DNA from: Candidatus Levyibacteriota bacterium
GTDB lineage: Bacteria > Patescibacteriota > Microgenomatia > Levybacterales > UBA12049
DNA length: 64,000 nt
NCBI GenBank assembly: GCA_038205015.1
Contig: JBBRCK010000001.1
Span: 51,862-115,861, forward strand
Reading direction: 5' to 3'
The notes below the pieces were generated by a model, which worked only from the letters and a program-made list of their open reading frames with translations, did not search any database and was not told the origin of the DNA. Below are positions 1-64,000 of this stretch, in pieces. Numbering within the stretch: the first letter of the stretch is position 1; each line of letters begins with the position of its first letter. The translations under genes and the position numbers were made by a program.

Positions 1-32
1 CTCCGAATGCTTTAATTCTAATTTTTCCCATA

Positions 33-455
33 TTAAACTACCTTAATACCCATTGAGCGGGCTACTCCTTCGACAATTTTTCTGGCCGGTTCTAATTCGT
101 CGGTATTTAAATCTTCCATTTTGGCTTTGGCAATTTCTTCGGCTTGCGTTTTAGTTAGGGTACCTGCTGATTCATTTCCTGGTTTTTGTGAGCCTTTTTC
201 AAGTCCCAAGGTTTTTTTAATCATTTCGGCAATCGGTGATTTCTTGACAATAAATGAAAAAGTTCTGTCCTCATAAACAGTAATAACAGCAGGAACAATG
301 GTTCCTTTTTGATCTGCAGTCCTATCGTTAAAAGCTTTAACGAATTCCATAATCGGAAGTCCGTGAGGACCAAGTGCTGTTCCAACCGGTGGCGCCGGTG
401 TTGCAGCTCCTGCAGGAATGTTAATTTTTATTAATGTTTTTATCTTTTTAGCCAT
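33..455 (-). CDS. rplK: 50S ribosomal protein L11
   Basis: 140 aa; conserved L11 N-terminal (PAGAATPAPPVG) and C-terminal motifs; immediately downstream of nusG on the same strand. Confidence 0.9.
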   Translation of the reverse strand: MAKKIKTLIKINIPAGAATPAPPVGTALGPHGLPIMEFVKAFNDRTADQKGTIVPAVITVYEDRTFSFIVKKSPIAEMIKKTLGLEKGSQKPGNESAGTLTKTQAEEIAKAKMEDLNTDELEPARKIVEGVARSMGIKVV

Positions 456-559
456 ATATTTTTAGGAATTGTTGAATAAGTAGAGAAGTACCAAAGAGGT
501 ATTCTTATCTACTGGTTCAAGCGATCAACGATCTCCCAGGTTTCCAATAAGTTTTAGTA

Positions 560-1366
560 TTATAACTTAGTAACTTGTAAAAAGTCCAGCTCTACGGGTG
601 TTTCTCTTCCAAAAATTGATACCAAAACTTTTAATTTTCCTTTTGCTTCGTCGATGTTATCGATGGTTCCCAAGAAGTCTGCAAATGGTCCGTCAACAAT
701 TTTAACAGCCTCCCCAACGGTAAATGCAGCCTTGAATAGTGGTTCTTCGGTTGCCATAAACTTTTGAATTGCTTCGACTTCTTTATCGGAAATTGGAGTA
801 GGCTTGTTTCCAGCGCCGATAAAGGCGGTTACGCCCTGAGTAGTTCTTACTAAAAGCCAGCTTTCATCATCCAAAATCATTTTTACTAAAACGTATCCCG
901 GGAAGATTTTCTCTTTGACTGTTTCTTTTTTGCCTTGTGAAACTTTAACTGTTTCTCTGGTTGGAACAATAATGTCAAAGATTCTCTCTTCAAATCCCAT
1001 TGATTCAATTCTTTGGTGAAGGGATTTTGAAACTTTATTTTCATGTCCCGAATAAGTATGTACGATATACCATTTTCCCGCATCCGATGGGGAAGAGGTA
1101 ATTGGTGTTTCTACTACTGCTGGCTCTTCAGCTACTTCACTTGTTGCTTCAGTTTTGCCGTCTTCTTCTACGCTTTCGATTAATTCTTCTTTTGGAGCTT
1201 CGATTTCTTCGACTTTTTCAGGTGCTTCAATTGCTTGCGGGGCCACTTCTTCAACTGGTTTTTCTTCAACAACCGATTCCTCCACAATATCAGGGGTCGC
1301 ATCAGGTGCGACTTCCTCAACTGCTTCTTCTTTTACTCCTTCTACTGGTTTCTTATTATCATCCAT
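560..1366 (-). CDS. nusG: Transcription termination/antitermination factor NusG with ~95-aa acidic N-terminal extension
   Basis: C-terminal 170 aa match NusG NGN+KOW domains (KWYIVHT...GFEERIFD...VKIVDGPFADF); N-terminus is an E/V/P-rich low-complexity region. Confidence 0.85.
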   Translation of the reverse strand: MDDNKKPVEGVKEEAVEEVAPDATPDIVEESVVEEKPVEEVAPQAIEAPEKVEEIEAPKEELIESVEEDGKTEATSEVAEEPAVVETPITSSPSDAGKWYIVHTYSGHENKVSKSLHQRIESMGFEERIFDIIVPTRETVKVSQGKKETVKEKIFPGYVLVKMILDDESWLLVRTTQGVTAFIGAGNKPTPISDKEVEAIQKFMATEEPLFKAAFTVGEAVKIVDGPFADFLGTIDNIDEAKGKLKVLVSIFGRETPVELDFLQVTKL

Positions 1367-1371
1367 ATTTT

Positions 1372-1563
1372 TTAATGCTTGGTAACTATTAATGAGACTA
1401 ATTTTGTAAGTATAAAATCGGTTACTCCTAAAAATATACCTACAGCTAAACTTACTAATATTACAACTCCGGTAAGTCTGATTATTTCATCTCGTGTTGG
1501 CCAGACTACCTTTCTTAGTTCGTCTCTTACTTCTTTTAAAAAAACAACTGGTGTTGTTGCCAT
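1372..1563 (-). CDS. secE: Preprotein translocase subunit SecE
   Basis: 63 aa, single C-terminal TM helix, conserved position immediately upstream of nusG. Confidence 0.7.
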   Translation of the reverse strand: MATTPVVFLKEVRDELRKVVWPTRDEIIRLTGVVILVSLAVGIFLGVTDFILTKLVSLIVTKH

Positions 1564-1675
1564 AAAATTAAAATCCTAAGTTTAGTGGGATTTGTCAAAT
1601 ATTTTATCAGATATTTATCTTTGTGTAAAGAAGAAGGTTGACAGGAAATATTACTAAGCATTACAATCTAAAGAC

Positions 1676-2560
1676 ATGAACAAGAAAATTAGAAAAGTTG
1701 TTATTCCTGCCGCTGGATTTGGAACCCGCTTTTTACCTCAGACAAAAGCAATGCCTAAAGAAATGCTCCCAATTGTTGATAAGCCGGTTATTCAATACGT
1801 GGTCGAAGAAGCGGTAGAATCGGGGATAGAAGACGTAATAATAGTAACCGGAGCCGCGAAAAGGGCAATTGAAGACCATTTTGATGTTCCAAATGCAGAG
1901 CTTATTAGGAATTTGGAAATGGGTGGAAAAGATGAATTGGTAAAGCATGTAATGCGCCTTTCTGAATTGGCAAATTTTATTTACATTAGACAAAAAGGTC
2001 CTTATGGTAATGGAACTCCAATACTTTCAGCAGAACCGGCAATTGAAGATGAGCCATTTGCAGTACTTTGGGGAGATGAATTTATTTATTCCAAGCCGCC
2101 AAGACTAAAACAAATGATTGATGTTTATGAAAAATACGGTGGCATTGTAATTTCTGGTGTAAGAATAAATAAAAAAGAAGATCTAAAAAGGTATGGAATT
2201 GCAGATATTACACCGGTTGAGGGAAATGTTTATAAGATTAATTCAATCGTAGAAAAACCCGATCCAGAGCATGCTCCTTCAAACCTTGCAACTCATGGTG
2301 GATATATTCTGCCACCTGAAATTTTTGAAGCCTTAAGAGGTCTGGAGCCGGGAAAGGGTGGGGAAATCTGGCTGGTTGATGCAATTAATAAGTTAAGAGA
2401 TAAGGGCGTTCCAATTTTTGCGGTAGAAATAGAAAATGCTAAATATTATGATACCGGCAATAAACTTGAATATATGAAAACAGTTGTTGAGCTTGGTCTT
2501 AAGCATCCGGATATTAACGGAGCGTTTAAAGATTTCCTCAAAGAGTTAGATCTTAAATAA
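1676..2560 (+). CDS. galU: UTP--glucose-1-phosphate uridylyltransferase
   Basis: N-terminal VIPAAGFGTRFLP...KEMLPIVDKPVIQY nucleotidyltransferase motif; 294 aa. Confidence 0.85.
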   Translation: MNKKIRKVVIPAAGFGTRFLPQTKAMPKEMLPIVDKPVIQYVVEEAVESGIEDVIIVTGAAKRAIEDHFDVPNAELIRNLEMGGKDELVKHVMRLSELANFIYIRQKGPYGNGTPILSAEPAIEDEPFAVLWGDEFIYSKPPRLKQMIDVYEKYGGIVISGVRINKKEDLKRYGIADITPVEGNVYKINSIVEKPDPEHAPSNLATHGGYILPPEIFEALRGLEPGKGGEIWLVDAINKLRDKGVPIFAVEIENAKYYDTGNKLEYMKTVVELGLKHPDINGAFKDFLKELDLK

Positions 2561-3177
2561 TGACAAAAAAGAATTTTCCTTTGTTGGCATTTTTCCTTCT
2601 GTTAATTTTTTCTATCCTTTCAATTTTCGTACATTTTAATTTATTTAAAAGTATAGATCTTCAAACTATTATACTACTGCAAAATGTAATTCCAAGAAAC
2701 TTTGATTTAATATTTTCTGTATTTAGTTTACTAGGAAGCGTAGAAATTGTGTTAGTGATTATCTTGATTCTATGGTATTTTATAAGAAAATTGAATTACT
2801 TTTATGTTCTTTTATTTTTTGGAATTTTTCATGTAATCGAACTTTTAGGTAAGGTTTTAGTTAACCATCCGGGGCCAATTGCTAAGTTTTTCCGCTACGA
2901 TATTCCTTTTGTTTTTCCAACTTCTTCTGTAAAGCCTGGCTCATCGTATCCATCAGGTCATTTGGGAAGAACAATGTTTGTTTCAATAATTATTATTTAT
3001 GTTGTTTCAAAACTAAAACTTAAAAAAATGCATAAAAATATAATTTACGTTTTAGTTTTGGCATTTGACATCACAATGTTCTTGTCCAGAATCTACTTAG
3101 GTGAACATTGGTTATCAGATGTAGTCGGAGGTTCGCTTTTAGGCTCTTCGATGATAATATTTGCCCTTATTTTTTAA
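2560..3177 (+). CDS. PAP2-family membrane phosphatase
   Basis: multi-TM; PAP2 motifs PSGH...SRIYLGEHWLSDV; start overlaps galU stop. Confidence 0.6.
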   Translation: MTKKNFPLLAFFLLLIFSILSIFVHFNLFKSIDLQTIILLQNVIPRNFDLIFSVFSLLGSVEIVLVIILILWYFIRKLNYFYVLLFFGIFHVIELLGKVLVNHPGPIAKFFRYDIPFVFPTSSVKPGSSYPSGHLGRTMFVSIIIIYVVSKLKLKKMHKNIIYVLVLAFDITMFLSRIYLGEHWLSDVVGGSLLGSSMIIFALIF

Positions 3178-3404
3178 TAGGTGGGCCTACCCTCTATAAT
3201 AACAGAACCTACTGGGACTGAAATAACTCTTTGTCTTGGTTCACCTTCAATTTTGACAATTTGTGTTTTTAATATAGCAAATCCTGCATTATATTTTGCA
3301 TACTGAAGTGTTTCATCATGTAGATTGGGATCGTAAACAAGAGTTTCTGATTCCGCCATTACAATTCTGGTAACATTAGGTTCTCCTTCGGTATTTCTTT
3401 TCAT
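3174..3404 (-). CDS. Hypothetical small protein
   Basis: 76-aa ORF only; no family recognised. Confidence 0.3.
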   Translation of the reverse strand: MKRNTEGEPNVTRIVMAESETLVYDPNLHDETLQYAKYNAGFAILKTQIVKIEGEPRQRVISVPVGSVIIEGRPTY

Positions 3405-3736
3405 TGTTTAGGGATTTTATGCATTATAAACCTATCTGTCAAGTTGACAAAAATATATGCTTTGATATACTTATTTTGTTCTTTGGTATTAAGAGGAAGT
3501 TGGTAAGATTTTCCTCTACAAATTCACTAGACTAGAGGTACTCCAAAGTTTTTTGGAGGACAGGGCGAATTATCACGTTTCCAAAAGAAGCAGATTTAGC
3601 CCACCTAATTAAAGTTTAGGGGAAACATCAACTCCGCTCGGTACCAAGGACGAATTTATTCTTATTATTTATTCTTCGCCCCACAAGGGCTTGTTCTTCG
3701 TACTCCATATTTGATAAAATTAAAGCTAGTACTCAA

Positions 3737-3808
3737 GCCGACTTAGCTCAGTGGTAGAGCAACACTTTTGTAAAGTGAAGGTCCTCGGTCCAAATCCGAG
3801 AGTCGGCT
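3737..3808 (+). tRNA. tRNA-Thr (anticodon UGU)
   Basis: cloverleaf by hand: acceptor GCCGACU/AGUCGGC, anticodon loop UUUGUAA; CC (not full CCA) follows the discriminator. Confidence 0.8.
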
Positions 3809-3964
3809 CCGTACTTAAGAAATAGAAATATTATAATAAGAATGTGCTTAATTTGTCCTAATTGTCATTCTCTAAGCCCAAATTTTAGAAATTTAAATAA
3901 AGGAAAAGGTAAGATCTTGGAGAATTAAGTATTTAAAATCAAAAATTTGATAAAATAGATTTAA

Positions 3965-4049
3965 GCTGAGTTGGCGGAGTAGTCAATCGCACCTCGCTGT
4001 AGACGAGGCGCCCGGAAGGGCTACGGGAGTGCAAATCTCTCACTCAGCA
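3965..4049 (+). tRNA. tRNA-Tyr (anticodon GUA) with long variable arm
   Basis: acceptor GCUGAGU/ACUCAGC, anticodon stem CCUCG/CGAGG loop CUGUAGA, variable stem-loop GCCC-GGAA-GGGC, T-loop UGCAAAU. Confidence 0.8.
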
Positions 4050-4169
4050 CAATTAATACTCGATTTATACTTTACTAAGTTCTATACTAGAACTAGCTCT
4101 ATTTATTGTATGAATTAATATCCTATTTTAAAAGACGAGCTGGAAACACTCTATTCTTCCGGTAGATCA

Positions 4170-4721
4170 ATGTCTGAAATTGCCGTTAGTCTGAAATGCT
4201 CTCTCCATAAAGTAGTTTATTGGATGATAAAGTATAATCTTAAAAGACGAAACAGAAGCGAAGCTTTGTATCTTAAACTAAACCCAAATGGTGATCCTTT
4301 TAATATTAAAGAGGAAATAAATTCAGAAGAAACATTTCTTTATGGTTTGGGTTTGGGAATTTATTGGGGAGAGGGAGAAAGAGTTTCAAAAGGTAAAGTT
4401 AGAGTAGCTAATACTGACCCAAATCTTCTAAGAATATTCCGGAAGTTTCTAATTATATATTGCCAGGTTGATCTTTCCAGGATCCATTATTACCTAATTT
4501 GTTTTAATGATAGTAATCCTGAATTGGTAAAAGCATTTTGGGCAAAAGAACTCAAGATATCGAAAGAAAAATTTGGTAAAATAGTACAGATTGCGTCTCA
4601 GGGGAAAGGAAGTTATAGAAAAAAATCGCAATTCGGAAGTTGTACTATAGAGGTCTCAAACATAAAGTTAAAACATTGGTTAATGCAGGAATTGCATAAA
4701 TTAAATACATTGCCTAGGTAG
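4170..4721 (+). CDS. LAGLIDADG-like putative homing endonuclease with N-terminal HTH-like region
   Basis: 183 aa; motif FLYGLGLGIYWGEGER resembles single LAGLIDADG block followed by hydrophobic core; last 10 nt overlap tRNA-Thr(GGU); occupies the slot where tRNA-Gly sits in thrU-tyrU-glyT-thrT arrays. Confidence 0.45.
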   Translation: MSEIAVSLKCSLHKVVYWMIKYNLKRRNRSEALYLKLNPNGDPFNIKEEINSEETFLYGLGLGIYWGEGERVSKGKVRVANTDPNLLRIFRKFLIIYCQVDLSRIHYYLICFNDSNPELVKAFWAKELKISKEKFGKIVQIASQGKGSYRKKSQFGSCTIEVSNIKLKHWLMQELHKLNTLPR

Positions 4722-4783
4722 TTCAGTGGCAGAACGCCAACTTGGTAAGTTGGAAGTCGAGGGTTCGATTCCCTCTCTAGGCT
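4712..4783 (+). tRNA. tRNA-Thr (anticodon GGU)
   Basis: acceptor GCCUAGG/UCUAGGC (one G-U), anticodon stem CCAAC/GUUGG loop UUGGUAA, T-loop UUCGAUU. Confidence 0.8.
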
Positions 4784-4819
4784 CATTTTTGATATAATAG
4801 GCAGGGAGGAGGAAAAATT

Positions 4820-4996
4820 ATGGCAAAAAAAGGAGATCACAGAGCAATATTGGGATTAGTTTGCACTGTTTGTAAAAACAGGAATTATGTTACTACCAGA
4901 AATAAGCTTAATACCTTAGAAAAGTTAGCGCTTAAAAAGTTTTGTAAATTGTGCAGAAAAAAGACCGAACATAAAGAAGTAGATAAGCTTAAATAA
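4820..4996 (+). CDS. rpmG: 50S ribosomal protein L33
   Basis: 58 aa not in ORF track (below the 60-aa cut-off); MAKKGDHRAILGLVCTVCKNRNYVTTRNKLNTLEKLALKKFCKLCRKKTEHKEVDKLK; GGAGGA SD 9 nt upstream. Confidence 0.8.
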   Translation: MAKKGDHRAILGLVCTVCKNRNYVTTRNKLNTLEKLALKKFCKLCRKKTEHKEVDKLK

Positions 4997-5048
4997 TCCG
5001 TTTCCTCTTGATTGATTGAGGTAGATTTTCCAAGTATAATAGCGTTAT

Positions 5049-5120
5049 AGGGACGTGGTGAAATGGTTATCACAGCAGTCTCCAAAACTGCTTTTCTCAG
5101 TTCGAGTCTGAGCGTCCCTG
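5049..5120 (+). tRNA. tRNA-Trp (anticodon CCA)
   Basis: acceptor AGGGACG/CGUCCCU, D-stem GUGA/UCAC, anticodon stem GCAGU/ACUGC loop CUCCAAA, T-loop UUCGAGU; CCA not encoded. Confidence 0.8.
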
Positions 5121-5125
5121 CAAGT

Positions 5126-5767
5126 TTATAATCCCAGAAGATGCATAGAGAAAGTTAGTAGATTAGAAATTATTCCTCCCAAAGAAATCCCGCCGATTGG
5201 AAACATCAGTAGAAAGAAAAGTATAAATATGCCAATACTACCAATTGAAAGATATGAGTTCGCCTCACGTTCCGGCAAAATTAAGGCAAAAACTTTTGAG
5301 CCATCTAAAGGTGGAATTGGAATTGAGTTAAAAATTGCCAAAAGAAGATTTATTTTTACTACAGTTAGTAAAAACCATGCAAGATAAACTCCACCTGAGG
5401 CGGATAAAATAAATCCTCCCAAAAATCTTAGTATTAATGCAGAAATTACTGCGATTAATATATTTGTAGCAGGACCTGCCAAAGAAACAAGGGCCATATC
5501 TTTTCTGCCGTCTTTTAGGTTAAAAGGATCGACCGGTACAGGCTTGGCTGCCCCAAAAATTACCGGTGAGCCCGAAATAATAAGAATTAAGGGAAGAGCT
5601 ATGCTCATAAAAGGGTCAATATGATTTTTGGGGTTTAAGGTAAGCCTGCCCATAAGCCTTGCTGTGGGGTCACCAAGTCTTTCTGCAATCACTCCGTGAG
5701 CTATTTCGTGCAAGATTGCCGAGTAGATTAAAATAATTAAAGATAGAAGTCCTGTTATCAAATCCAT
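5126..5767 (-). CDS. Site-2 protease family (peptidase M50) membrane metalloprotease
   Basis: HEIAHG HExxH motif in TM helix, multi-TM, LDG motif near C-terminal region. Confidence 0.7.
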   Translation of the reverse strand: MDLITGLLSLIILIYSAILHEIAHGVIAERLGDPTARLMGRLTLNPKNHIDPFMSIALPLILIISGSPVIFGAAKPVPVDPFNLKDGRKDMALVSLAGPATNILIAVISALILRFLGGFILSASGGVYLAWFLLTVVKINLLLAIFNSIPIPPLDGSKVFALILPEREANSYLSIGSIGIFILFFLLMFPIGGISLGGIISNLLTFSMHLLGL

Positions 5768-5804
5768 TGTAATTTTAAGGCTTTTTTAGTATACTAGAAA
5801 CTCT

Positions 5805-6071
5805 ATGGCAGCACAATGTTTCAATTGCGGAAAAGGAGTTATGTATGGAAGCACACACAGGCATCATGCAGGTGTAGCTGGAGGACGCTGGAAAAAACGT
5901 GCTCCTAGAACAGCAAAGTTATTCAAGCCAAACCTACATAGTGCAAGAATTATAATTAGTGGTTTTACAAAAAAAGTGAAGCTTTGCACAAAATGTCAGA
6001 GGCTTTTAAAGAAAACAAACCAAGAAGTTTCTCCAACTACTCAAGGTGTAGCTCAGATTTCAGTAGTTTAA
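5805..6071 (+). CDS. rpmB: 50S ribosomal protein L28
   Basis: MAAQCFNCGK...SHRHH...RTAKLFKPNLH pattern typical of L28. Confidence 0.75.
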   Translation: MAAQCFNCGKGVMYGSTHRHHAGVAGGRWKKRAPRTAKLFKPNLHSARIIISGFTKKVKLCTKCQRLLKKTNQEVSPTTQGVAQISVV

Positions 6072-6469
6072 TCTTTTAATTTTTTTTCCTCAAGATTTGC
6101 CCTAACAACCAACAGTGGTGTAATTATTAAGTTTAAATATACCAGTCCTTGCCAGGATGAATTTGCTAAAGAAAGGCCAAAGAAAGTAAGCCAAATTCCT
6201 ACATACATCGGATGATTCAGGTATTTATAAAGCCCTCTGGTAATTCTTTTTTGTTCCATGGGAATTACGCCAAAACTTTTACCTAAGCTTACGTAGCTTA
6301 AAATCCAAAATACTAATCCTGCAATAGCCAGTATTATTCCAAGTAAAATAAGATTTGTAGGTGATTTAAAGCTGGAGGGAGTTTTGGTAATGATAAAGAT
6401 ATTCCCAAAATATAAAAAGGGAACAATAATCGTTGCAACAAATTGTAAAACCAAATTCCACTTAATCAT
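6068..6469 (-). CDS. Isoprenylcysteine carboxyl methyltransferase / phospholipid methyltransferase-like membrane protein
   Basis: 4 TM; C-terminal RITRGLYKYLNHPMYVG...EEKKL motif typical of ICMT/PEMT family. Confidence 0.5.
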   Translation of the reverse strand: MIKWNLVLQFVATIIVPFLYFGNIFIITKTPSSFKSPTNLILLGIILAIAGLVFWILSYVSLGKSFGVIPMEQKRITRGLYKYLNHPMYVGIWLTFFGLSLANSSWQGLVYLNLIITPLLVVRANLEEKKLKD

Positions 6470-7310
6470 TTATTTTTATAAAATCCAAAAGTCTTTTATC
6501 GCAATTTGGATAGCCGTTGGCAAAATCTTTATAACTCATTTCATTTTTTCCTTCAACCTGAATCTGTTGGTTGGGTAAGAATTTAACTATCTTAGGTTCC
6601 GCTTCTTTGGTCAATTGCACTTTTGCCCAAACGCCGGGCCAAGTATAGTATGCTCGAACCATTCGCTGGAATAATTCACTTTCCGTAGCTAGCCTTGAAA
6701 TATCAAAAAATCCTTCTTCTTTAGTAAGCATTTTTGTAAAAGTTGCATCATTATGATTTTGTGGAGTCATTTTAATTTGTCCAAACTGGTAGCCTTCAAT
6801 AACTTTTTGCAAAGAAGTACTGCCTAATTTAAAAAGTCTCTCATATAGGGATTTAGCAGTATCATCAGGCCTTATTTCTTCTTCAATCTGGTTAATTATC
6901 GCTCCATGATCAACGTGATTATCAAGAGCAATAATACTTATTCCTGTTTTTGTGTCGCCATTTAAGATAGCGTTTTGAACAGGCGTAGCGCCCCGGTATT
7001 TAGGAAGAAGGGATGGGTGAATATTAATTATTCCGAATTCAAAATCTTTAATTGTTTGTTCGGGAATGATTAATCCGAAGTCCGCAACAATTCCCAAAGG
7101 CGCCATGGCTTGGGCAATTTGAGGATTGGAGATTAAGTCGGCAGATTTTGTTAGAGAAATAAAGGGAATGTTTTTAGTCTTGCAAAAAAAGGGGATTGGA
7201 TCAGAGCTTCCTTGTTCGGTTGTGACAACTAAGGCTAAATCGGTTGAGAAGTGAAGCATTTCAATAACTGGAATTACCATTCTTGAAGCTCCAAAAAAAA
7301 CTACTTTCAT
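6462..7310 (-). CDS. fmt: Methionyl-tRNA formyltransferase
   Basis: formyl transferase motifs IINIHPSLLPKYRGATP; directly downstream of def. Confidence 0.85.
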   Translation of the reverse strand: MKVVFFGASRMVIPVIEMLHFSTDLALVVTTEQGSSDPIPFFCKTKNIPFISLTKSADLISNPQIAQAMAPLGIVADFGLIIPEQTIKDFEFGIINIHPSLLPKYRGATPVQNAILNGDTKTGISIIALDNHVDHGAIINQIEEEIRPDDTAKSLYERLFKLGSTSLQKVIEGYQFGQIKMTPQNHNDATFTKMLTKEEGFFDISRLATESELFQRMVRAYYTWPGVWAKVQLTKEAEPKIVKFLPNQQIQVEGKNEMSYKDFANGYPNCDKRLLDFIKIND

Positions 7311-7353
7311 ACTAGTTGTAAGTATATATTATCTGGTATTTAGAGGCTAGTGG

Positions 7354-7908
7354 TTAGATTTTAAGTTCGTTGAAAATTTCCTCGCCTTTTTCGTCTTTTT
7401 CAGATCTATACAAAGTGCCGTTTTGTTCTAAAACTCTCTTTGGGAATAAAATTCCGTCCAAATGATCCATTTCGTGTTGAATTATTGTAGCCATAAAACC
7501 GGTAAATTTTTTCTTGTGTAAAACATTATTTTCATCCAGATATTCTAGATAAATTTCCTGGTATCTTTTTACTTCTCCCCAAATGTTGGGAAGGGAAAGG
7601 CATCCTTCTAATTTCTTTGTTTTGGATTCACTTTCTTTTTCTTTTTTTAAGGATTTTACAACGCGTGGATTTATAAAAATAAAAATTTTGGATTTAAAGC
7701 TGGGTTTTGTTATAAAAATTTTAAGTTGTTTTCCAATTTGCGGAGCAGCCAACCCGACACCCACAGGATCAGATGCCGATTCTAAAGCTAGTTTCATTTC
7801 CTCAATAAGAATTAAAATTGTTTTATCAATTCTAATAACTGGTTTTGCCTTTTCGGACAGAACAGTTTGTGGGGCTTTTATAATTTCTAACATTTCTATT
7901 TGCTCCAA
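7354..7908 (-). CDS. def: Peptide deformylase
   Basis: motifs GVGLAAPQIG, EGCLSLP, QHEMDHLDG; small Lys-rich insertion. Confidence 0.85.
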   Translation of the reverse strand: MEQIEMLEIIKAPQTVLSEKAKPVIRIDKTILILIEEMKLALESASDPVGVGLAAPQIGKQLKIFITKPSFKSKIFIFINPRVVKSLKKEKESESKTKKLEGCLSLPNIWGEVKRYQEIYLEYLDENNVLHKKKFTGFMATIIQHEMDHLDGILFPKRVLEQNGTLYRSEKDEKGEEIFNELKI

Positions 7909-10397
7909 GCTTGTATTGCTTCTTCTGCTTGCTGGTTGTGACCAAATAATTTTAGAATCAGCTTCATATCGTCGAGTGCTTTTTGATTATAGTCTTTATT
8001 TATAACTTTTCCGCTCTTGTCAATTGCTGCCTGTCTATAAAATATTCCTAAAGCATAATAGGCATTGTAGTAGTCATTTTTAATCTTAACCGTGTTTTCA
8101 AGAGTACTAATTGCCATTGGTATGTTTCCGGTTTGACCGTATAAAACACCTAAATTGTAAGAAACATCGGCGTCGGTTGGGGCAAGTTCTTGAGATTTTT
8201 TAATTGCTCCTAAAGCTTGGGGAAGGTAGTTTGGGTCAATTTGTCCAAGAGTATAGAAGATTCTGGTTTTTGTTTTCCAGAAGACAATATTATTAGGACT
8301 GTCGGTAGTGACCTGAGTCGTAAGATTAATAGAGTTGTCGATTAGCTGTTTGGCTATTTGGATGTTTTGTTGCTGTTGTTCTTTGGGAAGTTTTGAAATT
8401 TGATTAGCAATTGTTGCACCTAAAACAGCATTGTTATAAGCAAATTCATCTTTAAAAACCGGTTCGTCAGGCCTTTGTTCGATAGCCTTTTTTAAGTAAA
8501 CGTATGCTTTTTGATAATCTTGGGTCCTATCGTAATTATATCCAAAATAATAATTTCTGTCCGCGTTCCAAAAGCTGGAAAGGGTATAAATAAAGTAAAA
8601 AATAAGCAACGAACCAACCACAATCAGGGTTTTTTGAAGGATGTTAGTGGTATAAATTTCGTGTTTAGAAAAAGAGATAGAGTACTCTTTTTCGGGGTTA
8701 ATTAATCCTGCCAAGACAAAGACAAACGCCGGAATTGTAAAGAAAAATACATTTATAATTACAACCGAAAATCCGAAGAAATTGGATATCAGTATGCCAA
8801 AATAGCCACCAACAATAGAAATAATCAAAAAGTCTTTTTCCGCCAGATGTTTTCTTCTTTTATAAATATATTTGCCTGTGAAGAAAAGAAAACCGCCAAT
8901 CATAGAAAGATAGGTTGCGATTCCAAAAGTTCCGGTAGTTGCAAGGTAATTTAAAAACTCGTTGTGGGCTTTGTTATAGAGAAATTTCCACTCAGAGGTT
9001 AAATTATGAGCTGCTGGTCTGTATTTATAGTATGCGAAAGCATACGTTTCAACTCCTGAGCCAAAAATTGGGTTATTTTTCCAAATATTAATTGCTCCTC
9101 CCCAAACCAAAAGTCTGATGATACCTGAATCGGTTCCGCCAAGTTCTCCGGTTGGTAAAGTCCCTTTTTGTGCAGGAGTAGGTGTGGGTGTAATAGCCGT
9201 TTTTGTGTTTTTTGGTGTAACCACGGGTTGAGATTTTGTAAAGTAACGTGCCTGAAGTCCTTGATAAGTAAATTTATTTAGTTGTCCGAAAGGTTGTCCT
9301 GCAAAAAAAGTAATAGTTGTAACAATTACTAAAAGAAAAATTATTATTTTAAAATCAATATTAAATTTTTTAGAAAGTAGCTCGTGTTTTAAGTGAAACC
9401 AAGCATAAAAAATTAAAACGATTGGAAAAACAATCCAAAAAGCTAAAATTGCCGATCTTGCTTGGGTATACAAAAGTGATAAATAGAATGCTGCAAAAAT
9501 TACTAAGAAACTAATCAAGTAAAATAGATTCAGATTTTTAAGTAAAGATATTTTTTTGTCAAAAAATGCCTTTCCTTTGGAGAAATTAATTCCTAAAGCG
9601 GCAATTACTGGTAGAATTACGATTAAATATGCCGCCATCCAGTCCGGTTGCCCCAGGGTTGAGAAAATTCTAACTTTTGGTTGAAAATCATTAGTCCAGC
9701 AGGATACGTCAAATGACCCTCTAAACAAAAGACAAGTTGGATCGTATCCAAAATGCGAAGGAAGTCCCCATAAAACAATTAGTGCGGCAGAAGAGAATAT
9801 AGCATAAAAAGCTTTGTTTAAATATCCTTTTGGCGCACCATACATAAACACTGCAAATGAGGCTAAGGCGCCAACCAAAGTAGCTACCATTTGATAAGGG
9901 AATCCTGCTGCTTCGGTGGTTTTAATACCGGAAGAAACTAGCGTACCGATAAAAAAGATTACAATGCCTGCTAAAAAAATGTAAACATTTTTAATCCCAA
10001 ACCCCACTTTTTCTTCTTTAGCATCTTTTAGATTTGAAAGGAAAGCATAGTATAAGAATACATAGGAAAATATCGACAAAAGGCCGCCATTAAACCTTGA
10101 GTAATATCCCCAAATTGAAACATGCATATCCATCGAGATAAAAGTTGAAATAATTTGAGATACCAAGAATAAGGCAATCGGAATATCAAGTGGAGTTTTT
10201 TGAATGGAAAACTTTTTTCTGATTACCATTTTTGTAAACCAGGCAAGAGCAATTATTAAGGTTAGAATATATGTAATCCAGAGTTTATTAAATTCAAAAA
10301 GTTCGGATGTATCGCTGGTTAGAGCCAGTGGAACAAGGAAAAAAACGAGGTAAAAGGAATATTCGATGACTTTATTACAAAAATTAAATAATTTCAT
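7896..10397 (-). CDS. O-antigen ligase/polymerase-like polytopic membrane protein with C-terminal TPR repeats
   Basis: 833 aa, >12 TM helices, Wzy_C-like segment (GGAINIWKNNPIFGSGVETYAFAY), C-terminal soluble TPR-like repeats. Confidence 0.6.
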   Translation of the reverse strand: MKLFNFCNKVIEYSFYLVFFLVPLALTSDTSELFEFNKLWITYILTLIIALAWFTKMVIRKKFSIQKTPLDIPIALFLVSQIISTFISMDMHVSIWGYYSRFNGGLLSIFSYVFLYYAFLSNLKDAKEEKVGFGIKNVYIFLAGIVIFFIGTLVSSGIKTTEAAGFPYQMVATLVGALASFAVFMYGAPKGYLNKAFYAIFSSAALIVLWGLPSHFGYDPTCLLFRGSFDVSCWTNDFQPKVRIFSTLGQPDWMAAYLIVILPVIAALGINFSKGKAFFDKKISLLKNLNLFYLISFLVIFAAFYLSLLYTQARSAILAFWIVFPIVLIFYAWFHLKHELLSKKFNIDFKIIIFLLVIVTTITFFAGQPFGQLNKFTYQGLQARYFTKSQPVVTPKNTKTAITPTPTPAQKGTLPTGELGGTDSGIIRLLVWGGAINIWKNNPIFGSGVETYAFAYYKYRPAAHNLTSEWKFLYNKAHNEFLNYLATTGTFGIATYLSMIGGFLFFTGKYIYKRRKHLAEKDFLIISIVGGYFGILISNFFGFSVVIINVFFFTIPAFVFVLAGLINPEKEYSISFSKHEIYTTNILQKTLIVVGSLLIFYFIYTLSSFWNADRNYYFGYNYDRTQDYQKAYVYLKKAIEQRPDEPVFKDEFAYNNAVLGATIANQISKLPKEQQQQNIQIAKQLIDNSINLTTQVTTDSPNNIVFWKTKTRIFYTLGQIDPNYLPQALGAIKKSQELAPTDADVSYNLGVLYGQTGNIPMAISTLENTVKIKNDYYNAYYALGIFYRQAAIDKSGKVINKDYNQKALDDMKLILKLFGHNQQAEEAIQAWSK

Positions 10398-10486
10398 TGA
10401 GCTTTAAGTTTACAAATAATCCTAACATATTGGAAAAACTTCGGCAAGATGTTATTATGATAGAGAATTTTTCAGTTCATTTTTTT

Positions 10487-11587
10487 ATGTTTAATAAGTT
10501 ATTCAGTTTTTTTTCTTACGATATTGGAATCGATTTAGGTACCGCTAATACTTTGGTTTTTGTTAAGGGAAAGGGGGTTGTGATAAGAGAGCCTTCGGTT
10601 GTAGCAATGCATAAGAAAACAAAAAAGGTAATCGCGATTGGTTCGGAAGCTAAGAAAATGATTGGTAAGACTCCGGCTACTATTATAACCGTAAGACCTC
10701 TTCGGGGCGGAGTAATTTCGGATTTTGACGCAACTCTGGCAATGATTTCCCATTACATTCAGGAAGTTCACGAAGTGGGAAGTGCCTTGCCAAAAGCTTT
10801 TTCAAGACCAAGAGTAGTAATCGGAATTCCGTCCGCGGTTACCGAGGTTGAAAGAAGAGCTGTTTGGGAAGCAGCTCTAAATGCCGGAGCAAGAGAAGCA
10901 TTTTTAATCGAAGAACCAATGGCAGCAGCGATTGGAGAGAATATTTCGGTTTTTGCTCCAACCGGAGTAATGGTAGTAGATGTTGGAGGAGGAACAACGG
11001 AAATTGCAGTAATTTCTTTGGGGGGAATTGTTGTTTCGAAATCTTTAAGAGTTGCAGGAGACGATATGGATAACGCAATTATTCATTATATAAGGTTAAG
11101 GCACGGGCTTTTAATTGGAGATAAAACCGCTGAGGATTTAAAGATAAAAATCGGAAGCGCATATCAAGCTCAAAACACAAAAGTAAAAGTACAAAAACCG
11201 GATGAAGGAGAGAAAAATGAACATGGTGAGAAAATGGCTGTGATAAGGGGAAGAGATATTGAAACAGGACTCCCTAAAAGTCTAAAAATTACAGAAATTG
11301 AAGTCAGAGAGGCACTTTCTCCTATTTTAACTCAAATAATAGATGTAGTTGCGGACGTTTTGGAGGATTCTCCGCCGGAATTAACTTCGGATATTTTAGA
11401 GCATGGAGTTTTATTAACCGGTGGTGGCTCGCTTTTGCCGGGTTTTGATCATTTAATTGTTGAAAGAATTCATATTCCGGTTCTACGAAGTGAAGATCCA
11501 CTGACATCGGTTGTAAGAGGAACAGGAAAAGTTTTGGAAGATGATACTCTTTTGCAAAGAGTTAAAGTAATTGGCGGCCTCAAGTAG
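10487..11587 (+). CDS. mreB: Rod shape-determining protein MreB (actin homologue)
   Basis: DIGIDLGTANTLV start motif and full actin fold motifs; ORF track opens at 10397 but the internal ATG at 10487 gives a canonical N-terminus. Confidence 0.85.
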   Translation: MFNKLFSFFSYDIGIDLGTANTLVFVKGKGVVIREPSVVAMHKKTKKVIAIGSEAKKMIGKTPATIITVRPLRGGVISDFDATLAMISHYIQEVHEVGSALPKAFSRPRVVIGIPSAVTEVERRAVWEAALNAGAREAFLIEEPMAAAIGENISVFAPTGVMVVDVGGGTTEIAVISLGGIVVSKSLRVAGDDMDNAIIHYIRLRHGLLIGDKTAEDLKIKIGSAYQAQNTKVKVQKPDEGEKNEHGEKMAVIRGRDIETGLPKSLKITEIEVREALSPILTQIIDVVADVLEDSPPELTSDILEHGVLLTGGGSLLPGFDHLIVERIHIPVLRSEDPLTSVVRGTGKVLEDDTLLQRVKVIGGLK

Positions 11588-11599
11588 ACAAAAATGATT

Positions 11600-12076
11600 T
11601 TATGTCAGCATTATAGCGTTAAATACTTCTATCAGTTTTCCATATTCACTTCTTGGAAATATAAGCGTAGGAGGATAATCTTTTTTTATTAAATGATACA
11701 CATCGCTCATTTCTTCAACAATAGCACTTGTCGCATTTTGATTATAAGTTCTTTGTTGTGGTGAAACATACTCGCGAGTGCCCCTAAAAGTAAATTGTGG
11801 TTCTTTTGCAGTAAATACAACAGCCTCATCTCGAATTACTGGAATTGGATTAGGAAAACCACTAAATTCCATAACCACCCCCGGAGCATATAACTTCAAC
11901 TGTTGATCTCTTTGTTCTCTAATAATCGATGCTAGCTCAAATCTTGCTCTCATCCAATCTCTAGTTCCAACAATATCTGTATGCACAGCGAAGTTATAAA
12001 GTAGTCTTCCTGCGACATGTTCCATTTCGTCTACGTTGTATTTAACAACCTCTAGTTCGACGTTTCTAGCTGCCAT
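11600..12076 (-). CDS. Hypothetical protein
   Basis: 158-aa ORF; Arg/Val/Glu-rich composition unlike neighbouring Lys/Ile-rich proteins. Confidence 0.4.
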   Translation of the reverse strand: MAARNVELEVVKYNVDEMEHVAGRLLYNFAVHTDIVGTRDWMRARFELASIIREQRDQQLKLYAPGVVMEFSGFPNPIPVIRDEAVVFTAKEPQFTFRGTREYVSPQQRTYNQNATSAIVEEMSDVYHLIKKDYPPTLIFPRSEYGKLIEVFNAIMLT

Positions 12077-12152
12077 TAATGCATTATAAGAATTTATGTA
12101 AGAATTACAAGGATTATTATTAAATTAAGTTTATATTTCAGTAGTGGACAAA

Positions 12153-12470
12153 TTAAATTTCTCGAACTGTAGTCGGTTGAGTTTGAGTATCGGAGACACT
12201 GTGAGCAGTCCTTTCATTAAAAACTTCAATGACGCTTCTTCCGCCACCGTCTCTTATTAAGGCTTCATCAAGTTTTGCTCTGGCGCTTTGCATAAAAGTT
12301 TCCCTTGCAACTTGATTTCGTTGTTCCGGAGTAGTCTGAGAGCCGAGTAATAGTACTGCTTCCATGCGTAAATCAGCTAATTCCCGTTCAGCTTTTGCTA
12401 TTGTTAATCTTTGTTGGGCAATTTCTTCTTGAACTTGTCCAATGCCACGTCGTTTAAAAGGAATTTCCAT
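12153..12470 (-). CDS. Hypothetical protein (predicted coiled-coil N-terminus)
   Basis: 105-aa ORF upstream of and co-directional with 11600..12076. Confidence 0.4.
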   Translation of the reverse strand: MEIPFKRRGIGQVQEEIAQQRLTIAKAERELADLRMEAVLLLGSQTTPEQRNQVARETFMQSARAKLDEALIRDGGGRSVIEVFNERTAHSVSDTQTQPTTVREI

Positions 12471-12575
12471 GTTTGGGATTATATCACAGGAAGTAAATAG
12501 TTTCTAATTTTTGTAGTAGATTATTTTCCTTCTTGTACAAAAGCTTTTTTTAAATATAATAAAAAAACGGAATTT

Positions 12576-13256
12576 ATGAAAAAAATAAATTTTAAATATC
12601 TTGATGTTATTACAGGTTTTTTTGTAGCAATTCTTTTAATTTCAGACATAGCTGACACAAAAGCAATAACAGTCGGATTCTTATCGTTTGGCGGTGGAAC
12701 ATTTTTATTTCCAATTGCCTACATTTTTGGTGATATTTTAACAGAGGTTTATGGTTTCAAAAGAGCAAGGAGAGTAATTTGGATTGGATTTGCATGTGAA
12801 TTGGTAATGGCTTTGATATTTTTCATAGTTAGCCTGGCACCTGCTTCTCCTGATTGGCCATATCAAAAAGATTTTATGCATATTTTAGGTTTAACTCCAA
12901 GAATCGCTGTGGGAAGTTTGATTGCTTATTTTTTCGGAGAATTTATAAATTCGGTAATTTTAGCAAAAATGAAAATTTATACTAAAGGAAAGTATTTATG
13001 GACCAGAACAATCGGCTCAACAATTGTTGGCGAATTGGTTGACACAACTATTTTTATGTTTGTAGCATTCTATGGTGTTTTCTCGTTATCTTTAATAATT
13101 TCTATAATTATTTCAGGATATTTTCTAAAAGTTATTATGGAAGTTATATTTACACCTGTTACGTATTGGGTAGTAAGTACTCTTAAAAGAAAAGAGCATG
13201 AAGATTATTATGATAAAAAAACTAAGTTTACTCCTTTTGAATTCAACGTAGAATAA
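12576..13256 (+). CDS. yhhQ: Queuosine-precursor transporter (YhhQ/DUF165 family)
   Basis: 6 TM; conserved FGDILTEVYGFKRARRVIW and TRTIGSTIVGELVDT segments of YhhQ family. Confidence 0.7.
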   Translation: MKKINFKYLDVITGFFVAILLISDIADTKAITVGFLSFGGGTFLFPIAYIFGDILTEVYGFKRARRVIWIGFACELVMALIFFIVSLAPASPDWPYQKDFMHILGLTPRIAVGSLIAYFFGEFINSVILAKMKIYTKGKYLWTRTIGSTIVGELVDTTIFMFVAFYGVFSLSLIISIIISGYFLKVIMEVIFTPVTYWVVSTLKRKEHEDYYDKKTKFTPFEFNVE

Positions 13257-13263
13257 AGATAGA

Positions 13264-13686
13264 TTATTTTCCAAAGCCAACCATAAAAGCACCGATTGCC
13301 ATCAATATGGCACCGACAATGATAGAAGCCGTTACTTTTTCTTTTAAAATAATAATTGCAAGAAAAACCGTAAAAATAAGACTTAATTTATCGATCGGTG
13401 CAACTTGGGATGCATTTCCCAATTGTAAGGCTCGGAAATAAAATAGCCAAGAAAGGCCCGTGGTAATACCTGAAAGTATTAAAAAGATTAAAGAGAATTG
13501 AGAAATCGAAGGTAATTGTTTGACTGTCCCTTGGTAAAAAACAATTCCCCAGGCAAAAATAATTATCACAACCGTTCTGATTGCAGTTGCCAGATTTGAG
13601 TCTACATGTTTAATGCCGATTTTAGCTAGAATTGCGGTTAAAGATGCAAAAAATGCGGAAAGTAAGGCGTAAATTAACCACGACAT
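13264..13686 (-). CDS. EamA/DMT-family small membrane transporter
   Basis: 140 aa, 4 TM, EamA-like pattern. Confidence 0.55.
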   Translation of the reverse strand: MSWLIYALLSAFFASLTAILAKIGIKHVDSNLATAIRTVVIIIFAWGIVFYQGTVKQLPSISQFSLIFLILSGITTGLSWLFYFRALQLGNASQVAPIDKLSLIFTVFLAIIILKEKVTASIIVGAILMAIGAFMVGFGK

Positions 13687-13713
13687 ACAATTATTATATC
13701 ACTGGGAAAATTA

Positions 13714-14112
13714 TTATCTATCTTTAAGTCTATAAACAAATTTTAATGCAAACCAGGTTTTATCAATTGCAATAACTTTTATGTCAACCAATCCGTTTTC
13801 AAGGCCAATTCCCATTACTTTATTTTCGTTTAAGTCTGTTTTGTTGCCCTTGCGCCAAGAAATCCATAAAGCTCCGTTTATTTTTATACTCTTTTTAAGA
13901 AGTGGAAACATTGTTTCCAAATCTTTTCTATTTTTAGGAAAGAAATGAATTAAATCAAGGTTTTTTACAAGCTCGGTATTAACAACAATATTTTCAGGGA
14001 TTATTCCCAAAAGTTTGTAATAGTTTTTTGGCTCATTAAAAATGGCAATATTAAAATTTTCTTTAATTCCAAGCTTGTCAAAAAGCGATTTATGAGGGTA
14101 AGTGTTTTCCAT
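13714..14112 (-). CDS. Hypothetical protein
   Basis: 132-aa ORF, host-like composition. Confidence 0.4.
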   Translation of the reverse strand: MENTYPHKSLFDKLGIKENFNIAIFNEPKNYYKLLGIIPENIVVNTELVKNLDLIHFFPKNRKDLETMFPLLKKSIKINGALWISWRKGNKTDLNENKVMGIGLENGLVDIKVIAIDKTWFALKFVYRLKDR

Positions 14113-14176
14113 TCCCGTATTTTACACCAAAATGAGTAGACTTGTATGATTTTTGCAAAAAGATTAAAATGTCCTC

Positions 14177-14974
14177 ATGCAAAAAAGAAACAATTTTACG
14201 CCATATTTTTTAATTTTTCTGGTTATTTCGGTATTAATTTTCATCTTCGCAAAAACTTCTTTTTTTAAGCCCGTCAATTCTTTTTTACAAAATATTTTCT
14301 CTCCTGTTCAATCGTTAAGTTATGGAATTTATTCAAGTACCGTAAATTTTACAACTTCCTCAAAGTCAAAAAAATTAGAAGATGAAAACACTGTGCTTAG
14401 AAAAATGTTGGTTGACCAAAATAAATTAGTTCAAGACAACAAAGCCTTAATGGATCAGTTTCAGGCCCAAAATCCAAAGTCTACTAATCTTGTTCCGGCA
14501 AATGTTATTAGCGCACCAAGTTTTATTCCCGGAGTTTCTATTCCGGAAACTTTGATTTTGGATAGGGGAGAAGCAGATGGGATAAGAGTTGGTGATGGAG
14601 TAGTTTATAAAGATAATCTAGTTGGGAAAGTCATAAAAACAACGCAGCATATTTCCAGCATTATGCTTATTACCAGTTCAAGTATTTCATTTACGGCAAA
14701 AACAATGTCTACGCAAGTTTTTGGAGTAATTAAGGGCCAGGGTGGCGGGGCGTTAATTTTAGATAACGTTTTGTTATCAGATTCCTTGCAAAAAGATGAT
14801 TTAATTTTAACAAAAGGAGATGTTAGCGAAAACGGGCAGGGCTTACCGCCTGATTTAATTGTTGGAAAAATTACCTCAATAAGTAAAAATCCAAGCGATA
14901 TATTTCAAAAAGCAGAAATTCAATCTAAAGTTGATTTTATAAAACTCAACAAGGTATTTATCGTTACCAATTAA
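14177..14974 (+). CDS. mreC: Rod shape-determining protein MreC
   Basis: N-terminal TM, coiled-coil, then MreC beta domain (VGKVIKTTQHISSIMLITS...GLPPDLIVGKITSI). Confidence 0.75.
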   Translation: MQKRNNFTPYFLIFLVISVLIFIFAKTSFFKPVNSFLQNIFSPVQSLSYGIYSSTVNFTTSSKSKKLEDENTVLRKMLVDQNKLVQDNKALMDQFQAQNPKSTNLVPANVISAPSFIPGVSIPETLILDRGEADGIRVGDGVVYKDNLVGKVIKTTQHISSIMLITSSSISFTAKTMSTQVFGVIKGQGGGALILDNVLLSDSLQKDDLILTKGDVSENGQGLPPDLIVGKITSISKNPSDIFQKAEIQSKVDFIKLNKVFIVTN

Positions 14975-14977
14975 TAA

Positions 14978-15406
14978 ATGAAATTTTTTCTTGTTCTTTT
15001 TTTAATCCTGGCTCTGATTTTAGAAATAAGTTTAACTACGATTCCCTTAGTCTTTATCGTTTTATTAGTTTTCACACTGGCATTTAAAAAAAATTATATG
15101 TTTGCAATAGCTTTTTTTGTTGGACTTTTTTTTGATATTTTATCTTTTAAGCCTTTAGGAGTTTCCAGCATTTTTTTTGTTGTATTTCTTTATTTAGTGT
15201 TAATTTATCAAAGCAAGTTTGAAATAGCTTCAAATAATTTTGTTTTTGCTTCTTCTTTTTTAGGATCTTTAGCATTTTTAATGCTTTCAGGTTACAATAA
15301 TTCTATAATTTTGCAGGTGTTTTTAGCTTCGGTTATTTCGCTTGTTTTATTTACATTTATAAAGCGTATTGACAAGAGTAATTTGCAAACTTCTAAAATA
15401 ATTTAA
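14978..15406 (+). CDS. mreD: Rod shape-determining protein MreD (putative)
   Basis: 142 aa, 4-5 TM, positioned between mreC and PBP2. Confidence 0.5.
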   Translation: MKFFLVLFLILALILEISLTTIPLVFIVLLVFTLAFKKNYMFAIAFFVGLFFDILSFKPLGVSSIFFVVFLYLVLIYQSKFEIASNNFVFASSFLGSLAFLMLSGYNNSIILQVFLASVISLVLFTFIKRIDKSNLQTSKII

Positions 15407-15409
15407 ATT

Positions 15410-17179
15410 ATGTTAAAAACAGGCGCTGCTTTTGGAGACTATATCTTAAAAGATTCCAGTAGAAGAAGAAATTATGATTATGAAGGAAAAAATAATTCCA
15501 GCAGAAATTTATTTGTGCCGATAGTCTTTGTAATAATTTTCTTTATTCTTTTTGTTAGACTTTTCTTCTTGCAAGTTATAAAAGGGTACTATTATAGATA
15601 TCTTTCGGATAGTAATAGAACTAAAACATTGTCAATACATGCGCCAAGAGGAATCATTTTTGATAGAAACAAAGTTCCCCTGGTATTTAATGCGCCAGGA
15701 TATAGAGAAAAAGTTAACGGTAAAACTCTGTTTTTAAGTCAAGATGAGGCTTTGAATTTAATTGCAGCAGGTAAAAAAGATTTAGAGGTTGATAGTCTTA
15801 GGGAATATCCTTACCGAGAAGTTTTCTCGCACGTTTTAGGATATATTGGAGAAATTTCCAAAGATGAATTATCGCAAAACACCTTTAGCGGATATGGCTC
15901 GGGTGATATTATCGGAAAATCTGGAATTGAAAAACAATACGAAAACGTGCTTAAGGGAATAGACGGGCGCCAGCTTTTTGAAATTGATGCGATGGGCAAG
16001 GAGATTAGGCAGCTTGGAAAACAAGATCCTATCTCTGGGCAAAATATTACTTTAACTTTGGATTCTAAATTGCAGCAGGCAGTTTATGAGGCAACAAAGG
16101 ACGTTAAAAAAGGAGCGGTAATTGTTTCAAGTCCAAAGGGCGAAATTTTAGCTCTTTTATCTAGGCCGGCATTTGACCCAAATTTATTTACACATGGTGA
16201 AAGCTATAAAGTATCAAGTTCGAGTTCGTATCTTACTTTGCAGGATATCTTGACGGATTCCCAAAGTCAGCCGCTTTTAGATAGGAGTATCGGAGGAGTT
16301 TATCCTCCCGGTTCAACATTTAAGCTTGTTGTTGCCGCCTCGGGACTGGAAAACAAAATAATAGATAATAATTGGTCAATAGAAGATACTGGAGTTTTAA
16401 CGCTGGGAGCATTTTCATTTTCCAACTGGTATTACACGGGTTATGGTGGAAAAGACGGAAGCGTTAATGTGGTTAAGGGGATTAAGCGCTCAAACGACAT
16501 ATTTTTTTACAAGCTGGCAGAAAAAGTTGGCGTTGATAAAGTTTCGGAAACTGCCAGTAAGTTTGGGTTAGGAAAGAAAATGGGTATAGATTTGGCAGGA
16601 GAGGCAACTGGAATCGTTCCTACACAAGAATGGAAGCTAAAAACAATTGATGAGCAGTGGTATTTAGGAGACACTTATCATTATGGAATTGGGCAGGGAT
16701 TTCTTTTAACAACCCCTTTGCAAGTTAATGGTTGGACACAAGTAATTGCCAATGGTGGTTTATTATACAAGCCATATTTATTAAAGGATTCAGGACCACA
16801 AGTCTTAGCATCAAACCTTATAAATAGTTACTCAACGGATTTAATAAAAGAGGGAATGATAGAAGCTTGCAGTCCCGGAGGTGTTGCCTGGCCGCTTTTT
16901 GATTTCAAAGTTAATAATCCAAAGCTCGTAGCTGATGGGAAAAACATTATTGACGTATCGTCTGCCTCTGCCGGCACAAAGCACGTGGTTATTGCTTGTA
17001 AAACCGGTACTGCCGAGCACGGAGGAGAAGATACAAAGCCTCACGCTTGGATTACACTTTTTGCTCCAGCCTTTAATCCGGAAATTGTCGTAACTGTTTT
17101 ATCGGAAGAAAGCGGAGAGGGAAGTAATATTGCAGCGCCAATTGCGAAGAAGATTTTAGAAAATTGGTTTAGTAGGTAA
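15410..17179 (+). CDS. mrdA: Penicillin-binding protein 2 (peptidoglycan D,D-transpeptidase)
   Basis: N-terminal TM, dimerisation domain, transpeptidase motifs STFK, SNW(Y), KTGTAE. Confidence 0.85.
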   Translation: MLKTGAAFGDYILKDSSRRRNYDYEGKNNSSRNLFVPIVFVIIFFILFVRLFFLQVIKGYYYRYLSDSNRTKTLSIHAPRGIIFDRNKVPLVFNAPGYREKVNGKTLFLSQDEALNLIAAGKKDLEVDSLREYPYREVFSHVLGYIGEISKDELSQNTFSGYGSGDIIGKSGIEKQYENVLKGIDGRQLFEIDAMGKEIRQLGKQDPISGQNITLTLDSKLQQAVYEATKDVKKGAVIVSSPKGEILALLSRPAFDPNLFTHGESYKVSSSSSYLTLQDILTDSQSQPLLDRSIGGVYPPGSTFKLVVAASGLENKIIDNNWSIEDTGVLTLGAFSFSNWYYTGYGGKDGSVNVVKGIKRSNDIFFYKLAEKVGVDKVSETASKFGLGKKMGIDLAGEATGIVPTQEWKLKTIDEQWYLGDTYHYGIGQGFLLTTPLQVNGWTQVIANGGLLYKPYLLKDSGPQVLASNLINSYSTDLIKEGMIEACSPGGVAWPLFDFKVNNPKLVADGKNIIDVSSASAGTKHVVIACKTGTAEHGGEDTKPHAWITLFAPAFNPEIVVTVLSEESGEGSNIAAPIAKKILENWFSR

Positions 17180-17522
17180 AATTTGAAATTTCATTTTGAT
17201 AATCATCTATCTGTTTAACTTGAGTTGAAATTCCCATAACTTTTTTTTCGAGTGCTTTTTTAATTGGAATTATTTGAGAAATTTCAAAAAATAATAAGAA
17301 CACTAAGATTAACAACGTAAGAATTGTATACTTAAACATAATGCTGGTATTTTAATACTAAAAGTAGCAATGTCAATATGGAAAGAGAGCAAAACCAAAT
17401 TTGGAATCTACAAAAGTTGGAACGTTACTTTCGATGATGGAAATTAAGGCAATTATTAAAAATTGAGGAATAGGAGTTTATTTGATTATTAGCTAGAAAA
17501 AATACTCTTAGGCCTTGACAAA

Positions 17523-17536
17523 GAAGTATATACTTC
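17523..17536. promoter_or_regulatory. Perfect 14-bp palindrome GAAGTATATACTTC inside a putative topA promoter spacer (-35 TTGACA 17515..17520; -10-like TAGAGT 17539..17544)
   Basis: read directly from the sequence. Confidence 0.3.
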
Positions 17537-17556
17537 TTTAGAGTAAAAAGAGTTTT

Positions 17557-19614
17557 ATGAAAAATTTAGTAATTGTTGAATCACCAACAAAAGCAAAAAC
17601 AATATCAAAATTTTTAGGTGCTGATTATGAAATTATCGCCTCGATGGGGCATATTATGGATTTGCCAAAGTCCAAGATGAGTATTGACATAGAACACGAT
17701 TTTAAGCCTGATTATCAGGAAATGGTAGATAAAAAAAAGATAATTTCCCAGTTAAAATCTGCCGGAAAAGTGGCTGAAAATATTATACTTGCAACCGATC
17801 CAGATAGAGAAGGAGAGGCGATTGCTGCTCATGTTAAAGAAGTTTTGGATGCAAAAGGCAAAAAATTTTCCAGAGTAGTTTTTCACGAAATTACCAAGGA
17901 GGCAATCGAAGAAGCTTTTGAAACGCCAAGAGAAGTCGATGAGAATTTAGTTGATGCGCAAACTGCGAGAAGAGTTCTAGATAGACTTGTGGGATATAAG
18001 CTTTCACCAATTCTCTGGCAAAAAGTTAGAAGAGGTTTATCTGCCGGAAGAGTCCAATCTGTTGCTCTAAGATTAATTGTTCAAAGAGAAAGAGAAATTG
18101 AAAAATTCAAAAAAGAGCTATATTACACGATTCATGCACTTCTAGAAAAGAGCGGAAAAGAAGCGGAATTTGAGCTTTTTGAAATAGAAGAGAAAAAGCT
18201 TGAGTTTTCGGAAAGTTTTACTCTTTATGCCGGTGATTACAAAATATCAAAGACTATTATTCAGTCCCTTGAGGAAGCTAATAAAATTGTTGAAGAATTA
18301 AATTTAGATAAGTTTCTAGTGTCAGATGTTATTAAAAAGCAGGCAAAAAGGAGCCCGGGGCCAGCATTTACAACTTCAACTTTGCAGCAGGAGGCTTCCA
18401 GAAGATTTGGATTCTCTGGAAAAAGAACAATGTCACTCGCTCAAAAACTTTACGAAGAAGGTTTTATTACTTATCACAGAACAGACTCAGTTAACATGAG
18501 TCAAAGTGCTATTTCTGCAATTAGAAACTTTGCGGAAAAAGAATTTGGTAAAAATTATGTTCCGGAAAAACCTAATATCTATAAAACAAAATCAAAAGTT
18601 GCACAAGAAGCGCATGAGGCAATCAGGCCGACCAAAATTGGAGTTACACACGAAAAAGTTGCAGAGGAATTGGGAAAAGACTTTGCAAAAATTTACGAAG
18701 TCATTTGGAATAGAGCAATTTCATCTCAGTTAAGCGATGCATTGATTGAGCAAACGTCAATAATAGTTGAAGATTCAAATAAAAAATATAAATTAAAAGC
18801 CAACGGGTCGGTTTTGGTTTTTGACGGCTTTTTAAGAATTTACCCGCAAGGAATAAATGATAATTTACTTCCGGACTTTGTTGCCGGAGATAATTTAACG
18901 GCTAAAAAAATAGATGCCAGAGAGCACGAAACGTCTCCACCCCCAAGATACAATGATGCATCGTTAATTGGAATTTTGGAAGAAAAGGGAATTGGCAGGC
19001 CTTCAACTTACGCAACAATTATTTCAACAATTGAATCAAGGCAATATATAGAAAGGCAGGAAGGAAGGTTTCATCCAACCAGCGTAGGCATGGCGGTAAA
19101 TGATTTTTTAGTTGAAAATTTTTCAACAATTGATGATATTCCGTTTACTGCCTTAATGGAAGATGAGTTGGATGAAGTTGCCAACGGAACGAAAAAATGG
19201 GTACCGGTTATAAAAGAATTTTATGAACCTTTTGAAAAAACTTTGGCATTGGTTAAGGATGCGGCCAGAGTAAAAATAGAAGTTGAAAAAACCGATGAAA
19301 TTTGTCCACAAGATGGGGGACACTTAATAATTAGAATTGGGAGATTTGGTAAATTTATGGCGTGCGAAAATTTCCCAGAATGTAAATTTACCAAGCCATT
19401 TGCCCAAGAGACCAATTTAATCTGTCCAAAAGATGGAGCAAAAATTGTGTTCAAAAAAACTAAGAAAGGTCGCAAATTCTATGGTTGTAGTAATTACCCA
19501 AAATGTGACTTTGCTGCTTGGAAAATGGAAGAGATAAAAAATCCTAAAGAAGTTGTTGTAAAAGAAGAAGCATTAAAAACTCCAGAAGTGGCTGAAAATA
19601 AGGAATCAAATTAG
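17557..19614 (+). CDS. topA: DNA topoisomerase I
   Basis: TOPRIM start MKNLVIVESPTKAKTI, catalytic Tyr region, C-terminal Cys4 zinc ribbons. Confidence 0.9.
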   Translation: MKNLVIVESPTKAKTISKFLGADYEIIASMGHIMDLPKSKMSIDIEHDFKPDYQEMVDKKKIISQLKSAGKVAENIILATDPDREGEAIAAHVKEVLDAKGKKFSRVVFHEITKEAIEEAFETPREVDENLVDAQTARRVLDRLVGYKLSPILWQKVRRGLSAGRVQSVALRLIVQREREIEKFKKELYYTIHALLEKSGKEAEFELFEIEEKKLEFSESFTLYAGDYKISKTIIQSLEEANKIVEELNLDKFLVSDVIKKQAKRSPGPAFTTSTLQQEASRRFGFSGKRTMSLAQKLYEEGFITYHRTDSVNMSQSAISAIRNFAEKEFGKNYVPEKPNIYKTKSKVAQEAHEAIRPTKIGVTHEKVAEELGKDFAKIYEVIWNRAISSQLSDALIEQTSIIVEDSNKKYKLKANGSVLVFDGFLRIYPQGINDNLLPDFVAGDNLTAKKIDAREHETSPPPRYNDASLIGILEEKGIGRPSTYATIISTIESRQYIERQEGRFHPTSVGMAVNDFLVENFSTIDDIPFTALMEDELDEVANGTKKWVPVIKEFYEPFEKTLALVKDAARVKIEVEKTDEICPQDGGHLIIRIGRFGKFMACENFPECKFTKPFAQETNLICPKDGAKIVFKKTKKGRKFYGCSNYPKCDFAAWKMEEIKNPKEVVVKEEALKTPEVAENKESN

Positions 19615-20084
19615 AAAAATTTGCTGGCAAAAATAATTATTAATATTGCAATCACTTGATTAACAAATCCCCATGGTAAATCTTTTGTAGTATCGAATTT
19701 TTTCTGTAATTTATAAACCCAGCAAAATGGCGCAAATTTCATATCAAAAAACAAATAGGGTGCAGTTAGCCAGTCTGGAAGTTGCGCCATAATTATTATC
19801 AGAAATGCGTAGGAGAGATTAGTCGCAGGGAAAAACAAAAATATTAATGCGTAAGATAGTAAAAATCCAAGAAAAACATCCATAGCACTTTCGATAAAAA
19901 ACTTTCTTTTGCTCTTTTGTGCTCTGTGATATCCGGTATCCCAATGGGGAATAGCATCGGCTAAAAAATGAGAAGCTATGGCAATGGGAATGGCTAAAAT
20001 CGGATTTCCGACTTTAGCAGCAATTACGGTTCCAATTAATGCATGTCCGGTTGCTGTCATAAGGTATCTTATATTATAGTTCAA
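19611..20084 (-). CDS. DUF457/YdjM-like membrane-bound metal-dependent hydrolase (putative)
   Basis: 157 aa, 4 TM, N-terminal MTATGHALIG and His-rich loops. Confidence 0.4.
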   Translation of the reverse strand: MNYNIRYLMTATGHALIGTVIAAKVGNPILAIPIAIASHFLADAIPHWDTGYHRAQKSKRKFFIESAMDVFLGFLLSYALIFLFFPATNLSYAFLIIIMAQLPDWLTAPYLFFDMKFAPFCWVYKLQKKFDTTKDLPWGFVNQVIAILIIIFASKFF

Positions 20085-20109
20085 ATAACAGAAGTATTGT
20101 CAAGTTTGT

Positions 20110-21762
20110 CTATTCGAGTTCTTCTCTTTTGTTTGCCAGGAACGAAAACCATTGTTCGAAGAATCCCACGATCCCCTTGAAAGGCGTTTCGATTATAAAA
20201 TCAATAATTATTAGTATAAAGTTAATTTGGGCGATTCCCTCGGTAAGACTTCTCCCGACCCTGATAATAGGCACAAAAAAAAAGTCAACAATTGGAGTAA
20301 GGATATTTTGTCGGTAAATTATTCGGTAAGTTGATGCTGTCTGGTAAATTCTGTAAGTTAAAAAAGAAACAATGGTTACAAAGAAGATAAAAATTCCCTG
20401 ACTCAAAATATTAAAATGAAGTTTTCCCAATACGCTTCCAATTAATCCCAAAACGAGACCGATACTTAATAGCCAAAGAATAGAAAAAACTCTGTCTTTA
20501 ATGGTTATCGCACTGTTTTTCTTAAGTCTTAAAAAAAGTTTATTAATAACCTGAGGATTCTCATCAAATAGAAGCTTGTGAATTGCTGCATATATTACTT
20601 GAGAATTTCTTGAATCGGGAATCTTTATTCCCAGGCCTACAATAACCATTAATAATGGAGGAACAATGGTATTTAAAAGAATCGAAAACCATTGGACTCC
20701 GCCTAAAAAGATTCGTTCGAAAGTACCTTCTACAAATAAAGCGATAAAAGCTTTGGTAAAAAGAATAAAAACAAAGCTTCGAATAATTGCAGTTTGCACC
20801 TTTTTTCCGATGCTGCGGTAGCGTTTGTCACAAATTAAAAAAATTGATTTTTTAAAGTTTTCTTCATCTTTTACCAATTTTCTAATATGACCTTTTTGCT
20901 CCATTAAAAGGTCATGCAGAATCAAAAATGCCGGGGCAACTTTTTTAACATGATTAAAAATTCTATCTTTCCTTGGGTAATTAAGTTGATATTCAATCTC
21001 CTTAAAACCCAGAGAGAAATTTGATACTACATGTTCATAATTATCTTGCGTAAGTCTTCCAAAAATTTGTGTAAAAAGCCTGTATCTTAAAAACGCTACA
21101 TCTTCTTTGGCAAAATTCTTTCTAACAGCTATAAAAACTTGCACGTCTTTTGTTTGACTCGAGTCGTCGGTAATGTCCACGCTGTCTTTAAGAATTTGAA
21201 ACATATAATTACTGATGGCTTCTTTTTCTTTGTGAGGAAGTAAAATTATGTCTATCTCACAGGATAAAAGTTGAAGAATATATTGGTTTGCATCGGTATT
21301 TTGAATTAATCTCTTTTTTAAAACTTGGCTTCTTAATTTTAAATAAAGGTTAATAGAAGTAGCAACGTTATTGATTATCGATTCGGGAACAGTTGAATCT
21401 TTAAAATATCCTGCCCAAATAAGTTCTCTGACTAAATCCTCTGCCAGTTTTTTGGAATCTTCGCTCAAAACAAGTAATCTTTTAAGAATTCTTTCAATGG
21501 CTCTTCTTAAGATTGTTTCTTCCGAGCCGTAATCCATGGCTGTTCGAACCTTTTCGTAAAAGGAGGCAACTTTGGAAACAAGCATATTTACCGAAATCTT
21601 TTTATCGTTGTTTATTAAATCTTCGTTTTCAAAAGTTTTTATTAAGGCATTGGACAGTTTAGAAAAATCCGCGTCAATGTTATCTGAAGTCATATATTGA
21701 TAACGCATTATAGCAGGTGGCTGGAGGCTGTCAAATAAAGCAGATAAGCTATTTCTTTCCAA
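20110..21762 (-). CDS. Hypothetical protein: ~330-aa soluble N-terminal domain plus C-terminal polytopic membrane domain
   Basis: 550-aa ORF; no family recognised. Confidence 0.45.
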   Translation of the reverse strand: MERNSLSALFDSLQPPAIMRYQYMTSDNIDADFSKLSNALIKTFENEDLINNDKKISVNMLVSKVASFYEKVRTAMDYGSEETILRRAIERILKRLLVLSEDSKKLAEDLVRELIWAGYFKDSTVPESIINNVATSINLYLKLRSQVLKKRLIQNTDANQYILQLLSCEIDIILLPHKEKEAISNYMFQILKDSVDITDDSSQTKDVQVFIAVRKNFAKEDVAFLRYRLFTQIFGRLTQDNYEHVVSNFSLGFKEIEYQLNYPRKDRIFNHVKKVAPAFLILHDLLMEQKGHIRKLVKDEENFKKSIFLICDKRYRSIGKKVQTAIIRSFVFILFTKAFIALFVEGTFERIFLGGVQWFSILLNTIVPPLLMVIVGLGIKIPDSRNSQVIYAAIHKLLFDENPQVINKLFLRLKKNSAITIKDRVFSILWLLSIGLVLGLIGSVLGKLHFNILSQGIFIFFVTIVSFLTYRIYQTASTYRIIYRQNILTPIVDFFFVPIIRVGRSLTEGIAQINFILIIIDFIIETPFKGIVGFFEQWFSFLANKREELE

Positions 21763-22057
21763 AAATGCTTTTTAACCGGTCAGCCCAGCTTGATTTTGGA
21801 GGAGTAACTTCGGAAATAAGCGTTGTAGGAGTAGCTTCTGGAGCCTGCGTAGTAGGTTTTGTTCCTGACCCTGGTCCGTACGCCTTTATTAATCTTGCAA
21901 CTGCTTCGGCGTGTGCCTTATCGTATGTGCCAATTGTTGTGCGCATAGTTTGTGTCGGCTCAACCCCGTTATGAATAAAAGGTTCGGGAGTAGGTGTAGT
22001 CGGAGCTTGGTCTACATAAACAGGTGTTGGTTGCTCCGAATTATTTAGTTCAGCCAT
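21749..22057 (-). CDS. Hypothetical Pro/Thr-rich small protein
   Basis: 102-aa ORF overlapping the start of 20110..21762 by 14 nt (operon-like). Confidence 0.35.
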   Translation of the reverse strand: MAELNNSEQPTPVYVDQAPTTPTPEPFIHNGVEPTQTMRTTIGTYDKAHAEAVARLIKAYGPGSGTKPTTQAPEATPTTLISEVTPPKSSWADRLKSIFGKK

Positions 22058-22112
22058 GAGAAAAGCCTACCAACAATATAAAATTGTGTCAACTTTTAGT
22101 ATAATAGCGGTT

Positions 22113-22646
22113 ATGCTAAAACTTGTTGCAAAAGAACTCAGAAATACAAAGCCTTCTAAAGAAGATTTGGAAAAAATAAAAAGACGGGATATATATTTTA
22201 TTTTAGATAATATTTTGGATACTTATAATATAGGTGGGATATTTAGATTGGCAGACGCAATTGGAGTAAAAAAAATATTTATTTGTGGGGAATCTGAAAC
22301 ACCGCCAAATCACAAAATTAAAAAGGCTTCTATAAATACTACCGAATGGATTGAGTGGGAATATGCAGAAACAGCGGTTTCTGCGATTAAAGATTTAAGA
22401 TTAAAGAATGAGGGTATACAAGTAATCGCAGTTGAGCAAAGCGAAAAAAGTGTTTCTTATACAGAAATAGATTATCAATTACCAATTGCTTTAGTTGTCG
22501 GACATGAAACAAACGGTGTTTTAAATGAAGTTTTGGAGGCTTGTGACTATATTGCCGAAATTCCAATGTGGGGAGTAAATACGAGCTTAAATGTAATAAT
22601 TTCTTTAGGAGTAGTTTCTTACGCCATGCTAAGCAAAATTAGTTAA
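22113..22646 (+). CDS. SpoU/TrmH-family (SPOUT) RNA 2'-O-methyltransferase
   Basis: SPOUT motifs YFILDNILDTYNIGGIFRLADA, VVGHETNGV, EIPMWGVNTSLNV; ATG at 22113 preferred (TATAAT at 22099..22104); the alternative longer ORF starts at 22056. Confidence 0.7.
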   Translation: MLKLVAKELRNTKPSKEDLEKIKRRDIYFILDNILDTYNIGGIFRLADAIGVKKIFICGESETPPNHKIKKASINTTEWIEWEYAETAVSAIKDLRLKNEGIQVIAVEQSEKSVSYTEIDYQLPIALVVGHETNGVLNEVLEACDYIAEIPMWGVNTSLNVIISLGVVSYAMLSKIS

Positions 22647-23434
22647 TCAATAAGAGTTACGATTTTATCATATCCACCGAAGTCAGTAACGGTTGGCAAT
22701 AGTCTTTGTCCCGAAGTCGGAAAATCATAAACTTTTCCTCTTAATACTAAGTTTGTATTTTCAGCCAAAATATTCCCTTTAGTATCCTCATACATAAAAA
22801 AACTTAATATAGAATCTGCTGGTAATTTTCCGTTTAATCTTAGGGGGACAAGTCTTTCAACAATAAGTTTTGCAGAAAGGTCATGAAGTTCTTCTACTGA
22901 ATAAGGCAATTCCGCAGTATTACCGTCCATAATTTCTTTAGTAGCTTTTCTAATTGCAATAAGCTCGGAAGCGGTTCTAAATGCAAAATTAAACCCGGTT
23001 TCATCAGAAATAAAAGCTCCGCCTAAAAGTGTTTCTGCTTCTTTAGAGTTTTGCGCAACGCCGCTTCGTCTTAAATCAAAAAGCTCAGTTTTTATTAAAT
23101 ATTCTTCTTCAGGATTTTCTGTAGACGGAGCATAAATAGAAATTTTATTCATTGAAAAAGGATGAATTTCTTCGTTGGGATATTTACTTATAACAATTTC
23201 GATTCTGTCATCCGGAGCCTGCAAGTTAGCTAAAAGTAAATCAATTGTTATTTGGTCTTTAATTACATGAAGCCTCCTAATCTCGTTATATTGAGTTATA
23301 GGGAGAAATCTGTTCGGGCTTTCATCTCTTAACGAATAAATTGCAGCAATTTGTTTACTAAGACTACTTATTTCTCCAATTAGTTCGGGCGTTGTTGGGA
23401 GTGGTTGATTCTGAACTCTAAGTGTTTCTATCAT
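22643..23434 (-). CDS. Hypothetical protein
   Basis: 263-aa ORF; no family recognised. Confidence 0.45.
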   Translation of the reverse strand: MIETLRVQNQPLPTTPELIGEISSLSKQIAAIYSLRDESPNRFLPITQYNEIRRLHVIKDQITIDLLLANLQAPDDRIEIVISKYPNEEIHPFSMNKISIYAPSTENPEEEYLIKTELFDLRRSGVAQNSKEAETLLGGAFISDETGFNFAFRTASELIAIRKATKEIMDGNTAELPYSVEELHDLSAKLIVERLVPLRLNGKLPADSILSFFMYEDTKGNILAENTNLVLRGKVYDFPTSGQRLLPTVTDFGGYDKIVTLID

Positions 23435-23504
23435 GGTTTAGGATTATAAAGTTAAAATCGTAAACTTTCAATAAGTATGTCTTTTTATGTAATAGGTTTT
23501 TGAT

Positions 23505-23680
23505 ATGAAAACAACAGATAATCTTAAAAAACATATGAGCAATAATCCAGTTTAAAATTTTTGATTAATTATTCTAAAAAAACTTGTTATACAAGAACTC
23601 AAAAATACAAAATTATCGGAAGAAGATTTGGATGAATATAATTATTTAGTTTTTTACTTTATCACTTCAAAAATCGCTTA
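23505..23680 (+). pseudogene. Decayed 5' fragment of a SpoU/TrmH-family methyltransferase paralog whose first ~15 codons resemble the start of the 25013 methyltransferase
   Basis: 23583..23650 matches 22116..22185 at about 42 of 53 nt and translates KKLVIQELKNTKLSEEDLDEY versus LKLVAKELRNTKPSKEDLEKI; 23505..23553 (ATGAAAACAACAGATAATCTTAAAAAACATA) matches 25013..25060; in-frame TAA at 23553 and a frame change; body absent. Confidence 0.5.
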
Positions 23681-24943
23681 GGCGGCCTCTTGCGCTATCC
23701 ATCTGTCTACGATGGCTTCTATTCGATACATTTTAGAAACAGGATATAAGGAGAAGACAATGTTAAGATCAATAGTTTTTTGAGGACATTTTTCCAAAAC
23801 TCTTGTATACAAATTTTTAATGCGATTTTTAGTTTCTGCGAAGTTAAAAGTTGGATGGGAATTTTCTATTATTGCTCTAACCTTAGGATCTTCGCTCTTA
23901 AACATTCCGTCGATTGCATTTCTGGTTTTTTTATCGATATTTCTAAAAGTGGAAGTGGGAATATGAGATTTTCGTGGTTCTGAAAATAACTCTGCTAACA
24001 GTTCTTCGCTTGATAAATTAGCTGCATGCTTCATTCGTCTTTTTAAGTTTGCTTCTTCTTGTTCGGGTCTATCTCGAAAAACTTCAATTTCACTTCTAAT
24101 ATCTTCTGTTAAGAAAAGTCTGTCAGAAGCTCCTAAAGTAGGCAGGGAATACATATTTCTAAACCCTTCCATAAAAGCGTGTCCTTCTTCATGCATAGCA
24201 GTGACAAATCGATCAGCTGGAATATGCTTTTTAGGTACCTGTTTCTCCAAAATAGTTCCTACTAAATCATCAACCCCATCGTAGGGGATCGATACGTAAG
24301 AATGTATTCCTTGTTCATGTAGGCCAAAAGAAGTTTGCGATCCTGTAACTTTGTCATAATCAAACCAGTTAAAGAAGTATGCAATTGAAAACCTGCGATA
24401 CTGGACAAATCTTGGCTCTCTGTTCTTAATTGAATAAGCGCCTGGATTATCTACGAAACCTTCTTTATCTAATTTGCTTTTTTTCGCTTTCTGGACATCC
24501 CTTAATTGAGTTCTGTTTTCGCAGAGATGATTAATGCCAGTCGTTAATGAGTCCAGAAAGATTATTCCTGGATTAGTTTCCAATGTTTTGATTTTTTCAT
24601 CAAGCGCCTGATATTTTTTGAGAGATCTGGTTTTTAACGTCACGTCATAAAAAGAACCGGACTCTTCTAAAGCTTCTTGTTGTTTATGTAAATCATTTAA
24701 GGCGTCATATTTTTGTGCGTCTTCAGGAAAATATTCTCTAGCTTTTAGGTAGATACTTTTTAAAGCAGAACATTCACTGCTTACTTCTTCTTTTGATTGA
24801 CCAAAAGTTGCGATTGGTAGAGAAGTAGTAACAGTAAGAAGATCTTTAACTAGACCTATTTTTACATCGATGTCGCCATATAGCGAGTCAGCTTGAAATT
24901 CTCTCTTTAATGATTTACTTGGTGTTCGTTCGGTGCTCATCAA
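23678..24943 (-). CDS. Putative zinc metallopeptidase (HExxH) of unknown family
   Basis: 421 aa; AMHEEGHAFMEGF is the only recognisable motif; no signal peptide or TM seen. Confidence 0.45.
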   Translation of the reverse strand: MMSTERTPSKSLKREFQADSLYGDIDVKIGLVKDLLTVTTSLPIATFGQSKEEVSSECSALKSIYLKAREYFPEDAQKYDALNDLHKQQEALEESGSFYDVTLKTRSLKKYQALDEKIKTLETNPGIIFLDSLTTGINHLCENRTQLRDVQKAKKSKLDKEGFVDNPGAYSIKNREPRFVQYRRFSIAYFFNWFDYDKVTGSQTSFGLHEQGIHSYVSIPYDGVDDLVGTILEKQVPKKHIPADRFVTAMHEEGHAFMEGFRNMYSLPTLGASDRLFLTEDIRSEIEVFRDRPEQEEANLKRRMKHAANLSSEELLAELFSEPRKSHIPTSTFRNIDKKTRNAIDGMFKSEDPKVRAIIENSHPTFNFAETKNRIKNLYTRVLEKCPQKTIDLNIVFSLYPVSKMYRIEAIVDRWIAQEAA

Positions 24944-25012
24944 GGTAAAAGTCTAGCACAAAAATAACTATAGGTCAAGATTAGCATGTGAATTTGTTGT
25001 ATAATACTTTCC

Positions 25013-25615
25013 ATGCCTAAACCAACAGATAATTTTAAAAAACATACACATAAAAATCCAATTCAAAGGCTTTTACTTTGGAATTTTTTTAATAATTTAG
25101 TAAATCTAATTTCCACCAAAAAAGTAGATTTTATCTTAGACGTCGGTTGCGGAGAAGGCTTTACTCTAAATCGTTTAAAGGAGCATAAGATCGGTAATCA
25201 TTTGGAGGGAATAGAGTATCTAAAGGACGCCATTGAGCTTGGTAAGAAAGTGTATCCGAATATTAAGATTACTAAAGGAGACATCTATAAATTGCCTTAT
25301 AAAGATAATTCTTTTGACTTAGTTTTGTGCACCGAAGTTTTGGAGCACTTAGAAAAACCGGAAGATGGCTTAAAGGAACTGGTTCGGGTATCGAAGAAAT
25401 ATTTAGTTATCTCGGTTCCAAATGAGCCATTTTTTATGTTCGCACAATTTATAAGGGGAAAAAACTGGTCACGACTTGGAAATGATGTCGAACATATAAA
25501 TCATTGGACAATGTTTGGCTTTCCGAAATTTGTCAAAAAAAATGCAGGCGCAAGCGTTAGGATTCTTGCCAGGTGTTTTCCTTTCGCCTGGACAATGCTA
25601 CTTTTGGAAAAATAA
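25013..25615 (+). CDS. Class I SAM-dependent methyltransferase
   Basis: motif I ILDVGCGEGF, motif post-I/II LVLCTEVLEHLEKP. Confidence 0.7.
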   Translation: MPKPTDNFKKHTHKNPIQRLLLWNFFNNLVNLISTKKVDFILDVGCGEGFTLNRLKEHKIGNHLEGIEYLKDAIELGKKVYPNIKITKGDIYKLPYKDNSFDLVLCTEVLEHLEKPEDGLKELVRVSKKYLVISVPNEPFFMFAQFIRGKNWSRLGNDVEHINHWTMFGFPKFVKKNAGASVRILARCFPFAWTMLLLEK

Positions 25616-25669
25616 TTTTCTTGACTTTTTTTATCAAAGTGCTGTAATTGAATAAGAACTTATTTTTTT

Positions 25670-26959
25670 ATGGTTGAAATTCTTGAGCCTGGTAAGTCCC
25701 CTGAGCGACTTTCATCAGAAAAGCCGTTTCTTCTTGTTGGCCATACTTATCAACCCTTTAGAAAACCGTTTATGCCGATAGCAAAAGAAAAATTAAATAT
25801 AGTATCAGAGGTTAATGAAAAAATTTATCAAGAGTGTTACAAGCCAATTTTTGTAGATGGGTCATTGCCGCGTGGTTTTGCTTTCTCGTTTTATCCTGGT
25901 TCAAGAGAATGGATGAAGGAAGCTCACCCAGAAGAATATCAGCGGGTTGTCGAAAAAATAAACGCATTCCCAAATAAAGAATATCAGGTTTTAGGAGATC
26001 CATTTGCGCATAACATATTGCCTCTTCAGCCAAAAGCGGACCAGGAGATGCTAATTAGGATGGGTAGGAAAGCGTTTGAGGATGATTTTGGATTTACACC
26101 TAAGGGGATGTGGTTGCCGGAAACGGCAGTTTCAAAAACAACTCTAGAAGCGGTTTCGGATGCAGGATATAAATTTGTGGTGTTAAGAGATGATCAATTG
26201 CAAACTAAGACTACAAACCCGATGCGTATTCAGCTTGGAGGTGAAAGAGAAATATTTATTATTCATTTTAATACTGGATTAAATCAATCAATGTCCTTTA
26301 CTCCCGAGAGAACTGTAAATGGAGATGCGTTTCTCGATAGTCTTCCTAAATCAGGTTTGGAGCCGGTTGTTAGTGCAAGTGATAGTGAGTTTTACGGCCA
26401 TCATCAAGAGAATAAGGATAAGTTTTTAAAATATATTGGTGCGCCCGGAGTCTTGGAGCAACATGGATTTACTCCTTTTGATATAAAAACTGCATTGCAA
26501 AGAGACGATATTCAAACAACTGATCTTTGGGAGAATTCCAGTTGGACTTGTGATGATAATCTTGGAAGATGGAGAGGCGATTGTTCTTGCCATGGAACTA
26601 CAGAAGCAATAGATGCAGATAAGCGGTATCTATTCAGAACTCTAAATGATTATGGATTAGAAATAAATTCAAGGCTTGATGTATCGGATTCAGGATGGAG
26701 GGAAAAATTTACTGAATTTATTTTAAGTTCAAGAGGTAAGTTGTTCGGCTCTGAACAAGAAGCACCGATTATGGATAGTCCTTTATTTTGGGCAAAATAT
26801 CTCGAACTTATGGTAGGTAAAACAAGCTGCGGGTGGTATTTTGGAGATGAAGATTCTCCAACCAGAAAGCTTCCAAGAGCAGCAATTGCAGAAATAGAAC
26901 AGTTAGTGCCTGATATCCGTGAGCATACAGTATTTATCAGGGGACAAGCCGCAGCATAA
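25670..26959 (+). CDS. Glycoside hydrolase family 57 protein
   Basis: GH57 signatures GHTYQPF, GMWLPETAV, FYGHH. Confidence 0.65.
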   Translation: MVEILEPGKSPERLSSEKPFLLVGHTYQPFRKPFMPIAKEKLNIVSEVNEKIYQECYKPIFVDGSLPRGFAFSFYPGSREWMKEAHPEEYQRVVEKINAFPNKEYQVLGDPFAHNILPLQPKADQEMLIRMGRKAFEDDFGFTPKGMWLPETAVSKTTLEAVSDAGYKFVVLRDDQLQTKTTNPMRIQLGGEREIFIIHFNTGLNQSMSFTPERTVNGDAFLDSLPKSGLEPVVSASDSEFYGHHQENKDKFLKYIGAPGVLEQHGFTPFDIKTALQRDDIQTTDLWENSSWTCDDNLGRWRGDCSCHGTTEAIDADKRYLFRTLNDYGLEINSRLDVSDSGWREKFTEFILSSRGKLFGSEQEAPIMDSPLFWAKYLELMVGKTSCGWYFGDEDSPTRKLPRAAIAEIEQLVPDIREHTVFIRGQAAA

Positions 26960-26981
26960 AATTAAATAAATACCCCTCCGT

Positions 26982-27527
26982 TTGACTAATGATATATTGA
27001 CAAGTAAAAATCAATATGATACTTTTTGGCCTATGAGAAAAAATGGTATTGAAAATGGTGGATTAAAACCTGTGACCCCCGAGCAAGTAGCAGGAATGGG
27101 GCCAAAAGCAAAAGCAAGACTTGAAGGTATAGTTTCAAGTTTAAGGAGAGCGCAAAGAACAGATGTTAGAAGAAAACCCGATGTTGTTTTGCCAGTAGTA
27201 GTTTCAGATTATGAAGTTCCAGATGTATTACCCGAACCAATAAGTGCTTTTCCAATTGGGCAAGAGGTAACGGTTTTTGATCCACAAAAAGTAAGCTCAG
27301 TGCTGGGAGATGCAGTTCGAGCAGAGCCTTCGGTTAAAGATCCATATTTTAAAGAGGAGTCTTTAAGAGCGGTAGGCGCTAATGGCATCGTAGCTGGCGA
27401 TGATGCATTACTTTCCTGTGTTGATGGTTTACCGGTATCACTCGAAGGATTAATAGAAGCAGAAGAATATGAACAAGCACAGGAACTTTTTGACTACGGA
27501 ATCACCGCAAGAGATCTAAGGGAATAG
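26982..27527 (+). CDS. Hypothetical protein
   Basis: 181-aa ORF opening with TTG; an internal ATG at 27033 is an alternative start; Ala/Val/Glu-rich. Confidence 0.4.
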   Translation: MTNDILTSKNQYDTFWPMRKNGIENGGLKPVTPEQVAGMGPKAKARLEGIVSSLRRAQRTDVRRKPDVVLPVVVSDYEVPDVLPEPISAFPIGQEVTVFDPQKVSSVLGDAVRAEPSVKDPYFKEESLRAVGANGIVAGDDALLSCVDGLPVSLEGLIEAEEYEQAQELFDYGITARDLRE

Positions 27528-27563
27528 TATTTTTGTCTAAAAAGAATTTGAAGCTTTTTCTCC

Positions 27564-27591
27564 TTGACAAAAATTTCAAAACAATTATAAT
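27564..27591 (+). promoter_or_regulatory. Sigma70-like promoter (TTGACA, 16-nt spacer, TATAAT) about 250 nt upstream of the 16S rRNA gene
   Basis: consensus hexamers read directly. Confidence 0.45.
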
Positions 27592-28208
27592 GATTTAGCT
27601 ATGTAAACGTAATTGCCAAAGACTTTGGGAATTGAACCCGCTTTGGCGGGATTTTTCGTTTTTACAGGCGTTTGCACTTTAAAAAATCGCGTAAATACAG
27701 CACTTTGAATGAAAAGGATTAAACTTTTTGTGACCAAGCTTTGCTTGGTAATCAGAAAGTGGTAGGAATTTTGTCAGGTTATTCCATTAAAGAAATCTGA
27801 CACGATAAAGTTTATCATTTGATGAACTTTTTCAATTTTTTTGAGAATTTGATCCTGGTTCAGGATAAACGCTGGCGGCGTGCCTTAGGCATGCAAGTCA
27901 AAGGGGTTCCGCAAGGAACAACTGGCAGACGGGTGAGTAACGCGTAGGAATCTACCCCTAGGAGGACCATAGCCGTCCGAAAGGATGGGTAATAGTTCAT
28001 AGTCAATTTATTGTAAAGGAGTTAACGCTCCGCCAAGGGATGAGCCTGCGTCCTATCAGCTTGTTGGTGAGGTAAAAGCTTACCAAGGCGATGACGGGTA
28101 GCTGGACTGAGAGGTCGATCAGCCACAACTGCACTGAGATACGGGCAGTACATCTACGGATGGCAGCAACCAGGAATATTGCGCAATGGACGAAAGTCTG
28201 ACGCAGCG

Positions 28209-28253
<45 letters not shown>

Positions 28254-28657
28254 ATAGTCCTTTCACGGACTATAGAATAAGCACCTACTAACTACGTGCC
28301 AGAAGTCTCGGTAATACGTAGGGTGCAAGCGTTATCCGGATTTATTGGGCGTAAAGTGTGCGTAGGCTCATCGAAAAGTCATACCTTAAATACTAAGGCT
28401 TACCCTTGGGAGTGGGTATGATACTTTCGATGTTGAGGATTGTCAGGGGTACTGGAACAGTTAGTGTAGCAGTGAAATGCGTTGATATTAACTGGAACAC
28501 CGATGGCGAAGGCAGGTACCTGGGATTTTCCTGACGCTGAGGCACGAAAGCTAGGGGAGCGAAACAGATTAGATACCTGTGTAGTCCTAGCCGTAAACGA
28601 TGTCTGCTAGCTTTGTCCGACTTGTCGGACGAGGCGCAAGCTAACGCGTTAAGCAGA

Positions 28658-28717
<60 letters not shown>

Positions 28718-28825
28718 CCGGTGGAGCGTGTGGTTCAATTCGAGACAAAACGAAAAACCTCACCAGGGTTTGACATGATACCGTACATTTTTCTAGAAAT
28801 AGAGAGAAATCCGCAAGGATGGTAC

Positions 28826-28869
<44 letters not shown>

Positions 28870-29255
28870 CCCTTAAGTGGGGAAACGAGCGCAACCCGCG
28901 TCTAATGTTGAATAATCATTAGAGACGGTCCCTAGTTTTCTAGGGAAGGAAGGAGCGGAAGACGTCAAGTCAGCACGGCCCTTATACCCTGGGCTACACA
29001 CACACTACAATGGCGAAAAACAACGGGCTGCAAGCCGGCAACGGCAAGCGAATCCCTTAAATTTCGCCTCAGTTCAGATTGGAGTCTGCAACCTGACTCC
29101 ATGAAGTCGGAATCGGTAGTAATCGCAGATCAGCATGCTGCGGTGAATACGTTCTCGGGTCTTGTACACACCGCCCGTCAAGGCAGCAAAGTCGGTAGCT
29201 ATCGAACATCCCCTTTGGGGATGGAGATAGAGATTGGCGATGAAGCTTAAGTCGT

Positions 29256-29978
29256 ATAAATGTTGCGACCTATGTTGGCAACAGCATAGAAAACCTCAAC
29301 TGTATCGGTGAACTCCTACTTGAGTTTATAATTATTTTTTAAATAGTTTATACTTAAGGGACAATACCGAGGGAAGTCGTCTTGATTTAATTAAGATTGA
29401 CCCCGTAGAGACTACACGTTGACGCCTTGAAAAATGACAAAACCTTATTTACTTGGTGCATTACATGATGGTACTGAAAGAAAATTTACTTATCGTATCG
29501 GTCAGAAAGATAAAGAGTATATAGAATTTCTTTTAAAAGGAATTCAATCTCTTGGTCAAAAAGCCTGGATGTATAAAGAAGGGAAAACTCGACAATTTTA
29601 CATTGTTGAATTCTCAAAATTTTTTTTGAAAGATGCAAATATAGCATCGATTCAAGATAAGATTGATTACATCAGAGGATATTTCGATGCGGAAGGAGGA
29701 ATCTCCAGAGATTCTAAGATTCGTTATTATATTTATTTTGCTCAGAAAAATCTGAAAGATTTACAAGAGTTAAAAGGATATTTAACGGAACTTGGAATAG
29801 CCTGCGGTATTATTCATAATCCAAGTAAAAAGAGAGATCCAGATTATTGGCGTTTTTTTATAAGTGTAAAATCTTATAGAGAATTTGCGGAAAGAATTGG
29901 ATCTTGGCACCCAGTAAAAAGTCATTTTTTAAGGATGAAGATATAGTCCATGCCCCTAGTAATAGGTGGATTTACATG
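29256..29978 (+). mobile_element. Group-I-like intron in 16S rRNA, inserted in AAGTCGT|AACAAGG near the 3' end, carrying a homing endonuclease ORF
   Basis: exon sequence is contiguous only if 29256..29978 is removed; 5' splice site follows U, intron ends in G. Confidence 0.7.
29434..29946 (+). CDS. LAGLIDADG homing endonuclease (double-motif) encoded inside the 16S intron
   Basis: two LAGLIDADG blocks: LLGALHDGT and IRGYFDAEGG; 170 aa. Confidence 0.85.
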   Translation: MTKPYLLGALHDGTERKFTYRIGQKDKEYIEFLLKGIQSLGQKAWMYKEGKTRQFYIVEFSKFFLKDANIASIQDKIDYIRGYFDAEGGISRDSKIRYYIYFAQKNLKDLQELKGYLTELGIACGIIHNPSKKRDPDYWRFFISVKSYREFAERIGSWHPVKSHFLRMKI

Positions 29979-30228
29979 AACAAGGTATCCCTACCCGAAG
30001 GTGGGGATGGATCACCTCCTTTCTAAAATTAAATTGGGCGCGTCCCAATTTACAGAGTAGGAAAGAGAGATGGACGGCAAGTTAGTAAAATGTCTTTTGA
30101 CATTACTACTAATCGAATACGTAAAACACCAAGTGCAAGTAGCACTTGTAAAACTCTACTACTTATTTGTTCCTACCACTTTCTGGTTCAAGTCCCGATA
30201 TAATCGGGACGAAGTGCAATTCAACGTA

Positions 30229-30254
30229 AAACCACTCCAAGCGAGTGGTTTTTT
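30229..30254 (+). terminator. Rho-independent terminator downstream of 16S rRNA
   Basis: stem AAACCACTC/GAGTGGTTT with 5-nt loop followed by TTTTT. Confidence 0.6.
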
Positions 30255-30279
30255 GTGGCCAATAAGCTATAATTAAAAA

Positions 30280-30711
30280 GTGAAAGAAATAATAATTAAA
30301 GAAAAATTTGATTATCCACTCGATAAAGTTTGGGAAATGTTTGTAGATTTAGAAAACTTTCCTAAATATTTTAAATACGTCAATAAAGTTTTTTATAATG
30401 AAAAAATGAGTTTAGGTTCGGTTTGGTATGATTTTGCTTCTTTTGTTGTTCCGATAATTGTTAAGCATAAAACTACAGTTTTTGAAAAAGAAAAAACATT
30501 AGGTTTTGAAGTTTATATTCCTTTTAGAGGATTTGTTAAGGAAAGAGTAAACTTTACACAAAAAGGGGATTCAACTGAAATTGATGGGAATTTGGTTTTT
30601 GATTTTGGAAACCCCATTTTTAGCTTTCTTTTTGATAAATTGTTTGAAAAAAGAATGAAAGAGTCAATTGACGGGGCGATAAGTAAATTTAAAAGGGAAA
30701 ATTCAGCTTAG
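30280..30711 (+). CDS. SRPBCC (Bet v1/START-like, polyketide cyclase-dehydrase fold) family protein
   Basis: 143 aa; beta-rich pattern with C-terminal helix typical of SRPBCC. Confidence 0.5.
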   Translation: MKEIIIKEKFDYPLDKVWEMFVDLENFPKYFKYVNKVFYNEKMSLGSVWYDFASFVVPIIVKHKTTVFEKEKTLGFEVYIPFRGFVKERVNFTQKGDSTEIDGNLVFDFGNPIFSFLFDKLFEKRMKESIDGAISKFKRENSA

Positions 30712-31395
30712 TTAATTTTTGTGTTTTCTGTGGTGCCTAATCGTTTTTACACCTCTATGGGCATATTCAACAATATTCTCAATTTTTTCTAATTGTCTCG
30801 GAGCAGTACGCACAACTATTTTATCATCAAAAAATACTTTTCCGTGTCTGGCAATATGAATTGCTAAGTCTGCATCTTCATGAACAATTCTATCATCAAG
30901 GCAAATCTCATTTTTTACCATTTCCCAAGCTTTTTTATGAACAGCCAAATTAAATCCCATCATTCCATCATGCTTCATAGTTAACTTAATGAATTTGGAA
31001 GAGCCTGTAACCAACCACGTATGAAATTGAAGAAAGTTAGGAATTCTGTCAAAATAGGCAGTGCCGGAAAGGCCTAACAGTTCCGGATCTTTTTCGAATG
31101 CTTTACGAATTTTTTTTGTCCAATCACGGGGAACACGTGTGTCTGCATCTGTTCGGGCAATTACATCTCCTTTTGCTAAATTAAATCCTGCATTTCTGGC
31201 GGGTGTTCTTCCTTGATTAGGTTCCTTAACTATCTTGGCGTGATATTTTTTTGCAATCTCAACCGTTTTGTCGGTTGAGTTATTATCAACCACAATTATT
31301 TCGTACGGTTTTTCAATTTGATTTGCTAAACTTTTTAAGCATGCTTCGAGGAATTTTTCTTCGTTATACGCAGGCACGACCACGGATATTTTCAT
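30712..31395 (-). CDS. Glycosyltransferase family 2
   Basis: ISVVVPAYNEE...IIVVDNNSTD...DADT motifs. Confidence 0.8.
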   Translation of the reverse strand: MKISVVVPAYNEEKFLEACLKSLANQIEKPYEIIVVDNNSTDKTVEIAKKYHAKIVKEPNQGRTPARNAGFNLAKGDVIARTDADTRVPRDWTKKIRKAFEKDPELLGLSGTAYFDRIPNFLQFHTWLVTGSSKFIKLTMKHDGMMGFNLAVHKKAWEMVKNEICLDDRIVHEDADLAIHIARHGKVFFDDKIVVRTAPRQLEKIENIVEYAHRGVKTIRHHRKHKN

Positions 31396-31459
31396 ACCTT
31401 ATATTATATAGGATTCTTTCAGATTGTAAACAAACGAACAAATTGTTACTATAAAAGAG

Positions 31460-32206
31460 ATGAAGTTATTAACAATAGTAGTTCCGGCCTTAAACGAAGA
31501 AAAATATCTTCCTATTCTTCTAAAGTCCTTTTTAAACCAAACCGATAAAAATTTCGAAATTGTAGTAGTTGATGGGAAATCAGAGGATAACACTGTTAAA
31601 AATGTAACCGAATTTAAAGACAGATTAGATGTAAGAATTGTTATAGCCGATAAAAGAAATTTATCACATCAAAGAAATTTAGGAGCGCAAAATGCAAAAG
31701 GAGATTATGTAACTTTTCTAGATGCGGATTTTATCGTAAAAGATGATTTTGTAAAGTCGTGTTTTTTAGAGGCTGAAAAATCCGATGTGGATTTAATCAT
31801 TCCACTTTCTTTTCCGATTACCTCAAATCCTCTTTGGAAATTATATTTTTTAGTAATAAATTTACTATCAATTATTTCTACGCTACTTGGTAAGCCTTTT
31901 GGCAATGGGCCTGGAAATTTAATCAAAAAAGAAGCTTTTCTTAAAACACCAGGATATAGCGAAACGGTATTTGTTTTTGAAGATCAATATTTTTTTCAGC
32001 AAGCTAAAGCTGCGGGCTTGAAAATTAAACACACAGGCAAAATTAAAATGTACTTTTCATTAAGAAGATTAGAAAAAGATGGAATTTGGGGATATTTTTA
32101 TTTTAATTTTTCCGCAGGTCTTAGGTTTATGTTAAAAGGGCCAATTTATAAGAAATTTTATGACTATCAAATGGGTGGTCAGAAAAAGGTTGAAAATAAT
32201 AAATAA
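31460..32206 (+). CDS. Glycosyltransferase family 2
   Basis: LTIVVPALNEE...IVVVDGKSED...LDADF motifs; divergent from 30712..31395. Confidence 0.75.
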   Translation: MKLLTIVVPALNEEKYLPILLKSFLNQTDKNFEIVVVDGKSEDNTVKNVTEFKDRLDVRIVIADKRNLSHQRNLGAQNAKGDYVTFLDADFIVKDDFVKSCFLEAEKSDVDLIIPLSFPITSNPLWKLYFLVINLLSIISTLLGKPFGNGPGNLIKKEAFLKTPGYSETVFVFEDQYFFQQAKAAGLKIKHTGKIKMYFSLRRLEKDGIWGYFYFNFSAGLRFMLKGPIYKKFYDYQMGGQKKVENNK

Positions 32207-32272
32207 ATCCTCAGGTTTTAATATTCAATTATCAATCGACAACATCATTTGATTTTGGTATACTTTAGGCAC

Positions 32273-32348
32273 GGCGCGGTGGTGAAGCGGCTAACACAGC
32301 TGTTTGCAAAACAGTCATTCACCGGTTCGAGTCCGGTTCGCGCCTCCA
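32273..32348 (+). tRNA. tRNA-Cys (anticodon GCA), CCA encoded
   Basis: acceptor GGCGCGG/UCGCGCC, anticodon stem GCUGU/ACAGU loop UUGCAAA, T-loop UUCGAGU. Confidence 0.8.
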
Positions 32349-32363
32349 GTATAATATAAAAAT

Positions 32364-32549
32364 ATGAATGGAAAAGAACAGGAACAAAAAAAGAGCAGAT
32401 GGAATAATAGAACTAAATTGGGATTAGTTATTGCAGGGGTAGGGCTTTTGGCTGAAGTTGCTCCGGTTGTAATTATAGGCGGAGGCTTAGCTCTTAGTGG
32501 CGTAATTTTTGAAAGAGGTAAGGCAAAGCAGCAGGTAAAGGCTGCATAA
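32364..32549 (+). CDS. Hypothetical small membrane protein
   Basis: 61 aa with one Gly/Ala/Val-rich TM; wedged between tRNA-Cys and tRNA-Ile; TATAAT 8 nt upstream. Confidence 0.3.
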   Translation: MNGKEQEQKKSRWNNRTKLGLVIAGVGLLAEVAPVVIIGGGLALSGVIFERGKAKQQVKAA

Positions 32550-32552
32550 AAC

Positions 32553-32624
32553 GGGTGCGTAGTTCATCGGTAGAACGCTTCTCTGATAAAGAAGAGGTGC
32601 ATGGTTCGATTCCATGCGCACCCA
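32553..32624 (+). tRNA. tRNA-Ile (anticodon GAU)
   Basis: acceptor GGGUGCG/CGCACCC, anticodon stem CUUCU/AGAAG loop CUGAUAA, T-loop UUCGAUU; CCA not encoded. Confidence 0.8.
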
Positions 32625-32663
32625 CAAAGCAATTGCCTCGTATTTAAAATAGGTGTATAATTC

Positions 32664-33446
32664 ATGATTGTGGTTATGGCTACTAAACCTACTACAGAGG
32701 AAATTAAAAAATTTGTGAAAGAAGCATTAACACGAGCAAATAACGCAAGAATTGAATGTATTGATGGGCGATATACCCCCGAACAATCGGAAGGAGCATT
32801 AAGGGCGCCAGGAGGGGATTTTGGGATGGTTATGGCAATTGCCGGTGCGTTGAAAGACGAAGGAACATATTTAGAGCCGGAAGAAATAGTTGAAAGATAT
32901 TTAACAAGCGTTATGAAGAAAAGAGGATCGGATGCTCAACTTTATTTTCATGATGATGATTCTTCTCATGCAATTGGCTGCGGACATATCGCAAGGGCTT
33001 CCAGTCCCGAACATGAAGGACTTTATGGTAGTTTAACTCATCAAGAAGTCGGGCAGTTATACGAAGTATTTACTTCTCATCCACGGGTTCATAAAACCGT
33101 TCTTGAAGGACCTCATGCAGAAAAAGGGGTTATTGTTGTTGCTGCAGAATCGGAAGAGGCTCCGGTTCCCTATACAATAAACTCCAGAGATGCAAAAGGA
33201 AATATGTATTTTGTTGCAGATATTGATAGGGCAAACAGATTTATAGATAAAGTAGTTCCTCATTTTTCTCAAGGCTTGGTAAAACCAGTTAGTTCTGAAG
33301 ACGTTAAAAGAAATTTTCTAATTCAACTTAATGCTACGGTAACACTTTTGGCCGGAGATAAAGAAAAATTCAAAGTAACAATAGGAGAAAGTGGGGAATT
33401 CTCCATGAATCAACTTCCAAAGCTAAAACCAAGTTCCCAAGTATAA
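32664..33446 (+). CDS. Hypothetical protein
   Basis: 260-aa ORF; conserved-looking CIDGRY...GALRAPGGDFG and HAIGCGH segments; family not recognised. Confidence 0.45.
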   Translation: MIVVMATKPTTEEIKKFVKEALTRANNARIECIDGRYTPEQSEGALRAPGGDFGMVMAIAGALKDEGTYLEPEEIVERYLTSVMKKRGSDAQLYFHDDDSSHAIGCGHIARASSPEHEGLYGSLTHQEVGQLYEVFTSHPRVHKTVLEGPHAEKGVIVVAAESEEAPVPYTINSRDAKGNMYFVADIDRANRFIDKVVPHFSQGLVKPVSSEDVKRNFLIQLNATVTLLAGDKEKFKVTIGESGEFSMNQLPKLKPSSQV

Positions 33447-33450
33447 ATTA

Positions 33451-34392
33451 CTACACACTAGTATAAACACCACGTTGCTCTGGAGAAAGATGCTTAGCAA
33501 TTTCTCTTGCAACAAAATCGCTTGCACCTTTCCAATCACGGTTTGCAATAAATGGCGCTAGCTCTCTATCTGATCTGATTGGTGCGCTGACGTACACGGT
33601 TATTATGTGAGGATTGCCGTAATGAAGTCCCGCAAGTAAGGCTTGACTGCCAGGAAGTTTTGTTTCGGGGTTTAACACTTTATAACTGTCTCGTATACTA
33701 ACGGGTTCTATTGCTAAAGGTCTATGGTTTTGTTTTGCGAGAAGATAATTTAATCTTAATACCTTAGGATCGAATCTTATCATTCCATTTAATTGTCCTG
33801 TTTTAGGGTTAATTCTTCCTCCTTCTACGCTTTTTTCTGGAAGTACTGCGATAGCTGTTGTTCCATTTTTAATTCCGCCCGACATTTTTGTAGCATATTC
33901 TTCAGAGTTTGCGTTAAGCATTCTGTGATTAGCGTCATTTTCAGTTACGGTCGCGACTGGTCGTAAGTGACGTTTTCTAAGAAGATTTCTGGTTGCTTTA
34001 TACATTACAAATGACCAAAAACCCTGATCTCCGGTAAATTGTGATTTTGCCATTGGAAGCAAAGTTTCCTGAGCATTTGTTCCTTCTCTTGTGGCATCAT
34101 TTACTAAAGCTAATATTTCGGCATCATAAGTTGAGGCATGGTTTGCTTCATAAGCGAAAAGGCAACCATCTTCAACAGCTTCTGCAAATTTATCATCAAA
34201 ATCAGGAGCATATTCGATTTCGGTGCCTTTGTCGATTGTTTCCGTCCAGTGCCTGATTATGGGGCCGGCAATAATACTTGCTACCTCGGATCCCACGTTT
34301 TTGGTATTATTAGCTAATTGCTGTTTTTTTGTAAAAACTTGACGTTCTTTTACTGCTTGGGCTGGTTCTGTTTCCCGTTCGATACTACTCAT
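33451..34392 (-). CDS. Hypothetical protein with acyltransferase-like HX4D motif
   Basis: 313 aa; EANHASTYDAEIL resembles PlsC-family motif I; otherwise unrecognised. Confidence 0.35.
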   Translation of the reverse strand: MSSIERETEPAQAVKERQVFTKKQQLANNTKNVGSEVASIIAGPIIRHWTETIDKGTEIEYAPDFDDKFAEAVEDGCLFAYEANHASTYDAEILALVNDATREGTNAQETLLPMAKSQFTGDQGFWSFVMYKATRNLLRKRHLRPVATVTENDANHRMLNANSEEYATKMSGGIKNGTTAIAVLPEKSVEGGRINPKTGQLNGMIRFDPKVLRLNYLLAKQNHRPLAIEPVSIRDSYKVLNPETKLPGSQALLAGLHYGNPHIITVYVSAPIRSDRELAPFIANRDWKGASDFVAREIAKHLSPEQRGVYTSV

Positions 34393-34497
34393 ATTTAGAC
34401 TTGTTATTCTACCATAAATTACTGATTATTATTGATTTTCTGTCTCTAACTGCCCCTTTGCAAATTATTTTCAATGTGTTAAATTAGACTAGATTTT

Positions 34498-35067
34498 ATG
34501 GTACTTTCAGATACAGATTTAAAAAAAGCCTTAATTAGCGGCCAAATTAAAATAAAACCAACGGTTGATTTAAAAACTCAACTTGGTTCTTGCTCAATTG
34601 ATTTGCGGCTTGGAAATGTATTTAGAGTATTCGAGCATTCAAGGCATGCTTACATAGATCCTTTTAAAAAAAGTATCTCAGATGAAGTAACAAGGGAAAT
34701 AAAAATAAAAAACAAAGAGCCTTTTATAATTCAACCCGGAGATTTTGTTTTGGCAACAACAGTTGAGTATATAGAAGTTCCAGATGATCTAACGGGAAGG
34801 CTTGAAGGAAGGTCAAGTATCGGGCGATTAGGTGTTGTAATTCATTCAACAGCTGCAAATATCGAATGCGGATTTAGAGGTCATATAACTTTGGAACTTG
34901 CGAACATGGGTAAAATGCCGGTTGCACTTTATCCCGATATGAGAATATGTTCGATATCTTTTGAACAACTTTCTTCTCCAGCTGAGGTGCCATATTACAA
35001 GAAAAAATCGGCAAAATACGTAGGGCAAAAAGGTCCCGGAGAGAGTAAAATAAATAAAGAAAGATGA
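34498..35067 (+). CDS. dcd: dCTP deaminase
   Basis: dUTPase-fold dCTP deaminase motifs (SIDLRLG, GRSSIGRLG, GFRGHITLE). Confidence 0.85.
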   Translation: MVLSDTDLKKALISGQIKIKPTVDLKTQLGSCSIDLRLGNVFRVFEHSRHAYIDPFKKSISDEVTREIKIKNKEPFIIQPGDFVLATTVEYIEVPDDLTGRLEGRSSIGRLGVVIHSTAANIECGFRGHITLELANMGKMPVALYPDMRICSISFEQLSSPAEVPYYKKKSAKYVGQKGPGESKINKER

Positions 35068-35597
35068 TATTAGGACCTAAAAAATTATTACAATTAGTAA
35101 AAACAAAAAAACTCGTAGAGGGTTTATCGCAGCGTGAACTTACTAATCCCGAAGGTGCAGGTTTTGATTTGCGTTTAGATGAGGTTTATAAAATTTCAGG
35201 TAAAGCATTTTTGGGAGAGACACATCGTCAAACTGCAGATATCACTTTGGTAAAAAAATACGGCAAAGACAAAAGTATAAAAATAAAACCGGGAGATTTT
35301 TTCTTAGTTAAAACAATTGAAAAAATAAATCTTCCAATTACTTTATCGGCGGTGATTCTTCCAAGAACTACAACTTTCAGGTCAGGTCTTTTTATAAGAA
35401 CTGGTCCGATTCAACCCGGTTATCAAGGTGAGTTAACTTTTGGTCTAAAAAATGAAGGTCCGATTACGGTTGAAATAGAAATGGGAGCCAGGTTTGTTCA
35501 CGTTTTGTTCCATGAAATAAAGGGAAGCGGCAGTAAGTATCGTGGTCAGTGGCAAGGCGGAAGAGTATCGGCTACAAAAAAAGAAAAACAAGTTTAA
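35064..35597 (+). CDS. dCTP deaminase/dUTPase-family paralog
   Basis: second dUTPase-fold protein (GFDLRL...PRTTTFRSGL...GYQGELTFGL); overlaps dcd by 4 nt. Confidence 0.6.
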   Translation: MILGPKKLLQLVKTKKLVEGLSQRELTNPEGAGFDLRLDEVYKISGKAFLGETHRQTADITLVKKYGKDKSIKIKPGDFFLVKTIEKINLPITLSAVILPRTTTFRSGLFIRTGPIQPGYQGELTFGLKNEGPITVEIEMGARFVHVLFHEIKGSGSKYRGQWQGGRVSATKKEKQV

Positions 35598-35600
35598 ATT

Positions 35601-36017
35601 ATGGCCTCTACAAAACTTTTTCATATTGGCATTAAGGCAGTAATCGTTAATAACAATAAAGCTTTAGTTTTAGAAGACACCGGAAGGTATGCCGGATTTG
35701 ATGTTCCGGGTGGAAAAATCGATGAAAATGAAACAATAGAACAAGCTTTAAAAAGAGAATTATTGGAAGAATTGGGTTTAACAGATTTTAAAACCGGAGA
35801 GCTTTTAACGGTTTTTGAAAGAGAAGATTATAAAAAAGAGGGCATTAATCTCATTTTAATTTTTTTCAAAGTTGAAGCTAATAATTTTGACGTTAAGTTA
35901 AGCGATGAACACAGTGAATACAGATGGATATCAAAAGATGATTTAAGCGAAATGGTAAAAAATAACGAAGTCAGAAATGACGGTGTAAAAGTAGCACTTG
36001 AAAAGGTTTTAGAATAG
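35601..36017 (+). CDS. NUDIX hydrolase
   Basis: Nudix box GGKIDENETIEQALKRELLEELGL. Confidence 0.8.
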   Translation: MASTKLFHIGIKAVIVNNNKALVLEDTGRYAGFDVPGGKIDENETIEQALKRELLEELGLTDFKTGELLTVFEREDYKKEGINLILIFFKVEANNFDVKLSDEHSEYRWISKDDLSEMVKNNEVRNDGVKVALEKVLE

Positions 36018-36037
36018 TAGTAATTTAGAAATTATAA

Positions 36038-37069
36038 ATGGCAGGAAAAAACAAACAACATCTCAAAGACACTGAGCGTAATCGAAGTGCGGAATATCAA
36101 TATTTAGATTTATTAAAGGAAATCTACAAAGACGGCGTAGAATATGAAGACCGCGGTACCTGGGTTAAGCTACGTGGGGTTTTCGGAAGACAAACCCGCT
36201 ATGATTTATCTAAAGGCTTTCCACTTTTAACCACAAAGAGAGTTTACTGGAAGGGTGTACTTCACGAGCTTTATTGGTTTATGTCGGGCCAGACAAATAT
36301 TAAATATTTGGTCGATAACGATGTACACATCTGGGATGACTATCCGCTTAGATTGTATAACGAATTTTATGTAGTTAAGGGAAAAGCGAAAAAATTAACC
36401 AAAGATCAGTTTGTCGAGAAGATTAAAAATGATAAAAATTTTGCCAAAAAATATGGTAATTTGCCTAAAATATACGGAGAAATGTGGCGAAATTGGCCAA
36501 CCAGAAAAAAAGGGAAGACAATAGACCAATTAAAGTGGGCAATTCAGGAATTAAAAGATGATCCGGGAGCAAAAAATCTAATCGTAACTTCATGGAACCC
36601 CGAATATTTATATACCATGGCAGATAAAAAAGATGCTTCAAGATTTCCGGTTTGCCATAATATGTACCAAATCAGCCTAAAGGGAAATAAGTTGTCTTTG
36701 CAGCTTTATCAAAGAAGCGCGGATGTATTTTTGGGAGTGCCGTTTAATATCGGAAGTTATGCGCTTTTAACAATTATTTTGGCTCATATCACCGGTTACG
36801 AACCTGGCGAGTTTATACATACTTTTGGAGATGTACATATTTACGAAAACCACATGGAGCAGGTAAAAGAACAATTAAGACGAAAACCCCGCCCATTACC
36901 GACTATTAAAATAGACCCTTCGGTTAAAACCTTAGATGATTTTCGTCCTGAATTGGTTACTCTTGAGAATTACAACCCGTATCCTACTTTAAAGGCCGAA
37001 TTAACCGTTACCGGCGGAATTTATAATAAAGACAAAAAAGGCTATTTTGACGAAAAGAAGAAAAAATGA
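36038..37069 (+). CDS. thyA: Thymidylate synthase (ThyA-type) with internal insertion and C-terminal extension
   Basis: active-site FPVCHNMYQ, LQLYQRSADVFLGVPFNIGSYALLT block. Confidence 0.85.
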   Translation: MAGKNKQHLKDTERNRSAEYQYLDLLKEIYKDGVEYEDRGTWVKLRGVFGRQTRYDLSKGFPLLTTKRVYWKGVLHELYWFMSGQTNIKYLVDNDVHIWDDYPLRLYNEFYVVKGKAKKLTKDQFVEKIKNDKNFAKKYGNLPKIYGEMWRNWPTRKKGKTIDQLKWAIQELKDDPGAKNLIVTSWNPEYLYTMADKKDASRFPVCHNMYQISLKGNKLSLQLYQRSADVFLGVPFNIGSYALLTIILAHITGYEPGEFIHTFGDVHIYENHMEQVKEQLRRKPRPLPTIKIDPSVKTLDDFRPELVTLENYNPYPTLKAELTVTGGIYNKDKKGYFDEKKKK

Positions 37070-37542
37070 TTTCAATAATTACTGCAATTGATGATAAAAG
37101 GGGAATTGGCCGTAGGGGACAGCTCCCATGGCATCTTTCGGAAGACTTAAAAAGATTTAAAGAGATAACTTCGGGAAATACCGTAATAATGGGCCGTAAG
37201 ACTTTTGAAAGTATCGGAAAACCTCTTCCCAAGAGATTTAATATTGTTATCTCCGGTCAGCCACAGGATATTAGGTCAGGTGAACTATCAAATGATTTAA
37301 TTTTTGTAAGTTCCTTGGATGAGGCTTTGGAAAAAGCCAAGGGAGATGCATTTGTAATCGGCGGGGGACAAATTTATAATTTAGCAATTGAAAAAGCAGA
37401 TAAATTATATTTAACCCAAGTTGAAGGAGATTTTGGCTGTGACACTTTTTTCCCAAATTACTCTTTATTTACCAGCGAGGTTTTTATTGGCGCAGGTGAG
37501 GAAAATGGAATTAAATATAAGTTTTTAGAGCTTACAAGATAA
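37066..37542 (+). CDS. folA: Dihydrofolate reductase
   Basis: IAIDDKRGIG...LPWHLSEDLKRFKEITSGNTVIMGRKTFESIG. Confidence 0.85.
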   Translation: MISIITAIDDKRGIGRRGQLPWHLSEDLKRFKEITSGNTVIMGRKTFESIGKPLPKRFNIVISGQPQDIRSGELSNDLIFVSSLDEALEKAKGDAFVIGGGQIYNLAIEKADKLYLTQVEGDFGCDTFFPNYSLFTSEVFIGAGEENGIKYKFLELTR

Positions 37543-37581
37543 GTCTTGCTAAGCAAGCGTAGTGCAGAGTAGAATAAAACA

Positions 37582-38898
37582 ATGTTAAAAACAAAAGATC
37601 CGCAAATCTATAATTTAATTAAAGAAGAAGAGAAAAGACAAAAAGAAGTTTTGGAAATGATTCCTTCGGAAAATTACACCTCGTCGGATGTGTTGGAAGC
37701 TTTGGGAACGGTTTTAAATAATAAATACTCAGAAGGTTATCCTAAAAGAAGATATTATCAGGGAAATAAAGTAGTTGATGAGGTAGAAATTTTGGCAGAA
37801 GAAAGAGCCCAAAAACTTTTTGGGGTTCCTTATGTAAACGTTCAGGCTTTATCGGGCTCGGTAATGAATCTGGCAGTATATTTTGCGCTTCTAAAACCAT
37901 TGCAGGGTAAAATAATGGGACTTTCTTTAGCCTTTGGAGGTCATTTAACTCACGGACAGCCTCAATCATCAAGCGGGCAGTTTTTTAAATCCACTCTTTA
38001 TACTTTAGGAAAAGATTCAAAGCTTGATTTTGATGCAATAGAAAAACAGGCCATCAAAGAAAAACCCGATATAATTGTTTGCGGATTTACCGCCTACTCA
38101 AGCATTATTGATTTTAAGCGATTTGGAGAAATTGCAGATAAGGTTGGAGCTTATCTTCTAGCAGATATTTCTCATATTGCAGGGCTTGTTGTAGCGGGTG
38201 TTCATCCATCACCTGTTGAATATGCTCACATTGTTACAACAACAACGCATAAGACGCTTAGAGGTCCTAGGGGAGCCTTGATTATGATAACAGACAAGGG
38301 TATTAAAAAAGATGTAGATTTACCAAAGAAAATTGATACGGCAATAATTCCGGGATTGCAGGGCGGTCCTCATGATAATCAGACTGCCGCCATTGCAGTA
38401 TCACTTTTAGAAGCGTCAAGACCTAATTTTAAAATGTATGCAAAACAAATTGTGGTAAATTCAAAAGCTTTGGCAAAAGAACTGACCGGTTACGGATTTA
38501 ATCTGGTTAGTGGGGGAAGTGAAAACCATTTAATTTTAATTGATTTAAAAAACAAAAAGGTTAATGGTGCTATTGCCGCTTTAGCTTTGGAAGTTGCAGG
38601 AATTGTTGTTAATAAAAACGGAGTACCATTTGATACTAATCCTCCATTTTACCCATCCGGAATTCGCTTGGGAACACCGGCGATTACTACCAGAGGATTA
38701 AAGGAAAAAGATATGCCGCAGGTGGCTAAATGGATAAATTTAGCAGTTGAAGAGGTGTCTAGTTATCAATTGCCGGATGATAAAGAAAAGAGAAAAGAAT
38801 ACTTTAAAAAAATAAAAAAAGAAATTTATGTTAATAAGAATCTCCTTAAGATATCTGTGGAAGTAAAAGACTTTATTATAAAATTCCCCCTGCCGTAA
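37582..38898 (+). CDS. glyA: Serine hydroxymethyltransferase
   Basis: SHMT PLP-site block VTTTTHKTLRGPRGA and full-length similarity. Confidence 0.9.
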   Translation: MLKTKDPQIYNLIKEEEKRQKEVLEMIPSENYTSSDVLEALGTVLNNKYSEGYPKRRYYQGNKVVDEVEILAEERAQKLFGVPYVNVQALSGSVMNLAVYFALLKPLQGKIMGLSLAFGGHLTHGQPQSSSGQFFKSTLYTLGKDSKLDFDAIEKQAIKEKPDIIVCGFTAYSSIIDFKRFGEIADKVGAYLLADISHIAGLVVAGVHPSPVEYAHIVTTTTHKTLRGPRGALIMITDKGIKKDVDLPKKIDTAIIPGLQGGPHDNQTAAIAVSLLEASRPNFKMYAKQIVVNSKALAKELTGYGFNLVSGGSENHLILIDLKNKKVNGAIAALALEVAGIVVNKNGVPFDTNPPFYPSGIRLGTPAITTRGLKEKDMPQVAKWINLAVEEVSSYQLPDDKEKRKEYFKKIKKEIYVNKNLLKISVEVKDFIIKFPLP

Positions 38899-38912
38899 TT
38901 CAGTTTTTAATT

Positions 38913-39257
38913 ATGAGTAAACATGAAGGAATATCATTGTCGTATTTTGAAGCAGTTCTTCATCGAAGGCATAGAGCGACTTTAAGTTCTGAAATAGCAG
39001 ATTGTTTTAAGTATTTTGAAGATAATTCACCATCTAAGAAAGCTTTTGGCGATGAGCAAATGTCTTTAATCCATAATAATAGGCTTACTCTAAGAAGGGT
39101 TACAGAGGGAAAGGGTTATTCAGTCGAAATAGATGGAGTAGTAAGGGTGGTTGGAGTAGATCCAATTCCTAGGACAGAGCAATTAGAAATTGTAGGAATG
39201 ATTAGAAATGTAACTATTCCTTATGCCCAGCATGTAGCGAAAAAACTATATAGGTAA
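38913..39257 (+). CDS. Hypothetical protein
   Basis: 114-aa ORF, Arg/Val/Glu-rich. Confidence 0.4.
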   Translation: MSKHEGISLSYFEAVLHRRHRATLSSEIADCFKYFEDNSPSKKAFGDEQMSLIHNNRLTLRRVTEGKGYSVEIDGVVRVVGVDPIPRTEQLEIVGMIRNVTIPYAQHVAKKLYR

Positions 39258-39272
39258 TGTTAATTTAAAATT

Positions 39273-39758
39273 ATGAAAATCGGTATAGAAACTGATTTGG
39301 GTTACAAAAGAGAACCTAAATTTAAAACAATAAAAAGAGCGCCAAGAAAGGTTGGCGGTTTAGAACATGCAGAAATTTCCAGAAGAAGAATTGAGCAAGC
39401 AGAGTTATTAGCAGAAGAAGAATTAATTACAGCTCGAGAAGAATTTAGATTTGCTCATATTGGTGGGTCTTTGCAAGACATCTCTTTAATCCCTGAGACA
39501 ATACCAATACAAGAGCAGGTAGAGATTGTCCTTTTTCCAGAAGCAACGGTTGACGCTCCAACCACAAGAAGCGGAGATTTGGCTAAAAAAAGAGGGGAGA
39601 TAATAAATACATGGCTAGAGGATCCGTGGGCGATTTCAAGAACATCAGGGAACTTAAGTTTTTGGGGTAGGCATTTGCCAAGAATTGTAAGGTTTGCCAG
39701 AACATTAAGAAACAAGGGAAAGCTTCATCCAGGAATTGATAAAATATTAGACCAGTAA
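39273..39758 (+). CDS. Hypothetical protein
   Basis: 161-aa ORF, Arg/Glu-rich. Confidence 0.4.
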   Translation: MKIGIETDLGYKREPKFKTIKRAPRKVGGLEHAEISRRRIEQAELLAEEELITAREEFRFAHIGGSLQDISLIPETIPIQEQVEIVLFPEATVDAPTTRSGDLAKKRGEIINTWLEDPWAISRTSGNLSFWGRHLPRIVRFARTLRNKGKLHPGIDKILDQ

Positions 39759-39760
39759 TA

Positions 39761-40513
39761 TTATCGTCCGCCGAATCTTCGCTGTCTTCCAGAGTATTCT
39801 TTTAAGGCGTTTGCGATATCAAAATCTGTAAGTTCAGGTAAATTATTTTTTACCGGTACAAATTCTGCCAAAGAGGCAAGTGGTCCAAATCCTGACATTC
39901 TTTGTTCGCCGGAAGTTCTTAAAACCATATCAAAAAGGGGAAGATCGGAATTAATTTTTGATAATAAGTCGTAGGTTTTAGTGGTAGCATCAATTGCTCT
40001 TTCCTTAGCAAATTCTTCTAGCTGATATCTTTCTCCGTAATCTATAAAAACAGCCAGGGTTTTATAAGTGCAATCTTTGGTTTTTTCCATAGCGTCTTTA
40101 ATGGTTGCAAAAACAAAAGGATATTCCTTTTTAAGTCTTTCTTTTTTGCCTATAACTAAAAATTTAATATTTTCATGAATCATTTTTTCTAAATTTTGGT
40201 TAATTGTGTCTTCAACCACTTCCATTATTTTGCTGATTTCATCTGTTTGTCTTTTCCAATTATCTTCCGAAAATCCCCAAATTCCCAGCACCTTGATATC
40301 GATTTTTAAAAAGTGATCGAGAATTTTAGACATTGTCCTTCCGCCTTCTTGATGACCTTCGGAAATTGAAAGTCCCAGGCTTTTTGCCCATCTTCCGTTT
40401 CCATCGGGAATAATTAAAAGCGAATCTGGAAGATTTAAGGAGTTTAGCTGTTCAAGGGCTAAATCTTGAGTTTTTTCTTCAACATGTTGTTTAATTTTAG
40501 AATGAATACCCAC
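39761..40513 (-). CDS. uppS: Undecaprenyl-diphosphate synthase (cis-isoprenyl transferase)
   Basis: IIPDGNGRWAK...GGRTMSKIL...GIWGFSEDNWKR and C-terminal RRFGG. Confidence 0.8.
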   Translation of the reverse strand: MGIHSKIKQHVEEKTQDLALEQLNSLNLPDSLLIIPDGNGRWAKSLGLSISEGHQEGGRTMSKILDHFLKIDIKVLGIWGFSEDNWKRQTDEISKIMEVVEDTINQNLEKMIHENIKFLVIGKKERLKKEYPFVFATIKDAMEKTKDCTYKTLAVFIDYGERYQLEEFAKERAIDATTKTYDLLSKINSDLPLFDMVLRTSGEQRMSGFGPLASLAEFVPVKNNLPELTDFDIANALKEYSGRQRRFGGR

Positions 40514-40565
40514 AGAAGGTATTATACTAATTCTAAATCAAAATTTAAAGCTTAAAGCTCTAAAT

Positions 40566-43500
40566 TTATGGGGCTATCTCTTTCCAAACTCTTCGGGTAG
40601 TTTTGAAAAAGTCAGGCGCATTAATTATAAAATCGGGTCTTTCGATTATCGAGAATGCTGGGCAGGAAAGGTCTTGTGCGCAAAGGTCTCTTTCGTTAAC
40701 AAAGCCTCCGTTTACAAAGTTTCCCTGTTGAACCATAGAAGCTTTATCGTTTAGACCGGCGTTAACCACTATCGAGCCGGCAACATTAAGCCTACGGTCG
40801 TTTGCCGGGCAGGAATCTGAACCCTTAACATAAAAGTGTTTGTCCGTAGAATAGTAGCCTTCGATATTAAATCTTGTTTTTGTAGGATCCACCTCTCCTA
40901 TTAATTTACCCACGGATATATCACCCGATGTGATAAAGGTTGCAGTCGAACCTTTTGGCACATGAATCTCAGTATTATCAGTTTCATTCCCAATATTTAA
41001 ATTACCGTGAACTAAGATTACAAAATTTTTCTTAGCAGGGAAAGTATATGAACTACCCTTTAGGTTTAAACCACCTTCTGCAATATAGAAGCCATTTGGT
41101 AGATTTGCTATCAGTTGGCAATTATTAAGTCCTCCTCCTCCGCAAAATGGAGCAAGATCGGTTGGAGTAATGCCTGCACTATTGGCAATAGATGAAACAT
41201 AGTTATAGGAAGTTTTCATAACACCGGGGCTTTGAAATGAATATACATCAGGATAAGTTACTCCACCCACGATCCAGTTATACGGATTTTGAGATGCTTG
41301 ACCGAAGCCGAAATCATATGCGCCTGCCCCTGAAAAAATAACTCCGGGAGTAGCTCCACTTCCAACAACCGTGCCCAAAAGTGATGTATTTGTGCCGCAT
41401 ATTACTTTACCCGGCGGAACGTCTTGTGGAATTGGATTGTAAAATCCTCCTCCGGTTGGATCGGCAACCGAAGCTCCGGTGATGTCTCCGCCAATTGCTT
41501 GTATCCAAGGCAAAGAATTTGAAATACCAAAGTTAAGTCCGGTAATGTTTCCATTCACGTCACAGCTTGCACCTTTTGCACCATTAGTGGTGCACGTACC
41601 GTTGCCAACTGTCACGGTAAAAGAGTAAGTGCCGAGGTTACCCTTAGGATTAGTTACTTCGTATCTTGGTGGGGGGTTGGTATAAGTTATTTTATAAGTT
41701 CCACCCGGTAGATTTGATATTTTATAATTTCCTGCCGGAGCAGGATAAGTTACATTTCCGCCGGTTGAGGTAATTGAGATTGGGCTTTGATAATTTAAAT
41801 CTGTACCAGCCTGTTGTATGCCGTCTTTATTTTGGTCTACGAATACATCTCCTGTTAGATTATATATAGGAACAATCTTAATTCCGCCGTTGCCTAAACC
41901 AAGGCCGTTTGATATTCCGTAAGGCGTGCAAAGCGTTGTATTTGCTTGGCAAACGTTTACGGTTGGATAGCCGTAAGTATTTTCAATAAAGTATGGATTT
42001 GGCGCTGTCCATATAGCAGTTGAGCTCCCAGGGCTACCTGATGTTGTCGGAGTAGTACTGGTTATTGCTCCTGGGAGGGGAGAGGAAGCTAGCCAGTCAT
42101 AAGTTAAGGTTCCGCCTTGTCCTCCGGCAACGCAATTATTGGCCGTTAGGGTGGAAACTTGTCCGGGATTTCTGGAGTTAAAATCTACAGTAAGACCACC
42201 TGAGCAGATTGGAGCTGGTGGTCTTATACCAAAATTCAAAGTGGTTCCTGGTCCCACAGTTGCTGTTCGATTAGGTGAGGCAGGCGTAGTTAGAACATAA
42301 TTAGTAGGGACAGTTAAATTAACAGGATATGTAGCCGGAAATAAGTCAGCGCTAATAACTTGTCCAGCTGCATTTGTCGTATCGTTTACGCCGTTAATTT
42401 TAACAGTTGCTCCTGAATACATTGGTTCGGTTACTCCAACATATCCGCCAACTCCGTGAACGTCTCTTGCTTTATTTCCATTTAAATCCTGATATACATT
42501 TGCAGTAATATTGAACATGCAAGGACCAAGTGTTCTTGGTGAATTAGATAATTCGTTTAGTGTTCCGTCTATTTCACTTTTTGCGTATGCATGGATTGCG
42601 TGGCTAGAATTGTCAATTACCGAGGCCGGAGCGTTAAATAAGAATTGATGACTAGAACTTCCGCCGCATGCTGCATCTACACTTGCGCGTGCCGAAAGAT
42701 TGGCTACGGTAGTTCCTAAAGTTGTAGCTCCATCTTTAAGAGTAACGGTAAGCTTAGTACTAAAATTATTATATGCTCCCTGGCATGCCCATCCCCAAAA
42801 AGAAGGAGTACTAGAAGTAGTATGATAAACTGGGTCATCTGGGGGAACACAACTCGCTCCATCTAGAGAACCTTTTGACGAAGGACACATTGGTACTACA
42901 AAACTTTTAATACCAGAATAAGTTGTGCCATGACAATTATCTGCTTTTACCCGCCATTGGTAAGTATGATTTTGGTCGGTATTGGGAACTGGAATCGTAT
43001 AACTTAAAGCCATGTTTCTGTCTACGCTTGTCCATCCTGGACAGCTCCCGCCGCCAATCCCGCAATCCCTGTATTGCGCAGTATAATTTGTTGTACGGGC
43101 TGTGGCATCCCAACTAACGGTTACGTTATTTGGATTACTATCTCCTACGCAAGTTAGTCCGGTTGCATTATTTAGGCTTGGAGTACCAGGGTCAGATGAA
43201 TATGCGCAGCATCCAGCCGTACAGCTGTTATCTGTCCATGTTGAATATGAACACGTAGTATTCTTAGCAGATCCAGAACAATCATTTCCGCCTCTTTTGT
43301 GGCAAGTTCCAGTGCAGCTACTAGTCGTATTACAAAGCCATGCACAGGTGCCCCCCCAAATCCATCCTGAATTTGCGCAATATTGTGGATTATGATTTTG
43401 CGGGCACATCTGAGTAAAGCTAATTGAACGGTAAGAGCTTGTATAATTAAGGTATTTACAAGCAGCAAAATTTGGATCTAAAGTGCTTCCGCATGTGCTG

Positions 43501-43928
43501 GGGTTTTTGCAGGATATATTAAAATGATAATAATATTTTTTGAACCCGCCGTCGAATTTTGGAACAACAGTCCCAGTGTAAGAAGTAGTTGAGACTTGCG
43601 GATCGGCGCAGCTGGTTGCCCAAGTAACTTTTGCAAGACTAGGTAAATCTCCAAACTTATCGATACCTTCTATTGGAATAATATAAGAGCTGTTACGATC
43701 AATCCATACCGTATCTGATTGAGCTTTAACATTTAGGGTATCATCATTCGCTCCCCAGTAGTGAACCTGCCATTTTATATCGTTAGTATTATCAAGTGAT
43801 ATATAGATTACACATCCACCATCATATCCGCATGTTTTTGCGTATGATTGTTTTGGTAAAGACAAAGACATAGAACAAAGTGTTATAAGAAATAAAAATA
43901 AAAAGATTATTTGTTTTAATATTTTCAT
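40566..43928 (-). CDS. Giant secreted Cys/Thr/Gly/Asn-rich surface protein with SdrD-B/Cna-B-like repeats (adhesin-like)
   Basis: 1120 aa; N-terminal signal peptide; >40 Cys in N-terminal half; two SdrD-B-like repeats; local GC about 45%, well above surroundings. Confidence 0.6.
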   Translation of the reverse strand: MKILKQIIFLFLFLITLCSMSLSLPKQSYAKTCGYDGGCVIYISLDNTNDIKWQVHYWGANDDTLNVKAQSDTVWIDRNSSYIIPIEGIDKFGDLPSLAKVTWATSCADPQVSTTSYTGTVVPKFDGGFKKYYYHFNISCKNPSTCGSTLDPNFAACKYLNYTSSYRSISFTQMCPQNHNPQYCANSGWIWGGTCAWLCNTTSSCTGTCHKRGGNDCSGSAKNTTCSYSTWTDNSCTAGCCAYSSDPGTPSLNNATGLTCVGDSNPNNVTVSWDATARTTNYTAQYRDCGIGGGSCPGWTSVDRNMALSYTIPVPNTDQNHTYQWRVKADNCHGTTYSGIKSFVVPMCPSSKGSLDGASCVPPDDPVYHTTSSTPSFWGWACQGAYNNFSTKLTVTLKDGATTLGTTVANLSARASVDAACGGSSSHQFLFNAPASVIDNSSHAIHAYAKSEIDGTLNELSNSPRTLGPCMFNITANVYQDLNGNKARDVHGVGGYVGVTEPMYSGATVKINGVNDTTNAAGQVISADLFPATYPVNLTVPTNYVLTTPASPNRTATVGPGTTLNFGIRPPAPICSGGLTVDFNSRNPGQVSTLTANNCVAGGQGGTLTYDWLASSPLPGAITSTTPTTSGSPGSSTAIWTAPNPYFIENTYGYPTVNVCQANTTLCTPYGISNGLGLGNGGIKIVPIYNLTGDVFVDQNKDGIQQAGTDLNYQSPISITSTGGNVTYPAPAGNYKISNLPGGTYKITYTNPPPRYEVTNPKGNLGTYSFTVTVGNGTCTTNGAKGASCDVNGNITGLNFGISNSLPWIQAIGGDITGASVADPTGGGFYNPIPQDVPPGKVICGTNTSLLGTVVGSGATPGVIFSGAGAYDFGFGQASQNPYNWIVGGVTYPDVYSFQSPGVMKTSYNYVSSIANSAGITPTDLAPFCGGGGLNNCQLIANLPNGFYIAEGGLNLKGSSYTFPAKKNFVILVHGNLNIGNETDNTEIHVPKGSTATFITSGDISVGKLIGEVDPTKTRFNIEGYYSTDKHFYVKGSDSCPANDRRLNVAGSIVVNAGLNDKASMVQQGNFVNGGFVNERDLCAQDLSCPAFSIIERPDFIINAPDFFKTTRRVWKEIAP

Positions 43929-44644
43929 GGCTTTTTAATGATTTTAAACTCTATTAACATACCATATTCTTTAGGGTAATATTGTTTTATAAAAGCATTT
44001 ATTTCGTCGGCGATTTTATTATTTAGATTTGTTTTAATAAAATCAGGATCGTCCCTAATATTGTTTTCGGCAGAGGCATACATATTTGCTTTAGCCAATT
44101 TTGAATTGCTTGGAAAATACATTGCACTTTTTAAATTTTGAATTGCTGTATTTCTAGAGGCATTTGGAATTGCAGAAACAGAATTAATCTCATTAATAAT
44201 GCTTAGTATTTCTAAAGGTTCTCTAGAGTCAGCGCATATAGAATCTATACACGTAACAGAAAAATCATTTTTATTATAAAATTTAGGAAAGTTATCTTTA
44301 GCAAAGGTATTTAAGTCATTTGCTATAAAATTATAAATGGCATGAGAATTATTAAGTGAATAAGCCCTAGATAAAAAAAATGCAATTTTTGAAGTTGCAT
44401 TATAATTATCTTGAGGTGATGAATTCTTGTTTTCTAAAATACCAAACGGATATGTAGTCTTATTTTGCGCATTGCTTCCTGATAACTTTAGGGAATTAAA
44501 TTTTGTTTTTATATAAGTATAGTTTTTTAGATTATTTCCAAGTGAAGATGTACTCTTTGATTGATAGTTAATTGTTAATATTCCAACAAATAGAATAATT
44601 ACGCAGATTATTAACAAGACAAGTATAATTTTTTTGTTTGACAT
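43925..44644 (-). CDS. Hypothetical N-terminally membrane-anchored Asn-rich protein
   Basis: 239 aa; 4-nt overlap with the giant surface protein gene. Confidence 0.45.
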   Translation of the reverse strand: MSNKKIILVLLIICVIILFVGILTINYQSKSTSSLGNNLKNYTYIKTKFNSLKLSGSNAQNKTTYPFGILENKNSSPQDNYNATSKIAFFLSRAYSLNNSHAIYNFIANDLNTFAKDNFPKFYNKNDFSVTCIDSICADSREPLEILSIINEINSVSAIPNASRNTAIQNLKSAMYFPSNSKLAKANMYASAENNIRDDPDFIKTNLNNKIADEINAFIKQYYPKEYGMLIEFKIIKKP

Positions 44645-44720
44645 AACAAAGACTTTAATAATAAAGTACTATTCTAAGACTAAAGGCTGACTAGGAATTT
44701 GTCAATGTTTTTGTTGAATT

Positions 44721-45359
44721 TTAATAATTCTGTACAAAGAGGGCAACAGCTTGCGTTAAATTGCTAATTCCAGCTTTTGTTGTAAACACTTTTTGTAGCT
44801 CGAAGCTAGCAAGGCTAAAACCGAAAGCTTTTGCTTCTACTGATTGTGGGTTTTTGGCTATAGCTTTTAAAGCGCCACCAGTTGTTAGTATTTCGCATTG
44901 ACCCCAACGTGTATTTTGGTCTAAACTTGAATTTTTGCAATCTTTGTATGTATTAGGGAATTGACCAGCAGTTGGTGCAGCAGGAGATGCCATGAGTGCA
45001 CTATAAGCTTCGTCTAATTTAGCAACGGTTATGGGTGTTTTATATTTATCTAAAGCATGTCCTCCTGCATTAAGGTCAGCAAGAAAGCTATCAGCGCTAA
45101 AGGATTCTGCTGGGGATTGTGATGCTTCAGGTGTTATGCTTGGGGAAGGTGATACGAATGGCGATTCAGTTGGCACAATTGTCATGGAAGGAATAGGCGA
45201 TTCAGTTGGTGCGGCTGGAGTAGCGGTTAAAGCTGGAGTATTTGCCGGTGTTCTTTCTGGCGTTGGATTTGGTGTTTGAGTCGCAGCGGGAGAACAAGCC
45301 TCTAAAGACCCAGTTAATAATACTCCTGCTACTAATAAATTTCTAACTCGCTCGTTCAT
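44721..45359 (-). CDS. Hypothetical secreted protein/lipoprotein with Pro/Thr/Ser-rich linker
   Basis: 212 aa; signal peptide ending LEAC; PT-rich region then a globular C-terminal domain. Confidence 0.45.
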   Translation of the reverse strand: MNERVRNLLVAGVLLTGSLEACSPAATQTPNPTPERTPANTPALTATPAAPTESPIPSMTIVPTESPFVSPSPSITPEASQSPAESFSADSFLADLNAGGHALDKYKTPITVAKLDEAYSALMASPAAPTAGQFPNTYKDCKNSSLDQNTRWGQCEILTTGGALKAIAKNPQSVEAKAFGFSLASFELQKVFTTKAGISNLTQAVALFVQNY

Positions 45360-45412
45360 ATATGGTATGGATATTACTATAGGTAAAGGGCATTGTCAAG
45401 CATCAACATATG

Positions 45413-45940
45413 CTAGTTGTAGACCATTATTTTATTAATATAATTTATCTTATTGACTGTTTTATATTCCACTTCAACATTTTTGTTTAAATTTGCTTTT
45501 TGATCTAAATCATATAGGGTTCCTAATTGAGTTTCATTTGATTTATCTGACTTTAAAAATATGCTATCAGAATTGTAAGTAAGATCCATTGTATTTATAA
45601 TTCCAACTTTTACTTTTATTTTCTCATTATTGTATTGAGAAAGTGTTCCTTTTACTGTCCAGGTTTTTGCATCAACATTATATTTTGGTCCGGAAGGAGG
45701 TGATTTTGGAAGGTTTTTTGTAACAGGCGAAGCCGAATTTAGGGCAATAACATTAAAATAATTTAAAATTCCTAGAAAAATTAAAAATATAATTACCGGA
45801 AAAATAGTTGCCAAAAGTAGAGTAATTAAAAATTTTGTTATCCTAGAACTGTTTTGTTTAGGAGAATTATTTGATTTATTGGAATAAGAAAATCCTTCTG
45901 TTTTTGGTTGGAAAGTTATGTCTTGGATTGAATCGGGCAT
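45413..45940 (-). CDS. Hypothetical membrane-anchored protein
   Basis: 175 aa; one TM; N-terminal ITFQPKTE shared with the next gene. Confidence 0.4.
   Translation of the reverse strand: MPDSIQDITFQPKTEGFSYSNKSNNSPKQNSSRITKFLITLLLATIFPVIIFLIFLGILNYFNVIALNSASPVTKNLPKSPPSGPKYNVDAKTWTVKGTLSQYNNEKIKVKVGIINTMDLTYNSDSIFLKSDKSNETQLGTLYDLDQKANLNKNVEVEYKTVNKINYINKIMVYN
45900..45919. repeat. 20-nt perfect direct repeat GTTTTTGGTTGGAAAGTTAT (copy 1); copy 2 at 46076..46095
   Basis: exact identity read directly; encodes ITFQPKTE in both adjacent genes. Confidence 0.85.
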
Positions 45941-45978
45941 AGCAATATATTAAAGCTAACTTGAATTTTAGTCAACGA

Positions 45979-46617
45979 TTAATACCCAGAAGATGTTGCT
46001 TTAGGAGCAAGAGTAAAGTTTGCATCAACTGTAGATTTTAAAGCCGAAGAAGTAAGTCCTTCGGATGTTACTTCGGTTTTTGGTTGGAAAGTTATCGCAA
46101 TCGGAGTTGATTTTTGTCCCGGTAAAACAGAAAAATTAATCGTTGCCACAATGCCTTGTCCTAAAATTCCATTTTTAACTCCTTGCTGTGTTGGAACGCT
46201 AACTGCAAAACTGATCCTGCCGTTAACCGCATCAATAGTTTTAATATTTACAACCGGATCGACAAAGAACGGTCCGGGATTGATATTAACTTTTGTTAAA
46301 ACCTTTGGGTCATAAGAAAGTTCAAGCTGCACCGAAGTTACCGAATTTTGTCCTGTATTTATAACAACGTCAGTTGTATACGCAGAAGGAGTAGAAAGGG
46401 GTGAAGGAAGAGAAGAAATAGTTAAAACAGTTTGAACAGGATCCGGAACTGTGGCTGTTGGGATTTGTTGTGTAACTGCCGGTTTTGGTTTTTGTGTAAC
46501 GGCAATATATAAAAGTCCGAAAGCTGCAAAACTTAAAATTAAGATTAATAAAAATGTTTTTATTGCCATACCTTTTTTGGGTGTTTGAGAAACATTTTGG
46601 TCAACTGCCTCATCCAT
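45979..46617 (-). CDS. Hypothetical membrane-anchored beta-rich protein
   Basis: 212 aa; one TM then a Pro/Thr linker and a beta-strand-rich domain. Confidence 0.45.
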   Translation of the reverse strand: MDEAVDQNVSQTPKKGMAIKTFLLILILSFAAFGLLYIAVTQKPKPAVTQQIPTATVPDPVQTVLTISSLPSPLSTPSAYTTDVVINTGQNSVTSVQLELSYDPKVLTKVNINPGPFFVDPVVNIKTIDAVNGRISFAVSVPTQQGVKNGILGQGIVATINFSVLPGQKSTPIAITFQPKTEVTSEGLTSSALKSTVDANFTLAPKATSSGY

Positions 46618-46677
46618 GTTGTTTCTATACTATTTTTAATTGTAGTTAATGTCAAGTTTAACAAGAAAAATAATTAT

Positions 46678-46705
46678 TGCAATAATCCCCAGGCTTATAT
46701 ATAAT
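46678..46705 (+). promoter_or_regulatory. Sigma70-like promoter (TTGCAA, 16-nt spacer, TATAAT) for rpsB-tsf-frr, with a 78-nt leader containing a CATTCGGAT direct repeat
   Basis: hexamers read directly. Confidence 0.4.
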
Positions 46706-46783
46706 AGTACACATTACTCACATTCGGATATCTATCCCTGAGTTTAAAACTTCATTCGGATGGCGGTTTAAGGGATATAAATT

Positions 46784-47698
46784 ATGAGAGAAATCACATT
46801 AGAAGAACTTCTAGAAGCTGGGTGTCATTTTGGACATCAGATTACCAGGTCTAATCCTAAAGCCAGGGATTTTGTTTTTGAGGCAAGAGATAATATTCAA
46901 ATCATTGATTTGGCAAAAACAAAAGAAGGTTTAGACGAAGCAGCGAACTTTGTAAAAGCTCTAGGTCAAAGAGGGGGAAACTTATTGGTTGTTGGAACAA
47001 AAAGACAAGCAAGAGACTTAATAGAACAAGAAGTTAAGAGGGTAAGAGATTTACTCGAAAGCGATAATAAAGGCCAAGAGGTCAAGCTTTTATTCATTAC
47101 CGAAAGGTGGATAGGCGGAATACTTACTAACTTTCCGGAGGTCTCCAAAAACTTTAAAAAATTAAAGGATATTAAAGCAAGACTGGCAAGTACCGAAGAA
47201 AAAGCAAAGTATACAAAAAAAGAAATTGGTCTTTGGGAAAAAGAAAAACAAAGACTTGAGTCTTTTTATAAAGGTGTATTTGAAATGACAGGTAAACCTG
47301 ATGCTTTATTTATTATAGATTCTCATTTGGAGGATTTGGCAGTAAGAGAAGCAAACAGCGTTGGAGTAAAAACATTGGCAATTGTTGATACGAATTCAAA
47401 TCCTTATTTAATCGATCATCCAATTCCTGCAAACGACGACGCAGTTGGGTCGATTAAATTAATTGTTACTCATGTTTTGGATTCTTGGGTAGAGGGAATT
47501 AAATCTCAAAAGGAAGAAAAGAAAGAAGAAGCATCAACCCAAGCAAAACCGGAAGCTAAAAAAACAGAAGTAAAACCAGAAGTTAAAGTAGAAAAAAAAG
47601 TGAGTGAAACAAAGCTCCCGAAGGGTATAAAAGCACCGACAAAAGCAAAGGTAGTGAAAAAAGCCCCAAAAGTTAAAAAGACAAAAGCAGCAAAATAA
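46784..47698 (+). CDS. rpsB: 30S ribosomal protein S2 with Lys-rich C-terminal extension
   Basis: LEAGCHFGHQ, IDSHLEDLAVREANSVGV blocks. Confidence 0.9.
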   Translation: MREITLEELLEAGCHFGHQITRSNPKARDFVFEARDNIQIIDLAKTKEGLDEAANFVKALGQRGGNLLVVGTKRQARDLIEQEVKRVRDLLESDNKGQEVKLLFITERWIGGILTNFPEVSKNFKKLKDIKARLASTEEKAKYTKKEIGLWEKEKQRLESFYKGVFEMTGKPDALFIIDSHLEDLAVREANSVGVKTLAIVDTNSNPYLIDHPIPANDDAVGSIKLIVTHVLDSWVEGIKSQKEEKKEEASTQAKPEAKKTEVKPEVKVEKKVSETKLPKGIKAPTKAKVVKKAPKVKKTKAAK

Positions 47699-47699
47699 T

Positions 47700-48149
47700 A
47701 TGGTTGATATTAAACTACTTAAAAAATTAAGAGAAGAAACACAAGTCTCTTTAGCAGATTGCAGAAGGGCATTGGAAGAAACAAACGGAAACTACGAAAA
47801 ATCTCTGGAGTGGCTTAAAAAGCAGGGAATTGAAAAAGCAGAAAAAAAATCAGACAGAGAAACAGCACAGGGATTAATTGAAAGCTATATTCATCAAAAC
47901 GGAAAAGTCGGGGCATTAATTCAAATTGCCTGCGAAACGGATTTTGTGGCTAGAACAGAGGATTTTAAGCATTTGGCTCACGAAGTGGCCATGCAAGTTG
48001 CCGCAATGAAGCCTAAAAATATTGACACATTACTTAAACAAGAATATATTAGAGACAGTTCGCAGACAATAGAACAATTAATAAAATCATCAATTGCAAA
48101 GCTTGGAGAAAACATTGTCGTAAAAGAAATCACAAGATTTGAAATATAA
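47700..48149 (+). CDS. tsf: Elongation factor Ts (short form)
   Basis: UBA-like N-terminus (LREETQVSLADCRRALEETNGNYEKSLEWL) and a single core domain. Confidence 0.8.
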   Translation: MVDIKLLKKLREETQVSLADCRRALEETNGNYEKSLEWLKKQGIEKAEKKSDRETAQGLIESYIHQNGKVGALIQIACETDFVARTEDFKHLAHEVAMQVAAMKPKNIDTLLKQEYIRDSSQTIEQLIKSSIAKLGENIVVKEITRFEI

Positions 48150-48707
48150 ATGGAATTAACCGCATCTACTCATCAAAACATGCAAAAAGTGATGGATGTT
48201 TTAAAAAACGATCTATCAACCGTTAGGGCAGGAAAAGCAACGCCGTCTTTAGTTGAGCATATTGTTGTAAATGCCTATCAGGGCACGCAGAAGTTAAAAA
48301 TTATCGAACTTGCTCAGGTTCATACTTCCGATGCACAAACGATTATTATTACTCCTTTTGACAGTTCAATTATTGGTGAAATTCATAAGGCAATTATGGA
48401 AAGTAGTACCGGTTTTACGCCAATAATCGATGGACCATTAATCAGAATCTCAATTCCGCCGCTTTCTGAAGAAAGAAGGCAACAATTGGTTTCTTTAGTA
48501 AATCAAAAACTAGAGGGTGGAAAAGTTCAGGTAAGGCAAGTAAGACACGAGGCAATGAATGATACTAAAAAACAATTAAATGATAAATTAATTTCGGAAG
48601 ATGAAATGATTAGGCTTGAGAAAGAAATCCAGAGATTAACCGATGAAACAATTGGGCAAATCGATGCATTAGGAAAGCAAAAAGAACAAGAGCTAATGGC
48701 ACTTTAA
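48150..48707 (+). CDS. frr: Ribosome recycling factor
   Basis: 185 aa; RRF pattern across full length. Confidence 0.85.
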   Translation: MELTASTHQNMQKVMDVLKNDLSTVRAGKATPSLVEHIVVNAYQGTQKLKIIELAQVHTSDAQTIIITPFDSSIIGEIHKAIMESSTGFTPIIDGPLIRISIPPLSEERRQQLVSLVNQKLEGGKVQVRQVRHEAMNDTKKQLNDKLISEDEMIRLEKEIQRLTDETIGQIDALGKQKEQELMAL

Positions 48708-48765
48708 TCTCCATATTTAGCATCTAGTATTTAGTATCTGGTTTTTAGTATACTTTCTAAGAAAC

Positions 48766-49878
48766 ATGTTGTTAACGGTAGTTGTATTTATATTAATTCT
48801 TTCAATATTGGTTTTAGTTCATGAAGCTGGACATTTTTTTGTCGCCAAGTTTTTTAAAATTAAAGTTGAAGAATTTGGTTTTGGACTTCCACCCCGGGTA
48901 TTTGGAAAGAAATTTGGAGAAACACTTTATTCTTTAAACTGGCTTCCAATTGGTGGGTTTGTAAAGTTATATGGCGAAGACGAAGCAGGATCAGGGAGTG
49001 TTTCTTTAAAACCTCAAAAATTATCAACCAAAGATATTCATAGAGCCTATTTTTCAAGGCCAAAATGGCAAAAAGCATTAGTTATTGTTGCAGGAGTTGT
49101 AATGAATTTTGTCTTGGCAGTAGTAATTATTTCATTTTTATTTTCTGTCGTTGGAGTATCTGAGCCAACAAATAAAGTTTTTGTTGCTCAAATTGTAAAA
49201 GGTGCTCCGGCAGATAAAGCCGGCCTTCGGGTTGGGGATTTAATTGAAGAGGTTGGCGGAAAGCAAATTAAAACAACGCAAGAAGTTCTTCTTAGTGCCA
49301 GAAATAATCTTGGAAAAGACGTCAGTATAAAAGTCAAAACAAAACAGGGGACAGAAGAAGTTTTAAAATTAGCGCCACGTAAAATTTATCCTGCAAACCA
49401 AGGTCCGATGGGAATTGCAATCGAGCAAGAGTTAACCATTAAAAAATATCCTTGGTATCAGGCGCCATTTGTCGGAACAAAAGAAGCGCTTAAAGAAACT
49501 TGGATGATAGCTTCAGGTTTAGGCACACTTTTGGGCCAGTTAGTAACAAAAGGAGTAGTGCCTTCTGACGTTGCGGGTCCGGTTGGAATTGCGCAGTTAA
49601 CAGGCAGAGTGGTTGATATTGGACCTTTTGCAGTACTTTCATTTATCTCGCTTTTATCGCTTAATTTAGCTCTAGTCAATATTTTGCCAATACCGGCCTT
49701 AGATGGAGGAAGACTTTTATTTATCGCAATAGAGGCCATAACCAGAAAAAAAGTAAATCCTGCAATTGAAGGATACGCCCATACCATTGGTATGATTGTG
49801 CTTTTGGGTTTAATTGCGTTAATAACGCTACATGATCTAATTAGAATTTTTACAGGTCAGCCGATTATTCCTAAGTAG
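48766..49878 (+). CDS. rseP: RIP zinc metalloprotease RseP (M50 with PDZ domain)
   Basis: HEAGHFFVAKFF HExxH in TM1, central PDZ, C-terminal LDGG motif. Confidence 0.8.
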   Translation: MLLTVVVFILILSILVLVHEAGHFFVAKFFKIKVEEFGFGLPPRVFGKKFGETLYSLNWLPIGGFVKLYGEDEAGSGSVSLKPQKLSTKDIHRAYFSRPKWQKALVIVAGVVMNFVLAVVIISFLFSVVGVSEPTNKVFVAQIVKGAPADKAGLRVGDLIEEVGGKQIKTTQEVLLSARNNLGKDVSIKVKTKQGTEEVLKLAPRKIYPANQGPMGIAIEQELTIKKYPWYQAPFVGTKEALKETWMIASGLGTLLGQLVTKGVVPSDVAGPVGIAQLTGRVVDIGPFAVLSFISLLSLNLALVNILPIPALDGGRLLFIAIEAITRKKVNPAIEGYAHTIGMIVLLGLIALITLHDLIRIFTGQPIIPK

Positions 49879-51159
49879 TTATTTTATAAGCTTGTTTAGT
49901 GCCACCAAATAAGAAGCTTCTTTAAGATTAGTTTTGTTTTTAACTGATGTATCCCAAACATTGCTAAACGCATCTTGCATCATTTTTTCCAATCTTTTTA
50001 AAACATCCTCTTTTTTATAAACTTTGTTTTTCATATTTTGCTCCCACTCAATAAAGCTTCCGGCCACTCCGCCCGAATTTGCCAAAATATCAGGAACAAT
50101 TATTACGCCTTTTTCAGTTAGATGATGTTGTGCCTTTGGCGTTACCGGTCCGTTTGCCATTTCGATAATTATTTTTGCTTTAATATTTTGCATGTTGTTG
50201 TCATTGATTACATCTTCCAAAGCTGCAGGAATTAAAATATCAACAGGGAGGGTGAGTAGCTCGTCATTAGTTATTAATTGGCCGCCCCTGGTATCACAAA
50301 CTCCTCCGGCGCAATAACAGCCGTTTAAACTTCCTTTTTCGTTTTTGCATTCGTAAACTAGGGGAATATCAAGAGCAATAAAGTTTCCTTTAGAATCTCT
50401 TTTAATAATTCCGCCTTTAGAATCGGAGACCGCGACCACTTTAAATCCTTCTTTAGAAGCTAAGTCGGCGAAAAAATACCCAACATTTCCAAAACCCATT
50501 ATGGCAATGGTTGTCTCCTGAGGTTTTAATTTCATTTTTTTGGCAAGTTCTTTTAAGACAACCACACCGCCAAAGCCGGTTGCTTCAGTTCGCCCTGCCA
50601 AGCCGTTTTTTGCTTTTCCGGTAAAAGTTGCATAAAGCTTGTTTTCGGGAACTGAAGTTTTATTCTCTTTTGCAATCTTTATATACTCGTCAACCATCCA
50701 ATCGATTATTTTAGGATTAGTATTTACGTCAGGAGCGGGGACATCTTTGTCAAAACCAATAATGTCATAAACCCTTCTGGCGTACTCTCTGGAAAGAGCT
50801 TCCAGTTGTTCTTCAGTTAAGGCTTTTGGGTCAACTGCTACTCCACCTTTTCCTCCTCCAAGAGGAACTCCGACAACTGCGGTTTTTAAGCTCATCCATA
50901 AAGAAAGCGCCATTACTTCGTCTTTATTTACTCTTGGATGAAACCTAAGCCCTCCTTTATATGGTCCGAGCGTATTACTATGTTGGCTTCTGTAGCCTTT
51001 AAAAGTAACAATTTCTTCTCCAATTTTTACGGGAATTTTTAATTCAACTACACGATCGGGTTCTAAGAATTCTTCGACTTTGTCTTGAGGAAGATTATAT
51101 TTCTTGGCAATCTTTAAAATTTCTTCGCGGGATTTTTGATAAACAGAATTATTTTCCAT
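49879..51159 (-). CDS. gdhA: Glutamate dehydrogenase (Glu/Leu/Phe/Val dehydrogenase family)
   Basis: catalytic Lys box GGGKGG, Rossmann GFGNVG. Confidence 0.85.
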   Translation of the reverse strand: MENNSVYQKSREEILKIAKKYNLPQDKVEEFLEPDRVVELKIPVKIGEEIVTFKGYRSQHSNTLGPYKGGLRFHPRVNKDEVMALSLWMSLKTAVVGVPLGGGKGGVAVDPKALTEEQLEALSREYARRVYDIIGFDKDVPAPDVNTNPKIIDWMVDEYIKIAKENKTSVPENKLYATFTGKAKNGLAGRTEATGFGGVVVLKELAKKMKLKPQETTIAIMGFGNVGYFFADLASKEGFKVVAVSDSKGGIIKRDSKGNFIALDIPLVYECKNEKGSLNGCYCAGGVCDTRGGQLITNDELLTLPVDILIPAALEDVINDNNMQNIKAKIIIEMANGPVTPKAQHHLTEKGVIIVPDILANSGGVAGSFIEWEQNMKNKVYKKEDVLKRLEKMMQDAFSNVWDTSVKNKTNLKEASYLVALNKLIK

Positions 51160-51210
51160 AATAGAAATAAAGTATACAACGTCGTTTTTAAAAATGCTAT
51201 ACTTATTTTT

Positions 51211-51537
51211 ATGGATTCGATAACGTTTGAAGATTTTAAAAAAATAGAAGTAAGAATTGGCAAGATTATTGCTTGTGAAAAAGTCGCAGACGCCGATAAG
51301 CTTTTAAAGCTGCAAGTTGATTTTGGAGATTTTCAGCGTCAAATTGTTTCAGGAATCGCAGAGTTTTATCAACCCTCTGAGTTAGAAGGAAAAAACCTTC
51401 CATTCATTGTTAATTTAGAGCCAAGAAAATTCAAAGGGGAAGAGAGCCAGGGAATGTTAATGGCTATGGATACCGAAGATAAACCTGTTTTACTGATCCC
51501 CGCAGAAGATGTTCCCATTGGAACATTAGTGGTTTAA
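51211..51537 (+). CDS. tRNA-binding domain protein (CsaA/Myf-like)
   Basis: DFKKIEVRIGKI...VADADKLLKLQVDFGD...VNLEPRKFKG; internal ATG chosen because the long ORF overlaps gdhA. Confidence 0.6.
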   Translation: MDSITFEDFKKIEVRIGKIIACEKVADADKLLKLQVDFGDFQRQIVSGIAEFYQPSELEGKNLPFIVNLEPRKFKGEESQGMLMAMDTEDKPVLLIPAEDVPIGTLVV

Positions 51538-52214
51538 TTTATTATAAATTCCAAAACGCTTTTCTCTCCCAAATTATGCACCATCAAATCAGGTTTTTCA
51601 TCCGTTAATTCTTCGAACGGATAAATTCCTGTTGAAACAGCAATAACCTGAATTTCTGCATTTCTTGCGCATGCAATGTCTCTTGGAGTGTCGCCGATAA
51701 TTATAAAATTATCAGTTTTAAAATGACTATTAAAAATCTTATTTGCTTTGTTTTTTGCTATTTCTACTAAATCTACTCTTTTAAAAGCCTCGTTACCAAA
51801 CGCGCCAAAATTAAAAAAGCTTATTAATCCAGCGTTTTCTATTTTTGCCCAAGCAATGTTTTCCATATTTCCTGATAAAATTCCCAATGGCACTTTTTTC
51901 AATTTAAGTTTTTCAAGTAAATCTTTAACACCAGGAAGGGGAATAAAGGAATCTTTTTTTATATTTCTCACTACATAATCTGACATACAGGTTGCAGCAT
52001 CTTTTAATTTTTCTTTTACTTTCTTTTCGGAAAAACCACGTAATTTTAATACGTCGATTATAATTTGATTATCAAGCATTCCCTCCGGTTTTATTTCTCT
52101 TTGATTCGCATCGACGCCATAAATATTTTTAAACATATAAGAAAATGCATCGAAATGAACAGGATTAGCAGTTTTAAATAATGTTCCGTCGATATCAAAT
52201 AAGGGAATTCTCAT
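51534..52214 (-). CDS. HAD-superfamily hydrolase
   Basis: motif I FDIDGTL, motif III/IV GDTPRD. Confidence 0.7.
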   Translation of the reverse strand: MRIPLFDIDGTLFKTANPVHFDAFSYMFKNIYGVDANQREIKPEGMLDNQIIIDVLKLRGFSEKKVKEKLKDAATCMSDYVVRNIKKDSFIPLPGVKDLLEKLKLKKVPLGILSGNMENIAWAKIENAGLISFFNFGAFGNEAFKRVDLVEIAKNKANKIFNSHFKTDNFIIIGDTPRDIACARNAEIQVIAVSTGIYPFEELTDEKPDLMVHNLGEKSVLEFIIN

Positions 52215-52876
52215 TTTATAAAATAGGTTCTTTTGGTATAAAGATTAGGTTGATTAAAAACCTCAATAATTTTTTCTTTACTTTTTTCAAAAGGCTTGGC
52301 TGTAAAACAATCGCAATAAACATTAAAAAGTGCCTCTATATATAATTCTTCGGCTCTAGCTTTTATATCATCTACTATTTCTTTGATGGAAAGATTCAAT
52401 TTGGGTTCAAAATAATCTGCGCCAAATGTTCCATGAAGTCTAACGGTTTCTGAGATTTTTTCAATTTCTTTTTCGGAAAGACCAGTATCTTTTACAAATT
52501 TATCAACTATTGTTGAGCCCCAATATTCGTGTCCTGGATTACTAACAATTCCTTCAGAATTTTCATGTCGTAAATTAAATTCTTTAAAACCATCTTTATA
52601 AGATAATATTTTCCCCACATCGTGTAAAAGTGCGGTTAAAAGCATAATTTCACCGTTGGTTAAATTATCAAATGGGTTATTAGCAAATTCCAGAAATAAT
52701 TTTTTGGCTACTTGGTTTTGAATAAAATTTCCTCTAATTTGTAGCTTGGCGATTTCAAATGTCTTGATAAGATGGTCATAGGTTTTTTCATGATTATGGT
52801 AAGAATTATTTTCTATAACTAATTGAAGTTTTAAAAAGAGGGGATTTTGTAAAATTTTTTCAACGATTTCGTTCAT
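52211..52876 (-). CDS. HD-domain phosphohydrolase
   Basis: H...HD motif (LLTALLHDVGK). Confidence 0.6.
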   Translation of the reverse strand: MNEIVEKILQNPLFLKLQLVIENNSYHNHEKTYDHLIKTFEIAKLQIRGNFIQNQVAKKLFLEFANNPFDNLTNGEIMLLTALLHDVGKILSYKDGFKEFNLRHENSEGIVSNPGHEYWGSTIVDKFVKDTGLSEKEIEKISETVRLHGTFGADYFEPKLNLSIKEIVDDIKARAEELYIEALFNVYCDCFTAKPFEKSKEKIIEVFNQPNLYTKRTYFIK

Positions 52877-52879
52877 TTA

Positions 52880-53230
52880 TTATTTTCTCTTTAATGGTTC
52901 ACTAAAAATAATATCATATGTTTCGATTCCTTTCATAAGAGCTAAAGATTTTTCAACAAATACTTCTTTTTCTTCTGGAATTGCGTTAAATGCTGCTACA
53001 AATTCTTCTGCCTCAATTGTTTTAAAAACTCCACCAATTTCATAATCTCCTTTTACATAGCAGTGTATCTCAATAGGATTTGATGATGCGATTTGGTTAT
53101 TCAAAACGGTTCTTAAGGTATCTACTCCAAAGGCTCCCGGATCGTAAGACACGGCAATTGGATAATCCCATTCATCTACTTGTAGTACTTCTGCTTCTCT
53201 AATATTTGGCATAGGCTTGAAAGTATACAA
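52880..53230 (-). CDS. Hypothetical protein
   Basis: 116-aa ORF. Confidence 0.4.
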   Translation of the reverse strand: MYTFKPMPNIREAEVLQVDEWDYPIAVSYDPGAFGVDTLRTVLNNQIASSNPIEIHCYVKGDYEIGGVFKTIEAEEFVAAFNAIPEEKEVFVEKSLALMKGIETYDIIFSEPLKRK

Positions 53231-53261
53231 CAGCTTTTAAAAAAATGATATACTTTAGGAA

Positions 53262-54503
53262 ATGAGATACTCACAGAGTTTTCCAAAAACTCAAAAACAA
53301 TCACCAACCGGTGCGGAATCAATAAATCATAAGCTTCTGGTTAGAGCTGGATTTATTGATCAATTAATGGCCGGTTCCTGGACGCTCTTGCCAATGGGTC
53401 TTCGGGTCGTATCAAAAATTAACGATATTATAAGAGAAGAGTTAAATAAAACCGGAGCGCAGGAAATCTTAATGCCGCTTTTACATCCTAAAGAAATCTG
53501 GAATGAAACCGGTCGCTGGGATAGCGCCAAAGACATCATGTATCAATTAAAAAAAGATGATAAAGATTTTGGGCTTTCTTTTACACATGAGGAAATAGTG
53601 GTTGACTTAATCAGAAAGCATCAACTTTCTCCCAAAGATTTTCCGATTAAGGTTTATCATTTTTCAACCAAATTCAGGCATGAGTTAAGAGCAAAATCCG
53701 GAATCCTTCGGGGTAGGGAATTTATGATGAAAGATTTATATAGTGCCCATTTAACAGAAGAGGATATGTATGATTATTACAAGAAAGTGATCGATGCCTA
53801 CCTTTTAATTTTTAAAAGACTTAGTTTAGATGTAAAAGTTGTTGAAGCCTCGGGTGGAGTTTTTACCGATAAGCATTCTCATGAATTCCAAGTTTTATCT
53901 CCGATTGGAGAAGACACAATTTTTTATTGTGAATGCGGAAAATGCGATTTTGCCCAAAACGAAGAAATTTTTAAAGGAAAAGTTGGAGATAAATGTGCTG
54001 ATTGTGACTGTAAAATAATTTCCGGAAAGGCAATAGAAGTTGGAAATATTTTTCCCCTCGGAACAATGTATGCGGAAAAAATGGGCGCGTTTTATACTGA
54101 TTCAACCGGCGCGAAGCGACCGTTATGGCTGGCAAGTTATGGAATTGGACCGACAAGAATTTTAGGTACTTTGGTTGAAATGTTTCATGACGATAAAGGA
54201 ATTGTTTGGCCGGAAAACACTGCTCCTTTTAAAGTTGATTTAATTTCTTTACATTCGGAAAATGAGGAAGTTACAAAATTTGCAGATAAAGTTTATGAAG
54301 AGTTGCAAAAAGCGGGAATAGAAGTTTTATATGATGATAGACAGGCTGCGGCAGGAGAAAAATTCGGCGATTCGGATTTAATCGGTTTGCCGGTAAGATT
54401 AGTCGTAAGCAATAAAACAGGCGATAAAGTTGAATTTAAAAAAAGAACAAAAGAAGAAACAGAACTCCTAAGTTTGGAAGAAGTTTTAGAAAAATTAAAA
54501 TAA
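53262..54503 (+). CDS. proS: Proline--tRNA ligase, bacterial type lacking the INS editing domain
   Basis: N-terminal 170 aa align with bacterial ProRS motif 1-2 region (HKLLVRAGFIDQ...WTLLPMG...LMPLLHPKEIWNETGRW); only 413 aa. Confidence 0.8.
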   Translation: MRYSQSFPKTQKQSPTGAESINHKLLVRAGFIDQLMAGSWTLLPMGLRVVSKINDIIREELNKTGAQEILMPLLHPKEIWNETGRWDSAKDIMYQLKKDDKDFGLSFTHEEIVVDLIRKHQLSPKDFPIKVYHFSTKFRHELRAKSGILRGREFMMKDLYSAHLTEEDMYDYYKKVIDAYLLIFKRLSLDVKVVEASGGVFTDKHSHEFQVLSPIGEDTIFYCECGKCDFAQNEEIFKGKVGDKCADCDCKIISGKAIEVGNIFPLGTMYAEKMGAFYTDSTGAKRPLWLASYGIGPTRILGTLVEMFHDDKGIVWPENTAPFKVDLISLHSENEEVTKFADKVYEELQKAGIEVLYDDRQAAAGEKFGDSDLIGLPVRLVVSNKTGDKVEFKKRTKEETELLSLEEVLEKLK

Positions 54504-55085
54504 TCCAAAAACTTTTGCCCAGACGATTATATAAATCACAAAAAATACTATAGTTAAAACCATTAATATTATTGGAAGCAATTTTCCTTTTTTCTTTTCC
54601 TTCGCTTTAGTATTTATTACTTGATTAACTCCCATAACCTCTTCGGGTGAAGGATTAGGGTTTACCATCGTATTATTTGGTTGATTTAAAAAAGGGGATT
54701 TTGTAACATCGTCTGAAAAATCATTCATATTAAGATTTTGCATAAGAGGTTGAGATTCAACCTGTTGAGTTTCCATAATTGGAGGAAGTGGTGGTAATTG
54801 CTCAATTGTTGGTTTTTGAGGCAGTGGTGCTTCGTGTGAAAATTGAAGTTCTACTGTTGGTTGGGTATTTGCTGTAACGTTTTGAGGCAGGGGAGGATTA
54901 TTTGGTTGTAATGGTTTTTCAGCACCAGGCTCGATGGGTTTTGGCGCTTCTTGGGCTGGCAAGGGTTGAGTTGATGTAGTAGTCGGAGCAGGTTGCCCGG
55001 TCAGAGTTGGTACAGAAGTTCCCATAATTCGCTCATAGGTTTCTCGAAGTTTTGGGTCTAAATTTGATAATTGCTTTGGATCCAT
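54495..55085 (-). CDS. Hypothetical Pro/Gln-rich protein with C-terminal TM anchor
   Basis: 196-aa ORF. Confidence 0.4.
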   Translation of the reverse strand: MDPKQLSNLDPKLRETYERIMGTSVPTLTGQPAPTTTSTQPLPAQEAPKPIEPGAEKPLQPNNPPLPQNVTANTQPTVELQFSHEAPLPQKPTIEQLPPLPPIMETQQVESQPLMQNLNMNDFSDDVTKSPFLNQPNNTMVNPNPSPEEVMGVNQVINTKAKEKKKGKLLPIILMVLTIVFFVIYIIVWAKVFGLF

Positions 55086-55141
55086 AATTTATTATATTAA
55101 TCGTCCTTTATTTTAGATTCTTTGTCAAGAAATAAGTTTAC

Positions 55142-56017
55142 TTATTCTGCGGAATTTACCAATGTATTTACAAAATCTTTAAAAGGCATTTCAGCCTCTT
55201 TTGGTAAAAGGCTATTTTCGGTTAAGCCCGGGATTGTATTTAATTCTAGAACATAAATTTGTTTGTTCTTAACAAAAAAATCAATTCTGGAATATGAACC
55301 AATATCGAAATGCTGGTGAATCTTTAATGCAATTTTTTGAATTTTTTTTCTTGTTTTCTCATCCAGAGATGGGGCATTGAGAATCTCTTTTGTAACGCCT
55401 GAGTACTTATTTTTATAGTTAAACCATTCTCCTTTTGGTGCAATAATTTCCAAAACCGACAAGGCCTTGTTGTTTAAAATTCCCACAGTTGCTTCGACCC
55501 CCTCTATATATTCCTCAACGAATAAGTCTTTATGAGAAAAAATAATCATTTTTTGTTTTTTCAAATCTTTCTTAGTTGTTAGAATATATACCTCTCTTGA
55601 AGATCCACCCGATGAAGTTTTAACCACACAGGGAAAGCCAAATTTAATTATATCTTCTGGTTTTTTAATTAATCTCCATTTTGGCGTTAAAATATTATTT
55701 TTACCACAATATTTTTTAAATGAAATTTTATACCAGGCCTTTTTCATACCTTTATAATTTTTTGTTCCCACAACGAGTTTATTTAATTTAGATAAATACT
55801 GATGAAGTTTTCCGCCTTCTCCTTCTTCTCCATGTAATACAGGAAAAAGAACCTCGAAATTTTTAGAGAACTTCTTAATAGATTCATAACCGTTTTTAAG
55901 ATCATATAGTTTTATTTTATGATTGTTTTCTTCTAATGCCTTTTTGACATTTTTTGCTGACAAAAAGGAAATTTTGCGTTCCGAAGAATTTCCGCCGGTT
56001 ATGATTAATATTTTCAT
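55142..56017 (-). CDS. ddl: D-alanine--D-alanine ligase
   Basis: ATP-grasp; N-terminal GGNSSERKISFLSAKNV, FPVLHGEEGEGG. Confidence 0.75.
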   Translation of the reverse strand: MKILIITGGNSSERKISFLSAKNVKKALEENNHKIKLYDLKNGYESIKKFSKNFEVLFPVLHGEEGEGGKLHQYLSKLNKLVVGTKNYKGMKKAWYKISFKKYCGKNNILTPKWRLIKKPEDIIKFGFPCVVKTSSGGSSREVYILTTKKDLKKQKMIIFSHKDLFVEEYIEGVEATVGILNNKALSVLEIIAPKGEWFNYKNKYSGVTKEILNAPSLDEKTRKKIQKIALKIHQHFDIGSYSRIDFFVKNKQIYVLELNTIPGLTENSLLPKEAEMPFKDFVNTLVNSAE

Positions 56018-56101
56018 GAGGTTTAAAGACTATATCAGAATTCACGATTTTGTCAAAAAAAAGCTTCCATTTCGTAAGCAAAAAAGGTATACTTAAAGAC
56101 C

Positions 56102-57004
56102 ATGAAATTCATTGTTACACACACAGCGCCGGACATGGATGCAATTACATCCGTTTGGCTTTTAAGAAAATTTTTAGGAGGCTGGGATAAGGCTGATGTT
56201 AAATTTGTTCCCGCAGGAGATAGGCTTTTGCCTCTACCAAAAGGACAAAGTTTTGACTACGCAATAGAGAAAAGAGGAGAAGATGAATATATTCACGTTG
56301 ATACCGGTATGGGGCCTTTGGATCACCATCAAACATCAGACATAAATGTTTGCGGAGCATCACTTTCTTTTGATTTTGTTAAAAAGGGCCTGGTAGATGT
56401 TGAACCTTCAATAAATCCGGAAAAACTTGAAGCATTAGATAGAATGGTTAAATATGTTGTTGCGGTAGATCATTTTCAGGAGATTTTTAGACCAGAAGCC
56501 TTGGCTGATTATCAAGATTTTTCAATAGTAAATATTTTAGATGGACTTAAATTCGAAAGGCCGGGACAAGACATATATTTTGTTGATTTTATTTCAAGTT
56601 GCCTTGATGCACTACTTCTTGATTTTGAAAATAAAGTTTGGTCAGAACGTGAGATTGAAAAAAATTCTGTAAAATTTGAAACAAAGTGGGGAAGGGGCTT
56701 GGGACTGGAAAGTATTAATGATTCGGTAATTAAAATGGCTCAATTAATGGGTTATGTTGTAGTAGTAAGAAGAGATCCTCGAAAAGGGTACGTCAGAATT
56801 AAAGCAAGACCAAACGATGTTGGAAGTACCAAGGGAATAGATTTGACTTTAGCTTATGAAAAATTAAGCAAAATGGATCCACAGGCAACCTGGTTTTTGC
56901 ACGTTTCCAAAAAAATGCTTTTAAACGGAACTCCCAAAAATCCAAAAATGAAACCGACAAAGCTTTCTTTGAATGATATAATAGGGGTGTTAAAAACAAT
57001 ATGA
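56102..57004 (+). CDS. DHH-family phosphoesterase (NrnA-like)
   Basis: HTAPDMDAITS motif I and GPLDHHQTS DHH motif. Confidence 0.55.
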   Translation: MKFIVTHTAPDMDAITSVWLLRKFLGGWDKADVKFVPAGDRLLPLPKGQSFDYAIEKRGEDEYIHVDTGMGPLDHHQTSDINVCGASLSFDFVKKGLVDVEPSINPEKLEALDRMVKYVVAVDHFQEIFRPEALADYQDFSIVNILDGLKFERPGQDIYFVDFISSCLDALLLDFENKVWSEREIEKNSVKFETKWGRGLGLESINDSVIKMAQLMGYVVVVRRDPRKGYVRIKARPNDVGSTKGIDLTLAYEKLSKMDPQATWFLHVSKKMLLNGTPKNPKMKPTKLSLNDIIGVLKTI

Positions 57005-57336
57005 AGAATTGTGTTTTTTGTAAAATTGCTAGCCACGAATTGCCAAAAGAATTTGAGTATGAAGATGATGATGTAATGGTTTTTCCCGATTTAAATCCGG
57101 CTAGAGCAGTGCACTTTTTAATAGTTCCCAAAAAACACCTTAAAGATTTTTCCGAACTTACAGATTCAAAATTAATGATTAAGGTGTTTAATAAGCTTCA
57201 GGATATTGTTAAAGTAAAGGGTTTGGATAAAAACGGATTTAAGGTTTTCCTAAATGGAGGAGGAGCACAAATTATTGACCATTTACATATTCAACTAACG
57301 GGTCCATGGAAAAAAGATGAAAAGTTTGGATTATAA
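57001..57336 (+). CDS. HIT-family protein
   Basis: CVFCKI N-terminus and histidine triad DHLHIQL. Confidence 0.8.
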   Translation: MKNCVFCKIASHELPKEFEYEDDDVMVFPDLNPARAVHFLIVPKKHLKDFSELTDSKLMIKVFNKLQDIVKVKGLDKNGFKVFLNGGGAQIIDHLHIQLTGPWKKDEKFGL

Positions 57337-57351
57337 AGGAGGTGTTTTATT

Positions 57352-57537
57352 ATGGTAGTAGTTAAAAAAATGCCAGGGGATAGTGACGAAGCACTGATCA
57401 GGAAATTTTCAAGAAAGGTTATGTCGGAGGGGATTTTACAGGAAGCGAAAAGAAGAGAATTCTATCTTAAGCCTTCAGCAGCCAGAAAACAAAAAGCAGA
57501 AGATTTAAGGCGCATGAAGAAAATGCCCACCACTTAA
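57352..57537 (+). CDS. rpsU: 30S ribosomal protein S21
   Basis: 61 aa; strong SD AAAGGAGGTG upstream; basic C-terminus. Confidence 0.8.
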   Translation: MVVVKKMPGDSDEALIRKFSRKVMSEGILQEAKRREFYLKPSAARKQKAEDLRRMKKMPTT

Positions 57538-57542
57538 GACTT

Positions 57543-57929
57543 ATGGATAAAGTTTCCGTTCTTATTTTTGTCGAATCAAGATACAAAATAAACAGAAAAC
57601 GCATTAAAAAAACTGTCGAGAAAGTAATCGATAAAAATGAAATTACAGGACCGATAGAAGTTTCTATTGCAATTGTTGGTGATAGAAAAATGCGGGAACT
57701 TTCCAGGAAATATAAAGGGGAAGATAAAACCAGAAACATTCTCTCTTTCTCGCAAAGAGAGGGCGAAGAGCTGGTGGTTCCAAAAGATGTGTTAAGACTT
57801 GGAGACATTGTTTTGTCTTTTCCGCAAGTCATAAATGATGCGGTAAGAGATGAAGTTTTGGTAGACGATAAAGTTGATGAATTGATAGAACATGGATTAA
57901 TGCATTTATTGGGATTGCATCATGATTAA
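57543..57929 (+). CDS. ybeY: Endoribonuclease YbeY (rRNA maturation)
   Basis: HGLMHLLGLHH H3xH5xH motif. Confidence 0.8.
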   Translation: MDKVSVLIFVESRYKINRKRIKKTVEKVIDKNEITGPIEVSIAIVGDRKMRELSRKYKGEDKTRNILSFSQREGEELVVPKDVLRLGDIVLSFPQVINDAVRDEVLVDDKVDELIEHGLMHLLGLHHD

Positions 57930-57939
57930 GTGAAACGAT

Positions 57940-59385
57940 ATGGTTTTTTATAGAAAATATAGACCTCAAAAAATAGACGAGTTAGATAACGAAGTAGTAA
58001 GGCAAAGTCTTTATTCGATTTTTTCAAAAGGTAATTTTCCCCATGCATTTCTTTTTACCGGACCAAAAGGTTTAGGAAAAACATCAGCCGCCAGAATTAT
58101 TGCTAAAGTGATAAACTGCGAAAAGCATAAAGGATTAAAAGGTTTAAGAGCGGAAAAAGAAATCGAGCCGGATAATAAATGTGAGCAATGCATCTCAATT
58201 ACTAACGGAAACAACTTTGATGTTTTGGAAATTGACGGAGCATCAAATAGAGGAATTGATGAGATAAGAGATCTTAGAGAAAAAATAAAACTGGCCCCAT
58301 TTAAAGCTACCACAAAAATTTATATTATTGATGAGGTTCATATGTTAACAACCGAAGCTTTTAATGCACTTTTAAAAACTTTAGAAGAACCACCAAGCCA
58401 TGCTGTATTTATTCTTTGTACAACCGAAGTTCAAAAAGTTCCGGCGACTATTCTTTCCAGATGCTTTAGAGTTAATTTTACCAGAGCTACGTCAGAGGAA
58501 TTGGTCAGGTCTTTTTCAAGAATTGTTAAGGAAGAAGAGATAAAAATAGACAAGGATGCATTAATAGAAATTGCAAGACTTTCTGACGGAAGTTTTAGAG
58601 ATGGAGTGAAGCTTTTGGAGGAGGTTTCTGTTTTCGCCGGACGAAAAAATATAACCAAGGAATTGGTAGATGAAAAATATAACAGTCAGGGAGTTGGAGA
58701 AAACGCTTCACAAATGCTTTCTAACTTATTTGAAAAAAATACCAAGAAAGCGTTAGGTATTTGCAGAGAACTTACTAAGCAGGGAATGGATTATAAGTTT
58801 TTTATTGAAGAACTAATTGAAAGATTGCATTTAATGCTTTTAATAGAAGCAGGAGTTGAGAAAGGAGAAAAAGAAGTTAATTTTTCACTTTCCGAAATTA
58901 AACAGCTTTTTGAAATTTTATCCTCGGCTTATCAGGAAACTAAATTTGCAATTTTACCTCAAATCCCATTAGAGTTGGCAATTTTAGAATGGACCGGAAA
59001 AAACGAAACAAATGCGCTGGGGTTGGATTCTGAGTCCGATGAGTCTTCAGATGCAAGTACCCCTGCAAAAATCGGGGTAGGGTCGTCATCGGTGATTACA
59101 GTGAAAACGTCATCTCATCAAAATCCTCCCCGTGCAGAAAACGTATTCTTTGTTAATCTAATTAACGAGGTAAAAAAACATAATAATCTTTTAGCAGGAG
59201 TATTGCGTGGATGTAGTGCAAATGAGATAAAAAATGGAAATTTAGAGATTGTTGCTCGTTCGAAATTCCATAAAGAAAAATTAGAAGAGGATAAGGCAAT
59301 TACAATTCTTGAAGATTCGTGCAAAGAAATAACAGGTAAGAAAATAAATGTTAGAATATTATTAGGAGGTGATTTAAATGAATAA
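57940..59385 (+). CDS. dnaX: DNA polymerase III subunit gamma/tau
   Basis: AAA+ Walker A GPKGLGKTS, zinc module CEKH..C.QC, sensor motifs. Confidence 0.85.
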   Translation: MVFYRKYRPQKIDELDNEVVRQSLYSIFSKGNFPHAFLFTGPKGLGKTSAARIIAKVINCEKHKGLKGLRAEKEIEPDNKCEQCISITNGNNFDVLEIDGASNRGIDEIRDLREKIKLAPFKATTKIYIIDEVHMLTTEAFNALLKTLEEPPSHAVFILCTTEVQKVPATILSRCFRVNFTRATSEELVRSFSRIVKEEEIKIDKDALIEIARLSDGSFRDGVKLLEEVSVFAGRKNITKELVDEKYNSQGVGENASQMLSNLFEKNTKKALGICRELTKQGMDYKFFIEELIERLHLMLLIEAGVEKGEKEVNFSLSEIKQLFEILSSAYQETKFAILPQIPLELAILEWTGKNETNALGLDSESDESSDASTPAKIGVGSSSVITVKTSSHQNPPRAENVFFVNLINEVKKHNNLLAGVLRGCSANEIKNGNLEIVARSKFHKEKLEEDKAITILEDSCKEITGKKINVRILLGGDLNE

Positions 59386-59665
59386 TCCATTTTCTCAACT
59401 TGGAGACCTTAAGAAAATGAGAGATCAAGCTATGCAAATTCAAAAAGAATTGCAGGCAGAAGAAGTGAGCGTTGAAAAAAACGGTGTTGAAATTGTTATA
59501 ACCGGTGACCAAAAAATAAAAGAAATAAAAACAAATGGAAAGGGAGACAACGATATTAAAGATGCAATTAATGAAGCAATTAAAAAATCTCAAGAAATTG
59601 CTGCAAGAAAATTAGCATCAATGCAAGGCGGACTTTCCGGACTTTTAGGTGGCGGGGGACAATAA
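59378..59665 (+). CDS. ybaB: Nucleoid-associated protein YbaB/EbfC
   Basis: 95 aa; conserved position after dnaX; overlaps the dnaX stop. Confidence 0.8.
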   Translation: MNNPFSQLGDLKKMRDQAMQIQKELQAEEVSVEKNGVEIVITGDQKIKEIKTNGKGDNDIKDAINEAIKKSQEIAARKLASMQGGLSGLLGGGGQ

Positions 59666-59712
59666 ATTTCTAAATCTTGCTTCAACAATACGATAAATAG
59701 TAAAATAATCTT

Positions 59713-60612
59713 ATGAAGGTTTTTAGTGGAAATTCAAATAAAAATCTGGCTTTAAAAATTGTCAAAAATTTAAAGCTTGAGCTTTCTCCAGTTGAAATTT
59801 TTCTTTTTCCGGACGGCGAGAAACGAATTAGAATTCAGGAAAAAGTTTTAGGACAAGATTGCTTAGTAATTCAGTCTGCCAGCACTCCTCCTGATGAAAA
59901 TTACATGGAGCTTTTTATAATGATTGATGCCTTAAAAAGAAGCGGAGCAAAATCTATTAAGGTATTAATTCCATATTTAGGTTATCAAAGACAAGACCAT
60001 GTTTTCCGAGATGGTGAAGCGGTATCTTTGGATGTTATTGCTAATATCTTAACAACGGTTGGGATGACCGAAGGGTATTCATTCGATTTGCACTCACCAA
60101 AAATTCCGGAAATCTTTTCAGTTCCAATGCATTTCTTATCAGCATTATCTATTTTTGTTGAAAAGATTAAAAAAGATTTTAAATTAGATGAGATTGTTTT
60201 AGTTTCTCCCGACATGGGAGGAATAAGAAGGATTAAAGAAGTATCAGAGATGTTGGGAAATCTTCCTTACGCAACAATAAATAAAGACCGAGATTTATCA
60301 AGCGGAGAGATTAGCGATTCCGGTTTAGATGGAGACGTAAGAGAGAAAATTGCGATAATTGTTGATGATATGATTTCAACGGGAAAAACAATGGTGGAAG
60401 CGGCAGAACTATTGATTGAAAATGGTGCAACAAAAGTTTATGTTTTCGCAACACATGCTGTTTTGGCCAAAGACGCTTCGAAACTCCTGCAGCATTCAAG
60501 AATTGAAAGAGTTATAGTCGCAGACACAATAGATGTTCCGGGTTTTAAGCAGTTTCCTAAGCTTGAAGTACTTTCTATTGCCCATATTGCTGCAGAAGCT
60601 TTAAAATCCTAA
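59713..60612 (+). CDS. prs: Ribose-phosphate pyrophosphokinase
   Basis: PRPP-binding loop IIVDDMISTGKT and N-terminal Prs domain. Confidence 0.85.
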   Translation: MKVFSGNSNKNLALKIVKNLKLELSPVEIFLFPDGEKRIRIQEKVLGQDCLVIQSASTPPDENYMELFIMIDALKRSGAKSIKVLIPYLGYQRQDHVFRDGEAVSLDVIANILTTVGMTEGYSFDLHSPKIPEIFSVPMHFLSALSIFVEKIKKDFKLDEIVLVSPDMGGIRRIKEVSEMLGNLPYATINKDRDLSSGEISDSGLDGDVREKIAIIVDDMISTGKTMVEAAELLIENGATKVYVFATHAVLAKDASKLLQHSRIERVIVADTIDVPGFKQFPKLEVLSIAHIAAEALKS

Positions 60613-60613
60613 G

Positions 60614-61219
60614 ATGATAATACCTAAGGCAATCCAAAATTTAATAGAATCGTTTGAAAAACTTCCTGGCGTTGGTCCAAAAACAGCCCAACGATTAACA
60701 TTTTATCTTCTACATGTTCCTCAAGTTGAGCTTGATAAATTTGCAAGTTCGTTACAAAATCTTAAAACAAACACAATTATTTGTTCAAACTGTTTTATGA
60801 TTGATGAAGAAAATCCCTGCAGTATTTGTCAAGATAGTCAAAGAGATAAAAGCACCATTTGTGTTGTTGAGGAGCCTTTAGATGTTTTGGCTTTAGAAAA
60901 AGGCAGGGGATTTAAGGGTTTATATCATGTTTTGCACGGTAAAATTGACCCTTTAAACAATATTGGCCCCGATGAAATTTATATATCACATCTTTTAAAG
61001 CGTGTAAAAACATCCCAAGAAGTTAAAGAAGTGATTTTAGCAACTAATCCGACCATGGAGGGAGAGGGAACGGCAATGTATATAGCCAAGCAGCTCAAAA
61101 TCCAAAATCCTGATCTCAAAATTTCCCGAATCGGGCGGGGTTTGCCTGTGGGAGCTGATTTAGAGTATGCTGATGATGTGACGTTGCAAAGAGCAATGGA
61201 AGGAAGGAGCACTTATTAA
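60614..61219 (+). CDS. recR: Recombination protein RecR
   Basis: HhH LPGVGPKTAQR, C4 zinc finger, Toprim. Confidence 0.85.
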   Translation: MIIPKAIQNLIESFEKLPGVGPKTAQRLTFYLLHVPQVELDKFASSLQNLKTNTIICSNCFMIDEENPCSICQDSQRDKSTICVVEEPLDVLALEKGRGFKGLYHVLHGKIDPLNNIGPDEIYISHLLKRVKTSQEVKEVILATNPTMEGEGTAMYIAKQLKIQNPDLKISRIGRGLPVGADLEYADDVTLQRAMEGRSTY

Positions 61220-61766
61220 TGGACATGCCTAATATACAATTTGGGGAATTGTTGGAAAAGGGACAAAGTGCGGCTTCGGATGCTGCTAAAACAGCCGTTT
61301 CGGATGTAGTAGGTTCGGCCTCAGGTCAAATTGGCATTAAAAACGAAGCAAATGCTACTCAAGTTCAAAATCAAATTCAACAACAAGGTCAGCCTCAAGA
61401 ACAAATTTCTACTCCCTCACAGTCTCAAACAAATAATGAATTTACAAATGAGATGGTAAAAGAATTTTATGCGCCTTCTTCAGGCACTCCCCAGTATTCA
61501 CTTGCTGAGCAAAACCAACCAATTGAGGAGCAAAAGCTTGCTCAAATAAGACAAAAGCTGCATCAGGAGCAGCATAATGAGGTTTATTTTAATGCAGTAC
61601 TAAATGCGGATGCTCCTAAAAAACAGCAGGAAGAAAGACCGGCCGAAAGGGTAGAAAGACAAGAAATGGAAGACTTGCAGGATCAAAGAAAAAAACAAGA
61701 AGACTTGCCAACAGCAGTTACGAGAGCACAAACGCATACGGAAGTTAGTCCGGGAATTGCAGGATA

Positions 61767-61767
<1 letters not shown>
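61219..61767 (+). CDS. Hypothetical Gln/Glu-rich protein
   Basis: 182-aa ORF translationally coupled between recR and cysS. Confidence 0.4.
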
Positions 61768-63064
<1,297 letters not shown>

Positions 63065-63068
<4 letters not shown>

Positions 63069-63412
63069 GCCACATTTGCTTTTTCGCTTGCAGGAGTTGT
63101 TGCTACCGGTTGATGGTCTTTAATATTTATTATTCCCGGAACTTCTTGTGTTGGTTGAAGAATAGGTTTTACTTCTGGAGAAGCTGTTGGTAATGGAGCT
63201 TGACTTCTTTCAGCTTCTGCAAGTTGATTTCTTAATTCTCTAAGTCTATTGGCATCTGCAGGATTTTTGTAATCTCTTCCTTGAGCCATCTGTGTTTCTA
63301 AGTTTGCAACGTCTATTTTTAACTCGTCTGTGCTTAATTTAGGAGTAACCGGTACTTCTGCTTTTTTTCCTCTGAAACGTTCCGTAAATCCACTAATAAA
63401 ACTCATATACAC
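63065..63412 (-). CDS. Hypothetical protein
   Basis: 115-aa ORF. Confidence 0.35.
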
Positions 63413-63452
63413 AGCGTATAGTAGTTATTGTAAGCTTGTCAAGAAGAGAAAA

Positions 63453-63764
63453 TTATCTTTCTAGTTTTTTTCTTGCTTCTAAAATTGGGGTAATACGGTC
63501 AACGTAGTTAGGATTTAGTCCTTTCCATCTCTGTTCTCCTGCGTCACTAATTCCTTGAGCAACTAAAATAATCTGATCTCTTGTAATTCTGTCCTCATGT
63601 TCGCCTATTAAGTTAATTTGGGGTTGACTTTCCATTACTAAAGACAGAGCATATTCTGACCTCAAGCCTTCACGTAAGGCTTTTATTCCAGTTAACATTC
63701 TAATAACTTTATATATAGATATTGTTTCAGTTGCTGGAGTGTGTTTTAATAATTCGTTTTGCAT
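63453..63764 (-). CDS. Hypothetical protein
   Basis: 103-aa ORF. Confidence 0.35.
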   Translation of the reverse strand: MQNELLKHTPATETISIYKVIRMLTGIKALREGLRSEYALSLVMESQPQINLIGEHEDRITRDQIILVAQGISDAGEQRWKGLNPNYVDRITPILEARKKLER

Positions 63765-63766
63765 AA

Positions 63767-63982
63767 TTAACTTTGTATTAATTTTCCCCTTGAATTATCG
63801 TCAAATTTAGGTCCAATAGGCTCAGGCATGCCTCTTAAATCCCCTGGGCATACAGATGGCCTTGAATATATTGTTCTCATACCTATTTCGTCTTGCGTAA
63901 CAATGTCTTGAGAGGGTACTTCCGGTGTTGCCGCCTGGTCCCTTGAATTTACATAGTCAACATTAGCCATAACTCCACCCAA
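63767..63982 (-). CDS. Hypothetical protein (N-terminus may extend beyond the annotated start)
   Basis: 71-aa ORF near the window edge. Confidence 0.3.
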   Translation of the reverse strand: MGGVMANVDYVNSRDQAATPEVPSQDIVTQDEIGMRTIYSRPSVCPGDLRGMPEPIGPKFDDNSRGKLIQS

Positions 63983-64000
63983 AAAATCCCCGTCGTAATC

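Follow-up and report, generated by a model that had tools for sequence, protein, structure and literature searches.

The 661-nt segment that separates tRNA-Tyr(GUA) from tRNA-Thr(GGU) in the genome of a Candidatus Levyibacteriota bacterium (positions 4051-4711) is probably a free-standing cassette of the homing-endonuclease type, inserted between the two tRNA genes so that it lies flush with the 5' end of tRNA-Thr(GGU). Positions refer to the whole 64,000-nt stretch of DNA that was analysed (the window), in which the locus is laid out as follows.

3737..3810, + strand: tRNA-Thr(UGU), which opens the array (ARAGORN; Rfam tRNA, 66.8 bits)
3965..4050, + strand: tRNA-Tyr(GUA) (ARAGORN, Rfam)
4051..4711, + strand: inserted segment between two tRNA genes, 661 nt, made up of a short upstream spacer and the ORF body
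4110..4118, + strand: ancestral start ATG AAT, followed by a premature TAA at codon 3 (sequence and comparison with the frame of homologues)
4119..4283, + strand: DNA-binding HTH domain of three helices at the N-terminus, approximately residues 1-55 in the extended frame
4170..4721, + strand: ORF as listed and as found in public records, 183 aa (P0001), ATG start
4323..4718, + strand: predicted single LAGLIDADG-like domain
4344-4376, + strand: GLGLGIYWGEG motif block at the end of a long helix, including Glu85
4712..4784, + strand: tRNA-Thr(GGU), uninterrupted (ARAGORN; Rfam, 69.2 bits)
4820..4996, + strand: rpmG (L33) (Pfam Ribosomal_L33 on an identical Logan contig)
5049..5121, + strand: tRNA-Trp(CCA), which closes the conserved neighbourhood (ARAGORN, Rfam)

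ARAGORN and Rfam, together with Pfam for L33, bore out the array order given in the initial annotation (Thr(UGU)-Tyr-gap-Thr(GGU)-rpmG-tRNA-Trp), and the 183-aa ORF at 4170-4721 is real according to the open reading frame list. The claimed 10-nt overlap between this ORF and tRNA-Thr(GGU) turned out to be exact, with the TAG stop at 4719-4721 coinciding with tRNA nucleotides 8-10. The cassette ends exactly where an essential tRNA begins, and the stop codon of the ORF therefore falls inside the tRNA, where U8-A9-G10 reads TAG. This arrangement explains the recurrent annotation ‘hypothetical protein overlapping a tRNA’. Both tRNA-Tyr and tRNA-Thr(GGU) are intact in the window and the ORF sits between them, outside any intron, in agreement with its earlier description as a free-standing gene. 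Beyond tRNA-Trp, Pfam identified genes for an M50 peptidase, L28, ICMT, a formyltransferase and a deformylase on the identical Logan contig, and the rpmG flank is homologous to that of two relatives that have no ORF at this position (L174 and L133).

The gene model itself required correction. The frame extends upstream to 4119 without a stop, and homologues can be aligned to the 17 residues ahead of the listed ATG at 4170, which is Met18 of the extended frame and an invariant internal methionine. The ancestral gene thus spans 4110-4721, a frame of 203 codons, which is the modal length of the family; in the window it reads ATG AAT TAA, with a stop at codon 3 (4116-4118). The closest homologue begins with MNS (MNSSPIL, against MN*YPIL in the window), and an independent (Logan) assembly has the same base at the codon-3 stop. 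With this TAA, the window copy shows a first sign of decay. The products that may be left to it are the 183-aa protein started from the internal methionine, which would be without HTH helix 1, or a protein made from a rare ATT start.

The protein belongs to a large unnamed family whose genes adjoin tRNA genes, in giant phages as well as in tiny CPR bacteria. A chance ORF was rejected on the strength of 507 homologues at E≤0.01 (best non-self match 7e-95), all of which come from Patescibacteria, are about 200-205 aa long and carry no Pfam domain; a second branch of the family has 320 members, and a profile of the C-terminal domain retrieved 3685 representative clusters. The HTH-like N-terminus proposed initially was corroborated by NCBIfam HTH_Cbp1 and PHROG matches to residues 5-49, which are weak, and by Pfam HTH families found in 59 of 142 family members. 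AlphaFold 2 places N-terminal helices at residues 5-13, 18-24, 29-38 and 46-54. When the family profile was searched against PDB sequences it returned HTH matches only, and in 60 distant members of the superfamily Pfam likewise found nothing but HTH families.

For the remainder of the protein, the LAGLIDADG assignment was made because of the predicted structure and borderline Pfam matches in relatives. LAGLIDADG proteins share a core fold of the form alpha-beta-beta-alpha-beta-beta-alpha. In the AlphaFold 2 model, calculated with a 142-sequence alignment (pLDDT 94.2, pTM 0.85), a helix spanning residues 69-85 ends at Glu85; after it comes a beta/alpha core in which an additional helix and strand lie between beta3 and beta4. 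Counted along the extended frame, the motif GLGLGIYWGEG takes up residues 76-86. Three of its glycines (G80, G84 and G86) do not vary, and at least 90% of the 142 sequences keep E85. A helix rich in small residues that ends in a conserved acidic residue and glycine, as here, is a mark of the LAGLIDADG superfamily. The Pfam family LAGLIDADG_3 matched one phage relative at E 7.7e-4 (20.1 bits, below the cutoff of 22.5) and matched 5 of 142 family members weakly (E≥0.013). The initial description of the ORF as LAGLIDADG-like stands as far as the motif helix is concerned and may hold for the predicted fold, but not at the level of sequence profiles: a significant profile match for the window protein had been set beforehand as a test, and Pfam gave none at E≤10, while Pfam, NCBIfam and PHROGs together gave weak HTH matches only. 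No LAGLIDADG protein was among the best 50 PDB matches when the model was searched with Foldseek. By hhalign, the C-domain profile had no significant match to an I-CreI sequence or to the window's true LAGLIDADG_3 protein (29434-29946), and its comparison with the family of the latter gave E 0.14, so that the two proteins are, as had been noted, unrelated in sequence. Taken together, sequence and model support a predicted architecture of an HTH N-terminus joined to a LAGLIDADG-like domain.

We then compared the position of the gene across related genomes. At 78 of 80 species-level loci the 3' end of the ORF adjoins tRNA-Thr(GGU), which is the constant partner, while the other tRNAs change place or orientation from locus to locus; the 10-nt overlap of the window is also the most frequent one. 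An ORF-blind scan for tRNA-Thr(GGU) of this type turned up 45 loci in the Tyr/Trp context, of which 10 carry the ORF and 35 lack it. In alleles that lack it (L174, L136, L126 and others), tRNA-Tyr lies 1-20 nt from tRNA-Thr(GGU), and the upstream spacers are not conserved. When the window was aligned with one such allele (L174), homology resumed at nucleotide 1 of tRNA-Thr; in a second pair (L146 with the ORF, L194 without) it began 3 nt before the tRNA. A close relative lacking the ORF and showing both insertion boundaries was not found, the nearest being about 70% identical in the flanks. The tRNA-Thr sequence of L146, which has the ORF, is identical to that of L194 and L128, which do not, and hence a putative target site cannot lie wholly inside the tRNA. 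The 5' edge of tRNA-Thr(GGU) is a precise point of invasion into the compact tRNA operons of CPR bacteria.

The initial annotation had placed the ORF in a tRNA-Gly slot and proposed that glyT of a thrU-tyrU-glyT-thrT array had given way to a homing endonuclease or an intron relic. The order Thr(UGU)-Tyr-gap-Thr(GGU) does resemble that of the E. coli operon, which runs thrU-tyrU-glyT-thrT, and the gap is in about the right place. The absence of tRNA-Gly from 4051-4711 was confirmed by ARAGORN and by Rfam at the gathering threshold over the whole window, and by Rfam at E≤1 over 3380-4200; these searches also led us to reject a hidden tRNA-Gly or a remnant of one in 4051-4711. The replacement of glyT is contradicted, however, by the relatives without the ORF, in which tRNA-Tyr directly precedes tRNA-Thr(GGU), and by the count of tRNA-Gly genes between the two, which is 0 of 200 loci. 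This makes the displacement of glyT hardly credible. Nor does an intron relic fit the window, where tRNA-Thr(GGU) is uninterrupted.

Presence and absence at one fixed site between conserved genes, for an ORF that lies outside any intron or intein, are what is expected of free-standing homing endonuclease genes. Degenerating copies, which are predicted by a cycle of invasion, fixation and decay, were found as well: one relative (L179) keeps a deleted 270-nt remnant of the ORF (hmmsearch E 1.8e-8), alongside the codon-3 stop of the window. We also identified 18 distant relatives on IMG/VR contigs, almost all of them inside tRNA arrays. Eight of the 18 adjoin or overlap a tRNA at the 3' end of the ORF. 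Many different tRNAs are found beside these relatives, and the adjoining tRNA often lies on the opposite strand. The same protein architecture populates the tRNA arrays of large uncultivated phages. Neither the window protein nor a relative from a viral contig had a match when 50,697 annotated phage genomes were searched with tblastn. The comparative data, in the form of presence or absence at one site, a remnant and phage relatives, fit the life style of a homing endonuclease.

A group I intron interrupts the ORF-adjacent tRNA-Thr in 21 of the 80 related loci, as established by alignment and covariation. It lies at position 36/37, right after the anticodon, has a complete, covarying group I core, measures 185-241 nt and contains no ORF; the family ORF lies upstream of exon 1, 36 nt from the intron site. 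Rfam had no hits at these split tRNA-Thr loci, not even at E≤1, and RF00028 misses the intron. This is the same intron as that described at 36/37 of tRNA-Thr(GGU) in Patescibacteria by Nakagawa et al. 2026 using tFind, where it was present in 3 of 95 complete Patescibacteria genomes, was also missed by RF00028 and was reported without endonuclease genes, and where limited horizontal transfer was inferred; a gene directly upstream of the intron-bearing tRNA-Thr is not mentioned (PMC13011429). The tRNA-Thr of the window is free of it. An intron-encoded ORF was rejected, there being no intron in the window tRNA and no ORF in the introns of relatives.

Two host-directed roles for the protein have to be weighed against a mobile cassette. 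As a splicing or processing helper, it would act as an RNA maturase for the tRNA-Thr(GGU) group I intron or as a 5' maturation factor of the overlapping tRNA. LAGLIDADG proteins can also serve as maturases, and the intron counts among related loci and complete genomes point the same way, as does the overlap of ORF and tRNA, which are probably co-transcribed at some loci (L028, L029). Against this, 57 of 78 ORF carriers are intron-free, including the window and the whole Microgenomates clade; the opposite orientation of many adjoining tRNAs in the phage relatives argues for a relation at the level of DNA; and an intron with a complete covarying core has no obvious need of a helper. We regard such a role as very unlikely.

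Somewhat less improbable, but still unlikely, is a domesticated DNA-binding protein, in which a LAGLIDADG scaffold without nuclease function would serve as a regulator or nucleoid factor near the tRNA-Thr(GGU)/rpmG promoter region. WhiA offers the precedent, being a transcription factor with two degenerate LAGLIDADG domains and a C-terminal HTH, without catalytic acidic residues. Very deep CPR lineages share the protein in strongly conserved form, and its tree roughly follows taxonomy, a pattern that would arise as well if purifying selection maintained a host function. The WhiA-like combination of features was not found here, though: the window protein has one domain, an N-terminal HTH and a patchy distribution, and it keeps its glutamate, the acidic residue that WhiA lacks and that at least 90% of family members retain. 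In addition, a minority of loci with the same context carry the gene (10/45), one copy is a deleted remnant and that of the window bears a nonsense codon, and the scattering of relatives through phage tRNA arrays, beside many tRNAs, suits a mobile gene better.

If the segment is indeed a homing cassette, a cycle can be proposed because of how homing endonucleases work. LAGLIDADG enzymes make site-specific, Mg2+-dependent double-strand cuts that leave 4-nt 3' overhangs, and those with a single motif are homodimeric. The N-terminal HTH would anchor the ORF protein on DNA, and with its single divergent LAGLIDADG-like domain, cleavage of both strands would require a homodimer. The putative enzyme would cut gene-less alleles at the tRNA-Tyr/tRNA-Thr(GGU) junction or close to it, and repair from a copy bearing the gene would paste the cassette in. 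Once the cassette is fixed in a lineage, no target would be left and the gene would decay. Were the protein an active nuclease, it would represent a new, very divergent branch of the LAGLIDADG type missed by current domain libraries, with long natural targets in tRNA genes that would be of interest for mobile-DNA biology and meganuclease engineering.

A tentative extension, which we put forward as a possibility rather than as the expected outcome, is that the endonuclease which the group I introns in tRNA-Thr(GGU) of Patescibacteria lack is provided in trans by the ORF family, through collaborative homing, and that the HTH + LYWGEG superfamily (3685 clusters) is a tRNA-gene-targeting LAGLIDADG branch of CPR bacteria and large phages. 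In this case the enzyme would cut tRNA-Thr(GGU) alleles lacking the intron or the ORF, and repair would co-convert a unit in which the ORF is joined to exon 1 (36 nt) and the intron. If true, collaborative homing would overturn the recent inference that Patescibacteria tRNA introns are essentially immobile; it gives a testable candidate for the movement of the endonuclease-less tRNA-Thr introns, a question left open by that survey (PMC13011429). Collaborative or trans homing has been described for F-CphI of cyanophages, by the psbA intron, and for T4 mobE with the nrdB intron (PMC6083498, PMC2790892). As in those systems, a free-standing gene of the endonuclease type stands beside a group I intron without a functional endonuclease in 21 of the 80 loci, but the F-CphI and mobE enzymes are Endo VII-like or HNH, and the window locus has no intron.

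A close parallel to the window locus itself is SegB of phage T4, a free-standing homing endonuclease gene in a tRNA gene cluster, which is passed on preferentially along with the tRNA genes beside it and which some relatives have and others lack (PMC2330249). The window gene is likewise free-standing, lodged between tRNA genes and variably present. SegB, however, is a GIY-YIG protein of a phage, whereas the window gene encodes a LAGLIDADG-like protein with an HTH on a bacterial chromosome, and its family, unlike SegB, keeps to a single tRNA, Thr(GGU). The window protein has no significant LAGLIDADG sequence-profile match, and differs from LAGLIDADG_3 and the single-motif LAGLIDADG enzymes (I-CreI, I-CeuI, I-MsoI, I-Vdi141I) in its extra helix and strand between beta3 and beta4, its fused N-terminal HTH and its free-standing gene, which is not encoded by an intron or intein. 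In two relatives (L120 and L150), small GIY-YIG ORFs fill the same Tyr/Thr spacer. Finally, the stretch from tRNA-Tyr to the ATG in close relatives contains, as judged by eye, a box resembling TTGAC-N17-TATAGAA, a candidate for the ORF's own expression signal.

The initial annotation placed a LAGLIDADG-like ORF between tRNA-Tyr and tRNA-Thr(GGU), in the slot of a tRNA-Gly gene (glyT). ARAGORN and Rfam reproduced its tRNA order of Thr(UGU), Tyr, gap, Thr(GGU) and Trp, and the ORF listing and sequence bore out a 183-amino acid ORF overlapping tRNA-Thr(GGU) by 10 nt, its TAG stop being nucleotides 8-10 of the tRNA.

3737-3810, + strand, tRNA-Thr(UGU) (ARAGORN and Rfam)
3965-4050, + strand, tRNA-Tyr(GUA) (ARAGORN and Rfam)
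4170-4721, + strand, the ORF, 183 amino acids (ORF listing)
4712-4784, + strand, tRNA-Thr(GGU) (ARAGORN and Rfam)
4820-4996, + strand, L33 (rpmG) (ORF listing, and Pfam on the identical contig)
5049-5121, + strand, tRNA-Trp(CCA) (ARAGORN and Rfam)

As the initial annotation had stated, no tRNA-Gly lies in the 661-nt gap according to ARAGORN and Rfam (the latter also at E ≤ 1 on 3380-4200). Upstream of the listed start the frame stays open as far as 4119, adding 17 residues that homologues also cover in alignment. Further upstream, the window reads ATG AAT TAA TAT CCT ATT TTA (M N * Y P I L) and its nearest homologue MNSSPIL; frame 4110-4721 comprises 203 codons, the modal length of the family. 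Because the homologue has MNS where the window reads MN*, the window gene carries a nonsense mutation at codon 3, and the identical base is present in a second assembly. This leaves a 183-amino acid product from the invariant internal Met18 (numbered along the 203-codon frame), which is without the first HTH helix, or a start at a rare ATT codon. The window copy also deviates at two near-invariant positions, R88 and S174; the codon-3 stop fits a phase of decay, and these deviations point the same way.

Scanning GTDB with a single genome for each species yielded 124 carriers, from which 80 loci were kept, all of them Patescibacteria, with identities highest in Microgenomates (50-71%) and at 40-48% in Parcubacteria, Saccharibacteria and Peribacteria. 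The ORF lies flush against tRNA-Thr(GGU) in 78 of the 80 (57 intact and 21 split genes). At the 57 loci with an ARAGORN call, the tRNA starts anywhere from 38 nt inside the ORF to 48 nt past its stop; the commonest arrangement is the 10-nt overlap of the window, with further reading-frame registers of -15, -21 and +1 to +48. Since several registers occur, the overlap represents an abutment, not a single inherited fusion. Around this pair, tRNA-Tyr, tRNA-Thr(UGU) and tRNA-Trp shift or flip, and at two loci (L028, L029) 0-1 nt lies between tRNA-Tyr and the ATG, the ORF exactly filling the inter-tRNA space. In five close relatives (L006, L007, L009, L011, L016) a promoter-like TTGAC-N17-TAT(A/C)ATAGAA-like box was seen by eye downstream of tRNA-Tyr, 10-20 nt before the ATG, so near as to suggest a short or absent leader.

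Metagenome contigs were then scanned with a pattern for this tRNA-Thr(GGU) type that was blind to the ORF. Of the loci in a CPR-type context, with tRNA-Tyr upstream, tRNA-Trp downstream or both, 10 carried the ORF and 35 lacked it, with 1-20 nt separating tRNA-Tyr from tRNA-Thr(GGU) in the latter, as in L174, where the junction reads ...CCCCGGCACCA g GCCTAGG.... Homology between the window and L174 picks up again at tRNA nucleotide 1; between L146, which has the ORF, and L194, which does not, it begins 3 nt ahead of the tRNA. An identical tRNA-Thr sequence is found with the ORF in L146 and without it in L194 and L128. One locus first scored as ORF-less (L179) has a 270-nt gap holding a heavily deleted remnant in frames +0 and +2 (hmmsearch E 1.8e-8 and 2.3e-5). 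No tRNA-Gly was found at the tRNA-Tyr/tRNA-Thr(GGU) junction in any locus examined, so the proposal that the ORF had displaced glyT is not supported; it is contradicted by these syntenic arrays of relatives, in which tRNA-Tyr is followed by tRNA-Thr(GGU) with tRNA-Gly nowhere between, and we give it almost no credence.

Two loci without the LAGLIDADG-like gene (L120, L150) have a small GIY-YIG-like ORF of about 80-90 amino acids in the same spacer, perhaps a hot spot for nuclease genes of more than one type. At four ORF-less loci (L091, L102, L117, L160) a second-tRNA 5' fragment (GCCGATGTAGCTCAGTTGGTA...), similar to exon 1 of the intron-bearing allele, lies in the 50-140 nt immediately upstream of the intact tRNA-Thr(GGU), broken in L091 and L102 by one common palindrome, CCTGCCTGCCGGCAGGCAGG; these fragments may have been left behind by earlier recombination here. 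At L191, a distant family member of about 285 amino acids (28% identity) lies between the two tRNAs, with two tandem HTH modules ahead of its LAGLIDADG-like domain and another gene between it and tRNA-Thr(GGU).

The protein call of the initial annotation stood in part: prediction recovered the HTH N-terminus and a LAGLIDADG-like domain, but the window protein had no Pfam match at E ≤ 10, and sequence profiles did not place it among LAGLIDADG proteins. NCBIfam and PHROGs gave weak HTH matches on the N-terminus and nothing else. Searching 5.8 billion proteins returned 507 homologues, nearly all of 196-215 amino acids, nameless and from Patescibacteria, and a search seeded with a Saccharibacteria member added 320; two blocks, GLGxGIYWGEG and FGKIxxIxxQGKGxYxxKSxxGV, are near-invariant.

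Comparison with nine known LAGLIDADG-type proteins, WhiA included (one figure each, under no stated column heading)
TliVMA intein endonuclease, 9.9
I-DmoI, 7.7
E-DreI, 7.5
WhiA, 7.4
I-Tsp061I, 7.1
PI-PfuI, 6.8
I-CeuI, 6.2
I-Vdi141I, 6.0
I-CreI, 5.0

Counting against these comparisons, the top 50 Foldseek matches in the PDB included no LAGLIDADG protein. Pfam LAGLIDADG_3 was matched at borderline strength by 5 of 142 family members and by a single relative from a viral contig, the latter scoring 20.1 bits where the cutoff is 22.5. A true LAGLIDADG_3 protein is also encoded in the window, at 29434-29946 (Pfam E 4.8e-15); in agreement with the initial annotation, which held the two unrelated in sequence, profile-profile comparison of their families was not significant (E 0.14); in the alignment, YWGEG falls opposite FDAEGG, as the register would lead one to expect. 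In our reading, the ORF would encode one LAGLIDADG-like domain, highly divergent and fused to an HTH, with structure prediction backing the fold. The Rfam 16S match at 27837-29301 is contiguous (1465 nt, model positions 1-1533), and the LAGLIDADG_3 ORF (170 amino acids) begins 133 nt past the end of this match and not visibly inside it; no 23S match was reported within the window, and tRNA-Cys and tRNA-Ile appear no earlier than 32273 and 32553.

Taken by itself as a profile, the C-terminal domain reached 3685 representative clusters at E ≤ 1e-3 and 1442 at E ≤ 1e-10, with only 38, the tRNA-Thr-linked core, at E ≤ 1e-30; distant members again matched HTH families only in Pfam. IMG/VR contributed 18 relatives (L202-L219; 24-32% identity, about 220 amino acids, HTH plus (I/L)YWGEG domain) on viral contigs ranging from 15 to 497 kb; nearly all lie within tRNA arrays, and in 8 the 3' end of the ORF abuts or overlaps a tRNA, which may be on either strand. 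A DNA-level tie to tRNA genes is thus shared by the superfamily as a whole. No relative was found among 50,697 annotated genomes of cultured phages (tblastn with the window protein and a viral-contig relative).

The ORF family is large, undescribed and tied to tRNA genes, and we consider the ORF to be, with reasonable though far from full confidence, a divergent and new free-standing homing-endonuclease-type gene. We favour this because the gene is optional at a single precise position flanked by conserved genes on both sides, has promoter-like signals of its own, exists in decayed copies and has relatives scattered through phage tRNA clusters, and because its LAGLIDADG-like domain retains an acidic residue alongside a DNA-binding module; from this we infer nuclease activity and a homing cycle. 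The cassette would reach right up to the first selection-protected nucleotide of the tRNA, which, as U8-R9-G10 often gives a stop codon, would place the ORF stop inside the tRNA. Since identical tRNA-Thr genes exist both next to the ORF and in its absence, the putative recognition site cannot lie wholly within the tRNA and has to take in sequence displaced by insertion. The closest functional precedent is SegB, a GIY-YIG enzyme of the T4 tRNA cluster (PMC2330249). Domestication as a WhiA-like DNA-binding protein would account for the strong conservation of the family, but leaves its patchiness, the remnants, the retained Glu (E85) and the phage relatives unexplained, and seems to us unlikely.

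At 21 loci without an ARAGORN call (L030, L032, L033, L035, L036, L039 (4601-4886), L045, L048, L053, L055, L056, L059, L061, L063, L064, L067, L070, L073, L078, L079, L080), tRNA-Thr(GGU) is present, divided after anticodon nucleotide 36 by an insertion of 185-241 nt that in no case contains an ORF. The fold built from an alignment of 18 comprises P1, P2, P4-P6, P7 (GACUG/CAGUC), P8 and P9, with an invariant U.G pair at the 5' splice site, compensatory changes at 29 of 50 predicted pairs, a final G and, by eye, a TCCC/GGG pairing in the right location for the P3 pseudoknot; these features mark the insertion as a group I intron, which Rfam did not detect even at E ≤ 1. Introns at 36/37 of tRNA-Thr(GGU) have been described in 3 of 95 complete Patescibacteria genomes, found by tFind and missed by RF00028, in a study concluding that most tRNA introns are without endonuclease genes and hence move little, and making no mention of a gene upstream of the intron-bearing tRNA-Thr(GGU) (Nakagawa et al. 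2026, PMC13011429). At L063 (4531-4810), the exon-2 acceptor CTGAGGC is unpaired with the exon-1 acceptor GCCGATG (three mismatches), and this copy may be broken or chimeric.

That the ORF protein is a maturase or processing factor appears very improbable, given that three quarters of carriers are intron-free and that phage relatives adjoin tRNAs on the opposite strand. Collaborative homing, in which the ORF would act in trans as endonuclease for an intron that itself has no endonuclease gene, as for F-CphI/psbA and mobE/nrdB (PMC6083498, PMC2790892), is a tentative possibility that we rather doubt. It is favoured by the ORF being 36 nt from the intron site, by the unusual uniformity of intron-bearing exons (ACTCC-AU-GGU|AA-GGAGU), a prediction of co-conversion, and by the intron being about eightfold commoner in ORF carriers (21/80) than in the published genomes (3/95; PMC13011429), as raw counts with kinship ignored; against it, the sample of intron-bearing genes is a biased one, and P1/P10 pairing could also constrain the exons. 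In the ORF tree, loci with and without the intron are interleaved outside Microgenomates, and no intron occurs in the Microgenomates clade to which the window belongs. Closely related Saccharibacteria-type ORFs are found in both states, and the correlation between intron divergence and ORF divergence is weak (Mantel r 0.34, p 0.016).

Upstream of tRNA-Thr(UGU), about 300 nt of non-coding sequence (3420-3736), with no Rfam match at E ≤ 1, is 68-80% conserved at five related loci (L001, L011, L014, L111, L133). A strong promoter-like site lies within it at 3444-3471, and the segment may be a leader or an RNA of undescribed type.

Follow-up and report, generated by a model that had tools for sequence, protein, structure and literature searches.

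The stretch of DNA analysed here (the window) comprises 64 kb of the genome of a Candidatus Levyibacteriota bacterium, and the region of interest within it is flanked by two methyltransferase genes on the plus strand. The first of these, at 22113..22646, encodes an intact SpoU/TrmH-family RNA 2'-O-methyltransferase of 177 aa (Pfam PF00588, E = 2.3e-33), with a -10 box TATAAT at 22100-22105, 7 nt upstream of the ATG at 22113. This start agrees with public records, one of which (P0001) is 100% identical over the 177 aa, and both this public call and the position of the promoter place the start of SpoU at ATG 22113; the open reading frame that begins at 22056 is an upstream over-extension of the gene. 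By its SpoU homologues, the organism falls into the Levybacteria (Microgenomates, Patescibacteria), its nearest relatives being only about 76-77% identical. The second gene, at 25013..25615, encodes a live class-I SAM methyltransferase of 200 aa (MT; Pfam Methyltransf_11/25/31), with a -10 box TATAAT at 25000-25005, 7 nt before the ATG. Its N-terminus reads MPKPTDN, and all relatives as well as the remnant described below read M-x-x-T-D-N at this position.

Between SpoU and MT lie two genes on the minus strand. One encodes a protein of 263 aa (22643..23434) and is convergent with SpoU, the stop codons of both genes overlapping; the other encodes a protein of 420/421 aa with an invariant HExxH motif (23678..24940) and is separated from MT by a divergent spacer (24944..25012), which was recognised from a promoter scan and a match in the related locus L091, and which holds the minus-strand promoter of the 421 gene (TTGACC/17/TAGACT, 24978->24950). 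The family of the 263-aa protein is represented by five cluster representatives and a relative in locus L092, and a structure model of the protein is of the alpha/beta type with moderate confidence and gave no fold match, while the 421-aa protein is probably, by prediction, an all-helical protein resembling zinc metallopeptidases. Searches of Pfam, NCBIfam, PADLOC and PHROGs with both proteins gave no match, and the same is true for a tblastn search of phages with these genes, a search of genome contigs with the 263-aa protein, and a search of metagenome contigs with the alignment of the 421 family. With 35.9% GC as compared to 35.6% for the window, the base composition of the 421 gene is uninformative as to a foreign origin.

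The two minus-strand reading frames are separated by a spacer of 243 nt (23435-23677), the GC content of which, 21.8%, is the minimum of the region. When this spacer was masked and then searched by blastn against the remaining 64-kb window, two matches above chance were obtained, one between 23579-23632 and the 5' end of SpoU at 22118-22171 (54 nt, 81.5% identity, 55.2 bits), and one between 23508-23556 and the 5' end of MT at 25019-25067 (49 nt, 79.6% identity, 47.3 bits). Both outscore all 300 of 300 dinucleotide-preserving shuffles, the best matches of which had a mean of 31.3 +/- 2.8 bits and never exceeded 39.4, and in a comparison of the region 21700-25700 with itself these MT-start and SpoU-start pairs are the two longest direct repeats. 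The spacer thus contains above-chance homology to two intact genes, and the mosaic of an MT start and a SpoU start that had been recognised in the initial annotation is confirmed by the shuffled controls. Some details of that reading need correction. The match to MT is real but amounts to 80% identity and is not "nearly identical", and the match to the intact SpoU 5' end is real as well, but the gene starts at ATG 22113 and neither at 22056 nor at 22116. A third, weaker copy of the MT leader, said to precede SpoU at 22056-22112, has to be given up: its local alignment score of 8 is at background level (shuffles 8.4 +/- 1.5, with 685 of 1000 reaching the score), and the resemblance between the upstream regions of SpoU and MT is confined to the promoter boxes (20 nt, 29/1000 shuffles).

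The left part of the spacer can be explained by comparison with related loci, in which the 263 gene is directly followed by a divergent spacer and MT. Positions 23435..23504 are the ancestral divergent promoter spacer of such a 263-type version of the locus, as they are colinear with the spacers of the loci L002, L086, L087 and L088, and 23505..23556 on the plus strand, which matches the same four relatives, is the orphaned original 5' end of MT. Taken together, positions 23435-23556 are colinear with the stretch from the 263-MT spacer to the beginning of MT in L002/L003 (75% identity in 120 nt, 91 bits), and in an alignment also with L086-L088. On the minus strand, this segment holds the live promoter of the 263 gene (TTGAAA/17/TATAAT, 23471->23443; 11/12 in the promoter scan), and on the plus strand the old promoter of MT (TTCAAT at 23467-23472, -10 box at 23488-23493). 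The -10 box of the latter reads TGTAAT in the window as opposed to TATAAT in four of four relatives (L002, L086, L087, L088), and the change hits the most conserved A of the box. The orphaned MT frame begins with ATG 23505 and continues for 15 codons, so that 16 codons are intact, and then ends at the TAA at 23553-23555, the in-frame stop already noticed in the initial annotation; relatives carry CAA at this position, which makes it a nonsense change, and up to this stop there are zero indels relative to the MT starts of the four relatives. Because the 263 gene and the divergent spacer are common to the closest relatives, the MT-like piece is, as far as this colinearity tells, the original MT start at its original position, the homology of which may fade by about 23575.

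The MT piece is followed by a joint (23557..23570) that matches neither partner significantly. Compared with the sequence downstream in MT, 23557-23582 is at background level (710 of 1000 shuffles reach the score), and the comparison with the sequence upstream of SpoU yields only TTATTCTAAAA versus TTATGCTAAAA, a score that is reached by 52 of 1000 shuffles. A microhomology at the joint, CTTTTA, was weighed and has no statistical support.

The right part, 23571..23681 on the plus strand, is probably a second copy of the whole SpoU gene from which the start codon and some 142 codons of the interior are gone, and this collapsed copy is here termed SpoU'. The frame from 23568 reads IILKKLVIQELKNTKLSEEDLDEYNYLVFYFITSKIA, followed by a stop, and is open for 38 codons in a sequence of only 22% GC. 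At the start position (23571-23573) there is an ATT where SpoU has its ATG, and the 81% match covers codons 2-19 (23579-23632). Beyond codon ~21, no homology into the gene body was detectable (919 of 1000 shuffles reach the score). The initial annotation is right in that nothing of the gene body is left, but the tail is probably kept: the last 36 nt (23646-23681) are identical to the last 36 nt of SpoU in 20 of 36 positions, ungapped and with the stop codons in register. The expectation for such a comparison is 10.5 +/- 2.6, which gives a P of about 5e-4 with shuffles and of 7.5e-4 with all 36-mers of the window; register and length were picked post hoc, so that a P in the range of 1e-3 carries only moderate weight. 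The last 11 codons and the TAG have probably been retained in frame with the 5' piece, and the missing codons in between would correspond to an in-frame deletion of 426 nt. In the intact protein, the SpoU_methylase domain spans residues 26-169 according to Pfam, and it is absent from SpoU', in which only codons 1-~21 and the final 11 are left. The stop codon of SpoU' (23679-23681) overlaps that of the 421 gene (23678-23680) with an offset of +1, and the same offset is found in the stop codon pair of SpoU (22644-22646) and the 263 gene (22643-22645). The nearest match of SpoU' anywhere is the window's own SpoU (81%); SpoU of L002 is 63% identical, and SpoU of L090 gave no match. The near-equal spacings of the two repeat pairs, 1461 and 1511 nt, had raised the suspicion that the 263-aa and 421-aa proteins might be homologous, but no homology was found (BLASTP E = 1.4, hhalign probability 0.1%), and the two spacings are no longer nearly equal when the 426 nt deleted from SpoU' are taken into account.

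There is no open reading frame with a canonical start in the SpoU' piece, and the lesions of the two pieces, CAA>TAA, TATAAT>TGTAAT, ATG>ATT and the loss of ~142 codons, are all of a disabling type. The remnant 23505-23681 has no detectable function and is probably non-functional, and it is carried by only one genome among the about 90 related loci onto which the proteins of the window were mapped.

In 12 of these loci, the gene order is p157(-) p550(-) SpoU(+) and then MT(+), with a gap of 5-33 nt between the last two. This group includes most of the relatives that are closest by SpoU identity, and the closest relatives that have neither of the minus-strand genes have MT directly after SpoU. 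Relative to this adjacency, both minus-strand genes are insertions, as the initial annotation had supposed. Five loci, L002, L003, L086, L087 and L088, have the order SpoU(+), 262/263-aa gene(-), a spacer of ~72 nt and MT(+), and no 421 gene. In L090/L091, the order is p550(-), SpoU(+), a minus-strand gene for a 433-aa member of the 421 family (28% identity, profile E = 1e-47), a 72-nt spacer and MT(+). A further arrangement, found in L092, is SpoU(+), 423-aa gene(-), 242-aa gene(-) and MT(+); here, the 423-aa protein is of the 421 family and its gene is overlapped by SpoU by 4 nt, the 242-aa protein is a 263-family member (34% identity in 140 aa, E = 4e-17), and the order of the two genes is opposite to that in the window, where the 263-type version comes first and the 421-type version follows. 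More distant loci have other inserts of 0.5-4 kb between SpoU and MT, and the locus of the closest 421 homologue, L004, has no traces of SpoU or MT. In L002, a DprA gene is found near the locus. As the about 90 loci show this gap empty, with the 263 gene, with the 421 gene, with both, or with other contents, the SpoU|MT gap is, in this comparison, an insertion hotspot with alternative contents in Levybacteria, and the 263 and 421 families are two recurrent cargoes of it.

That the second module of the window stems from a different version of the locus is indicated by its spacer. The 421-MT spacer (24944-25012) is unlike the window's 263-MT spacer, and the window aligns with L091 over a contiguous 698 nt at 73% identity, from the start of the 421-like gene across the spacer into MT; in the 421 promoter, a run of 31 nt (24950-24980) has 97% identity to L092. 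The MT of L091 has an upstream in-frame ATG (MVKMKQTDN) and the same spacer layout, and by this comparison the N-terminus MPKPTDN of the window's MT uses the upstream ATG as in the 421-type version. Both parental versions occur independently, the 263 gene alone in L002, L003 and L086-L088, and a member of the 421 family alone in L090/L091. When MT was compared with L002, L008 and others in sliding windows, the identity showed no clear recombination breakpoint inside the gene, and the features by which the 421-type version can be recognised are limited to the spacer and the first MT codons. The old segmental duplication with recombination, by which both minus-strand genes were first thought to have come in, is consistent with the junction topology, in which the end of a unit is joined to the start of a unit, and with the non-functional mosaic, but the two genes appear to have arrived separately, and the duplicated parts are no plain copy of the genome's own sequence: the 421 gene came with a different locus version, with a SpoU copy, a spacer and an MT start of its own, and this version occurs alone in L090/L091.

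Comparable relics are not restricted to the window. When the gene ends of all loci were searched against the loci themselves, similar relics of 50-90 nt and 78-86% identity were found. The 3' end of SpoU is present in three direct copies in L043 and in two in L078, all of them beginning at the same codon; in L026, a copy of the SpoU 5' end lies upstream of SpoU and flanks a minus-strand gene of a membrane protein; and L047 has copies of both the 5' and the 3' end of SpoU, with a nucleotidyltransferase-HEPN pair between the 5' relic and SpoU. These SpoU-end relics in four other loci of Levybacteria/Microgenomates support the idea of a hotspot at which stacked modules would leave gene ends behind.

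With a probability of about 75%, we regard the remnant as a dead scar at the joint of two alternative locus versions that came to lie in tandem by additive recombination and of which the redundant parts then decayed. This account builds on the homologies and lesions, on the occurrence of both versions alone in relatives, and on the allele-specific spacer. The starting point in the window's lineage would have been a locus with SpoU, the 263 gene on the minus strand, the spacer and MT, to which incoming DNA with SpoU', the 421 gene on the minus strand, its own spacer and a second MT start was added instead of being swapped in. On the left side, the join would have been illegitimate, leading from around codon 17-22 of the resident MT to a position immediately upstream of where SpoU' starts, and the joint 23557-23570 indeed has no significant similarity to either partner. 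On the right side, the join was presumably made by homologous recombination within MT, a crossover that we infer as no breakpoint was detected in this gene. A single additive event of this kind, with an illegitimate left and a homologous right join, is the most likely origin on the basis of these alignments. Its geometry would be that of homology-facilitated illegitimate recombination, although an unequal crossover of two allelic chromosomes would equally result in the product, which is SpoU, the 263 gene and the old MT start, joined to SpoU', the 421 gene, the new spacer and MT. Thereafter, the redundant MT start would have decayed by the changes in its -10 box (TATAAT>TGTAAT) and coding region (CAA>TAA), and SpoU' by the loss of its start codon (ATG>ATT) and then of about 142 internal codons in frame. 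An intermediate with a full second SpoU copy was not found among the genomes examined, and with neither such a genome nor a breakpoint in MT, it is the pathway and the order of events that we infer, together with the origin in one event and the source of the DNA. As SpoU' has its best match in the window's own SpoU, the donor was most likely a strain of close relationship, and it would have had a 421-type locus like that of L090/L091 but much closer. Because of the same gradient in similarity (81% as compared to 63% for L002 and no match for L090), the donor could even belong to the same population, and an origin within the genome could also be considered. A counterpoint is the locus L092, which holds both cargo genes in the gap in the opposite order and without a scar, and alternative histories that involve loss are therefore possible.

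An origin within the genome would have to be a tandem duplication, in which a segment from just upstream of SpoU to about MT codon 20 was copied, and this we consider unlikely. The sequence of an MT 5' part followed by a SpoU 5' part is a classic novel joint of end to start, and both the highest similarity of SpoU' to the window's own SpoU and the presence of both cargo families in one gap in L092 would agree with such a duplication. Junction pseudogenes of tandem duplications likewise connect the end of one unit with the beginning of the next, and redundant copies decay. In the window, however, the "copies" differ in cargo and spacer and each of them matches a separate natural version of the locus, and a simple duplication is at odds with the fact that the two units are not the same sequence, since only about 50 nt match at each end, the cargo families are unrelated and the spacers differ. 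The second 263 gene and spacer would later have to be replaced by the 421 gene and its spacer, or genes to be lost differentially from an L092-like ancestor with both, before the second SpoU collapsed. This requires at least two more precise events, the boundaries of the replacement would have to coincide exactly with the SpoU' stop and the MT start, which would again imply a donor of the 421 type, and the 421-MT spacer and the upstream-ATG start of MT match L090/L091 and are not derived from the window's own 263-MT spacer.

It is very unlikely that the block 23557-25018 represents a small integrative element with the MT 5' end as its target and a replacement MT start on board, the two MT-start copies being attL and attR. 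Integrative elements are known to duplicate parts of genes at att sites, such as the 3' ends of tRNA genes or the 5' end of dusA, and here, too, the insert is flanked by short and diverged copies of a gene end in direct orientation, with the target gene intact, as direct repeats of ~49 nt bracket a block of 1.46 kb. The shared start position of the SpoU 3'-end copies in L043 (n=3) and L078 (n=2) resembles an accretion at att sites as well, albeit in two loci that are related to each other. In contrast to such elements, the block has no recombinase; its sole gene encodes the 421-aa HExxH protein, which has no recombinase domain. It contains the unrelated SpoU relic, which would be pointless for an element that targets MT, and in L090/L091 the same gene and spacer lie beside MT without a duplicated MT start. 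Moreover, there is no common core among independent insertions, as the segment covered by the SpoU 5' copy differs between the window, L026 and L047, and the longest exact runs in the repeats are 12-13 nt in AT-rich sequence.

A co-option of the remnant is very unlikely as well, be it that it encodes a 16-aa peptide (MKTTDNLKKHMSNNPV), that it acts on the 421 gene as an antisense or 3'-UTR element, or that it is a regulatory spacer. The left 70 nt of the spacer are conserved, as they hold the live 263 promoter, and the 38 open codons of SpoU' at 22% GC would be in line with this idea. Against it stand the mutated -10 box of the old MT promoter, in which the most conserved A is hit, the missing start codon of SpoU', the lack of an Rfam match in 21700-25700 and of a terminator-like hairpin in a scan of 23435-23677, and the minimal GC content of the region, which is what neutral decay predicts.

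The scar sequence is no assembly artefact. The copies are diverged and have lesions of a kind that no assembler produces, and a second assembly is identical: an independent Logan contig of this sample spans 22771-28207 with a single mismatch, which is at the first base of the contig. A metagenomic chimera of co-existing strains with the 263 version and the 421 version can practically be dismissed, for although both versions exist in nature and the Logan assembly breaks within the 263 gene at 22771-22776, a chimera should contain intact identical repeats, yet the joint is degenerate (80% identity, nonsense codon, lost start, 426-nt deletion), its degenerate sequence is absent from all intact alleles examined, and the second assembler reproduces the region across the 263 gene, the scar, the 421 gene and MT.

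An additive stacking of two locus versions, as preferred here, has parallels in known systems. Rhs, CDI and T6SS effector-immunity loci carry arrays of orphan or displaced gene fragments, and a sequential displacement has been described for Vibrio cholerae (Kirchberger et al. 2017, PMC5361080). As in these arrays, there are alternative modules between conserved flanks, a new module has been added instead of being exchanged, the displaced end of a resident gene persists as a truncated relic, and homology at one end with an illegitimate join at the other, without an integrase, is proposed. Unlike in these arrays, the flanks are housekeeping genes of a CPR bacterium that encode RNA and SAM methyltransferases, the cargo of the window (263 aa and HExxH 421 aa) comes without evidence for a toxin or immunity function, the relics are 5' ends and a collapsed whole gene and not 3' toxin tips, and there is no sign of a selection that retains the displaced piece. 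Homology-facilitated illegitimate recombination is described for natural transformation in Acinetobacter, Streptococcus pneumoniae and Pseudomonas stutzeri (according to the work cited in PMC5361080) and for conjugation in E. coli (PMC3240628), and it is the mechanism proposed for the sequential displacement in Vibrio T6SS loci and for Rhs loci (PMC5361080; PMC3240628). The window shares with this process a presumed one-sided homologous anchor (MT), the homology-free joint at 23557-23570 and the net gain of foreign DNA, but unlike in the documented cases, the process is deduced here from the end product, with no breakpoint in the anchor.

A far-reaching extension would be that the SpoU|MT gap is a dedicated, integrase-independent site of gene capture, at which the conserved ends of the methyltransferase genes serve as recombination anchors, cassettes are repeatedly stacked and relics are left behind, and that the 263/421 pair could be a two-gene functional system; we regard this as quite unlikely. 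Among the cassettes would then be the 263-aa and HExxH 421-aa families, which travel together, as well as toxin-antitoxin pairs and others. In several lineages, this one gap holds the 263 gene, the 421 gene or the two of them, and the 421 promoter is strikingly conserved.

The scar itself is a further example of an already known, ordinary type of relic. For annotation, it follows that the 196-aa reading frame from 22056 and the small reading frames in 23505-23681 should not be called genes. CPR bacteria (Patescibacteria) have tiny genomes with few recognisable mobile elements, and for this reason their gain of genes is poorly documented. In this context, the scar would be a readable record of an integrase-free gene gain in a CPR genome and of the subsequent erosion of the redundant pieces, and the hotspot at which it lies is now linked to two uncharacterised protein families, the 263-aa family and the HExxH 421-aa family.

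Displaced pieces of the SpoU-family RNA 2'-O-methyltransferase gene are found also in related loci, and in one of these, L026, the architecture is the same as in the window, with a relic, a minus-strand gene, a promoter and the live gene following each other. The L026 relic is a copy of the SpoU 5' end upstream of the intact gene (5218-5272 versus 5980-6033, 80% identical), and the two are separated by a gene for a 198-aa membrane protein on the minus strand. In L047, the SpoU 5' region carries an inserted nucleotidyltransferase-HEPN pair, which is toxin-antitoxin-like, and the displaced SpoU fragment, corresponding to codons ~13-50 with 86% nucleotide identity, runs on in frame into the first codons of the nucleotidyltransferase ORF (2258-2370 and 2320-3088). 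Further relics, in this case of the SpoU 3' end, lie downstream at 4936-5004 and at the end of ORF 5513-6052, the latter relic making up the C-terminus of this 179-aa ORF.

Copies of the 3' end are also present in L043 (6433-6520, 8952-9039 and 10303-10387) and L078 (6430-6511 and 9407-9488), all of them in direct orientation, comprising the final ~85 nt of SpoU and 80-84% identical. They form the borders of blocks of unrelated genes, the L078 block including an IS200-like Y1 transposase and a sigma-70 region-4 protein, and each copy begins at the identical codon (I-V-E-I-P-M-W-G). The pattern is like that of accretion at an att-like site, or else of repeated displacement.

Another possible insertion concerns the region upstream of SpoU, where a Pro/Thr-rich ORF of 102 aa lies on the minus strand (21749-22057) between SpoU and the minus-strand gene p550. 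It has 45.6% GC, versus about 32-34% in its neighbours, and the record of the independent Logan assembly from the same sample lists it among the genes. By tblastn it matched none of the other loci, L002 included, and in L002 the distance from p550 to SpoU is only ~125 nt. The ORF may be a further lineage-specific insertion, or else it may not be a gene. The Logan assembly breaks within the gene of the 263-aa protein, at 22771-22776, where its contigs L001 and L005 abut, and this could reflect strain heterogeneity at the locus within the sample.

As to the genes in the gap between SpoU and the class-I methyltransferase gene (MT), more distant relatives (L028, L030, L041, L044, L045, L055) often have there an ORF of ~185-200 aa with the motif CKVCK..GKSGKAVVGEGS..EIVFIGEAPG, which by eye looks like a candidate family-4 uracil-DNA glycosylase. 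The 421 family (HExxH) is not restricted to this gap, because the gene of its closest homologue, P0122 (49%), occupies a different context in L004 (1296-2115), adjoined by a cold-shock protein gene and preceded by a candidate HNH-endonuclease ORF and a candidate tRNA gene, both judged by eye.

In the window, SpoU, MT and the 263 and 421 genes all have their start codons only 6-8 nt downstream of the -10 boxes (22100-22115, 25000-25015, 23432-23448 and 24941-24955, respectively), and as a Shine-Dalgarno sequence cannot fit into this distance, the four mRNAs look leaderless or nearly so. The 421-family promoter, TTGACC TATAGTTATTTTTGTGC TAGACT (24950-24980, minus strand), recurs in L091, L004 and L092 (2006-2036, reverse complement), and its conservation extends to the spacer. 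Window and L092 are 97% identical over these 31 nt, with the proteins being only about 25% identical, which suggests a putative regulator binding site. L092 (reverse complement, 196-3578) has genes of both the 421 and the 263 family inside the gap, in the order SpoU, 423, 242, MT, opposite to that in the window, with no sign there of a relic of MT or SpoU between the 423 and 242 genes. The two families co-occur in the gap in at least two lineages, and judging from this shared placement they may be functionally linked.

What the first reader, a model, noticed from the sequence alone, without database searches (positions are those of the whole stretch)
40566..46617. Cell-surface locus: GC-elevated 1120-aa Cys-rich adhesin-like protein plus four co-directional small membrane/lipoprotein unknowns
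Five consecutive minus-strand genes encode only secreted or membrane-anchored proteins of unknown function. The giant protein has a signal peptide, dozens of Cys in CxnC arrays, many N-x-T/S sequons and SdrD-B/Cna-B-like repeats, and its DNA is about 45% GC against about 37% elsewhere. The small proteins are single-TM or lipobox proteins with Pro/Thr linkers and beta-rich domains. For a putative episymbiotic CPR organism this is a strong candidate for a host-attachment or surface-appendage system, and the GC shift hints at distinct evolutionary dynamics or acquisition.
Basis: partly seen in the sequence, partly recalled or inferred. Interest (0 to 1): 0.6.

Follow-up and report, generated by a model that had tools for sequence, protein, structure and literature searches.

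The report
Levybacteria surface-protein gene cluster
Five neighbouring genes of a tiny uncultured (CPR, Levybacteria-type) bacterium encode a large secreted, adhesin-like protein and four small envelope proteins. The large protein ends in a conserved, unannotated beta-solenoid module shared by hundreds of relatives. The raised GC content comes from amino-acid composition and is not a sign of foreign origin.

Summary
The five minus-strand ORFs are real and sit exactly where stated. Protein A (1120 aa) has a Sec signal, 39 Cys (34 conserved in its ortholog) and two SdrD-B domains. E is a membrane-anchored cohesin-domain protein, D and B are single-pass membrane proteins, and C has a lipobox.

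New findings:
- A belongs to a family of at least 426 clusters found mainly in Levybacteria/Patescibacteria. The N-terminal "heads" vary and the stalks contain SdrD-B/Ig domains.
- The ~320 aa after the SdrD-B domain have no Pfam family above threshold.
- D-like genes (TM helix plus an "LNYFNIL…LPH" motif) precede A-like genes in about half of the assessable loci. Cohesin genes recur nearby.
- The full five-gene order is kept in five other genomes, at a conserved chromosomal site between rpsB and uppS/glyA.

Not supported:
- GC is 41.8% against 35.6%, not 45 against 37. GC3 is normal, so acquisition is not supported.
- Sequons are not enriched (p≈0.07).
- There is no pilin or dockerin signal.

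Most likely this is a fast-evolving surface adhesin held on the cell by membrane partners. The mechanism is inferred, not shown.

The parts
45979..46617 (-). Gene E: 212-aa type II membrane protein. It has an N-terminal TM segment (residues 22-40), a Pro/Thr-rich linker and a cohesin domain (residues ~85-190, window 46048-46365).
   Evidence: ORF. Hydrophobic segment. Pfam Cohesin PF00963, E = 1.7e-10, 41.7 bits against a cut-off of 24.1. Weak phmmer hits to scaffoldin cohesins 1g1k and 2vn5. 70% identical to the L001 ortholog. E-like cohesin genes lie next to A-like genes in about 13 loci.
46627..46655 (-). Promoter-like element TTGACA-17-TAGTAT, ending 9 nt before the ATG of E (near-leaderless geometry).
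   Evidence: Consensus scan and upstream sequences. The same element is present before the L001 ortholog. Function is not shown.
45413..45940 (-). Gene D: 175-aa single-pass membrane protein. It has a cytoplasmic N-tail, a TM helix (residues 32-61, window 45758-45847) ending in the conserved juxtamembrane motif LNYFNV..L....P....LP, and a small beta-rich ectodomain (residues ~86-174).
45947..45975 (-). Promoter-like element TTGACT-17-TAATAT, ending 6 nt before the ATG of D.
   Evidence: A TTGACA-type element is also present before the L001 ortholog.
44721..45359 (-). Gene C: 212-aa putative lipoprotein. It has the signal MNERVRNLLVAGVLLTGSLEA|C, a Pro/Thr-rich linker of about 70 aa, and a C-terminal domain of unknown fold.
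   Evidence: ORF. Lipobox-like LEAC. IAAC, LAAC, LEAC or AAAC occurs in 4 of 6 positional orthologs, and the other two have Sec-type AxA signals. No Pfam, NCBIfam or PDB match. Only 41% identical to the L001 ortholog. GC is 42.3% but GC3 is 0.23.
45371..45399 (-). Promoter-like element TTGACA-17-TAATAT, ending 11 nt before the ATG of C.
   Evidence: Conserved before the L001 ortholog.
43925..44644 (-). Gene B: 239-aa single-pass membrane protein (TM segment residues 6-24) with an ectodomain of about 200 aa carrying a conserved C-x4-C pair. Its stop overlaps the start of A (ATGA), so the two are probably translationally coupled.
   Evidence: ORF and 4-nt overlap. Six orthologs, always immediately upstream of A or one or two genes away. 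No match in Pfam, NCBIfam or PDB, even with a profile.
43839..43928 (-). A residues 1-30: Sec-type signal peptide with an SYA|K cleavage-like site.
   Evidence: Hydrophobic segment at residues 7-25. Many family members show an AxA motif at the same place. Cleavage is inferred.
42894..43838 (-). A residues 31-345: lineage-private 'head'. It comprises an N-domain (31-145), a Cys-rich region (146-255) and an FN3-like domain (256-345).
   Evidence: Found only in A and its ortholog P0002 among about 1,460 related sequences searched locally. 23 of the protein's 39 Cys fall here. Weak FN3 similarity (5j7k, E = 0.22). Fold not modelled.
41871..42893 (-). A residues 346-686: stalk. It comprises the M domain (346-472), SdrD-B domain 1 (473-571) and an Ig-like domain (572-686).
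   Evidence: Pfam SdrD_B, two stretches. The M domain is shared with about 7 members and the Ig domain with about 33. SdrD-B copy number varies across the family.
41559..41870 (-). A residues 687-790: SdrD-B domain 2, the first part of the family-wide conserved C-terminal unit.
41214..41558 (-). A residues 791-905: conserved motif-rich segment (LPWIQ..GGD, TPG[IV]IFSG, GQAS..W.VGG) of unresolved structure.
   Evidence: Conserved across the family. 71% identical to the ortholog. AF2 pLDDT below 50 for most of it. No database match.
40749..41213 (-). A residues ~906-1060: one alpha-helix followed by a beta-solenoid with an ice-binding-protein (DUF3494)-like fold.
40569..40748 (-). A residues 1061-1120: near-invariant C-terminal tail. 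The consensus over 143 members is CP.F...ERPDFILNAP.F.K...R.WQEVAP-COOH.
   Evidence: 85% identical to the ortholog, making it the most conserved part of A. It contains no TM segment and no LPXTG. Poorly modelled.

Best explanation
The locus encodes a lineage-specific, fast-evolving cell-surface assembly of a Levybacteria-type CPR bacterium.

Protein A is exported by Sec and its signal peptide is probably cleaved. It is built like a modular adhesin: a private Cys-rich (disulfide-bonded) head, a stalk of SdrD-B/Ig-like domains, and a constant ~430-aa C-terminal unit. That unit comprises one SdrD-B domain, a conserved segment, an ice-binding-protein-like beta-solenoid and an invariant tail.

The C-terminal unit is the only part shared by hundreds of otherwise different proteins, and A has no covalent or transmembrane anchor. 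The unit is therefore most likely the cell-proximal retention or assembly module. It would hold the protein on the envelope non-covalently, either on a wall polymer or on the co-encoded membrane proteins. The candidate partners are D (TM helix plus conserved juxtamembrane LNYFNIL motif), the membrane-anchored cohesin protein E, B (translationally coupled to A) and lipoprotein C. The variable head would then point outward and bind the target, for example a host cell.

Shown: the gene structure, the domain content, the size and taxonomy of the family, the fold of the solenoid, the conserved gene neighbourhood, and the higher divergence compared with flanking genes.

Inferred: signal-peptide cleavage, the orientation on the cell, any physical contact between A and B-E, and adhesion or host binding.
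For: Exported or membrane nature of all five products. SdrD-B domains. Cohesin in E.

Family: 931 cluster representatives at E <= 1e-3 and 426 at <= 1e-30. In most of the 150 listed hits the best match starts near query residue 687, and 128 of 152 locally checked sequences carry the full module ending within 3 residues of their C-terminus, with lengths of 233-1927 aa. The head is private, the stalk domains vary in number and the module is constant. Identity to the ortholog rises from 42-60% in the head and stalk to 67% in the solenoid and 85% in the tail. The tail contains no LPXTG, TM segment or other known sorting signal.

Gene linkage: E-D-(C)-B-A in L001, L009, L012, L022 and L037. D-x-A or D-A in 11 more loci, and two D-A pairs in tandem in L018. 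Three of five D genes chosen independently of A are followed by an A-family gene. The B stop overlaps the A start.

The surface genes diverge faster (41-70% identity) than the flanking housekeeping genes (73-87%) between the two closest genomes, as expected for exposed proteins. 34 of 39 Cys are conserved.

The general rule that the module conserved among paralogous surface proteins is the anchoring or sorting module (LPXTG in MSCRAMMs, SLH in S-layer proteins, the CTD in T9SS cargo) is established knowledge used as analogy.
Against: No direct evidence of any A-partner contact. No Rosetta-stone fusion of the module with D- or E-like domains was found, and no dockerin was found in A-D.

About half of the assessable A loci lack a recognisable D gene. 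B and C are confined to a small subclade.

Four members carry a PT-linker and an extra domain after the module, so the tail need not be free and the module need not be terminal.

Solved proteins with this solenoid fold use it as the ligand-binding end (ice-binding proteins; ComZ binds DNA at a pilus tip, PMC6561018). This favours the opposite orientation.

E, D and C each have their own promoter-like element, so co-regulation is not established.

The structural models are incomplete: A residues 817-903 and the tail have pLDDT below 50, and the D ectodomain has pLDDT 55-71.
Confidence: 0.45

Rival explanations
1. Opposite polarity. The conserved C-terminal beta-solenoid is the functional, distal binding tip, recognising a common ligand such as a polysaccharide, another ordered surface or DNA. 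The variable N-terminal domains would then be accessory or cell-proximal.
For: All solved proteins with this fold use the solenoid as the binding surface. This holds for the ice-binding proteins and for ComZ, a pilus-tip DNA receptor (PMC6561018). The ice-binding RTX adhesin of Marinomonas also places its solenoid near the C-terminal, distal end (abstract of PMC5550230). A binding site is expected to be highly conserved. Four members tolerate further domains after the module.
Against: After signal-peptide cleavage nothing would hold the N-terminus on the cell, and AxA sites are common in family N-termini. A single shared ligand sits poorly with extreme head variability and tandem paralogs. The habitats named in record titles (groundwater, lake water, digesters) are not icy. 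No Ice_binding Pfam match.
Confidence: 0.22
2. There is no complex. The five genes are independent residents of a hypervariable 'surface-protein island' between rpsB and uppS/glyA, and their adjacency reflects a permissive site and shared selection rather than shared function.
For: The same chromosomal interval carries different gene sets in different Levybacteria: E-D-C-B-A, D-A-VWA, or A alone. E, D and C have separate promoter-like elements. The genes between D and A are heterogeneous. All four small proteins are orphans.
Against: D-A adjacency also occurs away from this site and as tandem D-A duplicates (L018). The B-A start/stop overlap is kept. In the fetched loci, LNYF-motif proteins are found almost only next to A-like genes.
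Confidence: 0.2
3. A is a type IV pilus-associated tip adhesin (ComZ-like), and the small membrane proteins are pilus accessory factors.
Against: None of the five proteins has a prepilin G|FTLIE motif, and neither does any ORF in the 64-kb window. A has a Sec-type rather than a class III signal. The similarity to ComZ is confined to the IBP-like solenoid that ComZ itself shares with ice-binding proteins (PMC6561018). Only about 4 of 50 loci are near pilin genes, which is within what chance could give.
Confidence: 0.06
4. The GC-elevated genes A and C were acquired horizontally or evolve under a distinct mutational regime.
For: GC is 41.8% (A) and 42.3% (C) against 35.6% for the window.
Against: GC3 is 0.29 (A) and 0.23 (C) against 0.26 +/- 0.036, and the excess lies in codon positions 1-2 because the proteins are rich in G, T, S, A and P. 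Orthologs occupy the same syntenic site in relatives. The family is confined to the same lineage.
Confidence: 0.03
5. The C-terminal beta-helix is an enzyme (a polysaccharide lyase or hydrolase, as in tailspikes or pectate-lyase-like proteins) that attacks host or environmental glycans.
Confidence: 0.04

Closest known systems
MSCRAMM adhesins of Gram-positive cocci, e.g. Staphylococcus aureus SdrD (PDB 4jdz, 10ps)
   Different: No LPXTG/sortase signal, no Ser-Asp repeat region and no A-domain (DEv-IgG) match. NCBIfam MSCRAMM_SdrD scores 18.5 bits against a cut-off of 2500. The C-terminus is a beta-solenoid module instead of a wall anchor.
DUF3494 (PF11999) ice-binding proteins and the 'non-canonical DUF3494' proteins of Raymond 2024 (PMC11645318)
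   Different: No significant sequence match to PF11999. It is embedded at the end of 600-1900-aa multidomain proteins, preceded by a conserved 115-aa segment and followed by an invariant tail. The hosts are CPR bacteria from non-icy habitats. Ice binding is untested and unlikely.
ComZ, the competence pilus tip pilin of Thermus thermophilus (PDB 6qvi; PMC6561018)
   Different: ComZ's solenoid is inserted in a pilin fold and is assembled by the type IV pilus machinery. A has no pilin domain or prepilin signal, and the window has no pilin genes.
Non-cellulosomal cohesin proteins and cellulosomal anchoring scaffoldins
   Same: E carries one cohesin domain (PF00963, 41.7 bits) tethered to the cell, which is the arrangement of an anchoring scaffoldin.
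   Different: Tethering is by an N-terminal TM helix, not by SLH domains or sortase. No dockerin was detected in A-D. No glycoside hydrolases are present in the locus.
Pfam DUF7305 (PF23981)
   Same: Weak matches to the solenoid core (VILVNGDL...VP.GST region) in 7 of 18 family members, best E = 0.0011.
   Different: All scores (15-17 bits) are below the 27-bit cut-off and cover only profile positions ~44-113 of 185. The window protein itself does not match. No literature on DUF7305 was found.

Membership tests
SdrD B-like / Cna-B domain (PF17210) | Match to the Pfam model above the gathering score | tested here: met
   34.6 bits against 29.7, two stretches. Family profile against SdrD 10ps_A, E = 2.3e-18.
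SdrD B-like / Cna-B domain (PF17210) | Prealbumin-like beta-sandwich fold superimposable on SdrD B domains | tested here: met
MSCRAMM adhesin (SdrD-type) | C-terminal LPXTG sortase signal followed by a TM segment and a charged tail | tested here: not met
   The protein ends ...RRVWKEIAP. There is no LPXTG and no C-terminal hydrophobic segment.
MSCRAMM adhesin (SdrD-type) | Full-length match to NCBIfam NF012181 | tested here: not met
   18.5 bits against a cut-off of 2500.
DUF3494 / Ice_binding (PF11999) | Sequence match to the Pfam model | tested here: not met
   No hit at E <= 1 for A. Only 1 of 18 family members hits, at E = 0.77. No IBP appears in PDB sequence searches with the family profile at E <= 10.
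DUF3494 / Ice_binding (PF11999) | Fold: beta-solenoid with an alpha-helix alongside (canonical topology as described in PMC11645318) | tested here: inconclusive
DUF3494 / Ice_binding (PF11999) | Ice-binding or ice-recrystallisation-inhibition activity | not testable with these tools
   This needs recombinant protein. The habitat labels of relatives are not icy.
Cohesin domain (PF00963), gene E | Match to the Pfam model above the gathering score | tested here: met
   41.7 bits against 24.1, residues 85-190, profile positions 21-127 of 139. The precomputed Pfam hit is also on record for the same gene and its ortholog.
Cellulosome-type cohesin-dockerin system | A dockerin-bearing partner | tested here: not met
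   No Dockerin_1 or other dockerin hit in A-D at E <= 1. The rest of the genome was not available.
Type IV pilins / minor pilins | Class III signal peptide (G|F/M-T-L-I/V-E) followed by a hydrophobic alpha1 helix | tested here: not met
   A regex scan found none in A-E or in any window ORF. The same scan found genuine prepilins in L042 and L047.
Bacterial lipoprotein (gene C) | Lipobox [LVI][ASTVI][GAS]C at the end of a signal peptide | tested here: inconclusive
   The window copy has L-E-A-C, with an atypical Glu at position -2. Orthologs have IAAC, LAAC, LEAC and AAAC, and two have no Cys. Lgt and Lsp genes were not looked for.
DUF7305 (PF23981) | Match to the Pfam model above the gathering score (27 bits) | tested here: not met
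   The best members score 15-16.7 bits and the window protein has no hit.

The most novel reading that the evidence does not exclude
The constant C-terminal unit of the A family (conserved segment, IBP-like solenoid and invariant ...ERPDFxLNxPxFxK...WQEVAP tail), together with the D family (TM helix plus LNYFNIL..LPH juxtamembrane motif), forms a previously undescribed two-partner surface-display system of Levybacteria/Microgenomates. It would be the functional counterpart of sortase/LPXTG, SLH or T9SS-CTD anchoring in other bacteria. Dozens of different 'heads' per lineage would be mounted on the cell through it for host contact.
Probability: 0.22. Interest if true: 0.65.

Novelty: new variant of a known kind. 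Interest (0 to 1): 0.45.

Why it matters
CPR/Patescibacteria are thought to live attached to other cells, yet apart from type IV pili almost nothing is known about how their surface proteins are built or retained.

This locus identifies a large protein family (at least 426 clusters at 50% identity), unannotated apart from its SdrD-B domains and confined to Levybacteria-type genomes. The family has a clear modular logic: a variable head, an Ig-like stalk and a constant solenoid module. It also has a recurrent membrane partner.

This gives concrete, testable candidates for host-attachment and surface-anchoring machinery in an uncultured lineage. It also provides two sequence signatures, the C-terminal module and the LNYFNIL motif, that could be turned into family models for annotation.

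The finding also shows that the GC 'anomaly' is a composition artefact, which removes a false lead.

Tried and rejected
1. Horizontal acquisition, suggested by GC: rejected, because GC3 is normal and synteny is conserved.
2. Enriched N-glycosylation sequons: rejected, 23 observed against 17.1 +/- 3.6 expected.
3. Type IV pilus link: no prepilin motif in the five proteins or in the window, and pilin genes lie near only about 4 of 50 related loci.
4. Dockerin in A-D as a partner for the cohesin: none found.
5. Rosetta-stone fusions of the module with D- or E-like domains: none. Only PT-linker plus Cys-rich or lectin-like additions were seen, in 4 members.
6. PDB sequence searches. With A alone the hits were spurious (gamma-tubulin complex repeats, E = 5e-4, low-complexity). 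B, C and D found nothing, even with profiles.
7. PHROGs and NCBIfam scans: nothing meaningful.
8. The afdb50 fold library was unavailable.
10. Literature searches for Levybacteria + cohesin, CPR + cohesin/dockerin, DUF3494 + Patescibacteria and DUF7305 found nothing describing this family.
11. The genes between D and A in other loci are not B- or C-like and do not form a single family.

Full report
**Observation.** The window contains five consecutive minus-strand ORFs at exactly the coordinates given:
- A: 40566-43928, 1120 aa
- B: 43925-44644, 239 aa
- C: 44721-45359, 212 aa
- D: 45413-45940, 175 aa
- E: 45979-46617, 212 aa

The block is flanked by rpsB-tsf-frr-rseP on the + strand, and by uppS (- strand) and then glyA (+ strand) on the other side. 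A has one N-terminal hydrophobic segment followed by SYA|K. B, D and E each have a single TM-length segment. C has the lipobox-like sequence SLEA-C. A contains 39 Cys (3.48%), against a window mean of 0.57 +/- 0.68%. 34 of these are conserved in its ortholog. Pfam finds SdrD_B in A (two stretches, above cut-off) and a cohesin domain in E (E = 1.7e-10).

Two parts of the observation do not hold up. GC is 41.8% for A and 42.3% for C, against 35.6% for the window, and B and D are only 26-27%. The excess in A and C lies in codon positions 1 and 2. GC3 is 0.29 and 0.23, against 0.26 +/- 0.036 for 38 long ORFs. The 23 N-x-S/T sequons are not more than composition predicts (17.1 +/- 3.6, p about 0.07).

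**Organism and inheritance.** A standalone 16S rRNA gene lies at 27837-29301. The closest relative of A (P0002, 59% identity over the full length) is in MAG GCA_040959955.1. There the whole block E-D-C-B-A sits between rpsB and uppS/glyA, as it does here. Between these two genomes the housekeeping neighbours are 73-87% identical. The five surface genes are only 41-70% identical: E 70, A 59, B 55, D 42, C 41. A scan of one genome per species returned 45 loci with a related protein. Fifteen of the record titles name Levybacteria/Levyibacteriota. Most of the rest are generic Patescibacteria or 'bacterium' records, or TPA MAGs labelled 'uncultured Gammaproteobacteria'. In about 15 loci the A-like gene lies beside glyA/thyA/dhfr and/or rpsB-tsf-frr. 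The cluster is therefore an old resident of a conserved chromosomal site whose content varies. It is not a recent import.

**The large protein.** A word-indexed search found only three relatives. The exhaustive HMMER search found 931 cluster representatives at E <= 1e-3 and 426 at <= 1e-30. In most of the 150 listed hits the best match starts near query residue 687. In a local check, 128 of 152 sequences carry the full module ending within three residues of their C-terminus, and the proteins range from 233 to 1927 aa. Local domain-by-domain searches show the following:
- Residues 31-345 (N-domain, Cys-rich region, FN3-like domain) occur only in A and its ortholog.
- The 346-472 domain occurs in about seven other members.
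- The Ig-like 572-686 domain occurs in about 33 members.
- SdrD-B domains vary in copy number.

Other members carry CARDB or FN3 domains instead. All members have Sec-type N-termini, often with AxA sites. They end in a near-invariant tail, with the consensus CP.F...ERPDFILNAP.F.K...R.WQEVAP over 143 sequences. Identity between A and its ortholog rises from 42-60% in the head and stalk to 67% in the solenoid and 85% in the tail. All database names are 'hypothetical protein'. The only Pfam annotations are SdrD_B, CarboxypepD_reg and SpaA.

**Fold of the constant unit.** An AF2 model of residues 687-1120, built from an 18-sequence alignment, has mean pLDDT 72.8 and pTM 0.72. It gives four regions:
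- a confident SdrD-B sandwich;
- an unresolved but sequence-conserved stretch (A residues ~817-903);
- a confident helix followed by a beta-solenoid (A residues ~906-1060, pLDDT 84-96);
- a poorly modelled tail.

At the sequence level the relationship is not demonstrable. PF11999 does not match A and matches 1 of 18 members at E = 0.77. The family profile finds no IBP in the PDB at E <= 10. DUF7305 matches the solenoid core weakly in 7 of 18 members, always below its cut-off. Raymond (PMC11645318) has described other 'non-canonical DUF3494' proteins that escape Pfam. Those come from icy habitats and often carry PEP-CTERM signals, unlike these.

**The small proteins.**
- E is a type II membrane protein with one cohesin domain.
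- B (six orthologs, conserved C-x4-C) and C (lipobox kept in four of six positional orthologs, Pro/Thr-rich linker) match nothing in Pfam, NCBIfam, PHROGs or the PDB.

**Linkage.** Local jackhmmer searches of the fetched loci show several patterns:
- The order E-D-(C-like)-B-A occurs in L001, L009, L012, L022 and L037.
- D-x-A occurs in L003, L005, L015, L018, L034 and L039.
- D and A are directly adjacent in L010, L014, L018, L029 and L040.
- L018 has two D-A pairs in tandem.
- A is followed by one to four cohesin genes in L020, L023, L025, L041 and L044.

By my reading of the gene maps, about 16 of about 32 loci with enough upstream sequence have a D gene. I also chose five D genes independently of A. 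Three of them are followed within 3 kb by an A-family gene (L050, L051, L054). One contig ends too early to tell (L053), and one has no A-family gene (L052). The B stop overlaps the A start (ATGA). E, D and C each have a TTGACA-17-TAnnAT element ending 6-11 nt before the ATG, and a similar TTGACA-type element precedes each L001 ortholog. This suggests individually transcribed, near-leaderless genes.

**Mechanism.** A has a cleavable-looking signal peptide and no TM, LPXTG or other known anchor, so it needs a non-covalent way to stay on the cell. The only part shared by all paralogs is the C-terminal unit. In other surface-protein systems the shared module is the anchoring or sorting module: LPXTG, SLH, or the T9SS CTD (established knowledge, used here as analogy). 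I therefore rate the following model as most likely (0.45). The constant unit is the cell-proximal retention or assembly module. It would be held by a wall polymer or by the co-encoded membrane proteins, with D, E and B as prime candidates. The private Cys-rich head would be the exposed, fast-evolving binding end.

The main rival (0.22) reverses the polarity. It is favoured by what solved IBP-fold proteins do, and by four members that carry extra domains after the module. A third reading (0.20) is that the genes are independent residents of a variable surface island. A pilus-tip role (0.06), an enzymatic beta-helix (0.04) and horizontal acquisition (0.03) are poorly supported.

**Novelty and score.** The domain types (SdrD-B, cohesin, IBP-like solenoid) are known, and modular adhesins are a known kind. 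New here are:
- the constant C-terminal unit as a family signature not covered by Pfam;
- its restriction to Levybacteria-type CPR genomes;
- the D family with its juxtamembrane motif;
- the recurrent D-A and cohesin linkage.

No paper describing them was found. I rate it a new variant of a known kind, interest 0.45. It is a solid lead for CPR surface biology. It is not a surprising mechanism, and its function is still inferred.

Noticed in passing
window 46627-46655, 45947-45975, 45371-45399 (minus strand); L001 upstream of 7269, 7981, 8579: Sigma-70-like TTGACA-17-TAnnAT elements end only 6-11 nt before the ATG of E, D and C. No Shine-Dalgarno sequence is visible, and similar TTGACA-type elements precede the orthologs in the relative genome. 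This suggests near-leaderless, individually transcribed genes.
   Followed up: partly
window 39761-46783; loci L001, L009, L010, L012, L016, L019, L022, L024, L027, L032, L035, L037: The interval between rpsB-tsf-frr and uppS/glyA/dhfr/thyA is a conserved chromosomal site that carries different sets of surface-protein genes in different Levybacteria: E-D-C-B-A, D-A-VWA, or A alone.
   Followed up: partly
L037:3972-5363 and L037:5365-6048: One relative has two extra genes between B and A. The first is a 463-aa secreted Cys-rich/FN3-repeat protein resembling a detached 'head'. The second is a 227-aa protein with an N-terminal signal and a C-terminal TM anchor.
   Followed up: no
L017 (four A-family genes in tandem), L033 (two), L018 (two D-A pairs), L020/L041/L044 (A followed by 3-4 cohesin genes): A-family genes and their partners are amplified in tandem in some genomes. 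One MAG (DATIIS01) has at least five copies, in L017 and L046.
   Followed up: partly
L052:1-7627, L053:1-7789, L042:11245-13558, L047:7938-8447: D-like genes lie just downstream of type IV pilus clusters (pilC, prepilin peptidase, N_methyl pilins) in two loci. Prepilin genes adjoin distant A-like genes in two others. These are too few to claim a link.
   Followed up: partly
proteins P0071, P0088, P0110, P0152: In four family members the 'C-terminal' module is internal. It is followed by a Pro/Thr-rich linker and an additional Cys-rich or lectin-like domain.
   Followed up: partly
window 27837-29301: A complete 16S rRNA gene stands alone, with no 23S or 5S gene anywhere in the 64-kb window (an unlinked rRNA operon).
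   Followed up: no
window 38913-39257 and 39273-39758 (+ strand): Two small ORFs (114 and 161 aa) between glyA and uppS have no counterpart in the syntenic relative L001. L001 has a 136-aa gene on the other strand at that position.
   Followed up: no
window 39761-40513 (uppS), 52 nt downstream of A on the same strand; also L001, L037, L010/L051: The undecaprenyl-pyrophosphate synthase gene follows the A-family gene co-directionally in several genomes. It has its own promoter-like site (40549-40521). A possible link to wall-polymer synthesis was not explored.
   Followed up: no
loci L005, L009, L014, L016, L022-L024, L033, L035, L040, L041: Many TPA metagenome-assembled genomes titled 'uncultured Gammaproteobacteria' carry Levybacteria-type loci and synteny, so the taxonomic labels are probably wrong.
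   Followed up: no
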